Source: a virus | Taxonomy: Duplodnaviria > Heunggongvirae > Uroviricota > Caudoviricetes | Reading direction: 5' to 3' (one strand) | IMG/VR virus record: IMGVR_UViG_3300012275_000045 | Length of the DNA stretch: 5,835 nt | The notes under the pieces: generated by a model | Told to the model about the DNA's origin: nothing | Database searches by the model: none | What the model saw: the letters and a program-made list of their open reading frames with translations, nothing else | Made by a program: the position numbers and the translations under genes | Shown here: one piece after another, positions 1-5,835 of the stretch | Position numbering within the stretch: the first letter of the stretch is position 1 | Layout: the number at the start of each line of letters is the position of its first letter

Positions 1-295
1 CGGATTGAGTATTAAATTCATTCCACGCCCACTGTTTTATCGCGATCTGATATTCCCAACAAATACTCCCGCTGTAACACCACAACAACCAGGCTTTATG
101 ATGTTCTTCAAGAGACAGAACAGCCCGCCGCCACGATGATGTCGAAAACTCAACCGGACTGACCAGAGGAATTGACGTCCCCTTCGCCAGCGATTGCTTT
201 CCCGGGATTGGTGGATTATCCCGCGTTATCATTTTTCCAGTCACTTCATCGCGGTACCGGATTTTTTTTCGCCTGTAACGCCCTGTATCGAACAT
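1..295 (-). CDS. Partial ORF, 3' end beyond window start; hypothetical protein, possibly late-gene antiterminator Q-like by synteny
   Basis: Hand translation of the minus strand shows one frame open from 343 to position 1 (not in the supplied ORF track because it has no stop in-window). First ATG at 295..293, giving MFDTGRYRRKKIRYRDEVTGKMITRDNPPIPGK...EEHHKAWLLWCYSGSICWEYQIAIKQWAWNEFNTQS. It lies directly downstream of rusA in the same orientation, where lambdoid phages usually carry Q. The product assignment is positional only; I do not recognise the sequence. Confidence 0.3.
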   Translation of the reverse strand, partial: MFDTGRYRRKKIRYRDEVTGKMITRDNPPIPGKQSLAKGTSIPLVSPVEFSTSSWRRAVLSLEEHHKAWLLWCYSGSICWEYQIAIKQWAWNEFNTQS

Positions 296-339
296 GGCAT
301 TCTCTTGCCAGGCTTCAAGCTGACCTTTTGTTGCCCCAC

Positions 340-615
340 TCAAATNNNNNNNNNNCCGGCATGCGTAAGCGCATCCAGTGGTGCCTTCAGGATATTGTCC
401 AGGTCGCGGCGGCGCTTATCCGGTGGCTCTGCAATAATCTTTATCGCCAGCCTTCCGGACAGGCTTAATTTCAGCCGCTGCTGGCGAACAATTAGCGCCA
501 CATCACGGCGATAACTCTTTCCGGCTTCCGAGATGAAATACGTATTGCCATGACGTCGCCAGTAGGTATTCACCGTCGGCGGGTAAGGCAAAACAAATTC
601 TATGCGTTCAGTCAT
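340..615 (-). CDS. rusA: RusA-family Holliday junction resolvase (crossover junction endodeoxyribonuclease); C-terminus unresolved because of the N run
   Basis: ORF-track protein MTERIEFVLPYPPTVNTYWRRHGNTY...PDKRRRDLDNILKAPLDALTHA matches the RusA signature as I recall it (LPxPPSxNxY near the N-terminus, PDxRRRDLDN, DALTxAG). ATG at 615..613 directly abuts the TGA stop (618..616) of the upstream DUF968 gene, indicating translational coupling. The model is 91 codons against about 120 for RusA; the 3' end at 340 is an artefact of reading through the N run. Confidence 0.8.
   Translation of the reverse strand: MTERIEFVLPYPPTVNTYWRRHGNTYFISEAGKSYRRDVALIVRQQRLKLSLSGRLAIKIIAEPPDKRRRDLDNILKAPLDALTHAXXXXI
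346..355. other. Run of 10 N (assembly gap or masked bases) inside the rusA 3' region
   Basis: Literal nnnnnnnnnn in the sequence. True length unknown, so the downstream reading frame of rusA cannot be trusted. Confidence 0.95.
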
Positions 616-1674
616 TCATGCTTTCCACTTCAGAACACCCGAATTTCTCGCGTGCATTAAAAAACGAATCAGCAACAACAGCTGGCTGCCGTGTTTTTCT
701 TCAAAATCTTTTACCCCGGCGTGCAGTTCGTTATGACATTTACGGCACAGCGGAATAACAAACAAATCATCAGCCTTTGTTCCCATCCCTCCCAGTCCAT
801 GACCAATGATGTGATGCGGATCATCTGCCTGATTACCGCACGTCATGCATTTCTGCGTTTTTACCCAGCGCGTGTATACAGGCATCTCTTCCCGTTGTGG
901 TTTCTGGCGCTGGAGATACTGAGCCGGTGACTCCGGATCAACGGCAATGCTGACCACAGTCTTTTCCTGTGGCGGGATTTGTTGCTGGTGGGCGTGAGGC
1001 AGCGGCGCAAGATTTTTTGTGCGCTGCTTCAGTATGCTAGTGGCGGTCTGCTCTCCCGGTACGATGTCGCTTTCACGGTACATTGAGCGGATTTTTTCCG
1101 CACGCAACCCCAGCGAACGACGTAATACCGCTTCCGGTAGCGCGTCCGCCACCTGATTGCGGACCGCCCACCAGGATAATTCAGCCAGAGATAATTCACG
1201 CTCCTGCGTACCGCTTATTGCGTGACCGATGACGTCAATCATCCATGCTGACAGGTTTTGATGAGCAAGTTGCTCGAGTGATTCGGATGTCTGGTCACGC
1301 AGCTGGTTGTCGCANNNNNNNNNNAACACCATTGCGCCGGTACCATAACGGTGAATGACGGTTTCGCTGTGATGATAATCGCCGTGTGGCCACTGGCAGG
1401 ATTTAATATGGCGCAACAGCCAGTCAGACAATGCACCAGCACCACCAGCAGCACGAATCACCCGTGCGTTACTGAAAAACGGCAGCAATGTTTTGTCTTC
1501 CACCAGCGGCTGGCGAACGGCAGGAACGACCCCGGACGGCAGATTACGCATGCTTTTCGGTTCCGGCTCCACCAATACCCGGGTATTGTGGAATACCGGC
1601 ATGGATTCACGGCCCGGCTTAACGATCACCAGCCCGAGTTCCGGTACCAGAACAGGTCGAAGTAATACCCGCAC
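616..1674 (-). CDS. Prophage DUF968-family protein (YdfU-like) with C-terminal HNH-like zinc-finger motif
   Basis: 352-codon ORF. C-terminus contains CMTCG...HHIIGHG...PLCRKCHNELH (C-x2-C ... HH ... C-x2-C-H), the motif I associate with DUF968/YdfU-type prophage proteins, which sit next to Q in the Qin prophage. Start is GTG at 1674..1672, 4 nt after a GGAGG in the end of the upstream ORF; an alternative ATG at 1602 has no SD. The 10-N run at 1315-1324 falls inside and is read as XXXX in frame. Confidence 0.8.
   Translation of the reverse strand: MRVLLRPVLVPELGLVIVKPGRESMPVFHNTRVLVEPEPKSMRNLPSGVVPAVRQPLVEDKTLLPFFSNARVIRAAGGAGALSDWLLRHIKSCQWPHGDYHHSETVIHRYGTGAMVXXXXCDNQLRDQTSESLEQLAHQNLSAWMIDVIGHAISGTQERELSLAELSWWAVRNQVADALPEAVLRRSLGLRAEKIRSMYRESDIVPGEQTATSILKQRTKNLAPLPHAHQQQIPPQEKTVVSIAVDPESPAQYLQRQKPQREEMPVYTRWVKTQKCMTCGNQADDPHHIIGHGLGGMGTKADDLFVIPLCRKCHNELHAGVKDFEEKHGSQLLLLIRFLMHARNSGVLKWKA
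1315..1324. other. Run of 10 N (assembly gap or masked bases) inside the DUF968 gene
   Basis: Literal N run. The reading frame is maintained across it, suggesting a true length of 10 or 10+3k nt. Confidence 0.95.
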
Positions 1675-1675
1675 G

Positions 1676-1954
1676 TTACCTCCAGATGCGTTGCTGGAAT
1701 GTGCGGGACGGACGCGGTGGGCGTTCAGAGTAAGGAAGCCTGACGGAGATTATCCAGTGACGATAATCGAGGCTGAGGGCTTTCTTAATCTCGTATCCGT
1801 GTCTGCGGTAGCACTGAATTAGCCACTCGGCCTGTTCTTCAGTGCATGGGTCATGCTGGAACCAGTCAGATTTGAAAGTGCGGGAACGCCGCCCGTGCCT
1901 GCTGGCAAAGACGGCAAAATCATCAGAATTGTGTAATTTGGTATCGTGCGCCAT
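1676..1954 (-). CDS. Small nin-region protein (YbcO/DUF1364-like?), 92 aa
   Basis: The ORF-track model 1676..2035 begins at a TTG that overlaps the upstream terminator. The first ATG is at 1954..1952 (MAHDTKLHNSDDFAVFASRHGRR...), giving 92 aa. Stop TAA at 1678..1676 lies 1 nt before the GTG start of the DUF968 gene. Position and size fit the small nin-region ORFs upstream of rusA in DLP12-like prophages; the family assignment is from memory and tentative. Confidence 0.55.
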   Translation of the reverse strand: MAHDTKLHNSDDFAVFASRHGRRSRTFKSDWFQHDPCTEEQAEWLIQCYRRHGYEIKKALSLDYRHWIISVRLPYSERPPRPSRTFQQRIWR

Positions 1955-2023
1955 CGGTTGTCTCTGCTGGCGCAGCAGGTGCCAGTTGTTCAGGCTGGCG
2001 TGCGAATTGTAAACCAGAATGCC

Positions 2024-2052
2024 AGGAAAAAACAAAACCCGCCGAAGCGGGT
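2024..2052 (-). terminator. Rho-independent terminator (minus-strand transcription), tR2-like position upstream of the nin genes
   Basis: Minus-strand RNA reads ACCCGC-UUCG-GCGGGU followed by UUUUGUUUUUUCC: a perfect 6-bp GC-rich stem, UUCG tetraloop and U-tract. It lies about 200 nt downstream of the lipoprotein gene and just upstream of the YbcO-like gene. Confidence 0.75.
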
Positions 2053-2250
2053 ATGCTAAAACAAACTGAAAGTAATATACCGGACTTGTAAAGGAACGAT
2101 AGAATAATTATTGGATTAAACCCTGACTCAATCCAGATTTCATAGGCAACAACTACGGACTAATCATCACAGTCATGTTTGATAGACTTAGTCCACATTG
2201 GGTGAGGGTTTACGGCGTTTTCACTAATAATTTATCGTCCAAGCTATACA

Positions 2251-2643
2251 CTACTGCCCTGTTTTAACGAAGTTTTTAAAGGAAACAACTGCCTGATAGG
2301 GGTTTGGTTGACAGCCAAACATATTATCGCAAAAAGGCTTGATGAAAATTCTTGAGGATCCATCTTCATTTGGCATTTTACTCACTTGATAAGCGAGGAA
2401 TGGACTATTTGGAGAGGGATTATAAGTGGAAATTAGCGTGTCTGTCGCCGTTTGAATTTTCCATGAGGAATTATTAGCCAACCAGAATTGCGCTCGTTTC
2501 CAATAAAAGTCACATTGCTTTTCATCATTACATGTTAGTGGCTTCATTGCTTCTGCTTTCAACGCTGGATCGACCTTTGCTGCACACCCTCCCAACATTA
2601 CTGTTGCAATCATTACACCTGCGACTAAAACAAGTTTCTTCAT
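2251..2643 (-). CDS. Putative Cys-rich lipoprotein (prophage moron), function unknown
   Basis: 130-aa ORF. N-terminus MKKLVLVAGVMIATVMLGGC has a typical signal peptide with lipobox-like LGGC (Cys20). The mature part has four further Cys (CNDEKQC and CDNMFGC). The gene is visibly AT-rich relative to the flanking nin genes and sits between two terminator-like elements that share a 12-mer. A GGGAG lies immediately upstream of the ATG with unusually short spacing. Confidence 0.7.
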   Translation of the reverse strand: MKKLVLVAGVMIATVMLGGCAAKVDPALKAEAMKPLTCNDEKQCDFYWKRAQFWLANNSSWKIQTATDTLISTYNPSPNSPFLAYQVSKMPNEDGSSRIFIKPFCDNMFGCQPNPYQAVVSFKNFVKTGQ

Positions 2644-2694
2644 CTCCCTGCCCCATCAATAAAAGTTCGGTTCTCTAATAACTAGAGTTAATCA

Positions 2695-2717
2695 ACGGAA
2701 AAAACGCCGAAGCGGGT
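2695..2717 (-). terminator. Degenerate terminator-like element at the 3' end of the hok transcript
   Basis: Minus-strand RNA reads AACCCGC-UUCG-GCG-UUUUUU. It shares the 12-mer gccgaagcgggt (plus strand 2706-2717) with the terminator at 2041-2052, but the stem is only 3 bp. It lies about 70 nt downstream of the hok stop. Confidence 0.35.
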
Positions 2718-2786
2718 TAAGTGCGGGTGCGTTGAGGATGCCTGACACATCAGAGGTGGCGAGGGATTTCTCCCCCGCCAGGTCTC

Positions 2787-2942
2787 TTACTCCTCAGGTT
2801 CGTAAGCTGTGAAGACAGCGACCTCCGTCTGGCCGGTTCGGATTCGTACCTCGCAGAGGTCTTTCCTCGTTACCAGTGCCGTCACAATGACGGTTAAACA
2901 GATGACGATCAGGGCGATTAACATCGCCTTTTGCTGCTTCAT
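2787..2942 (-). CDS. hokD: Hok/Gef-family type I toxin (HokD/RelF-like), 51 aa
   Basis: Translation MKQQKAMLIALIVICLTVIVTALVTRKDLCEVRIRTGQTEVAVFTAYEPEE: single TM helix plus the conserved RKxLCEV..R.G..EVAAF/VF motif of Hok/Gef, and it matches my recollection of E. coli HokD/RelF. AAGGAG lies 9 nt upstream of ATG 2942..2940. There is no relB/relE upstream, unlike the K-12 relBEF operon. Confidence 0.9.
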   Translation of the reverse strand: MKQQKAMLIALIVICLTVIVTALVTRKDLCEVRIRTGQTEVAVFTAYEPEE

Positions 2943-2999
2943 AGCCTGCTTCTCCTTGCCTTTCGGCACGTAAGAGGCTAACCTAGATTTGCCGTTCAT
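2787..2999 (-). CDS. mok: Mok-like in-frame N-terminally extended reading frame (modulator of hok translation), 70 codons
   Basis: In-frame upstream ATG at 2999..2997 with GAGG 7 nt upstream. The extension MNGKSRLASYVPKGKEKQA resembles the basic K/E-rich extension of chromosomal Mok proteins as I recall them (e.g. MokC ...RKVKEKRAMKQHK). Mok/hok overlap is the standard architecture of hok/sok loci. Confidence 0.5.
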   Translation of the reverse strand: MNGKSRLASYVPKGKEKQAMKQQKAMLIALIVICLTVIVTALVTRKDLCEVRIRTGQTEVAVFTAYEPEE

Positions 3000-3153
3000 A
3001 GATTGAGCCTCAGATTAATGTTAAGCGTCTTGCAGGACGCGTAATGTTAACTGGGGCTTTTCTCTATCTGCCTTTGGTGTTCATGCCTGAGACAGATAGC
3101 CTCAAGCACCCGCAGCCATTCTACTTAACTCCCGTTACCTCGCCAATATGAAA

Positions 3154-3243
3154 TCAGTCAGAAAGGCGATCCATAAGAACAACAGCAAGGCAATAAATTG
3201 CCATTACAGCAGCAATAGCCAGCGCACATTTGAGAACCAGCAC
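3154..3243 (-). CDS. Candidate small hydrophobic membrane peptide (29 codons), possible type I toxin-like or leader peptide
   Basis: Perfect AGGAGG (3254..3249), 5-nt spacer, GTG start at 3243..3241, TGA stop at 3156..3154. Hand translation: (M)LVLKCALAIAAVMAIYCLAVVLMDRLSD, about 23 hydrophobic residues then an acidic/polar tail. Not in the ORF track because it is below the length cutoff. No homolog recognised. Confidence 0.3.
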   Translation of the reverse strand: MLVLKCALAIAAVMAIYCLAVVLMDRLSD

Positions 3244-3736
3244 CACAACCTCCTGTATTGGACGTACATCAGTCCTGATAAATATGAGGCTGTCTCGTCA
3301 GTGATTCAATACAACTATTGGGTATAGTTTCTGTGATTTTGTTCTGTAGAAATGGAACACAATAACCAGTCACCACCAGCACTTCTTTAAATACGCCAAG
3401 TCCGACGCAAGCTAACCTTCTAGCCCACTTTGAGCGAGAAGCAGACATTTACTTAACTGGATAGCAAGAGACTTCATATATCATGGTTGATCCCGGAGTT
3501 TTCAATAATGGAAAGACATTGCCCGTATGATCGGGCCGTAACCACATTAGAAGCAGGTGCCCTTTGTGAATTTTGATTGTGTCAACCTATCTGTTTTGAA
3601 TTTTTTATAAAAAATATTCGCAAATTTGTGAATTATGAGAGACAAACGAGCATGGACAACCAATGTTACTTTCATACACAATGAAGCAACATGATAAAAG
3701 TACACTGACTTTAGCAAGTAAATTTAGGAGATTGCG

Positions 3737-5071
3737 ATGTTTAGCTTAATCATGGCCGGAGAACCGGACGTTTTTGACCGCTGGCCGTGTATGGACCCAG
3801 GGCTTACAGAAGGCGAGGAAAGATTCTCGATGTCCCGCATGCTGGAAGGCACCCCAAGCGATATTTACAGTAAATTAACACCAATAAGACCCGATACCTT
3901 AAGAGAACTCGCCAAGCTACCAGTATTGTTCATGACCGAAACTTATACAAAAGATGATGAATATGATACAAACAAGTACATCAGGATCAGACTTGGGGAA
4001 ATAAGAAATTTACGTAAAGATGGTGGCGATATTTTATTTTCTTTCAAGATTAATCATAATTTTGGAGAAATAACGAATCCCCAAACGACATTATATAAAG
4101 AAACCCTAGGGCTAGGATCTTTCGGGTTAAGCCGTACACATTGGGCAGTAAAAAATAAGGATTTAAATATTGTTCTGGAATCACTTGGTTTAAACAAACA
4201 AAATAGTCACCTCAAAGGTACAATCAAATTAAAAAAACAAACATACCCAGTAGTCGAGAATATTATAGATTATCTTAATTTCATAAAGAAAAACTTTCGT
4301 GATGGTCTCATTACCTTTTATCGTGGACACTCTAAAAGCTCATATGAGCTTGTCCCCTCTCTTTACAGAAAAAATCAAAACGGGACGTACAGGCATCTTG
4401 CTTCAGAATCTGATTTAGTACGTGAAATACTCAGCGCAAGACCAAATGAATTTAAGGAGGATAAATTTACGATTGATAAACTTGTCCGCATGCAGCATTA
4501 TGGCTTGCCTACAAGACTCTTAGACATTACATCTAACCCACTGATAGCATTATATTTTGCTTGCTGTTCGAACCCCAATGAAAACGGACAGGTGATTTCG
4601 TTTTCAACAAATAGAAAGAAAATTAAATATTTCGACTCAGATACAGTGAGCTGTATAGCAAACTTATCTCTTTTATCTTACGAAGAGTTGGAAAAATTGT
4701 CCTCCTCTGATTCCAGAAAAGGTAATATGGAGTTATCTGAACTCACTGATAAACTTGCAGACCTTATACAGAATGAAAAATCATATTTTAGAAACAGAAT
4801 AATTCCTGATGACTTAAGGAAAGTTGTTTTCCTTAAGGCTAAAATAAATAATGAACGCATACAATCTCAGGCAGGAGCTTTTCTTCTGTTCGGACTTGAT
4901 CCCATTTTACCGGAAACAGATGCTGAGTTTCCTCTTAACAGAGTGGAGATAGCGAACAAAAATAAAATTCTGGAAGAGCTGGCGCAGCTTAATATATCCG
5001 AAAGCACTGTATATCCCAGCATGGAGAAAACGGCAGCAGAAATTAAAAAAAAGTTTTTATCGGTATCATAA
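3737..5071 (+). CDS. FRG-domain protein (444 aa) with an uncharacterised ~190-aa N-terminal region; candidate anti-phage / abortive-infection effector
   Basis: Long ORF in very AT-rich DNA, where random ORFs this long are improbable. TAGGAG (3725-3730) lies 6 nt upstream of ATG 3737; an alternative start is ATG 3830, preceded by GAGGAA. Residues 194-197 FYRG followed by ...YELVPSLYR..., and residues 253-275 QHYGLPTRLLDITSNPLIALYFA, match the FRG domain signature (Pfam FRG, PF08867) as I remember it. C-terminal part is charged and coiled-coil-like (EELEKLSSSD...LADLIQNEK). Only gene on the plus strand in the window, with non-coding DNA on both sides. Confidence 0.85.
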   Translation: MFSLIMAGEPDVFDRWPCMDPGLTEGEERFSMSRMLEGTPSDIYSKLTPIRPDTLRELAKLPVLFMTETYTKDDEYDTNKYIRIRLGEIRNLRKDGGDILFSFKINHNFGEITNPQTTLYKETLGLGSFGLSRTHWAVKNKDLNIVLESLGLNKQNSHLKGTIKLKKQTYPVVENIIDYLNFIKKNFRDGLITFYRGHSKSSYELVPSLYRKNQNGTYRHLASESDLVREILSARPNEFKEDKFTIDKLVRMQHYGLPTRLLDITSNPLIALYFACCSNPNENGQVISFSTNRKKIKYFDSDTVSCIANLSLLSYEELEKLSSSDSRKGNMELSELTDKLADLIQNEKSYFRNRIIPDDLRKVVFLKAKINNERIQSQAGAFLLFGLDPILPETDAEFPLNRVEIANKNKILEELAQLNISESTVYPSMEKTAAEIKKKFLSVS

Positions 5072-5098
5072 AGGGATAAACTAAAGGCAACGAAAACT

Positions 5099-5114
5099 AA
5101 GACTGCGCAGTCTT
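5099..5114 (-). terminator. Palindromic hairpin, weak candidate terminator for minus-strand transcription between the convergent 5310..5732 and FRG genes
   Basis: aagactgcgcagtctt is a perfect 16-nt palindrome (6-bp AT-rich stem, GCGC loop). On the minus strand it is followed by AGUUUUCGUUGCCUUUAGUUU (U-rich); on the plus strand no U-tract follows. The stem is weak, so confidence is low. Confidence 0.3.
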
Positions 5115-5309
5115 CAGATGGAAGTGCTCATTGGGAACGGTTTCAGGGGCAAAAACTGGAAGTTCCAGTGGGCCTTGAGCTGCTCCCTATAAATTAACAT
5201 ATCTCAATGTTATCAATGTCTGCTTTTGGCACAAAGCGGACAACCACGCTAGCTCTACCCTGTGCCACAAAATGTCAATTTACATCTGAACTAATGCACT
5301 TTAATCTCG

Positions 5310-5732
5310 TCACTTCAAAAAATACCGAACATCCCCCTGATAAAACGACAATATCCGCTGCATAACTTCGCTTTTACGACACTCAGTACAAATTATATTA
5401 TGACGCCTGTCGTAACGACGTATTTCTCCATCAGGTAATGACCAGATAAGGTCCGGATCAACCGCAGATGGTTTCTTCAGCTTTGCCCTTGAGAGCTTTT
5501 TACGGGCATTTTGCCAGTCCTTACGCGCCTGTTCAGACGGGAATAACCCGTAACCAGAGTTGTATACATCGCCGCTGGCAACCAGCTCTCTTGCGAGAAC
5601 GCTCATCAGATATCTTGTCGCACCTGTCTTGACTTCCAGTTGCCGTAACGTCTCACGCCCACTCTGGCGTACGAGTTCAACAACCTGCCCTTTAATTTTT
5701 TCTCGCTCTTCTTGTGTAAAAACTTTTGCCAC
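5310..5732 (-). CDS. Hypothetical prophage protein, 140 aa, basic C-terminal half
   Basis: ORF-track ORF. Start is GTG at 5732..5730 with a perfect AGGAGG 4 nt upstream (taattttcAGGAGGactt-GTG). Protein MAKVFTQEEREKIKGQVVELVRQSGRETLRQLEVKTGATRYLMSVLARELVASGDVY... then a lysine/arginine-rich region (ARKKLSRAKLKKPS) and a single CTEC motif. No family recognised. Confidence 0.65.
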   Translation of the reverse strand: MAKVFTQEEREKIKGQVVELVRQSGRETLRQLEVKTGATRYLMSVLARELVASGDVYNSGYGLFPSEQARKDWQNARKKLSRAKLKKPSAVDPDLIWSLPDGEIRRYDRRHNIICTECRKSEVMQRILSFYQGDVRYFLK

Positions 5733-5835
5733 AAGTCCTCCTGAAAATTACCTCATGACCAGAAATCAACACTTACCCCCTGAAGCCCGGTGGAATTTCG
5801 GTATCTGGTTCAGAAATGTGATTCACGCAACGCTG

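What the first reader, a model, noticed from the sequence alone, without database searches (positions are those of the whole stretch)
2024..2717. Cys-rich lipoprotein moron bracketed by two terminator-like elements sharing a 12-mer
The lipoprotein gene (2251..2643) is AT-rich and flanked by elements that share the 12-mer gccgaagcgggt (2041-2052 and 2706-2717); the left one is a textbook terminator, the right one degenerate. This suggests a moron cassette inserted at a terminator with partial duplication of the target. Secreted prophage lipoproteins are often superinfection-exclusion or receptor-blocking factors (Llp/Cor-like) or virulence and serum-resistance factors (Bor-like); this one has no similarity I recognise. 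The two Cys pairs suggest disulfides in a periplasmic domain.
Basis: partly seen in the sequence, partly recalled or inferred. Interest (0 to 1): 0.5.

Follow-up and report, generated by a model that had tools for sequence, protein, structure and literature searches.

The report
Prophage lipoprotein cassette in hok terminator
A 665-base AT-rich cassette carrying one small, uncharacterised outer-membrane-type lipoprotein gene sits exactly inside the transcription terminator of the hok toxin gene of an E. coli lambda-like prophage; relatives of the gene are inserted at other spots in many prophages, which suggests, but does not prove, a role in blocking infection by other phages.

Summary
The 130-aa lipoprotein ORF (2251-2643, minus strand), the two GCCGAAGCGGGT copies (2041, 2706), the strong left terminator, the degenerate right one and the low GC are all present.

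Related prophages (phage Evi; about 2,100 E. coli genomes) have one intact terminator and no insert. So this is a 665-bp indel, present in 255 of 5,426 complete E. coli genomes. It lies at the hok mRNA terminator, between hokD and a rem-like gene.

The reading as "target duplication" is only partly supported:
- The same hairpin forms the 5' edge of the cassette in Enterobacter and in another prophage, both in tail-gene contexts.
- The hairpin is a generic terminator, found in at least 100 unrelated viral contigs.
- Recombination between look-alike terminators is at least as likely as duplication.

The protein has no Pfam, NCBIfam or PADLOC family, but belongs to a large unnamed family (532 clusters at E<=1e-10). 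Four Cys residues are conserved, dN/dS is <=0.1, and the confident model has a KA1/BamC-N/Flpp3-like fold.

Relatives lie between tail-tip genes or just downstream of cI-type repressors; some lie in ordinary chromosome.

The best guess (about 0.4) is a superinfection-exclusion or receptor-masking lipoprotein. Function is untested.

The parts
2251..2643 (-). Lipoprotein gene, 130 aa. Signal peptide is residues 1-19 (nt 2587-2643), lipobox L-G-G-C with Cys20 (nt 2584-2586), and Ala at +2. The mature domain is about 110 aa, with Cys38, Cys44, Cys105 and Cys111.
   Evidence: ORF list. Annotated as WP_000737636.1, 'hypothetical protein', in RefSeq. PHROG 16082 matches full length at E=2.6e-84, function unknown. 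No Pfam, NCBIfam or PADLOC hit. The Cys residues and lipobox are conserved across 45 divergent relatives. dN/dS is <=0.1. The AF2 model has pLDDT >90 over the mature part.
2026..2052 (-). Intact intrinsic terminator: hairpin 2037-2052 (ACCCGC-UUCG-GCGGGU) plus U-rich tail 2026-2036. It ends the cassette transcript and, in cassette-free alleles, is the hok mRNA terminator.
   Evidence: Top terminator hit. Folds at -13.1 kcal/mol. It is the single copy present in the empty allele of phage Evi.
2697..2717 (-). Degenerate upstream copy of the hairpin: ACCCGCUUCGGC-GUUUUUUCC. It lacks the 7 nt GGGUUUU that form the 3' half of the stem.
   Evidence: Repeat families D2 and D9. No stable hairpin forms. 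All 54 IMG/VR E. coli copies with a readable junction carry the degenerate form. It is homologous to intact hairpins at the cassette's 5' edge in L005 and L074.
2053..2717 (-). The 665-bp insert relative to empty-site alleles. The boundaries can slide within the 12-bp repeat, so 2041-2705 is equivalent.
   Evidence: Alignment A1 with Evi (empty) and 606R7 (filled). Carried by 255 of 5,426 E. coli genomes. About 2,131 genomes have the uninterrupted junction. GC is about 0.40 against 0.55 in the flanks.
2644..2696 (-). 5' leader of the cassette. It is alignable with the leaders of the Enterobacter, Pantoea, L073 and L074 cassettes. Where those have TGnTAGGAT (an extended -10-like motif), this window has TATTAG (2675-2680). 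A G-rich Shine-Dalgarno region lies at 2644-2654.
   Evidence: Alignment A6 and raw upstream sequences. The consensus scan found no sigma-70-like promoter here.
2053..2250 (-). 198-nt 3' untranslated stretch of the cassette. It is not homologous to the 3' flanks of the cassette in other genera, and occurs in three length variants in E. coli.
   Evidence: Folding is no better than shuffles (z = 0.16). An imperfect inverted repeat lies at 2106-2132 / 2197-2232.
2787..3111 (-). hok/mok/sok locus upstream of the cassette: hok ORF 2787-2942, mok frame to 2999, and the hok mRNA 5' leader / sok region 2937-3111.
   Evidence: Pfam HOK_GEF at E=3e-23. Rfam RF01794, 110 bits, E=3.6e-25. Annotated hokD in RefSeq.
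2724..2747 (-). fbi-like 3' element of the hok mRNA, complementary to its 5' end (3090-3111). It ends 7 nt before the degenerate hairpin.
   Evidence: RNAduplex gives -25.8 kcal/mol.
1676..1954 (-). rem-like gene directly downstream of the intact terminator, followed by ydfU/DUF968 (616-1674) and rusA (340-615). This is the resumption of the prophage backbone.
   Evidence: Annotation; Pfam and PHROG hits.

Best explanation
What it is (confidence about 0.95): a single-gene accessory cassette (moron) in the early-right region of a lambda-like (Qin/Rac-type) E. coli prophage. It sits inside the intrinsic terminator that ends the hok toxin mRNA, between hokD and rem-ydfU-rusA-Q.

How it got there (inferred, about 0.5): recombination between the cassette's own 5' terminator hairpin and the near-identical generic hok terminator. 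This could be a single crossover of a circularised cassette, or short-homology recombination. It would leave one hairpin copy on each side. The upstream copy then lost 7 nt.

How it is expressed (inferred, about 0.4): the upstream hairpin is crippled, and the -10-like motif seen in other cassettes is degraded here. The gene is therefore probably read through from the hok promoter in lysogens and from the early-right operon during lytic growth. Transcription would end at the intact hairpin at 2026-2052.

What the product is (sequence-based, about 0.85):
- a Lol-sorted lipoprotein, acylated at Cys20;
- Ala at +2, which predicts outer-membrane anchoring;
- a compact 110-aa alpha+beta periplasmic domain, probably stabilised by two disulfides.

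What it does (inferred, about 0.4): it acts at the cell envelope to block infection by phages with lambda-type (J) tail tips. It would either mask an outer-membrane receptor or interfere with tail-tip/tape-measure-mediated DNA entry, as Llp, Cor and the mEpimmI Lpp proteins do. It is not related to any of them.
For: Insertion:
- The empty allele has one terminator.
- 255 genomes are filled against about 2,131 empty.
- GC drops across the insert.
- The hok context is shown.

Cassette's own hairpin:
- L005 has CCCGCTTCGGTGGGTTTTGCCGTTAAC and L074 has ACCCGCTTCGGCGGGTTTTTGCG. Both lie at the same position relative to a homologous leader, but in tail-gene contexts.
- Both fold well, at -15.3 and -12.8 kcal/mol.
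- The hairpin is generic: 122 matches in 120 viral contigs, 108 distinct flanks, 118 followed by a T-rich tail.

Real, constrained gene:
- 55 of 56 E. coli copies in IMG/VR are intact.
- pN is 0.03-0.18 while pS is saturated at 0.64-0.96.
- The family has 532 clusters at E<=1e-10.
- Cys20, Cys38, Cys44 and Cys105 are invariant, and Cys111 is present in >=90%.

Phage-centred function:
- Close relatives lie between tape-measure and M, between I and J, and in islands between K and I.
- One lies in a prophage remnant.
- Distant relatives lie in a Bordetella tail module next to a J-like gene and in a GTA-like tail module.
- Two lie directly downstream of S24 cI-type repressors on the same strand. 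That is the classic place for lysogen-expressed exclusion genes.
- The E. coli carriers have lambda-type H-M-L-K-I-J tails.
- The window also carries a candidate defence gene, FRG / PDC-S15.

Precedent: lipoprotein genes inside the structural cluster of mEpimmI coliphages exclude phages that use OmpA or LamB (PMC11893012).
Against: - No experiment exists. The literature search found nothing on WP_000737636.
- There is no sequence or fold similarity to Llp, Cor, Bor or any PADLOC model.
- Four of eight sampled distant relatives lie in ordinary chromosomal neighbourhoods, and some carry a C-terminal PDZ domain. The domain is therefore not intrinsically a phage function.
- The three cassette-bearing prophages examined share one J C-terminus, but so do two of three cassette-free ones. 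No receptor linkage is shown.
- No promoter was identified in the E. coli copy. Read-through is inferred from folding energies only.
- The empty allele could in principle arise by deletion between the repeats.
Confidence: 0.42

Rival explanations
1. The 12-mer pair is a genuine target-site duplication, 12 bp or 28 bp with a later 7-bp loss, made when the cassette was inserted. The resemblance to the hairpin upstream of the Enterobacter and L074 cassettes arises because those copies descend from a hok-site cassette that carried the duplicated terminator with it.
For: The empty allele has exactly one copy and the filled allele has two flanking copies. The extra shared GGAAAAAAC extends the repeat to the whole terminator. 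A hypothetical ancestor, ACCCGCTTCGGCGGGTTTTGTTTTTTCCGTT, explains both the E. coli and Enterobacter forms by small deletions.
Against: There is no transposase, integrase or terminal inverted repeats in or near the cassette. The hairpin is generic and recurs independently. Synonymous sites between the E. coli and other cassettes are saturated, so a recent common hok-site origin is not evident. The Pantoea and L073 copies lack the hairpin.
Confidence: 0.3
2. The lipoprotein is a host-fitness or virulence moron, like Bor (serum resistance) or Lom/Ail (adhesion). It benefits the lysogen in an animal host rather than acting on phages.
For: It is an envelope lipoprotein in a prophage accessory position. 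The carrier prophages also encode Ail/Lom next to J. Carriers include clinical and avian pathogenic isolates.
Against: Relatives occur in prophages of plant-associated and environmental bacteria and in metagenomes: Pantoea, Phytobacter, Achromobacter and Bordetella genomosp.. This argues against a function specific to a mammalian host. There is no similarity to Bor or Lom. The recurrent tail-tip and repressor-operon positions point to phage biology.
Confidence: 0.15
3. The protein is a general periplasmic or envelope module that phages borrowed for some non-exclusion purpose. It might bind a partner protein, peptidoglycan or lipid, as do its chromosomal and PDZ-fused relatives. Possible roles include modulating envelope stress signalling, outer-membrane biogenesis, or protection from the phage's own lysis or tail peptidoglycan hydrolase.
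For: Half of the sampled distant relatives are chromosomal. PDZ fusions exist. The nearest folds are the BamC N-domain, Flpp3 and the lipid-binding KA1 domains.
Confidence: 0.13
4. In E. coli the cassette is a silent, decaying passenger: the promoter is degraded, the 3' region is eroding, and there is no current function.
For: The -10-like motif present in other cassettes is lost. The 3' UTR has three deletion variants. No promoter was found.
Against: The ORF is intact in 55 of 56 copies, and the coding sequence is 95-100% conserved while the UTR varies. Purifying selection is strong across genera. The upstream terminator is disabled in every copy, which permits read-through.
Confidence: 0.05

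Closest known systems
Morons of lambdoid phages (Juhala/Hendrix concept; e.g. lambda bor and lom, HK97 gp15; reviewed in PMC3594210)
   Same: One extra gene lies between two genes that are adjacent in related phages. Its base composition differs from the backbone, it is bounded by a terminator, and the product acts at the cell envelope.
   Different: No convincing own promoter is present in this copy. The cassette carries a terminator-like hairpin at its 5' edge, and here it sits inside another gene's terminator (hok). Expression probably depends on read-through.
T5 Llp and phi80/N15/mEp167 Cor (outer-membrane lipoproteins that block FhuA)
   Same: A small phage-encoded lipoprotein with an outer-membrane-type sorting signal. 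Relatives are encoded next to the receptor-binding tail-tip genes.
Lpp021 / Lpp010 exclusion lipoproteins of mEpimmI coliphages (PMC11893012)
   Same: Lipoprotein genes embedded in the structural or tail gene cluster of temperate coliphages. They were shown experimentally to exclude phages that use the same outer-membrane receptor. This is the closest precedent for the genomic logic.
   Different: No sequence relationship was detected. tblastn of this protein against 50,697 phage records finds only two E. coli prophage-derived phages. The copy in this window lies in the early region, not the tail cluster.
Flpp3 (DUF3568) of Francisella, the BamC N-terminal domain, and eukaryotic KA1 domains
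   Different: Sequence identity is 5-15%, and Foldseek E-values are all >0.01. The pair of CX5C motifs is not a feature of those families. No functional inference is warranted.
hok/sok type I toxin-antitoxin loci (R1 hok/sok; chromosomal hokD)
   Same: The host site is a complete-looking hok locus. It has a mok/hok ORF, a sok-region 5' leader, and 5'-3' (tac/fbi-like) complementarity.
   Different: The cassette is not part of the toxin system. Cassette-free hok loci are about 8 times more common, and relatives of the lipoprotein occur without hok.

Membership tests
Moron (accessory cassette in a phage genome) | Present between two genes that are directly adjacent in related phages | tested here: met
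   Phage Evi and about 2,131 E. coli genomes have hok-terminator-rem uninterrupted. 255 genomes have the 665-bp insert.
Moron (accessory cassette in a phage genome) | Base composition distinct from the surrounding phage genes | tested here: met
   GC is 0.38-0.42 against 0.55-0.59.
Moron (accessory cassette in a phage genome) | Own promoter and own terminator (autonomous transcription unit) | tested here: inconclusive
   A downstream terminator is present. No sigma-70 consensus lies upstream. A TGnTAGGAT motif is conserved in other cassettes but degraded to TATTAG here.
Moron (accessory cassette in a phage genome) | Same gene found at different positions in different phages (independent mobility) | tested here: met
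   Positions found: hok terminator, TMP|M, I|J, K-I islands, repressor operon.
Bacterial lipoprotein (Lgt/LspA/Lnt pathway) | Basic n-region, hydrophobic h-region, lipobox [LVI][ASTVIG][GAS]C with Cys within the first ~35 residues | tested here: met
   MKK-LVLVAGVMIATVM-LGG-C20 is read directly from the sequence. The Cys is invariant and the lipobox conserved in 45 relatives. This was checked by pattern only; SignalP and LipoP were not available.
Bacterial lipoprotein (Lgt/LspA/Lnt pathway) | Actual acylation and outer-membrane localisation (no Asp at +2) | not testable with these tools
   The +2 residue is Ala. Localisation is inferred from the Lol-avoidance rule (established knowledge).
Llp / Cor receptor-blocking lipoproteins | Sequence or fold homology to Llp or Cor | tested here: not met
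   The Cor PHROG match is at E=0.007 over the signal peptide only. There is no Pfam hit. Neither protein appears among the listed structural matches.
Llp / Cor receptor-blocking lipoproteins | Blocks adsorption or DNA entry of phages using a defined outer-membrane receptor | not testable with these tools
   This needs plating and adsorption assays. The J C-terminus comparison was uninformative.
Bor (lambda serum-resistance lipoprotein, PF06291) | Match to the Bor family profile | tested here: not met
   No Pfam or NCBIfam hit at E<=0.01.
Transposable element with target-site duplication | Transposase or integrase gene, or terminal inverted repeats, bounded by a direct duplication | tested here: not met
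   The lipoprotein gene is the only ORF with database or family support in the insert. No terminal inverted repeats are present. Only the direct repeat is there.
Known anti-phage defence systems (PADLOC-DB v2) | Match to any defence-protein model | tested here: not met
   No families match the lipoprotein. The neighbouring FRG gene does match PDC-S15.

The most novel reading that the evidence does not exclude
The gene founds a large, unnamed family of phage-borne outer-membrane lipoproteins: hundreds of sequence clusters across Gamma-, Beta- and Alphaproteobacteria, with a KA1/BamC-N-like fold and two CX5C motifs. This family would be a new class of superinfection-exclusion or receptor-masking factor for siphophages with J-type tail tips. 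Its cassettes would move between phage genomes by recombination between look-alike intrinsic terminators, so that generic terminators act as portable integration sites for morons.
Probability: 0.25. Interest if true: 0.65.

Novelty: new member of a known kind. Interest (0 to 1): 0.4.

Why it matters
If the exclusion role is confirmed, a family with no Pfam entry and only 'hypothetical protein' labels would gain a function. The family comprises 532 clusters at E<=1e-10.

It would also add a structurally new type to the short list of envelope-level phage-exclusion lipoproteins (Llp, Cor, Ltp, mEpimmI Lpp). That is useful for predicting phage host range and phage-therapy failure in E. coli, Enterobacter and Pantoea lysogens.

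The junction anatomy gives a concrete, testable example of how morons may be shuffled between phages using generic terminators as short homology. It also shows how an insertion can rewire a type I toxin transcript (hok) into a bicistronic message.

If the role is not confirmed, this is simply one more uncharacterised prophage moron.

Tried and rejected
- Pfam, NCBIfam and PADLOC scans of the lipoprotein found nothing. A Pfam scan of 45 relatives gave only two marginal DUF6491 hits.
- A PDB sequence-profile search found nothing meaningful.
- Foldseek against BFVD viral structures and against PDB gave no match at E<=0.001. The AFDB50 library was unavailable.
- The genome-contig scan failed. Alignment A4 was too divergent. 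Alignment A3 gave 17 pattern matches, none confirmed. Taxonomic context therefore rests on IMG/VR and on contig look-ups.
- I tested whether the lipoprotein travels with a second conserved gene. The downstream lipoprotein genes in L073, L074 and L013 share only signal peptides, so the idea was rejected.
- I tested whether the 198-nt 3' UTR is a structured RNA or occurs independently. Its fold z-score is 0.16, and it is found only with the cassette. Rejected.
- I tested linkage between the cassette and the J receptor-binding end. The three filled prophages are 96-100% identical, but two of three empty ones have the same type. Inconclusive.
- A promoter-like hit at 2448-2419 lies inside the ORF and was disregarded.
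- The RAST 'mobile element protein' label on a short plus-strand ORF across the terminator has no support and was disregarded.
- The literature search for the accession found nothing.

Full report
**Setting**

The window is the early-right ('nin-like') region of a lambda-like E. coli prophage of the Qin/Rac type, and its backbone genes run on the minus strand.
- From right to left they are: a DUF977 gene (5310-5732), mok/hok (2787-2999), the lipoprotein gene (2251-2643), a rem-like gene (1676-1954), ydfU/DUF968 (616-1674) and rusA (340-615).
- In identical public copies the series continues into Q, tRNAs, the lysis genes and a lambda-type H-M-L-K-I-J tail.

**Observation**

- The 12-mer occurs exactly twice, and no shuffle of 200 reproduced this.
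- The repeat finder extends it to 19 nt at 89% identity plus a further shared GGAAAAAAC. Together these make a 28-nt repeat whose right copy lacks 7 nt.
- The left copy is the best minus-strand terminator in the window: ACCCGC-UUCG-GCGGGU plus a U-tail, at -13.1 kcal/mol.
- The right copy does not fold.
- GC falls from about 0.56 to about 0.40 across the insert.

**The decisive comparison**

- Phage Evi and other records carry the same flanks joined through a single intact terminator (...AAAACCCGCCGAAGCGGG|TTACGTGCGGG...). Phage 606R7 carries the insert with a 68-bp deletion in its 3' part.
- Among 5,426 complete E. coli genomes, 255 carry the cassette. All copies are chromosomal, and 254 are in this same context. 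About 2,131 genomes have the uninterrupted junction.
- So this is a 665-bp insertion/deletion polymorphism bounded by the repeat.

**What the target is**

- Rfam's sok/hok-leader model matches 2937-3111 on the minus strand at 110 bits.
- The 5' end of that RNA pairs with 2724-2747 at -25.8 kcal/mol. This is the tac/fbi-type arrangement known from hok mRNAs (established knowledge of the R1 hok/sok system).
- The fbi-like element ends 7 nt before the hairpin. The duplicated element is therefore the hok mRNA terminator.

**Duplication or recombination?**

Three results argue against a simple target duplication.
- In Enterobacter hormaechei the homologous gene (81% amino-acid identity) lies between the tape-measure gene and M. 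It is preceded, at the same distance from a homologous leader, by CCCGCTTCGGTGGGTTTTG.
- In L074, in an island between K and I, it is preceded by the perfect ACCCGCTTCGGCGGGTTTTTG. Both hairpins fold well.
- The 16-mer hairpin is generic. The capped scan found it in 120 IMG/VR contigs. One hundred of these lack the hok context, there are 108 different flanks, and 118 of 122 matches are followed by a T-rich tail.

Two further points bear on the question.
- Synonymous sites between the cassettes are saturated, so the shared hairpin is either maintained or repeatedly re-created.
- No transposase, integrase or terminal inverted repeat is present.

I therefore favour recombination between look-alike terminators. 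A single crossover of a circular cassette would leave exactly this footprint. A true duplication cannot be excluded.

**Expression (inferred)**

- All 54 IMG/VR E. coli copies with a readable junction carry the degenerate upstream hairpin.
- The other cassettes have TGnTAGGAT about 36-41 nt upstream of the start, an extended -10-like motif. The E. coli copy has TATTAG there.
- The consensus scan finds no promoter.
- The simplest reading is read-through from hok and from the early operon, ending at the intact hairpin.

**The protein**

- It has a basic n-region, a 14-residue hydrophobic core and the lipobox LGG-C20, with Ala at +2. This is a pattern-level lipoprotein call that predicts outer-membrane sorting.
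- No Pfam, NCBIfam or PADLOC family matches. PHROG 16082 (function unknown) covers it end to end.
- Close homologues (67-85% identity) occur only in Enterobacterales.
- A profile search of 1.84 billion representatives finds 1,141 clusters at E<=1e-3 and 532 at E<=1e-10. Every named relative in the search output and every member of the ten clusters looked up is 'hypothetical', except one labelled 'PDZ domain-containing protein'.
- Across 45 divergent members, Cys20, Cys38, Cys44 and Cys105 are invariant, and Cys111 is present in >=90%. This gives two CX5C pairs.
- Some relatives of about 230 aa add a C-terminal PDZ domain.
- Purifying selection is strong, and 55 of 56 E. coli copies are intact.
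- AlphaFold2 gives pLDDT >90 over the mature domain.
- Foldseek agrees, but nothing passes E<=0.001 in PDB or in the BFVD viral library. The fold is a common scaffold and does not reveal function.

**Context as functional evidence**

| Relatives | Position |
|---|---|
| Enterobacter | between tape-measure and M |
| Pantoea | between I and J |
| L073, L074 | accessory islands between K and I |
| Phytobacter | prophage remnant |
| Bordetella (distant) | tail module next to a J-like gene |
| P0162 (distant) | GTA-like tail module |
| P0164 (Achromobacter) and P0166 (metagenome contig; both distant) | immediately downstream of S24 cI-type repressors, same strand |
| four distant members | ordinary chromosomal neighbourhoods |

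- Distant relatives here are 31-44% identical.
- The gene is thus a mobile, non-essential accessory gene. It recurs beside receptor-binding tail-tip genes or in lysogen-expressed immunity operons.
- This mirrors known exclusion genes. It specifically mirrors the structural-cluster lipoproteins of mEpimmI coliphages, which exclude OmpA- or LamB-dependent phages (PMC11893012).
- The breadth across plant-associated and environmental hosts argues against a virulence role specific to an animal host.
- A small test of linkage to the J receptor-binding end was uninformative.

**Verdict**

- The structural part of the finding is confirmed and refined: a moron inside the hok terminator.
- The 'target duplication' reading is plausible but not the best supported.
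- The Llp/Cor/Bor analogy is a reasonable hypothesis about how the protein works. Membership in those families was tested and not met.
- Function remains untested.
- Novelty is modest: a new, uncharacterised member of the known class of prophage envelope morons.

Noticed in passing
window 3737-5071 (+): A 444-aa FRG-domain protein (Pfam PF08867, E=2.7e-22) matches the PADLOC candidate single-gene defence system PDC-S15 (E=2.7e-99). It is AT-rich (GC about 0.35-0.38 at its start) and on the opposite strand to the phage backbone. It is a second accessory insert in the same region, which suggests a prophage defence or accessory hotspot.
   Followed up: partly
window 3154-3246 (-): A 30-aa hydrophobic ORF (MVLVLKCALAIAAVMAIYCLAVVLMDRLSD, GTG start) is preceded by AGGAGG and lies just upstream of the hok promoter region. 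It could be a small membrane peptide or a type I toxin-like gene. RefSeq does not annotate it in the strain examined.
   Followed up: no
window 346-355 and 1315-1324: Two runs of exactly 10 N interrupt rusA and ydfU. They look like deliberate masking rather than assembly gaps.
   Followed up: no
window 2724-2747 and 3090-3111 (-): The hok locus looks complete: a mok/hok ORF, a sok-region leader at 110 bits, and 5'/3' complementarity at -25.8 kcal/mol. The insertion replaces its terminator with a non-folding remnant, so the hok mRNA 3' end that normally controls activation may be altered in cassette carriers.
   Followed up: partly
window 2106-2132 / 2197-2232: An imperfect 16+16-nt inverted repeat lies in the cassette's 3' UTR. 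The 68-bp deletion variant (606R7 type) removes the segment between the arms. The whole-UTR fold is no better than shuffles.
   Followed up: partly
L207 8514-9041 (E. coli 2015C-4136CT1 prophage); L204/L205/L206 next to gpJ: The gap between I and J holds a sodC moron in a cassette-free prophage, and Ail/Lom follows J in all six prophages examined. The tail-tip gene junctions are thus general moron insertion points.
   Followed up: no
L073 6374-6784, L074 6332-6679, L013 6434-6979: In three unrelated prophages the family member is immediately followed by another predicted lipoprotein gene. These downstream proteins share only their signal peptides.
   Followed up: yes
L001 3997-4110, L002 3009-3131, L003 2952-3110: Phage records annotate a short plus-strand ORF spanning the hok terminator as 'mobile element protein'. 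Nothing in the sequence supports a mobile-element function, so this looks like propagated mis-annotation.
   Followed up: no

Follow-up and report, generated by a model that had tools for sequence, protein, structure and literature searches.

The window analysed here is the whole stretch of 5,835 nucleotides, and is an antisense reading of a Qin/Tritos-type lambdoid prophage of E. coli. The gene order is Q-rusA-ydfU(DUF968)-92-aa gene, lipoprotein, hok/sok with a 29-aa ORF, FRG-domain gene and DUF977. The downstream flank (1-2035, minus strand) contains the 5' part of the Q antiterminator gene, which extends beyond the window edge, followed by rusA (340-615; Pfam RusA), which is partly masked by Ns, ydfU (616-1674; DUF968-HNH, Pfam DUF968) and a gene for a 92-aa hypothetical protein (1676-1954; phrog_1212), all on the minus strand. 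The same genes are annotated by RefSeq in a 97%-identical locus of E. coli XDL. Conservation of this flank is 80-99% across all of the loci compared. The first run of ten Ns (346-355) conceals approximately 157 bp of rusA/Q. The upstream flank (5255-5835, minus strand) carries a 140-aa DUF977 gene (5310-5732, minus strand; Pfam DUF977, E 4e-29; phrog_142), and lies 3' of the phage replication genes. The labels given to the DUF977 gene elsewhere vary, and include LygF and 'Ren-like'.

The initial annotation had placed the 140-aa gene, the FRG gene, a mini-ORF, hok/mok, the lipoprotein and a terminator at or near the positions given here, in mixed orientation, and both points hold: FRG lies antisense to the early-right operon of the phage. 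It had also taken the downstream flank for a nin operon, which is actually the 92aa-ydfU-rusA-Q block. The description of the cassettes as low in GC applies to the FRG cassette (37%) and the lipoprotein cassette (39%) and not to hok/sok (52%); the left and right flanks have 53% and 46%.

The lipoprotein cassette occupies positions 2053-2698 on the minus strand, here called slot A, the edges of which were located from blastn breakpoints with loci in which this position holds rem or Rosmer or is empty. A duplicated terminator hairpin bounds the slot. The distal copy (2034-2052, minus strand; hairpin at 2037-2052) was identified in a terminator scan as an intrinsic-terminator hairpin, ACCCGCTTCGGCGGGT, with a T-run after it, and a truncated copy is present at 2699-2717 on the same strand. 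The two copies form a 19-nt direct repeat and are 89% identical; a 13-mer within the repeat is observed twice, against 0.00 expected occurrences. The coding sequence of the cassette (2251-2643, minus strand) encodes a 130-aa protein with a signal peptide and a lipobox (LGG before the cysteine), reading MKKLVLVAGVMIATVMLGG immediately before that C. This residue, C20, is invariant in 13 homologues, and there are four further conserved cysteines. The protein matches phrog_16082 (E 2.6e-84) and has no match in Pfam or NCBIfam. The family is small, with 16 clusters, confined to Enterobacterales, and of 5426 complete E. coli genomes 255 carry the gene. No homology to Cor-type superinfection exclusion lipoproteins was found past the signal peptide, the match to phrog_1119 having an E value of 0.007 and covering residues 1-44 only. 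The lipoprotein is probably an envelope moron, and a role in exclusion at the cell surface would be a guess.

Next to slot A is a conserved hok/sok core (2699-3149, minus strand), consisting of the truncated terminator copy, hok, mok, a leader and a promoter-like site. The 51-aa hok (2787-2942, minus strand) matches Pfam HOK_GEF (E 3e-23) and is annotated as hokD in RefSeq, and a 70-aa mok frame (2787-2999, minus strand) overlaps it. The hok mRNA leader, with the Sok-complementary region (2937-3111, minus strand), matches Rfam RF01794 over the full length of the model (110 bits; gathering score 59), and a promoter scan places the promoter-like site at 3146-3118 on the minus strand. The locus is a toxin-antitoxin system of type I, whose function would most likely be prophage stabilisation, or cell killing upon collapse of host transcription. 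In the Tritos prophage of LF82, which is 96% identical and belongs to the nearest phage with a sequence, the HokD transcript is 3792-fold above the prophage background, and the slot-A cargo is also transcribed in the lysogen (PMC9928086). A preprint survey found that hok loci overall are not enriched near defence systems (10.1101/2025.08.07.668861).

The core continues upstream of hok into a conserved extension of 300 bp (3150-3449, minus strand), which is present in 1716 of the 5426 genomes and has no annotated feature there. It contains a hydrophobic 29-aa ORF (3154-3243/3246, minus strand), MLVLKCALAIAAVMAIYCLAVVLMDRLSD, with a GTG start and an AGGAGG Shine-Dalgarno sequence. Among 12 aligned variants this ORF has no frameshifts or stops, seven synonymous and eight conservative changes, and its Shine-Dalgarno sequence is conserved; two 59-aa ORFs that overlap it lose their start or frame among the same variants. 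Some records name the peptide, as 'membrane protein' or 'hypothetical'.

The last 40 nt of the extension (3410-3449) are the left arm of an inverted repeat, whose 40-nt right arm is at 5215-5254. Slot B, containing the FRG cassette (3450-5214, plus strand), occupies the 'loop' exactly between these conserved arms. The arms are imperfect, being 75% complementary, with the inner 11 nt perfect, and the arm is kept in all related loci regardless of the cargo. Within loci the inner parts of the arms show no co-variation (p = 0.37), so neither a required hairpin nor cassette-specific ends is demonstrated. As a secondary possibility, the repeat may be the actual site of exchange or a site of RNA processing, which would allow lambdoid phages to swap the cargo of slot B without disturbing expression of Q. 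Within the slot, the FRG gene (3737-5071, plus strand) encodes 444 aa from an AGGAG Shine-Dalgarno sequence and matches Pfam FRG, and a promoter-like site (3653-3682, plus strand) lies in the AT-rich region upstream of it. Transcription of FRG would begin from a promoter of its own in this AT-rich region and run counter to the early operon of the phage.

The window was compared with 95 loci, of which 15 are annotated and 80 come from IMG/VR, the latter having DUF977 at least 91% identical. Alignment across these related prophages shows a gene content that is far from invariant. Both flanks are 80-100% identical across the 95 loci, and the DUF977 flank is found in 4009 of the 5426 complete genomes, while each slot is filled by many unrelated alternatives in prophages that are otherwise near-identical: among the IMG/VR loci there are nine sequence types of slot A (58 loci) and 25 of slot B (74 loci), in 36 distinct combinations. 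The breakpoints of the cargo recur at the same nucleotides. The earlier proposal of a hotspot with conserved flanks and swapped cargo is therefore borne out. Its three or four independent cassettes are in fact two swappable slots, which flank a conserved core (2699-3149 plus 3150-3449).

Much of the alternative cargo is related to defence. By plain count, at least 12 slot-B types and one slot-A type match PADLOC models or defence-linked Pfam domains. They include Rosmer RmrA (E 5.5e-102), a CBASS cyclase (E 4.6e-144), PD-T7-1 (E 7e-157), NsnABC (NsnA, E 3.5e-123) and Tmn (E 6e-67), and the defence-linked AbiH, Lit, CARF-ADA, a RES protein and a DUF262/GmrSD_N protein. RelBE is also found. Many of the alternatives are thus defence systems, either known or candidate; other occupants of the slot, namely a BCCT transporter accompanied by DUF2254, QueH and an IS110, are not defensive.

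On the basis of these observations, we consider it highly probable that positions 2053-5214 are a two-slot exchange region of autonomous cassettes, built around hok/sok and the ORF for the 29-aa membrane peptide. On one side of the region lie the replication/DUF977 genes, on the other the 92aa-ydfU-rusA-Q block. Each cassette would be an autonomous unit, independently acquired, and we infer that recombination within the flanks and within the palindromic junctions, which are short and conserved, swaps the cargo. A prophage cargo hotspot is a known kind of feature, of which this is a new and well-resolved example; our search of the literature found no description of this site as a defence hotspot.

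The FRG gene is a candidate defence gene. The protein scores 79.9 bits against Pfam FRG (PF08867; gathering cut-off 25) and matches the PADLOC candidate PDC-S15 (PDLC04936, E 2.7e-99). It is found in 41 of the 5426 genomes, with the ORF intact in all 41, and the family retains 70 invariant columns among 52 homologues with identities down to 42%. The intact cassette also occurs in a non-lambdoid, pao-side island, beside an AAA ATPase and HNH pair and a DGQHR protein. Full-length homologues stand alone in both P2 defence hotspots, the portal/gpA locus and the tail locus, and one is present in peduovirus P22H1. The neighbours thus differ in four contexts (lambdoid slot, pao-side island and two P2 loci), and there is no conserved partner. 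FRG would most likely be a single-gene abortive-infection defence. In the literature we found neither an experiment that addresses this locus, PDC-S15 or any FRG protein nor a published activity for any member of the family.

A different view is that FRG serves the phage, as an ADP-ribosyltransferase for host takeover or counter-defence (compare Alt, ModA and ModB of T4) or as an NAD-linked anti-defence enzyme, the slot being a general moron site with no particular tie to immunity. Enzymes of the ART superfamily are generally known to be used in phage host takeover (PMC9503650), and the presence of the BCCT transporter and QueH in the same slot is consistent with this. It would also fit that FRG was not detectable as a moron in LF82 lysogens (PMC9928086). 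However, the early-right operon is transcribed antisense to FRG, and lytic read-through would therefore oppose the gene. Its occurrence in the pao-side island and in two P2 loci known for defence genes (PMC9122126, PMC9519451) also argues against a phage function, as does the origin of the matched PADLOC candidate model, which was built from defence-island enrichment. We regard this view as unlikely.

Less likely again is that the four units form one cooperating module for host protection or prophage maintenance, selected as a combination, as the initial annotation had suggested. The units are adjacent, hok, FRG and the lipoprotein belong to classes tied to exclusion or defence, and the identical arrangement, that of the whole window, is found in 12 of the 5426 complete genomes, which come from differing sources. 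However, slots A and B assort independently, 10 of 22 slot-B types being paired with more than one slot-A type, and joint action is therefore unsupported. FRG is found with the lipoprotein in 11-12 genomes and with rem in at least 13; it also occurs with Rosmer (LF82/Tritos), with an empty slot A, and away from hok altogether. The lipoprotein is present in 255 genomes against only 41 for FRG, and the solitary homologues in the P2 hotspots point the same way. We therefore think a cooperating module very improbable. That the variability is mere decay, with a degenerating cryptic-prophage region gathering functionless insertions and deletions, is scarcely credible: the defective relative Qin of K-12 has lost the replication genes beside the site and some variants carry an IS110 or IS fragments, but phages that form plaques or were induced (Tritos, Evi, HannyBb and vB_Eco isolates) have the same architecture, the FRG reading frame and family are conserved as described above, and the breakpoints recur precisely.

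The FRG protein has been further analysed using structure prediction. The N-terminal part (residues approximately 1-165) is predicted to form a previously unannotated PUA-like domain of the EVE/YTH type, and the C-terminal part (approximately 166-444) is the FRG/ART-like domain. The N-terminal domain has 17 invariant residues among 22 homologues, including an RTHWAVK motif; the invariant W136, R133, H135 and K139 are candidate residues of an aromatic or basic pocket for a modified base, as are W16, F30, F65 and F103, which are near-invariant. The domain has no Pfam match below E 0.01 and no sequence match in the PDB, and is therefore a relative of EVE, YTH and ASCH in fold rather than a member of these families. 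The FRG domain has been placed in the ART superfamily as a predicted NADase effector (PMC9503650). Its invariant residues are R196 and H198 (within R196-G197-H198), T265, N267 and Q378, and R196-G197-H198, T265/N267 and Q378 could fit an aromatic-R / S-T-x / Q pattern, but a catalytic Glu, as in the classical ART triads (R-S-E or H-Y-E), could not be placed among the invariant residues.

This pair of domains suggests a sensor for modified nucleic acid joined to an NAD-consuming effector. From fold and context, the N-terminal domain may sense modified or foreign nucleic acid, upon which the FRG domain would consume NAD+ or ADP-ribosylate a target. It is a tentative possibility that FRG is a new, single-chain, modification-sensing abortive-infection enzyme, in which the PUA-like reader, on detecting modified DNA or RNA of a phage, switches on an NAD-depleting or ADP-ribosylating FRG domain. 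Such an enzyme would follow the logic of type IV restriction, the nuclease being replaced by an effector that consumes NAD. Type IV restriction enzymes with PUA-like readers (the McrB N-domain, VcaM4I, PD-T4-3 and EVE/YTH/ASCH fusions) likewise have an N-terminal EVE/YTH-type β-barrel followed by an effector, as predicted here, and also belong to a setting of phage defence; unlike theirs, the effector of the FRG protein is an ART-like domain, and its base pocket is putative. Within the ART superfamily, PDC-S15 / Pfam FRG (PF08867) is grouped with the RES toxins. The present subfamily adds the conserved 165-residue N-terminal domain, which the PDC-S15 and Pfam models leave uncovered.

The site as a whole resembles the defence hotspots of P2/P4 prophages (Rousset et al. 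2022, PMC9122126; Vassallo et al. 2022, PMC9519451), in which conserved phage genes also flank a short, variable, defence-rich interval, and those of P2 also hold the FRG family as cargo. It differs from them in that the phage is a Qin/Tritos lambdoid and not P2, there are two slots parted by the conserved hok/sok core, and its junctions are formed by a split inverted repeat of 40 nt and a terminator in two copies. The rem-hokD-relEB-ydfV-flxA region of K-12 Qin is similarly placed, upstream of ydfU and Q, and has the same hokD, with rem filling slot A; relBE, ydfV and flxA fill slot B where the window has FRG, and the K-12 region has lost the hok leader/sok, the 29-aa ORF extension, DUF977 and the replication genes. 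The systems hokW-sokW of the Stx2 phage Sp5 (Takada 2021) and hok/sok of plasmid R1 show the same Hok, overlapping mok and leader/Sok-target RNA as found here. The placement of hok/sok in a lambdoid early region is shared as well. In contrast to hokW-sokW and R1 hok/sok, the hok locus described here forms the fixed centre around which the region varies.

The window belongs to a lambdoid prophage of Escherichia, of the Qin/Tritos type, and is given on the strand antisense to the phage early-right operon. In phage order it starts with a DUF977 gene (5310–5732, minus strand), which lies 3' of the replication genes in full-length relatives. This is followed by a gene for a 444-residue FRG-domain protein (3737–5071, plus strand), the hok/mok/sok locus (2699–3149, minus), a gene for a 130-residue lipoprotein (2251–2643, minus) and an intrinsic terminator (2037–2052, minus). 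A 92-aa gene, ydfU (DUF968/HNH), rusA and the start of Q lie 3' of the terminator, all on the minus strand. The whole window is 97.3% identical to the closest complete genomes, those of E. coli XDL and ten others. The nearest sequenced phage is the plaque-forming Tritos (E. coli LF82), which matches from hok through DUF977 at 96% identity and differs beside hok. There are two runs of ten N: that at 346–355 replaces about 157 bp (the 3' part of rusA and the start of Q) relative to a 97%-identical genome, and that at 1315–1324, inside ydfU, is length-neutral.

When the window was compared with 15 annotated loci by blastn, homology stopped at the same positions in every comparison. The 3' flank is conserved up to 2052, and the hok/sok core (2699–3149) and a 300-bp extension (3150–3449) are kept between two variable slots, slot A (2053–2698) and slot B (3450–5214), occupied here by the lipoprotein and FRG cassettes. 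Diversity was quantified by placing these anchors in 80 IMG/VR loci selected for a DUF977 protein with at least 91% identity to that of the window. Slot B was delimited in 74 loci and forms 25 sequence clusters of 0.8–6.7 kb; slot A was delimited in 58 and forms 9 clusters, of which an empty 100-bp junction is the most frequent. The initial annotation had proposed a variable hotspot here. The constant flanks, the number of clusters in each slot and the shared breakpoints bear this out, and the comparison across related lambdoid prophages (15 annotated and 80 IMG/VR loci) has both mapped the kept flanks and catalogued the alternative cargo. The hotspot reading of the region is therefore well supported. 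Its mixed orientation also stands, with the FRG gene on the plus strand and the remaining genes on the minus strand. The description of the region as several independent low-GC cassettes fits the FRG segment (37% GC) and the lipoprotein segment (39%), the left flank having 53%, but not the hok locus, which has 52%, nor a 29-residue mini-ORF in the extension, which moves with hok and is not an independent cassette.

The two slots carry very different cargo. Slot A holds the lipoprotein in the window, A20, EC416 and vB_EcoS-689R5, rem in H10, ARS-C101, K-12 and HannyBb, and nothing in phage Evi. In LF82/Tritos it holds an ImmA/IrrE-HTH protein and a 204-residue protein, identified by PADLOC as Rosmer RmrA (E 5.5e-102) and RmrT. 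Slot B, which holds FRG in the window, contains about 230 bp in A20, a 269-residue protein in EC416, GNAT and HTH-cupin proteins in Evi, QueH and a methyltransferase fragment in HannyBb, and a dozen small ea-type genes in 689R5. In MB06171 it encodes a DUF262/GmrSD_N protein, in FDAARGOS_1302 a pair of 333 and 320 residues, in ECC-1470 a 340-residue protein, and in K-12 Qin relBE-ydfV-flxA.

Cluster representatives were scanned with PADLOC and Pfam to identify the cargo. Many immunity genes were found: a CBASS CD-NTase (4.6e-144), PD-T7-1 (7e-157), NsnA (3.5e-123) with NsnB and NsnC, a Tmn-like protein of 1210 residues (6e-67), AbiH (1.6e-27), Lit (1.3e-18), a CARF-ADA protein (1e-35), an Argonaute-associated REase-like domain, PDC-S07, a RES-domain protein with a HEPN/RES N-terminal domain, and DUF262/GmrSD_N. 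Other cargo in these slots is clearly not defensive: a BCCT betaine/choline-type transporter with a DUF2254 membrane protein, QueH and an IS110 transposase. The site is thus an accessory-gene hotspot rich in immunity genes, and the proposed defence-hotspot pattern holds for much of the cargo but not to the exclusion of other functions. Several cargo proteins had no match in either scan; the unannotated cargo includes proteins of 269, 341, 463, 447 and 834 residues and the 333 + 320 pair. Some of the unmatched slot B proteins are recurrent, as represented by comparison loci L038 (269 residues, 9 loci), L021 (463), L050 (834), L072 (447) and L047 (340 + 333), and may have undescribed functions within a slot rich in defence genes. 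RES-domain or HEPN/RES-NTD1 proteins occupy slot B in L041 (11008–12384) and L015 (4427–5389). RES is a sister NADase clade to FRG in the ART superfamily, so that two ART-type effectors compete for this slot.

Among 5426 complete E. coli genomes, the DUF977 flank is found in 4009, at 5996 places. Of the same 5426, 1716 have the mini-ORF extension, 255 the lipoprotein cassette, 41 the FRG gene, and 12 at least 80% of the window. The feature is a well-delimited new example of a prophage cargo hotspot, which is a known kind. What is notable is its prevalence, its two slots around hok/sok, its palindromic junctions, and an FRG candidate in which a reader-like domain is newly recognised. Well-mapped prophage hotspots are those of P2/P4 elements, and a literature search yielded nothing experimental that names this lambdoid site as a hotspot. 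Hotspots in prophages are at present the richest source of new anti-phage systems. About three quarters of complete E. coli genomes carry this one, often more than once. Its junctions are precise to the nucleotide, and at least 12 known or candidate systems are already recognised in it, together with many cargo genes without annotation; it is therefore a ready-made site for mining.

The terminator hairpin is duplicated as a 19-nt direct repeat that delimits slot A (2034–2052 and 2699–2717); the 13-mer ACCCGCTTCGGCG of this repeat occurs twice against 0.00 expected. The stem of the hok-proximal copy is truncated, and in phage Evi, whose slot A is empty, the two copies coincide. A 40-nt imperfect inverted repeat directly flanks slot B on both sides; its arms (3410–3449 and 5215–5254) are 75% complementary, the inner 11 nt perfectly so (AAGCAGACATT and AATGTCTGCTT). 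Both arms are present in every related locus regardless of cargo, with their outer halves nearly unchanged, and the inner 14 nt vary by cargo type with no compensatory changes. A selected hairpin, or terminal repeats specific to each cassette, would call for inner arms that co-vary within a locus. Complementarity was 8.44/14 within loci and 8.31/14 between loci (p = 0.37), and neither can therefore be claimed. Five composite slot B cargos (L071 6607, L031 10301, L067 12162, L072 8044 and L069 11430) begin with BCCT and DUF2254; next come an internal copy of the upstream arm, mismatched at 3 of 17 positions, and second modules that differ, which indicates that cargo is stacked by recombination at the arm sequences. 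From the junction sequences, we hypothesise that short palindromes, once or still terminator-like, would serve as recombination endpoints.

Arm-like sequences were also seen elsewhere. In K-12 Qin, one inside ydfV (L007 5979; 2 mismatches) runs in the reverse direction relative to the arm of the window, and the ydfV-flxA segment may have been inverted or rearranged. In a Klebsiella P2-like prophage, TTGGCACAGAGTGGACAAGC lies about 100 nt 5' of a distant FRG homologue (L100 5897), with 3 mismatches in 17; chance alone predicts about 0.03 such matches in that locus.

The initial annotation suggested that the cassettes may act together. Such a cooperating combination is not supported. The 58 IMG/VR loci with both slots resolved contain 36 distinct combinations, and 10 of the 22 slot B types have more than one slot A partner type. 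FRG itself is paired in these loci with an empty slot A, the lipoprotein or an 83-residue rem-type gene, and in complete genomes with the lipoprotein (11–12), rem (at least 13) or Rosmer (LF82). It also occurs elsewhere: a 94%-identical copy of the gene is present in 11 genomes, and in the one examined, E. coli 2452, it is away from the hotspot context, adjoining the pao operon and an AAA ATPase and HNH endonuclease pair, with a DGQHR-domain gene nearby. Each arm of the 2452 cassette is reduced to roughly its inner 19 nt. This non-lambdoid site (L011 7537–9634) lies in a decayed e14/P2-like remnant and looks like a small defence island, with a diverged arm-like sequence 3' of the cassette (around 7490–7525).

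The FRG protein was analysed further. Pfam places the FRG domain at residues 193–282, the models for the PADLOC candidate system PDC-S15 span residues 166–440 (E 2.7e-99), and phrog_4962 matches the full length. There are more than 4000 homologues, and the full architecture is common to the top 120, down to 41% identity. An alignment of 52 homologues has 70 invariant columns, including the motifs Y/F-R196-G-H198, QHxGxPTRLLD-x-T265-x-N267-P and Q378-x-G-x-F. The AlphaFold2 model has two domains and is confident (pLDDT 85.4); Foldseek found no match to it in the PDB below E 0.001. Residues 1–165 modelled alone (pLDDT 87.1) resemble PH1033 (EVE; 6.8), Mmi1 YTH (6.7), THYN1 bound to 5mC DNA (6.5) and VcaM4I (6.2), as well as YTHDC1/2, ASCH, McrB-N (5.0) and PD-T4-3 (4.1). 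Sequence profiles of this domain had no match among Pfam families or PDB chains, and it is thus an unannotated fold relative of modified-base readers. A testable architecture can now be proposed for PDC-S15, a PUA-like reader joined to an ART-like FRG domain.

An immune role is supported by the genomic context of FRG. In the P2 portal/gpA (old/tin) hotspot, a 45%-identical homologue adjoins a reverse transcriptase. In Klebsiella, the tail-side (Z/fun-type) hotspot of P2 holds a 51%-identical one, and another is found in peduovirus P22H1. The Aravind group have placed FRG in the ADP-ribosyltransferase superfamily as a predicted NADase-type antiviral effector (PMC9503650). No published experimental test of PDC-S15 or any FRG protein was found. 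We judge it slightly better than an even chance that FRG is a defence gene, in which case it could be a single-gene abortive-infection system. More tentatively, and with a rather low probability, the PUA-like domain may sense modified or foreign nucleic acid and so license NAD+ destruction, or ADP-ribosylation of a target, by the ART-like domain.

In LF82 lysogens, transcription exceeds the prophage background 3792-fold for Tritos HokD and 14- and 30-fold for the slot A Rosmer pair (PMC9928086). Hok and slot A, at least, therefore act as morons. The Tritos FRG copy is absent from the LF82 morons (PMC9928086), which is evidence against its strong constitutive expression.

The lipoprotein has no match to any Pfam, PADLOC or NCBIfam family, and its similarity to Cor is confined to the signal peptide.

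Within the extension, two overlapping 59-residue ORFs (3148–3327, plus; 3269–3448, minus) were rejected as genes: the start codon is missing in most variants, and there are indels of 1 and 14 bp and read-through of the stop. The predicted RNA structure of the 300 nt is no more stable than that of shuffled sequence (z = -0.86). Sub-threshold Rfam matches to sR55 and ceN48 are attributed to chance. The sole small ORF between hok and FRG to survive comparison is the mini-ORF (3154–3243, minus; GTG at 3243, stop at 3154–3156), which lies just 5' of the hok promoter, is preceded by AGGAGG, a strong Shine-Dalgarno, and encodes a hydrophobic peptide. Twelve variants of 88–99% identity have no frameshifts or stops. 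Their substitutions look like those of a coding sequence, 7 being synonymous and 8 conservative, and some variants lack the first of two GTGs. RefSeq does not annotate it, and a few records call it a membrane protein. A very common membrane-peptide ORF beside hok is thus now flagged, and it is possibly a second small membrane toxin.

Follow-up and report, generated by a model that had tools for sequence, protein, structure and literature searches.

The paradigm of the hok/sok family is hok/sok (parB) of plasmid R1, a plasmid-borne system with a proven post-segregational killing role. The sok promoter of R1 lies inside mok, the Sok RNA consists of a 5' tail followed by a terminator hairpin, and mok is read in the +1 frame relative to hok with a spacing of 58 nt. 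For the R1 hok mRNA three states were described: a metastable hairpin, a form with tac/fbi and ucb/SDmok pairing, and a form with tac/ucb and SDmok/dcb pairing (PMC9841398). Much closer to the locus analysed here is hokW-sokW of Sakai prophage 5 (Sp5; Stx2 phage VT2-Sakai; PMC8621323), with about 93% DNA identity over the cassette. In this system, as in R1, the toxicity of Hok was found to be neutralised by Sok, the hok mRNA being stable and Sok labile, and the sokW RNA, with 71 nt complementary to the hokW 5' UTR, was seen by Northern blot (PMC8621323). HokW, a near relative of the toxin reported here, shares only 44% identity with R1 Hok. Further relatives are hokD (relF) of the Qin cryptic prophage of Escherichia coli K-12 and the hokC (gef)/mokC-type loci.

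The window, i.e. the whole analysed DNA stretch of 5,835 nt, was studied around the toxin gene. With a probability of about 0.9, the segment 2697-3146 forms a hok/mok/sok type I toxin-antitoxin cassette that belongs to the hokD/hokW lineage, is complete and self-contained, lies in the nin (early-right) region of a lambdoid prophage of E. coli and is proposed to follow an R1-type mechanism. The regulatory parts and the toxin were all found in the window: an own hok promoter, the leader, an in-frame mok, a 51-aa Hok and a predicted plus-strand Sok gene (Table 1). The limits of 2695-3070 set by the sequence-only reading were too short, since the hok mRNA starts at about 3111 and the promoter reaches 3146.

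Table 1. Features of the hok/mok/sok cassette (window positions; SD, Shine-Dalgarno sequence).
Feature	Position	Strand	Details
hok promoter	3118..3146	-	-35 TTGGCG 3146-3141, 17-nt spacer, -10 TAGAAT 3123-3118
full-length hok mRNA, ~415 nt	2697..3111	-	5' end from promoter and Rfam start; 3' end approximate
tac element GGGUGCUUGAGG	3100..3111	-	mRNA 5' end
ucb / anti-SD AAGCCCC	3053..3059	-	pairs with mok SD (predicted full-length fold) or tac (predicted truncated fold)
mok SD GAGG	3008..3011	-	read from the sequence; invariant across 25 aligned leaders
mok reading frame	2787..2999	-	70 codons sharing the hok frame; N-terminal extension of 19 codons
dcb AGCCUC	2974..2979	-	pairs with mok SD in the predicted Sok-target hairpin 2974-3011
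hok (hokD) toxin gene	2787..2942	-	51 aa; SD GGAG 2952-2955
fbi element CCUCAACGCACCC	2725..2737	-	3' UTR
sok promoter	2956..2984	+	-35 TTGCCT 2956-2961, 17-nt spacer, -10 TAACCT 2979-2984; inside mok
predicted Sok RNA, ~72-75 nt	2991..3065	+	ends inferred
Sok terminator stem-loop	3005..3059	+	apical hairpin GCGUCU-UGCA-GGACGC 3025-3040

The intact Hok and its in-frame Mok extension, as well as good Shine-Dalgarno sequences at both starts, had been claimed from the letters alone, and these points were confirmed. The two minus-strand frames give products of 51 and 70 aa, respectively. The mok ATG is preceded by GAGG at a distance of 8 nt, and the hok ATG by GGAG at 9 nt. Hok matched Pfam PF01848 (HOK_GEF) with E=3e-23 and 81.6 bits (cut-off 22) over 42 of the 42 profile positions, and PHROG 251 'MokW-like host killing' with 2.8e-33. 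The hok DNA is 100% identical to RefSeq loci annotated hokD. With the NCBIfam Hok subfamily models, Hok scored under their curated cut-offs (48.5 vs 73); sub-cut-off scores are usual for subfamily-specific models. The PADLOC search gave no model matching Hok/Mok. Judged from its sequence, the product is a small (~50 aa) single-pass membrane toxin of the Hok/Gef family, and by homology the copy in the window would be toxic. It is the commonest Hok variant among the phage copies listed (56 of 111).

The distance from the mok ATG to the hok ATG is 57 nt, the frame is open through to the hok stop, and the position of the mok ATG is homologous in 24 of the 25 aligned leaders. An in-frame mok is not unusual, as it was present in 14 of 25 related leaders and in 105 of 111 among the phage copies listed. 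Two additional candidates were rejected. A tRNA-Arg-like hairpin presenting a UACG editing motif at Tyr47 folded locally no better than shuffles (z=+0.4), and UACG is therefore noted as a sequence motif only. A 30-aa hydrophobic ORF at 3154-3246, considered as a fourth component, was conserved in only 2 of the loci compared; the homology of most compared loci ends between 3131 and 3176.

The hok promoter was the only sigma-70-like site called by the consensus scan in 2600-3300. The Rfam model sets in at 3111, 6 nt past the end of the hok -10, and GTTAAGTAGAAT of this promoter is conserved in Sp5 and Rac-like phage loci. At the other end of the mRNA, the 3' end candidate is a CGC-UUCG-GCG hairpin followed by U6. 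A clear intrinsic terminator was rejected because this terminal hairpin is weak (z=-0.17), and the 3' end was left approximate. The homology to other loci stops at about 2698-2715, and to Sp5 just after fbi. In the Rfam search for hok and Sok elements, the leader matched RF01794 with 110 bits (gathering score 59) and E=3.6e-25 at 3111-2937 over model positions 1-157 of 157, with a single 16-nt insertion in a hairpin loop. The match to this 'sok' family is on the minus, hok-sense strand because the model describes the hok mRNA leader, and in the window it spans the predicted +1 to the hok AUG. In a permissive Rfam search of 2600-3250 no model matched the plus strand, and the sub-threshold matches to ceN48, fungal SRP and isrK (16 bits vs gathering 50) were taken as chance.

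The folds of the transcripts were determined as minimum-free-energy predictions, with z values relative to shuffles. For the nascent 35 nt, a metastable 5' hairpin holding tac was predicted (-16.9 kcal/mol, z=-4.0). The fbi/tac/ucb pairing suggested in the sequence-only reading was recovered: in the fold of the full-length mRNA (z=-7.1), nt 1-12 form a 12-bp tac/fbi duplex of -21.5 kcal/mol with CCUCAACGCACCC in the 3' UTR, and the mok SD is paired to ucb. After 3' truncation (z=-6.1), a tac/ucb stem and an SDmok/dcb hairpin were predicted instead. The latter, the Sok-target hairpin, had -14.7 kcal/mol and z=-3.6 and agrees with the Rfam consensus structure. The architecture is that of R1, and the three predicted states (nascent, full-length, truncated) match those described for R1 hok (PMC9841398).

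The structure was also followed across related loci. In the 25 leaders, 83% of the structure cells were paired, compared with 31-51% with the partners slid, and double-sided changes were observed at 7 structure pairs. Of the 25 loci scored, 23 have a tac-complementary box 45-56 nt (mostly 48-49 nt) past the stop codon; in the Kluyvera group, a compensatory G-C to A-U change is seen in the tac/fbi box. The locus lies far beyond chance by its HOK_GEF match (E=3e-23), its RF01794 score (110 bits) and its fold z values of -7.1 and -5.7 for the mRNA and Sok, respectively.

For the antitoxin, a plus-strand promoter inside mok had been suggested with TTGCCT and either TAACCT or TAGATT; on re-check, the named hexamers, as well as the 9-mers and the hairpin discussed below, were each in place. 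The combination TTGCCT-17-TAACCT is identical to the Sp5 sokW promoter and was retained. TAGATT (2984-2989) cannot be the -10 because 22 nt would separate it from TTGCCT. The hexamer at the 17-nt spacing is TAACCT, and it was this one that was mutated in sokW. In primer YO-421 of Takada et al. 2021, the hok-sense TAGGTTAGCC is changed to CCGGCTCGCC (PMC8621323), and this change destroys exactly TAACCT. The sokW construct without the promoter -10 lost its antitoxin activity (PMC8621323). A plus-strand Sok gene with this promoter is supported by the sequence comparison. In the consensus promoter/terminator scan, the sok promoter and the Sok terminator were both missed. The promoter escaped because its -10 has just 3 of the 6 sigma-70 consensus positions; owing to this and to the bulged stem, the Sok assignment rests on homology and folding. 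The predicted Sok (-33.3 kcal/mol, z=-5.7) begins with a single-stranded 5' tail, about 2991-3004, whose complement is the mok start region; a long stem-loop of 55 nt and a U-rich tail at 3058-3065 follow.

Compared with Sp5 hokW-sokW, the cassette has an identical sok promoter, tac, ucb, dcb and fbi, and the Sok stem-loop differs by one loop base. Both loci lie in lambdoid prophages and have an in-frame 70-codon mok, annotated as orf74 in Sp5. HokW is also 51 aa long, and its first 44 residues are the same as those of the window Hok; the C-termini are VDYESEK and TAYEPEE, respectively. The Sok 5' tail and mok start differ at 8 of the 18 variable positions (TCAATCT-ATG-AACGGCAAATC in the window, TCAATCC-ATG-CTGAACACATG in Sp5), and the 3' sequences past fbi are unrelated. 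The window cassette is in the nin region, whereas Sp5 hokW is near the right prophage end.

The Hok protein of K-12 hokD is identical to that of the window. The match is also nearly complete in the coding region, with one synonymous difference in the gene, and in the 3' UTR together with fbi. Both loci occupy the same prophage position upstream of the DUF968 (ydfU) gene; in the window and in strain AR_0077 the cassette is upstream of RusA and Q too. The absence of relBE pointed out in the sequence-only reading was verified for the window locus, whereas in Qin relE is directly upstream of hokD. Upstream of the hok ATG, K-12 shares homology with the window over just 17 nt, and relE-relB take up the side beyond; K-12 therefore has no mok start, sok, ucb, tac or hok promoter. 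As the K-12 homology is broken off beside relE, the window shows the ancestral intact form.

In relation to R1, mok is in frame in the window (57 nt) and in the +1 frame in the plasmid, and the window Sok stem-loop has an extra 16-nt GC-rich apex. The hokC-type loci (L023 and others) share the in-frame mok with 57-nt spacing, the same tac, ucb and fbi sequences and about 80% Hok identity. In contrast, they are without the 16-18-nt apical hairpin in the Sok stem-loop, their arm sequences differ, and they lie in the chromosomal backbone, whereas the window cassette is in a prophage.

The window sequence matched 4943 of 5426 complete E. coli genomes, where hokD is annotated; the places matched per genome had a median of 2 and a maximum of 10. 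With most E. coli genomes carrying the locus and a 93%-identical copy already studied experimentally, it is an ordinary one. Nothing in it is new: the module is already known, and this is its commonest E. coli prophage form.

The following course of events is proposed from homology and the predicted folds. A constitutive minus-strand promoter would give the hok mRNA of about 415 nt, in which tac would be held in the metastable 5' hairpin during transcription. In the finished mRNA, tac would pair with fbi and ucb would hide the mok SD, so that the molecule would be stable, untranslatable and unbound by Sok. Slow 3' trimming would take off fbi, allowing tac/ucb pairing and bringing the mok SD into the target hairpin with dcb. 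Translation of mok would then drive that of hok, which is in the same frame in the window. The short-lived Sok, made from TTGCCT-17-TAACCT inside mok, would block mok/hok translation by pairing of its 5' tail with the mok start region, and the duplex would be degraded. Once the supply of Sok stops, the hok mRNA reservoir would be translated, and the 51-aa Hok in the inner membrane would damage or kill the cell.

The role in a lysogen is most likely, by analogy, firing on prophage induction, by which growth arrest, lysis and phage release would be made faster. The evidence on the role comes from one experiment on the lineage, in which deletion of hokW-sokW of Sp5 brought growth arrest about 40 min later and halved phage release after mitomycin C (PMC8621323). 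A transfer of this role to the window is uncertain, as hokW of Sp5 lies near the right prophage end, outside the nin region. Silencing of sok by read-through from the induced early-right operon (convergent transcription) would be plausible in the window, given that hok runs in the same direction as the DUF977, DUF968, RusA and Q genes. It was rejected as a misfit with Sp5, where hokW is outside nin and antisense to late genes.

Prophage addiction and abortive infection are possible roles by analogy. Addiction, in which prophage loss would remove Sok and the stable hok mRNA would kill the cell, stabilising the prophage, is rather doubtful as the main role. It is the established role of the R1 homologue, whose RNA switch elements are the same in the window, and hok genes were about fourfold enriched in prophages in a survey. 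However, chromosomal hok loci failed post-segregational killing assays in earlier work, and the growth of the lysogen under normal conditions was unaffected by the deletion of hokW-sokW (PMC8621323). Furthermore, with a median of 2 and up to 10 places per genome, counted blind to class, Sok copies of the same class could rescue each other.

Abortive infection as the main role appears somewhat less likely still. A lytic phage would stop host transcription, Sok would decay, and Hok would kill the cell before the phage completes its cycle. With R1 hok/sok, the T4 plating efficiency was reportedly lowered by 42% and the plaque size by about 85%; this effect is modest and was obtained from a high-copy plasmid. 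The neighbourhood of the cassette includes an FRG-domain gene, a candidate defence gene with a PADLOC PDC-S15 match of 2.7e-99, and, further along, the DUF977 protein assigned as 'Ren-like exclusion protein' (PHROG). However, the FRG neighbour was found in only 28 of 5426 genomes, so its association with the cassette is not conserved, and hok was not enriched next to defence systems in a large survey.

It is improbable that the cassette looks intact and is physiologically silent, a passenger remnant comparable to the chromosomal hok loci of K-12, never triggered and without any prophage phenotype. The sok and hok promoters are only moderate consensus matches, and native chromosomal hokA, hokB and hokC gave no post-segregational killing and no rifampicin activation in earlier tests. 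Against silence, all the regulatory elements are present and conserved with compensatory changes, the toxin is the commonest variant among the phage copies listed, as given above, and the 93%-identical hokW-sokW is active as a toxin-antitoxin pair with an induction phenotype (PMC8621323).

The repeat-hairpin-repeat noticed in the leader is real, whereas its description as a separate leader element did not hold: in the predicted Sok fold it forms the body of the stem-loop. The 9-mer TAATGTTAA occurs exactly twice in the whole window (3016-3024 and 3042-3050) and is the sole direct-repeat family in 2690-3150, with GCGTC-TTGCAG-GACGC at 3025-3040 in between. The arms 3015-3023 and 3042-3050, i.e. 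the 9-mer copies offset by 1, pair over 9 bp including two G·U wobbles. Against the Rfam consensus the 16-nt apex counts as an insertion, and hokC-type leaders do not have it; from these comparisons, the GC hairpin is a lineage-specific apical extension of the Sok stem-loop, missing in hokC-type loci. The apex is nearly invariant among the 120 phage copies listed, and in locus L025 it carries one compensatory G-C to A-U change. That 3016-3050 would be an independent element outside Sok, an inserted miniature repeat or protein-binding site, is very improbable: the insertion and the perfect direct repeat on both sides bear a superficial likeness to a target-site duplication, but the 9-mers pair with each other on the Sok strand and extend a stem that ends in a U-tract, hokC-type loci without the insert still form a hairpin at the same position, the segment is nearly invariant while adjacent segments vary among the 120 phage copies listed, and the exact 16-mer was found only in the leader, in 9 of the 57 hok loci to which the search was limited, with no hok-free sequence included.

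In contrast to the stem-loop, about 18 nt around the mok ATG (2986-2996 and 3000-3006) are variable. Their complement comprises the single-stranded 5' tail of Sok and the stretch immediately before the Sok start. At least 19 classes of this segment were distinguished among the 120 phage copies listed, the rest of Sok being nearly invariant. The window class accounts for 18 of these 120 copies and is at least 7 of the 18 positions away from each other class listed. Copies residing together are mostly of different classes: this holds for all three in one Shigella flexneri genome and for 2 of 3 same-genome phage pairs. Tentatively, the segment may be a discrete specificity code preventing cross-protection among co-resident hokD-type cassettes, a reading of the sequences to which less than even odds are given. 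Relaxed constraint alone could yield much of the variation, because the segments are unpaired loop or tail positions and weakly constrained mok codons.

For discovery the locus carries little weight, as the module is a textbook one and the near-identical hokW-sokW is characterised. In the one RefSeq record inspected, that of strain AR_0077, only the hokD CDS is annotated at the locus, and hokD was the only annotation under the match in all 25 E. coli matches listed; those records give no mok, sok or regulatory RNA elements. Since the Rfam family named 'sok' matches the hok-sense strand, automated assignment of the antitoxin strand can be misled. The window provides a clean reference for the intact locus behind the truncated K-12 hokD, which was derived from it via the relBE junction. 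If the specificity code holds, hokW and the other classes would escape neutralisation by the window Sok, and each of the numerous copies in a genome (up to 10) would work as a switch of its own.

The feature belongs to a known system, which it represents in its commonest form. The 51-aa product of the minus-strand ORF was matched by the Pfam Hok/Gef family (E = 3e-23) and by the PHROG 'MokW-like host killing' (2.8e-33). The intact hok gene with an in-frame Mok extension and Shine-Dalgarno sequences, described in the sequence-only reading, was found with GAGG 8 nt 5' of the upstream ATG and GGAG 9 nt 5' of the hok ATG; all the sequence features of that reading were present and correctly placed. 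Its limits for the locus, 2695-3070, were too short, as the predicted hok mRNA runs from about 3111 and its promoter extends as far as 3146. The segment 2650-3150 matched 4943 of 5426 complete E. coli genomes, at a median of 2 and a maximum of 10 places per genome, and 102 phage records, the Stx phages of O157 Sakai among them. Chromosomal loci annotated hokD were 100% identical to it.

Features of the hok cassette and its neighbourhood in the window
Feature	Position	Strand	Description
hok	2787..2942	-	ORF for 51-aa protein
mok start	in-frame ATG at 2999	-	lengthens the 51-aa product to 70 aa
hok promoter	3146-3118	-	TTGGCG-17-TAGAAT
sok promoter	-35 TTGCCT 2956-2961, 17 nt, -10 TAACCT 2979-2984	+	inside mok
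30-codon ORF, hydrophobic (VVLVLKCALAIAAVMAIYCLAVVLMDRLSD)	3154-3246	-	AGGAGG Shine-Dalgarno 5 nt 5' of GTG
FRG-domain gene, 444 aa	3737-5071	+	Pfam PF08867, 2.7e-22
DUF977 protein gene	5310-5732	-	Pfam 4e-29; PHROG 'Ren-like exclusion protein' 7.3e-45
130-aa ORF, lipoprotein-like N-terminus (MKKLVLVAGVMIATVMLGGC)	2251-2643	-	phrog_16082, function unknown
119-aa ORF	1676-2035	-	phrog_1212, function unknown

A single Rfam family, RF01794 'sok', scored above its threshold (110 bits against a gathering score of 59), with the full model covered by the minus strand from 3111 to 2937. The consensus of RF01794 starts with GGGUGCUUGAGG and its final AUG is aligned to the hok start codon; therefore, what the model represents is the leader of the hok mRNA, and the Sok gene lies within it on the other strand. 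The Rfam check suggested with the sequence-only reading thus gave a hit, with the strand corrected to the minus (hok-sense) one. Nothing else credible was returned by a permissive search of 2600-3250. The hok promoter was the sole sigma-70-like site called in 2600-3300, and the Rfam model starts 6 nt downstream of the end of its -10.

The full-length hok mRNA, from 3111 to 2697, was predicted to fold with -164 kcal/mol (z = -7.1), the first 12 nt (tac) being paired with CCUCAACGCACCC (fbi, 2737-2725) and AAGCCCC (ucb, 3059-3053) with the mok Shine-Dalgarno. Without the last 45 nt, tac/ucb pairing was predicted (z = -6.1), and the mok Shine-Dalgarno was paired with AGCCUC (dcb, 2979-2974) in a hairpin containing the mok AUG. 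In the nascent 35 nt, tac was sequestered by a separate predicted hairpin (z = -4.0). All the pairings anticipated for this mRNA were therefore predicted, and the three folds correspond to the full-length-closed, truncated-open and metastable states, respectively, of the hok mRNA of plasmid R1 (PMC9841398). We infer from homology a probable molecular mechanism for the window's cassette.

The structure was also examined in an alignment of 25 leaders from Escherichia, Shigella, Kluyvera, Pseudocitrobacter and phages. For the truncated form 83% of the structure cells were paired, compared with 31-51% when the partners were slid by 1-3 columns, and double-sided changes were observed at seven pairs. 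Of the 25 loci scored, 23 had a tac-complementary box 45-56 nt (mostly 48-49) 3' of the stop codon, and in the Kluyvera group a GAGG-to-GAGA change in tac was compensated by CCUC-to-UCUC in fbi.

The assignment of TTGCCT and TAACCT as the sok promoter is supported by hokW-sokW, the relative in Sakai prophage 5 (Sp5). A 'promoter-less' sokW mutant was made with primer YO-421, in which hok-sense TAGGTTAGCC is changed to CCGGCTCGCC (PMC8621323), so that TAACCT of the Sok strand is destroyed. Protection against HokW was lost and was partly regained with sokW in trans (PMC8621323). Sp5 and the window are identical from the -35 through the -10 of this promoter. TAGATT (2984-2989), proposed as an alternative -10, was ruled out by its 22-nt distance from the -35. 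The predicted Sok RNA starts about 7 nt past the -10 (around 2991) and consists of a 55-nt stem-loop (3005-3059) with a single-stranded tail before it and a U-rich one after it (-33.3 kcal/mol, z = -5.7).

The sequence TAATGTTAA occurs in the whole window only at 3016-3024 and 3042-3050 and is the sole direct-repeat family in 2690-3150; GCGTC-TTGCAG-GACGC lies at 3025-3040. In the Sok-strand fold, UUAAUGUUA (3015-3023) was paired with UAAUGUUAA (3042-3050). As the arm sequence is nearly self-complementary, its two copies can appear as a direct repeat and yet pair over 9 bp, with two G·U wobbles. In the hok-sense strand C·A mismatches take the place of these wobbles, which weakens the helix. 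The repeats and hairpin of the sequence-only reading are thus present, but not as a separate leader element: by the predicted fold, the repeat-hairpin-repeat makes up the body of the stem-loop of Sok. The Rfam alignment treats its apex, GCGUCU-UGCA-GGACGC, as an insertion of 16 nt. The apex was found in 17 of 17 leaders of the hokD/hokW type, where one G-C pair has undergone a compensatory change to A-U, and was near-invariant among the matches listed (120 phage copies); hokC-type leaders are without it. It extends the Sok hairpin and is specific to this lineage.

The greatest variability of hokD-type leaders was detected in the 5' hairpin loop and in the 11 nt that follow the mok ATG. The 7+11 nt around this ATG (2986-2996 and 3000-3006), which map to the 5' tail of Sok and to the positions immediately upstream of its start, fell into at least 19 classes among the 120 phage copies listed, and the remainder of Sok was near-invariant among them. 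The window's class was the second commonest among these matches (18/120) and differed from each other class listed at 7 or more of the 18 positions. In S. flexneri CP182556, three co-resident copies (L009, L011 and L015) all differed at the bases flanking the mok ATG. These may be specificity classes; alternatively, the variation may reflect relaxed constraint at unpaired positions.

The distance between the mok and hok ATGs is 57 nt in the window, which places both in the same frame. This spacing was determined for 105 of 111 phage copies and 14 of the 25 aligned leaders, the other leaders having 58 nt (+1 frame, nine leaders) or 56 nt (two), so the frame relation is not conserved. This fits Mok acting via translation and not via its own sequence. 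An in-frame mok is the norm for the hokD/hokW lineage, and the same 70-aa ORF is annotated in Sp5 as orf74. The hok Tyr47 codon UAC lies within UUACGAA (2801-2807, minus strand), containing the UACG motif that in hokB is A-to-I edited by TadA with Tyr to Cys recoding, as is said to hold also for hokC, hokD and hokE (bioRxiv 10.1101/2025.08.07.668861). TACGAA is kept in the Sp5 locus and in loci of the Rac-like and hokC types. Folding around the motif gave no convincing hairpin.

The gene order in K-12 Qin is ydfU-rem-hokD-relE-relB, and hokD shares its prophage position with the window's hok, upstream of DUF968, RusA and Q genes. Together with the alignment, this order bears out the absence of relBE here and its presence upstream in K-12. 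The stretch that K-12 hokD shares with the window begins 17 nt 5' of the hok ATG and runs on past fbi to include the terminal stem-loop; its coding part has a single difference, which is synonymous. Further upstream K-12 is unrelated, and therefore its hokD is without the mok start, sok, ucb, tac and hok promoter; in contrast, the window holds the complete unit.

Homology with other phages and genomes begins at about 2698-2715 and stops between about 3131 and 3176, so that the conserved block is essentially the predicted transcription unit. In about 110 phage contigs (L059-L178 against window 2100-3750, 600 nt on each side), the flanks fell into at least 29 classes upstream and at least 18 downstream. 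The hok cassette of about 430 bp is a conserved island amid mosaic flanks. The slot directly upstream of hok is occupied by relBE in K-12, QueH in strain AR_0077 and the FRG-domain gene in the window. The FRG-domain protein matched the PADLOC candidate defence system PDC-S15 (2.7e-99). Its gene is AT-rich (33-37% GC) and opposed to hok and the phage early genes, and therefore looks like a moron; at a coverage of 80% or more of 3150-5835, the arrangement was found in only 28 of 5426 E. coli genomes. The DUF977 gene is possibly another exclusion gene of the same early-right operon. The 30-codon ORF stops 8 nt ahead of the hok -35, was shared among the loci compared only by phage Evi (L003) and L057 and had no match in NCBIfam or PADLOC scans; it may encode a small membrane protein missing from annotations, or be a chance ORF. 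The 130- and 119-aa ORFs occupy the interval from the DUF968 gene to hok, which in K-12 contains rem. Runs of 10 N at 346-355 and 1315-1324 break the RusA-like and DUF968 ORFs (XXXX in translations).

Near-identical hokD cassettes of the E. coli type (91-100% identity) were also observed on very short contigs of taxonomically distant assemblies, namely Acinetobacter idrijaensis (L019), Xanthomonas pisi (L024) and a Candidatus Scatousia MAG (L057), and in the 'Actinobacillus phage' record PP818812. Contamination or misassignment seems more likely here than real transfer.

Of the two roles raised in the sequence-only reading, abortive infection is a possible one for the window's cassette, as T4 is modestly inhibited by R1 hok/sok; however, hok is not enriched beside defence systems. 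Addiction, also possible, is opposed by negative post-segregational killing assays of native chromosomal hok loci. The direct functional evidence for this lineage comes from hokW-sokW and would extend to the window by analogy. HokW is toxic and localised to the inner membrane, and it is countered by sokW in partial dependence on RNase III and Hfq (PMC8621323). With mitomycin C, sokW vanishes and HokW appears RecA-dependently; deletion of hokW-sokW delayed growth arrest by about 40 min and halved phage release (PMC8621323).

Follow-up and report, generated by a model that had tools for sequence, protein, structure and literature searches.

The microproteins MgtS, AcrZ, CydX, KdpF and YohP are short, combine one hydrophobic helix with a short polar tail and have a Shine-Dalgarno (SD) sequence of their own; the type I toxins TisB, ZorO, DinQ, ShoB, Ibs, Ldr and Hok are likewise short and hydrophobic, with a polar C-terminus. 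Prophage microproteins have also been catalogued by profiling. Table S4 of 'The Cryptic Bacterial Microproteome' lists, at NC_012971.2 1591437-1591524 on the minus strand of BL21(DE3), a sequence VLVLKCTLAIVAVMAIYCLVIVLMDHLSD that belongs to cluster Escherichia_98807, which was assigned to the class Entero67K (i.e. predicted coding) with a dN/dS of 0.46, and for which reanalysed BL21 Ribo-RET (retapamulin) data gave 13 TIS counts, 38 RPF counts and a coverage of 0.90 (PMC11188072).

The mini-ORF described here is the orthologue of that BL21(DE3) sequence. It lies within a 5,835-nucleotide stretch of DNA from a virus of the Caudoviricetes (IMG/VR record IMGVR_UViG_3300012275_000045), which was analysed at its full length and is referred to below as the window. 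Its predicted product resembles both groups of small membrane proteins in size, hydrophobicity and polar tail, it carries its own SD, and it adjoins a hok/sok/mok locus of the plasmid R1 type (RF01794), to which it is adjacent and co-oriented in ∼99% of intact copies. We regard the mini-ORF, with high confidence, as a real protein-coding gene.

The reading frame and its translation signals

The mini-ORF occupies positions 3154–3243 of the minus strand, running from a GTG at 3243–3241 through 29 sense codons to a TGA at 3156–3154, with the product (M)LVLKCALAIAAVMAIYCLAVVLMDRLSD. The SD, AGGAGG (3249–3254, read 3254–3249), is separated from the start codon by the 5-nt spacer TTGTG. This is exactly the arrangement put forward in an earlier, sequence-only reading of the window, and the placement given there, between hok and an FRG-domain gene, was equally accurate (hokD, 2787–2942, minus strand; FRG gene, 3737–5071, plus strand). 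An in-frame stop is found in the window 22 codons 5' of the GTG. Another in-frame GTG lies one codon upstream of the start, at 3244–3246, and was used by the mechanical ORF list, which accordingly gives a product of 30 aa; it is not the conserved start. The codon at 3246–3244 varies among homologues (GTG, GTC, GTT, ATC, ATT, TAT, GCC and ATG), while the codon at 3243–3241 is GTG in 167 of 168 loci and ATG in the other one. Since the upstream codon is variable and the second GTG is kept, the 29-codon start is the correct one. The SD is similarly well preserved among the 168 loci: GGAGG was found in 152 (143 of them as CAGGAGG), AGGAGA in 14 and ATGAGG in one, while in a single locus (L007) the SD was lost by deletion; either GGAGG or AGGAGA is present in 166.

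It had also been argued that a consensus SD in such AT-rich DNA is unlikely by chance, and both halves of that argument call for correction. The pattern AGGAGG-N5-DTG matches once in the window against an expectation of 0.10, and at least one match occurred in 18 of 200 shuffles, so that the SD and start motif alone constitute weak, non-significant evidence. The local GC content is 0.45–0.47 over positions 3000–3300; the AT-rich part comprises positions 3500–3700 and the FRG gene (0.31–0.39). Judged across the loci compared, it is conservation, and not the SD motif, that sets the mini-ORF apart from chance.

Annotation and published evidence of translation

The mini-ORF had been described as unannotated. 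This is true of PGAP annotation in the closest genomes, where it is left out, but not of the public record as a whole: RefSeq holds it as WP_000960667.1, a 'hypothetical protein' in one genome, GenBank entries (REL606 included) label it 'membrane protein' or 'conserved hypothetical protein', and it is represented by cluster Escherichia_98807. A text search of the literature found neither the peptide nor WP_000960667, and the Sakai Ribo-seq supplements did not contain the mini-ORF either. The initiation and footprint signals in the BL21 Ribo-RET data are weak and low in count but fall at the same GTG as the start of the mini-ORF. In BL21, the source strain of these profiling counts, the mini-ORF is fused behind a DUF977 gene and has no promoter of its own. 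The mini-ORF can thus be placed among translated ORFs of 50 codons or fewer that are under purifying selection, with a translation signal (from BL21) that is weak. Taken together, the conserved frame, the excess of synonymous changes described below and the published BL21 Ribo-RET and footprint counts bear out the proposal of a genuine small coding gene with a functional-looking ribosome-binding site.

Distribution and integrity of the frame

The 154-nt stretch at 3147–3300 was found in 1,966 of 5,426 complete E. coli genomes at 80–99% identity, and the mini-ORF stretch has copies in E. albertii, E. ruysiae and Shigella as well. A protein-pattern scan of IMG/VR viral contigs returned 281 matching stretches. 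The family is limited to Escherichia and Shigella, and with so narrow a host range part of its conservation, as seen in these comparisons, reflects recent spread.

A set of 70 loci was chosen by flanking DNA alone (CATATTTATCAG, then 110–138 nt, then CATATTGGCGAGG). The 29-codon frame was intact in all 70, the sole length variant being 2 extra nt in the 5' UTR; frame-disrupting indels, which had been named among the observations that would speak against the gene, were absent. In eight diverse copies no indels were found inside the ORF although both flanks had been replaced, and across copies down to 78% nucleotide identity, including those with unrelated flanks, neither an indel nor a stop interrupts it. 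Copies at 78–84% identity, among them that of the Shigella and enteroinvasive E. coli (EIEC) virulence plasmid pINV, keep the frame, start, stop and hydrophobic character.

Disrupted copies do occur. One is interrupted by IS1 (L097), another is 5'-truncated (L098), and in L007 a deletion of ∼110 nt removes the SD and the peptide is the most divergent of all. The protein database holds rare frameshifted or stop-loss variants of the peptide, and neither K-12 Qin nor the majority of hok loci contain the mini-ORF. Given these absences, damaged copies and rare variants, the mini-ORF is, to judge by its distribution, dispensable yet usually kept intact.

Selection on the amino-acid sequence

Polymorphism was compared between the codon positions and the 191-nt leader in a set of 55 haplotypes and in an unbiased set of 28, from which protein-selected loci had been removed; the trend was unchanged between the two. 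The minor-allele fractions (55 and 28 haplotypes, respectively) were 0.012 and 0.022 at codon position 1, 0.006 and 0.010 at position 2, 0.061 and 0.050 at position 3, and 0.055 and 0.049 in the leader. No gapped columns were found at any of the three codon positions, compared with 19 in the leader, which varied at 53% of its sites (55 set). Polymorphism at positions 1 and 2 was 2–10 times below that at position 3, and third positions were as variable as the non-coding flank and leader. A Fisher test of variable sites at position 3 versus positions 1 and 2 in the 28 unbiased haplotypes, which is underpowered, gave p = 0.08. Pooled Nei-Gojobori dN/dS was 0.27–0.34 in frame versus 0.63–0.95 in the two remaining sense frames. 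The DNA-selected loci yielded 42 distinct single-base variants, 20 of which were synonymous versus 29% expected for the observed transition/transversion mix (binomial p = 0.009). Most amino-acid replacements were conservative, exchanging Ala, Val, Ile and Thr for one another. On these patterns of variation, purifying selection acts on the amino-acid sequence and not on the mere presence of an ORF.

Two other reading frames in the region were considered and set aside. A 59-aa antisense ORF on the plus strand (3148–3327), which is annotated in phage HannyBb, has a dN/dS of ∼0.7 and is not coding, and a 59-aa minus-strand ORF in the leader (3269–3448) sits in indel-rich DNA.

Leader, putative promoter and transcription

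The minus strand corresponds to the early-rightward (nin) direction of the lambdoid prophage. Upstream of the mini-ORF, a leader common to most copies extends over 3256–3446 (minus strand); with 40–53% of its sites variable and 18–19 gapped columns, it is taken to be non-coding. Within it, 147 of 168 loci have the element TTGNNN-17-CATATT at 37 nt from the start codon, leader types with largely different 17-nt spacers among them, a pattern that suggests a weak sigma-70 promoter at 3309–3281 of the window (minus strand; −35 TTGAAT at 3309–3304, −10 CATATT at 3286–3281, separated by 17 nt). This putative promoter agrees with the consensus at 8 of 12 positions, is below the threshold of the promoter scan and was not called by it. 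The predicted transcript would start at ∼3276–3274, with a 5' UTR of ∼31–33 nt. The −35 is replaced in 17 loci and the element is missing from four, one of them BL21, where the DUF977 gene runs into the ORF. Since the promoter is altered or lacking in some loci, upstream transcription must also contribute.

No terminator was predicted between the mini-ORF and hok in a promoter and terminator scan, and read-through into hok is therefore likely. Two terminator-like hairpins inside the ORF (3219–3200 and 3202–3189) were rejected. In most haplotypes a change of TGC to TGT disrupts the GGCAATTTATTGCC palindrome, which is therefore a by-product of the codons.

The hok/sok neighbourhood and the upstream cargo slot

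Downstream of the mini-ORF on the same strand, the hok promoter lies at 3118–3146 (TTGGCG at 3146–3141, 17 nt, TAGAAT at 3123–3118), the hok mRNA leader and sok region at 2937–3111 (Rfam RF01794 'sok'; 110 bits versus a gathering threshold of 59, E = 3.6e-25) and hokD, the 51-aa toxin gene that is the downstream neighbour in nearly all copies, at 2787–2942. The position of the promoter agrees with the 5' end of the hok mRNA at ∼3111 given by the Rfam model. From the stop codon of the mini-ORF it is 7 nt downstream to the hok −35 and 42 nt to the 5' end of the hok mRNA; with this spacing the mini-ORF is outside the hok/sok cassette and part of neither the hok mRNA nor the sok transcript. In other phages, hok cassettes end inside their own promoter (window positions 3128–3146) and have no mini-ORF.

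Of 167 loci with an intact ORF, 165 carry the hok leader downstream of it. In strain E10 and on an S. flexneri chromosome, homology ends right after the ORF stop and a different gene follows. When a plasmid collection was searched with tblastn, a 79%-identical peptide turned up in 135 records, mainly of Shigella/EIEC pINV. On pWR100 the copy lies ∼290 nt upstream of icsP, with an ATG start, AGGAGG and the promoter-like element TTGAGT-17-CATATT; 3' of it the hok promoter and ∼90 nt of degenerate hok leader are kept and the hok coding sequence is gone. Compared with the window, the pINV copy has 9 synonymous and 6 non-synonymous codon changes (78% nucleotide identity). As this copy is intact without hok, the ORF has outlived hok, which argues against a purely cis role on hok.

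On the other side of the mini-ORF, homology starts in most loci at 3446 ± 10, a sharp junction with variable cargo. The cargo of the window is the plus-strand FRG-domain gene (3737–5071), a candidate defence gene (PADLOC PDC-S15, E = 2.7e-99). In the near-identical strain XDL the order is DUF977, FRG (opposite strand), mini-ORF and hokD, after which come a 130-aa hypothetical protein, a second hypothetical protein, DUF968, RusA and Q. From this arrangement across genomes, the mini-ORF and hok together are the conserved downstream flank of a prophage cargo/defence hotspot.

The cargo itself is diverse. Among 97 loci, the nearest upstream ORF beyond ∼3446 fell into 41 length-and-sequence classes. 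PADLOC candidate or validated defence genes in the slot include PDC-S06, PD-T7-3 and PDC-S33 in addition to the PDC-S15 of the window's FRG gene; other cargo includes an annotated QueH, and an MFS transporter, a LysR regulator and a ParA-like ATPase that were named from sequence motifs. In K-12 Qin the slot holds relBE and there is no mini-ORF.

Properties of the predicted peptide

Hydrophobicity is highest in the 19-residue window CALAIAAVMAIYCLAVVLM, where the Kyte-Doolittle mean is 2.70; the GRAVY of the full 29-aa peptide is 1.81. AlphaFold2, run with a 15-sequence alignment, modelled a single helix over residues 2–29 of the 30-residue form (mean pLDDT 92). The product is thus, as had been proposed, a small hydrophobic peptide with a single predicted helix, and one of the predicted membrane-targeting kind expected of a type I toxin. 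By the positive-inside rule, Lys5 would be cytoplasmic and the acidic tail (M)DRLSD periplasmic.

Searches with Pfam, NCBIfam, PHROGs and PADLOC returned chance matches only, which fell on hydrophobic parts of SecE and of subunit c of ATP synthase and were far under the cut-offs. None of the PADLOC defence-system HMMs matched any of three peptide variants at E ≤ 10, and no match was found among PDB chain sequences. A phmmer search of 1.84 billion representatives recovered relatives at ≥86% identity only and no distant or larger homologues, and a word-indexed protein search gave 33 clusters, all from Escherichia. The possibility that the mini-ORF is a diverged hok duplicate was rejected, as BLASTP of the peptide against Hok gives no alignment.

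Proposed function and alternative explanations

The best view of the mini-ORF, in our opinion, is that of a prophage accessory ('moron') function: a stand-alone gene in the lambdoid prophage backbone of Escherichia, encoding a 29-residue single-pass inner-membrane microprotein that acts in trans. We consider this scheme as a whole probable, with clearly less assurance than the coding status of the gene. Transcription in the early-rightward (nin-region) direction would probably come from its own weak sigma-70 promoter together with upstream read-through, and the transcript probably continues into the hok locus, there being no terminator between. Translation would be driven by the strong SD and GTG, consistent with their conservation and with the weak published BL21 counts, and the product would insert as one helix with Lys5 inside and the acidic tail outside. 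By analogy with other small membrane proteins, it would most likely act in trans through helix-helix contact with another membrane protein or with itself.

A type I toxin, which the earlier reading had suggested, would be a peptide that depolarises or permeabilises the inner membrane and whose translation is kept in check by an antisense RNA encoded in cis on the plus strand. The size, hydrophobicity and polar tail recall TisB, ZorO, DinQ, ShoB and Ibs in a generic way, the SD is strong and a genuine type I system, hok/sok, adjoins; we nevertheless think it unlikely. No type I toxin model of Pfam or NCBIfam matched at E ≤ 10, and the peptide shows no BLASTP similarity to Hok. The search for an antisense promoter found nothing promoter-like on the plus strand across the ORF, and the scan returned neither promoter-like nor terminator-like sites on that strand across or beside it. 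Rfam had no match over the ORF at E ≤ 1, the only match being the hok/sok leader further downstream, and the mRNA is no more structured than shuffled sequences (z = −0.5). There is no constraint on synonymous sites. Because third positions are as variable as the flank, there is no sign of an overlapping functional RNA gene; these freely evolving positions, along with a leader that carries many indels, argue against one. Sequence analysis thus identified no antisense RNA antitoxin, although an unconventional RNA could escape it. The short 5' UTR and strong SD, with no visible brake, suggest furthermore that the peptide is tolerated. About equally doubtful is that the product is a functional partner, either of the prophage's hok module or of the defence hotspot next to it, be it as a modulator or antagonist of Hok, in superinfection exclusion, or as a toxin without a conventional antisense RNA; if true, such a role would explain both its retention beside hok (∼99% of copies) and its survival alone on pINV.

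The remaining explanations dispense with a function of the peptide or make it secondary. Action in cis on hok, in which transcription or translation that stops 7 nt short of the −35 occludes or feeds the hok promoter (e.g. by way of a 5'-extended hok mRNA), would fit a stop codon that abuts the hok −35 with no predicted terminator between, and a hok leader that follows in 165 of 167 loci. It is about as unlikely as the toxin, however: selection targets the amino-acid sequence, the ORF is intact in E10, S. flexneri and pINV despite the absence or decay of hok, hok cassettes of other phages have no mini-ORF, and hok is served by a promoter of its own and controlled by sok. Still less probable is a non-functional ORF that merely looks conserved through the recent recombinational spread of a young DNA block with hok. 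The narrow host range, the >90% identity of most copies, the weak translation signal and the absence or disruption of the ORF in some genomes would all agree with this; yet the leader of the same block gains indels and substitutions that ORF positions 1 and 2 do not, the synonymous excess is significant, and the copies at 78–84% identity, pINV included, retain frame, start, stop and hydrophobicity. A C-terminal remnant of a longer gene or an attenuator leader peptide, both raised in the earlier reading, can be largely discounted. Gene callers do sometimes extend the ORF to 34–165 aa where the upstream stop is mutated, but these extensions are unconserved and lie inside the indel-rich leader, whereas the SD and GTG at the 29-codon start and the stop are conserved, the in-frame stop 22 codons upstream closes the frame in the window, and no larger homologue was found among the 1.84 billion representatives. 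As for a leader peptide, the hok promoter comes after the ORF and before the start of the hok mRNA, neither a terminator nor an antiterminator or other attenuator follows the ORF before hok, the fold is unremarkable, and the ORF occurs and persists without hok.

Comparison with known systems

With the mini-ORF read as a gene for a membrane microprotein, the result amounts to an annotation correction and not to a new mechanism. The gene is usually skipped by standard annotation and is absent from K-12, and has thereby escaped K-12-centred studies of small proteins. Its fixed position between the hypervariable cargo/defence slot and hok/sok makes it a convenient marker of the hotspot, and one copy is carried on the virulence plasmids of Shigella and EIEC, just upstream of icsP. 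Unlike MgtS, AcrZ, CydX, KdpF and YohP, to which it has no sequence similarity, the mini-ORF resides on mobile prophage or plasmid DNA and not in a core operon. It differs from the E. coli type I toxins in that no family matches it, no antisense RNA gene is detectable, a structured leader is lacking and its synonymous sites are unconstrained. It is also separate from the hok/sok/mok unit that it accompanies, as it lies upstream of the hok promoter and outside the hok mRNA and is absent from the cassettes of other phages and from K-12 hokD. Like the prophage microproteins catalogued by profiling, it has come to light through initiation-site profiling and comparative genomics alone, and to the under-annotated membrane microproteins of prophages it adds one well-supported member, present in about one third of complete E. 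coli genomes.

Hypervariable cargo upstream of the mini-ORF

The DNA that precedes the conserved block formed by the non-coding leader, the mini-ORF (a 29-codon frame for a predicted single-helix membrane microprotein) and the toxin gene hok was found to be a hypervariable cargo and defence hotspot, bounded on its other side by replication/DUF977 genes. This cargo slot occupies window positions 3447–5300, with its junction to the conserved block at about 3446. Across the 97 loci compared, the nearest upstream ORF at the slot fell into 41 classes and slot ORFs occurred in both orientations. The FRG protein of the window matched the PADLOC system PDC-S15 (E = 3e-99), while PDC-S06, PD-T7-3, PDC-S33, QueH and an NTPase with a weak match to HerA (E = 2e-6) were found in the slot of other loci; in K-12 (Qin prophage) the slot holds relBE.

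Within the AT-rich DNA upstream of the FRG gene start (GC = 0.35), three TTTGTGAATTTTGA-like direct repeats, spaced about 30 nt apart, lie at window positions 3563–3638 and are overlapped by a palindrome, ATTCGCAAATTTGTGAAT, at 3616–3633. The cargo gene may have its operators in these repeats and the palindrome.

The slot is empty in BL21 (L004, locus positions 2508–2917). Here the mini-ORF retains its Shine-Dalgarno (SD) sequence and lacks a promoter of its own, because the coding sequence of DUF977 extends into it by 40 nt, in a different frame. It is from this arrangement that the published Ribo-RET signal for the mini-ORF was obtained.

Annotation of overlapping reading frames

A 70-aa ORF in frame with hok (window 2787–2999, minus strand), which starts at an upstream ATG at 2999, is labelled ‘MokW’ in some phage records. 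Two plus-strand ORFs, one antisense to the mini-ORF (3148–3327) and one antisense to the hok leader (3044–3151), are annotated as hypothetical proteins in phage HannyBb; for the former, the substitution pattern (dN/dS about 0.7) indicates a miscall. Elsewhere in the window, the sequence is broken by two runs of 10 N each (346–355 and 1315–1324), located in the Q/RusA-side genes and in the DUF968 gene; these positions were apparently masked or left unresolved.

Disrupted and plasmid-borne copies of the mini-ORF

Natural knock-outs of the mini-ORF were observed in three strains. It is interrupted by IS1 in ECJXMCRH7 (L097, locus positions 2001–2118) and is 5'-truncated and fused to the cargo junction in STEC367 (L098, 2001–2043). 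Z1324SEC0014 (L007, about 1990–2100), which also has the most divergent peptide, has lost the SD and promoter through a deletion of about 110 nt.

An intact but diverged copy (79% amino-acid identity), starting with ATG, is carried by the virulence plasmids (pINV) of Shigella and EIEC about 290 nt upstream of icsP; in S. flexneri M90T pWR100 (L170) it lies at locus positions 3001–3090, within region 2930–3200. Downstream of it come the hok promoter and a degraded stretch of hok leader, about 90 nt long, but no hok gene. The copy is a prophage fragment within the heavily studied icsP regulatory region.

What the first reader, a model, noticed from the sequence alone, without database searches (positions are those of the whole stretch)
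3737..5071. Stand-alone FRG-domain protein in an AT-rich island inside the prophage: candidate single-gene anti-phage system
The 444-aa ORF carries FYRG...YELVPSLYR and QHYGLPTRLLDITSNPLIALYFA, which I recognise as the FRG domain (PF08867), a domain with no established biochemical function. It is fused to an ~190-aa N-terminal region and a charged coiled-coil-like C-terminal region that I cannot place. The gene is far more AT-rich than the flanking nin genes, is the only plus-strand gene, is flanked by ~700 bp and ~240 bp of non-coding DNA, and sits beside a hok toxin locus between the early and nin regions, a classic moron/defense-cargo position. That it is a defense or Abi effector is inference; I cannot tie it to a named system from memory.
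Basis: partly seen in the sequence, partly recalled or inferred. Interest (0 to 1): 0.8.

Follow-up and report, generated by a model that had tools for sequence, protein, structure and literature searches.

The report
Prophage sensor–FRG candidate anti-phage gene
This prophage gene encodes a two-part protein, a nucleotide-reader-like sensor joined to an ADP-ribosyltransferase-like FRG domain, on a small swappable DNA cassette that in other phages carries known anti-phage systems, so it is very probably an untested single-gene phage-defence system.

Summary
The 444-aa ORF at 3737-5071 (+) is real. It hits Pfam FRG (E 2.7e-22) and the PADLOC single-gene candidate PDC-S15 (E 2.7e-99). Residues 1-155 are a PUA-like (EVE/YTH-type) fold that no Pfam or PADLOC model covers. 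Residues ~173-444, including the supposed coiled-coil tail, are one ART-like (ADP-ribosyltransferase-like) FRG domain.

The N-terminal module is widespread (846 cluster representatives). It is also fused to TIR, HEPN-type Abi_C, kinase, PNP and, once, CD-NTase+FRG domains, which is how an interchangeable immune sensor behaves.

The gene sits on a 1.8-kb, low-GC cassette bounded by ~25-bp inverted repeats. The same arms bracket a type I CBASS, a TIR-NLR and PDC-S39 in other phages. A 95.7%-identical ortholog in E. coli LF82 prophage Tritos is transcribed in the lysogen while neighbouring lytic genes are silent.

Most likely mechanism (inferred): the sensor binds an infection-derived nucleotide or modified base and switches on NAD+-consuming FRG activity, aborting infection. 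No experiment has tested this. I rate it a new variant of a known kind, interest about 0.65.

The parts
3425..3449 (.). Left arm of the imperfect inverted repeat bounding the cassette (CCACTTTGAGCGAGAAGCAGACATT)
   Evidence: 20/25 complementary to 5215-5239; alignment score 30 against shuffles of 13.9+-2.2, 0 of 300 reaching it. Identity to prophages with other cargo stops at the inner end of the arm. Similarity to the Klebsiella copy starts here.
3450..3736 (+). Cassette-specific upstream region. It holds a weak sigma-70-like site (TGGACA-18-CACAAT, 3653-3682), the palindrome ATTCGCAAATTTGTGAAT (3616-3633) and the RBS AGGAG (3726-3730).
   Evidence: 254 bp upstream of the ATG travel with the gene into an unrelated Klebsiella context at 88.5% identity. 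Promoter-like site, not enriched over shuffles. Palindrome. RBS.
3737..5071 (+). ORF of 444 aa plus stop: sensor-FRG protein (PADLOC PDC-S15; phrog_4962)
   Evidence: dN/dS 0.20-0.37 against close orthologs. Full-length homologs at 41-87% identity across Proteobacteria.
3737..4201 (+). aa 1-155: N-terminal PUA-like (EVE/YTH-type fold) sensor module. Motifs LSRxLExT, LPxLFMxE and NRTHWAVK. Near-invariant residues R34, E37, T39, P62, E68, G87, R133, H135, W136; K139 is invariant in the smaller alignments A1, A3 and A4.
4202..4252 (+). aa 156-172: variable, Lys/Asn-rich linker
   Evidence: Poorly conserved and gapped in alignment A1; no regular secondary structure.
4253..5068 (+). aa 173-444: FRG effector domain with an ART-like fold. 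The Pfam FRG core is aa 193-282 (nt 4313-4582) and the helical insert is aa ~300-361 (nt 4634-4819). Invariant residues include R196-G197-H198, S208, D263, T265, N267, S301-D302-T303, E347-K348, N372, R374 and Q378.
5215..5239 (.). Right arm of the inverted repeat (AATGTCTGCTTTTGGCACAAAGCGG)
   Evidence: Cargo-specific sequence ends immediately to the left of the arm in all variants. Similarity to the Klebsiella copy ends right after it.
2787..3111 (-). Context: hok/mok toxin ORF (2787-2999) and sok antisense RNA (2937-3111), forming the conserved left flank of the slot
   Evidence: Pfam HOK_GEF E 3e-23; Rfam sok 110 bits.
5310..5732 (-). Context: DUF977 / Ren-like gene, forming the conserved right flank of the slot
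   Evidence: Pfam DUF977 E 4e-29; phrog_142.

Best explanation
The gene encodes a self-contained sensor-effector immune protein. It is carried as lysogen-expressed cargo (a moron) on a small cassette bounded by inverted repeats in a lambdoid prophage.

The N-terminal PUA-like module (aa 1-155) is the input. It binds an infection-associated nucleotide or modified base through a conserved pocket of basic, acidic and aromatic residues (R34, E37, E68, R133, H135, W136, K139). The C-terminal FRG domain (aa 173-444) is the output. It is an ART-fold enzyme that uses NAD+, either hydrolysing it or transferring ADP-ribose. Ligand binding relieves autoinhibition and the FRG activity arrests or kills the infected cell, so the superinfecting phage fails (abortive infection).

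Shown here: the domain anatomy and folds, the modular reuse of the sensor, cassette mobility, defence-type cargo in the same cassette, transcription of the ortholog in a lysogen, and purifying selection.

Inferred: that it defends at all, the ligand, the NAD+ chemistry, and the abortive outcome.
For: Domain identity and fold
- FRG Pfam hit and PDC-S15 hits.
- The AF2 model is confident: pLDDT 83.8, pTM 0.84.
- The literature places Frg in the ART superfamily as a predicted antiviral effector or NADase.

The sensor is a reusable module
- It is found in 846 cluster representatives.
- It keeps the same near-invariant residues when fused to FRG (20/77), CAP12/Pycsar-type TIR (15), TIR_2/TIR/SEFIR, Abi_C (6), Pkinase (5), PNP_UDP_1, SLFN_AlbA_2 and DncV-like NTase+FRG.
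- No DNase partner was seen among the 77. That favours an allosteric switch over DNA-targeted restriction.

Precedent
- Metis MisA and PUA-Cal-HAD are PUA-like sensors that bind m6-dAMP and activate NAD+- or dNTP-depleting effectors.

Stand-alone gene in mobile contexts
- The gene and its sister architectures lie in mobile or defence contexts, each time with different neighbours.

Slot and cassette cargo
- The slot or cassette also carries PDC-S39, a type I CBASS and a TIR-NLR.
- Rousset et al. list 'FRG + RVT_1' among P2 hotspot cargo.

Expression and selection
- The ortholog LF82_282 reaches log2 ~9.25 in the lysogen, while the adjacent lytic genes stay at 2.3-4.8.
- dN/dS is 0.2-0.37.
Against: - No experiment shows defence for any FRG or PDC-S15 protein in the searchable literature.
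- A profile comparison of FRG with a RES alignment was negative (probability 0.08%).
- A canonical catalytic Glu could not be mapped. The residue before the strand at aa 381-385 is an invariant Gln (Q378).
- The sensor has no sequence relationship to the MisA/PUA-Cal sensor (hhalign 0.1-0.2%) and lacks its Trp-rich motifs. The ligand analogy therefore holds at fold level only.
- In LB stationary phase the ortholog is only ~3-5 times above silent neighbours and was not called a moron by the authors.
- The promoter-like site is weak and not enriched over shuffles.
Confidence: 0.5

Rival explanations
1. Type IV-like direct reader. The PUA-like module recognises modified bases in incoming phage DNA or RNA (for example 5hmC, glucosyl-hmC or m6A). 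It then positions the FRG domain to ADP-ribosylate that nucleic acid or an associated phage protein, blocking replication without necessarily killing the cell. This would resemble DarT in chemistry and EVE-HNH enzymes in recognition.
Against: Among 77 proteins carrying the same module, no nuclease or other DNA-acting partner appeared. The partners are TIR, HEPN, kinase, PNP and CD-NTase domains, which is the repertoire of switch-type abortive systems. No DarG-like antidote gene is adjacent.
Confidence: 0.15
2. Orphan second-messenger receptor-effector. The module is a receptor for a cyclic (oligo)nucleotide made by a cyclase encoded elsewhere in the cell (CBASS- or Pycsar-like signalling in trans), and FRG is the effector it activates.
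For: One homolog, P0199, is a single 760-aa ORF made of a CD-NTase (E 1e-112), the module and FRG (E 2e-98). The module also replaces the sensor part of a CBASS PN-superfamily effector in P0268. It pairs with CAP12/Pycsar-type TIR domains in 15 of 77 proteins.
Against: The fusion was seen on one metagenome contig only. No cyclase lies next to the window gene, the P2-hotspot copies, the island copies or three sister-architecture genes. PADLOC treats both PDC-S15 and PDC-S35 as single-gene candidates. A prophage cassette that moves between hosts cannot count on a matching cyclase being present.
Confidence: 0.12
3. Non-defence moron. The protein is an ART-like enzyme that modifies a host target for the benefit of the lysogen or the prophage, for example stress or virulence adaptation or control of induction, and is unrelated to superinfecting phages.
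For: Transcription of the LF82 ortholog depends on growth condition. It is about 16-fold higher in condition B6 than in LB stationary phase. LF82 is an adherent-invasive strain whose prophages carry adaptive morons. In Klebsiella the cassette sits in a bacteriocin island.
Against: The sensor module's partner domains are overwhelmingly immune effectors. The same cassette arms carry a CBASS and a TIR-NLR. Homologs sit in the P2 gpQ-gpA hotspot. The family is a PADLOC defence candidate.
Confidence: 0.1
4. Inert passenger. The gene is a decaying or functionless hitchhiker on a mobile cassette.
For: It is rare, with the full locus in 28 of 5426 complete E. coli genomes. Truncated copies exist in databases.
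Against: The ORF is intact and full-length across genera at 41-87% identity, with about 70 invariant columns. dN/dS is 0.2-0.37. It is transcribed in LF82.
Confidence: 0.03

Closest known systems
PADLOC candidate system PDC-S15 (single-gene, FRG-domain proteins)
   Same: aa 166-440 match 14 PDC-S15 HMMs, the best at E 2.7e-99. It is a single gene with no conserved neighbour and lies in mobile or defence contexts.
   Different: The best-matching HMMs are about 286-300 positions long and begin at the FRG domain. The 155-aa N-terminal sensor module is therefore an addition not represented in these models. PDC-S15 is a prediction, and I found no experimental validation.
Metis MisA / PUA-Cal-HAD (PUA-like sensor of m6-dAMP fused to a calcineurin-like phosphoesterase; bioRxiv 10.1101/2025.11.05.686725 and 10.64898/2026.01.15.699771)
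   Same: One polypeptide with an N-terminal PUA-like fold sensor and a C-terminal enzyme that acts on a nucleotide cofactor. Both are abortive-type systems found in E. coli accessory DNA. The published PUA-like family is also fused to HEPN, DrHyd and TIR domains, a partner list that overlaps the one found here.
   Different: No sequence relationship between the sensors (hhalign probability 0.1-0.2%). The VWWGWWxKxxExxP and TPxYY motifs are absent. The effector is FRG/ART-like rather than a metallophosphatase. There is no HAD partner gene. FRG is not among the effectors listed in that paper's main text.
Modification-dependent (type IV) restriction enzymes with PUA-superfamily readers (VcaM4I; PD-T4-3; the McrB N-terminal domain)
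   Different: There is no nuclease or NTPase domain, and none of 77 module-bearing relatives has one. No EVE, YTH, ASCH or SRA Pfam model matches.
ART-superfamily toxins and defence enzymes (RES NAD+ phosphorylases such as the toxin in 8gug and ParT; DarT; Rhs toxins TreX and TreTu; cholera-toxin and pertussis-toxin group)
   Different: No profile-level sequence link to RES. No cognate antitoxin or immunity gene. A large helical insert (aa ~300-361). The catalytic Glu is not identified.
CBASS/Pycsar effector proteins (nucleotide-sensor domain fused to TIR, PNP, HEPN or TM effectors)
   Same: The same sensor-plus-effector logic and the same effector families among sister architectures. There is one CD-NTase-module-FRG fusion.
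   Different: No cyclase is in the window, in the prophage or next to any examined homolog. The sensor fold is PUA-like, not SAVED, STING or cNMP-binding.

Membership tests
FRG domain (Pfam PF08867) | HMM score above the curated gathering threshold | tested here: met
   79.9 bits against a cut-off of 25, E 2.7e-22, aa 193-282, profile positions 3-92 of 94.
PADLOC PDC-S15 | Near full-length match to the family HMMs | tested here: met
   PDLC04936 at E 2.7e-99, profile positions 17-296 of 300, aa 166-440; 13 further PDC-S15 models also match.
PADLOC PDC-S15 | Single-gene system: no conserved partner gene | tested here: met
   Neighbours differ in seven context types. The cassette contains only this ORF.
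PADLOC PDC-S15 | Demonstrated anti-phage activity | not testable with these tools
   No experimental report found.
ADP-ribosyltransferase (ART) superfamily | ART split beta-sheet fold | tested here: met
   [not shown]
ADP-ribosyltransferase (ART) superfamily | Catalytic triad (R-S-E or H-Y-E) in the canonical strands | tested here: inconclusive
   R196 in 'FYRGH' on the first strand, and T265-S266-N267 after the strand 'LLDIT', are candidates for the R and S-T-S positions. The position before strand 381-385 is an invariant Gln (Q378), preceded by a low-confidence loop at aa 371-377.
ADP-ribosyltransferase (ART) superfamily | Profile-level sequence relationship to an established ART clade (RES) | tested here: not met
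   hhalign of A2 against a RES alignment gave probability 0.08%. Caveat: the RES alignment was of low diversity (70-80% identity).
ADP-ribosyltransferase (ART) superfamily | NAD+ binding and NADase or transferase activity | not testable with these tools
   Requires biochemistry.
PUA-like superfamily (EVE/YTH/ASCH readers) | PUA-like pseudo-barrel fold | tested here: met
   [not shown]
PUA-like superfamily (EVE/YTH/ASCH readers) | Match to a Pfam model of the clan (EVE, YTH, ASCH, SRA, PUA) | tested here: not met
   No Pfam family at E<=10 for aa 1-160. No PDB sequence relative for the module profile.
PUA-like superfamily (EVE/YTH/ASCH readers) | Aromatic or charged base-binding pocket formed by conserved residues | tested here: inconclusive
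   The conserved residues are of the right kinds (W16, F65, F103, H135, W136; R34, R133, K139; E37, E68). Their spatial clustering could not be checked.
MisA / PUA-Cal sensor family (m6-dAMP sensor) | Motifs VWWGWWxKxxExxP and TPxYY; profile similarity | tested here: not met
   The motifs are absent. hhalign of A3 against 12 PUA-Cal sensor domains gave probability 0.1-0.2%.
CBASS (as effector) | CD-NTase encoded in the same operon | tested here: not met
   No cyclase in the window or in the 27-kb prophage context. One distant fusion protein, P0199, is the only link.
   No such domain in the protein or in 77 module-bearing relatives.
Toxin-antitoxin module | Adjacent cognate antitoxin gene or RNA | tested here: not met
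   The cassette holds one ORF. Rfam finds only sok, which belongs to hok. No small ORF is conserved with the gene across contexts.

The most novel reading that the evidence does not exclude
The N-terminal 155 residues define a previously unmodelled PUA-like sensor family that works as a general plug-in input for at least eight immune effector classes: FRG, three TIR types, HEPN, kinase, PNP and CD-NTase. It would detect one specific infection-derived nucleotide or modified base. FRG would then be a new NAD+-consuming effector class. The ~25-bp inverted-repeat arms would mark a so far undescribed vehicle that shuttles single defence systems (FRG, CBASS, TIR-NLR, PDC-S39) between lambdoid prophages, P2 hotspots and chromosomal islands.
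Probability: 0.3. Interest if true: 0.85.

Novelty: new variant of a known kind. Interest (0 to 1): 0.65.

Why it matters
FRG is a widespread domain whose biochemistry has never been measured. This locus offers a tractable way to measure it. It is a single gene with its own promoter, from E. coli, and a near-identical copy sits in a cultivable phage (Tritos) and strain (LF82).

The analysis turns 'unknown N-terminus + FRG + unknown tail' into an explicit sensor-effector model with named residues to mutate. It also links the sensor to a large family of TIR, HEPN and kinase proteins, so finding the ligand once would explain many systems.

The inverted-repeat-bounded cassette, if general, would be a practical signature for finding new defence genes. 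It would also give a mechanism for how prophage hotspots exchange them.

Tried and rejected
- Foldseek of the full model against the PDB found nothing with E<=0.001.
- Sequence and profile searches of the PDB with the whole protein, the module and the FRG part gave only chance-level hits.
- NCBIfam has no model for the protein.
- Pfam on the isolated N-terminal and C-terminal parts found nothing significant.
- hhalign of the module against PUA-Cal/MisA sensors was negative.
- hhalign of FRG against RES was negative.
- I considered a link to the validated system PD-T4-6. I rejected it because the PD-T4-6, mad6 and Stk2 HMMs match only the kinase domain of module-kinase proteins.
- PDC-S35 HMMs likewise cover essentially only the TIR half of those proteins.
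- Promoter and terminator scans were not enriched over shuffles, and no canonical terminator follows the gene.
- The context of the Rhizobium homolog P0118 is not on record.
- Inverted-repeat arms around the divergent FRG copies in P2-like prophages appear only as single 6-mismatch hits, which is the background rate of 2 per 721 kb. Those copies are therefore not on this cassette.
- tblastn of the 833-aa TIR-NLR cargo against GenBank phages gave no match.
- Literature searches for FRG, PF08867 or PDC-S15 together with defence found no functional study. The Vassallo et al. supplements do not mention FRG.
- The Burroughs & Aravind 2020 paper that first described Frg as an ART is not held.
Full report
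1. THE OBSERVATION

The ORF at 3737..5071 (+), 444 aa, is present as described. An AGGAG ribosome-binding site ends 6 nt before the ATG. Pfam FRG (PF08867) matches aa 193-282 at 79.9 bits against a cut-off of 25.

The gene has GC 0.369 and GC3 0.342. The surrounding prophage has GC about 0.46-0.53.

The window is part of a lambdoid prophage. A 98% identical copy in E. coli SJC33 has this order: int, exo, dicB, cI, cro, YdaT, replication, DUF977, [FRG on the opposite strand], hokD, two small genes, DUF968, RusA, Q, tRNAs, lysis, then head genes. The complete locus occurs in only 28 of 5426 complete E. coli genomes. One of them is LF82, where it belongs to prophage Tritos as TRITO_38, 95.7% amino-acid identity.

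2. WHAT THE PROTEIN IS

PADLOC assigns aa 166-440 to the single-gene 'phage defence candidate' PDC-S15, with the best model at E 2.7e-99. PHROGs has a full-length family of unknown function. NCBIfam and the PDB have no sequence relatives.

Full-length homologs at 41-87% identity occur in Enterobacterales, Aeromonas, Rhizobium and Sphingomonas. They share about 70 invariant columns spread over the whole length. The N-terminal region is therefore a conserved part of the family and not a recent fusion.

- ADP-ribosyltransferases.

The anatomy is therefore:
- aa 1-155: a PUA-like domain.
- aa 156-172: a variable linker.
- aa 173-444: a single ART-like FRG domain with a helical insert at aa ~300-361.

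The 'coiled-coil-like tail' belongs to the FRG domain. The ART assignment agrees with published sequence analysis, which places Frg in the ART superfamily as a predicted antiviral effector or NADase. In my hands the assignment is at fold level only. Foldseek was negative and a profile comparison with RES was negative.

3. THE N-TERMINAL DOMAIN IS A REUSABLE SENSOR MODULE

No Pfam model matches it, even at E<=10. An exhaustive profile search found 846 cluster representatives at E<=1e-3, of which 191 had E<=1e-10. Their lengths range from about 150 to 867 aa.

I scanned the 77 listed hits of at least 240 aa against Pfam. The C-terminal partners were FRG (20), CAP12/Pycsar-type TIR (15), TIR_2 (5), TIR (3), SEFIR (2), Abi_C (6; by my own knowledge the HEPN-type abortive-infection C-terminus), AbiJ_NTD3 (1), protein kinase (5), PNP_UDP_1 (1), Schlafen/AlbA_2 (1), DncV-like nucleotidyltransferase (1), EAD2 (1) and FGE-sulfatase (1).

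A class of ~278-aa proteins carries a TIR/DrHyd-like C-terminus with a weak Nuc_deoxyrib_tr match. P0148 carries TIR_2.

The same residues stay nearly invariant across all architectures: R34, E37, T39, P62, E68, G87, R133, H135 and W136, with the signature NRTHWAVK; K139 is invariant in the smaller alignments. PADLOC recognises the partner halves as PDC-S35, CBASS TIR and PN effectors, and kinase systems. It has no model for the module itself.

One protein, P0199, is a single 760-aa ORF made of a CD-NTase, the module and FRG.

This mix-and-match pattern is what is expected of an input domain in conflict systems. None of the 77 partners is a DNase. That suggests the module switches an enzyme on rather than delivering it to modified DNA.

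The closest functional precedents are Metis MisA and PUA-Cal-HAD. In both, a PUA-like domain binds m6-dAMP released when a phage degrades the host chromosome, and this activates NAD+ or dNTP depletion. To test for homology I recovered 12 PUA-Cal-type proteins by scanning genomes for their motif. Their sensors have no profile similarity to this module (hhalign 0.1-0.2%), and their Trp-rich motifs are absent here. The two are at most related at superfamily fold level.

4. GENOMIC SETTING

The DUF977-hok slot is variable among related prophages. It holds DUF5677, DUF4209 (PADLOC PDC-S39, E 8e-103), a 340-aa hypothetical protein, an alpha/beta hydrolase, QueH, small ORFs, or a deletion.

The neighbouring hok-DUF968 slot is also variable. 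The window carries a lipoprotein gene there, and Tritos carries an RmrT/RmrA-like pair.

Divergent full-length FRG homologs sit in several other settings.
- The P2 gpQ-gpA hotspot, as defined by Rousset et al.. In one lineage the FRG gene lies next to a type VI retron-like reverse transcriptase, and in another next to unrelated genes. The Rousset supplement lists 'hypothetical + FRG + RVT_1' as hotspot cargo, and FRG does not appear among the systems they report testing.
- An integrase/Fic/DUF87/AlpA island.
- Beside IS2 in phage PhiR11_1.
- A Klebsiella colicin/microcin island.

No neighbour is conserved across these settings. Three sister-architecture genes are likewise solitary and lie in mobile contexts.

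5. THE CASSETTE

Comparison with the alternative-cargo prophages puts the junctions at about 3437-3454 and 5206-5215. A 25-bp imperfect inverted repeat lies exactly there, at 3425-3449 and 5215-5239. It is 20/25 complementary, with an alignment score of 30 against 13.9+-2.2 in shuffles and 0 of 300 shuffles reaching it.

In every cargo variant, identity runs up to the inner edge of each arm and then stops. In Klebsiella, similarity to the window is confined to 3431-5242. It begins and ends at the arms and includes 254 bp upstream of the ATG. The gene therefore moves with its own regulatory region.

A scan of viral contigs for the arm sequence found paired, inverted arms around other low-GC cargo.
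- The FRG gene, in four contigs.
- A complete type I CBASS, with the cyclase at E 7e-135 and a 4TM effector at E 9e-140.
- A TIR-NLR (E 2e-30) in two contigs, one of them beside a P2-like portal gene.
- A 219-aa ORF.
- A nearly empty 473-bp version.

The CBASS and TIR-NLR contigs share no flanking sequence or flanking proteins with the window. Single arm-like hits occur at about 2 per 721 kb in unrelated DNA, so the paired arms are not chance. I could not establish how the cassette moves, and I saw no obvious target-site duplication.

6. EXPRESSION AND SELECTION

Public RNA-seq of LF82 (PMC9928086, S1 Table) gives LF82_282, the Tritos ortholog, these log2(fpkm+5) values: 5.2/4.7 in LB stationary phase, 6.9/7.3 in B1, 9.27/9.23 in B6, and 6.7-6.9 in macrophages. 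The B1 and B6 conditions are probably growth in DMEM.

The adjacent lytic-cycle genes LF82_283-286 stay at 2.3-4.8 in all conditions. CI is at 7.7-11.7.

The ortholog is thus transcribed on its own in the lysogen and in a condition-dependent way. It missed the authors' 5-fold moron cut-off in LB.

dN/dS against the two closest orthologs is 0.20 and 0.27, from small counts.

7. HOW IT MOST LIKELY WORKS

The best-supported model is a single-protein sensor-effector. I put my confidence in it at about 0.5. Section 8 gives its rivals and the finding's novelty.

- The PUA-like module binds an infection-associated nucleotide or modified base.
- Binding releases the ART-like FRG domain, which consumes NAD+ by hydrolysis or ADP-ribosyl transfer.
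- That aborts the infection.

Shown: the folds, the modular reuse of the sensor, the mobility of the cassette, the company the gene keeps, lysogen transcription of the ortholog, and purifying selection.

Inferred: that the gene defends at all, the ligand, the chemistry and the abortive outcome.

Candidate catalytic residues are R196 (FYRGH, first strand), T265-S266-N267 (after strand LLDIT) and Q378, which follows a low-confidence loop at aa 371-377 that may correspond to the ARTT loop. I could not verify these by superposition.

8. RIVALS AND NOVELTY

The rival explanations are a direct reader of modified phage nucleic acid with DarT-like chemistry (0.15), an orphan receptor for a cyclase product made in trans (0.12), a non-defence moron (0.10) and an inert passenger (0.03).

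The family is already catalogued as a candidate (PDC-S15), and FRG already has a published fold prediction, so this is not categorically new. Three things appear to be new.
- Placing the N-terminal region as a PUA-like sensor.
- Showing that this unmodelled module is shared with TIR, HEPN, kinase, PNP and CD-NTase proteins.
- Finding the inverted-repeat-bounded cassette that also carries a CBASS and a TIR-NLR.

I rate the finding a new variant of a known kind, with interest 0.65.

Noticed in passing
window 3425-3449 and 5215-5239; also L006, L007, L129, L135, L139, L140, L142, L146: An imperfect inverted repeat of ~25-27 bp (consensus GTCCGCTTTG.GC.A.AAGCAGACAT) bounds the exchangeable cargo exactly. 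The same paired arms bracket a type I CBASS, a TIR-NLR, PDC-S39 and other low-GC cargo in unrelated phage backgrounds and in a Klebsiella island. The mechanism of movement is unknown and no target-site duplication was seen.
   Followed up: partly
window 2251-2643 (-): A 130-aa predicted lipoprotein (signal peptide with LGGC lipobox, GC 0.40, phrog_16082, no Pfam or PADLOC hit) occupies a second variable slot between hok and DUF968. In Tritos the same slot holds an RmrT/RmrA-like (ImmA/IrrE) pair that is expressed in the lysogen. It could be a superinfection-exclusion or other moron.
   Followed up: partly
L124 6001-8283 (protein P0199): A single 760-aa ORF fusing a CBASS-type CD-NTase, the sensor module and an FRG domain. 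It lies on one metagenome contig between transposase genes, with a DruA gene nearby. This is the only link between this family and cyclic-oligonucleotide signalling.
   Followed up: partly
window 2787-3146 (-): A complete hok/mok/sok locus: Pfam HOK_GEF, Rfam sok at 2937-3111, and a promoter-like site at 3146-3118. The LF82 ortholog hokD is by far the most highly transcribed gene of prophage Tritos (log2 about 15-17).
   Followed up: no
window 3616-3633: The palindrome ATTCGCAAATTTGTGAAT lies about 20 bp upstream of the only promoter-like site in front of the FRG gene. It may be an operator, which would fit the condition-dependent transcription of the LF82 ortholog.
   Followed up: no
window 346-355 and 1315-1324: Two 10-base runs of N (masked sequence) interrupt the RusA and DUF968 reading frames. 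They show up as XXXX in the translations and are not biological.
   Followed up: no
[not shown]
   Followed up: no
L008 (E. coli DL21) against window 3266-5436: The apparently 'empty' version of the slot is a deletion. It joins window position 3266 to 5436, removes both cassette arms and changes the C-terminus of DUF977.
   Followed up: partly
L002 and L012-L015 (P2-like prophages): In the P2 gpQ-gpA hotspot a 44-45% identical FRG homolog lies next to a type VI retron-like reverse transcriptase (PADLOC RT_VI, E 1e-105) on the opposite strand. Rousset et al. list this arrangement as 'hypothetical + FRG + RVT_1'.
   Followed up: partly
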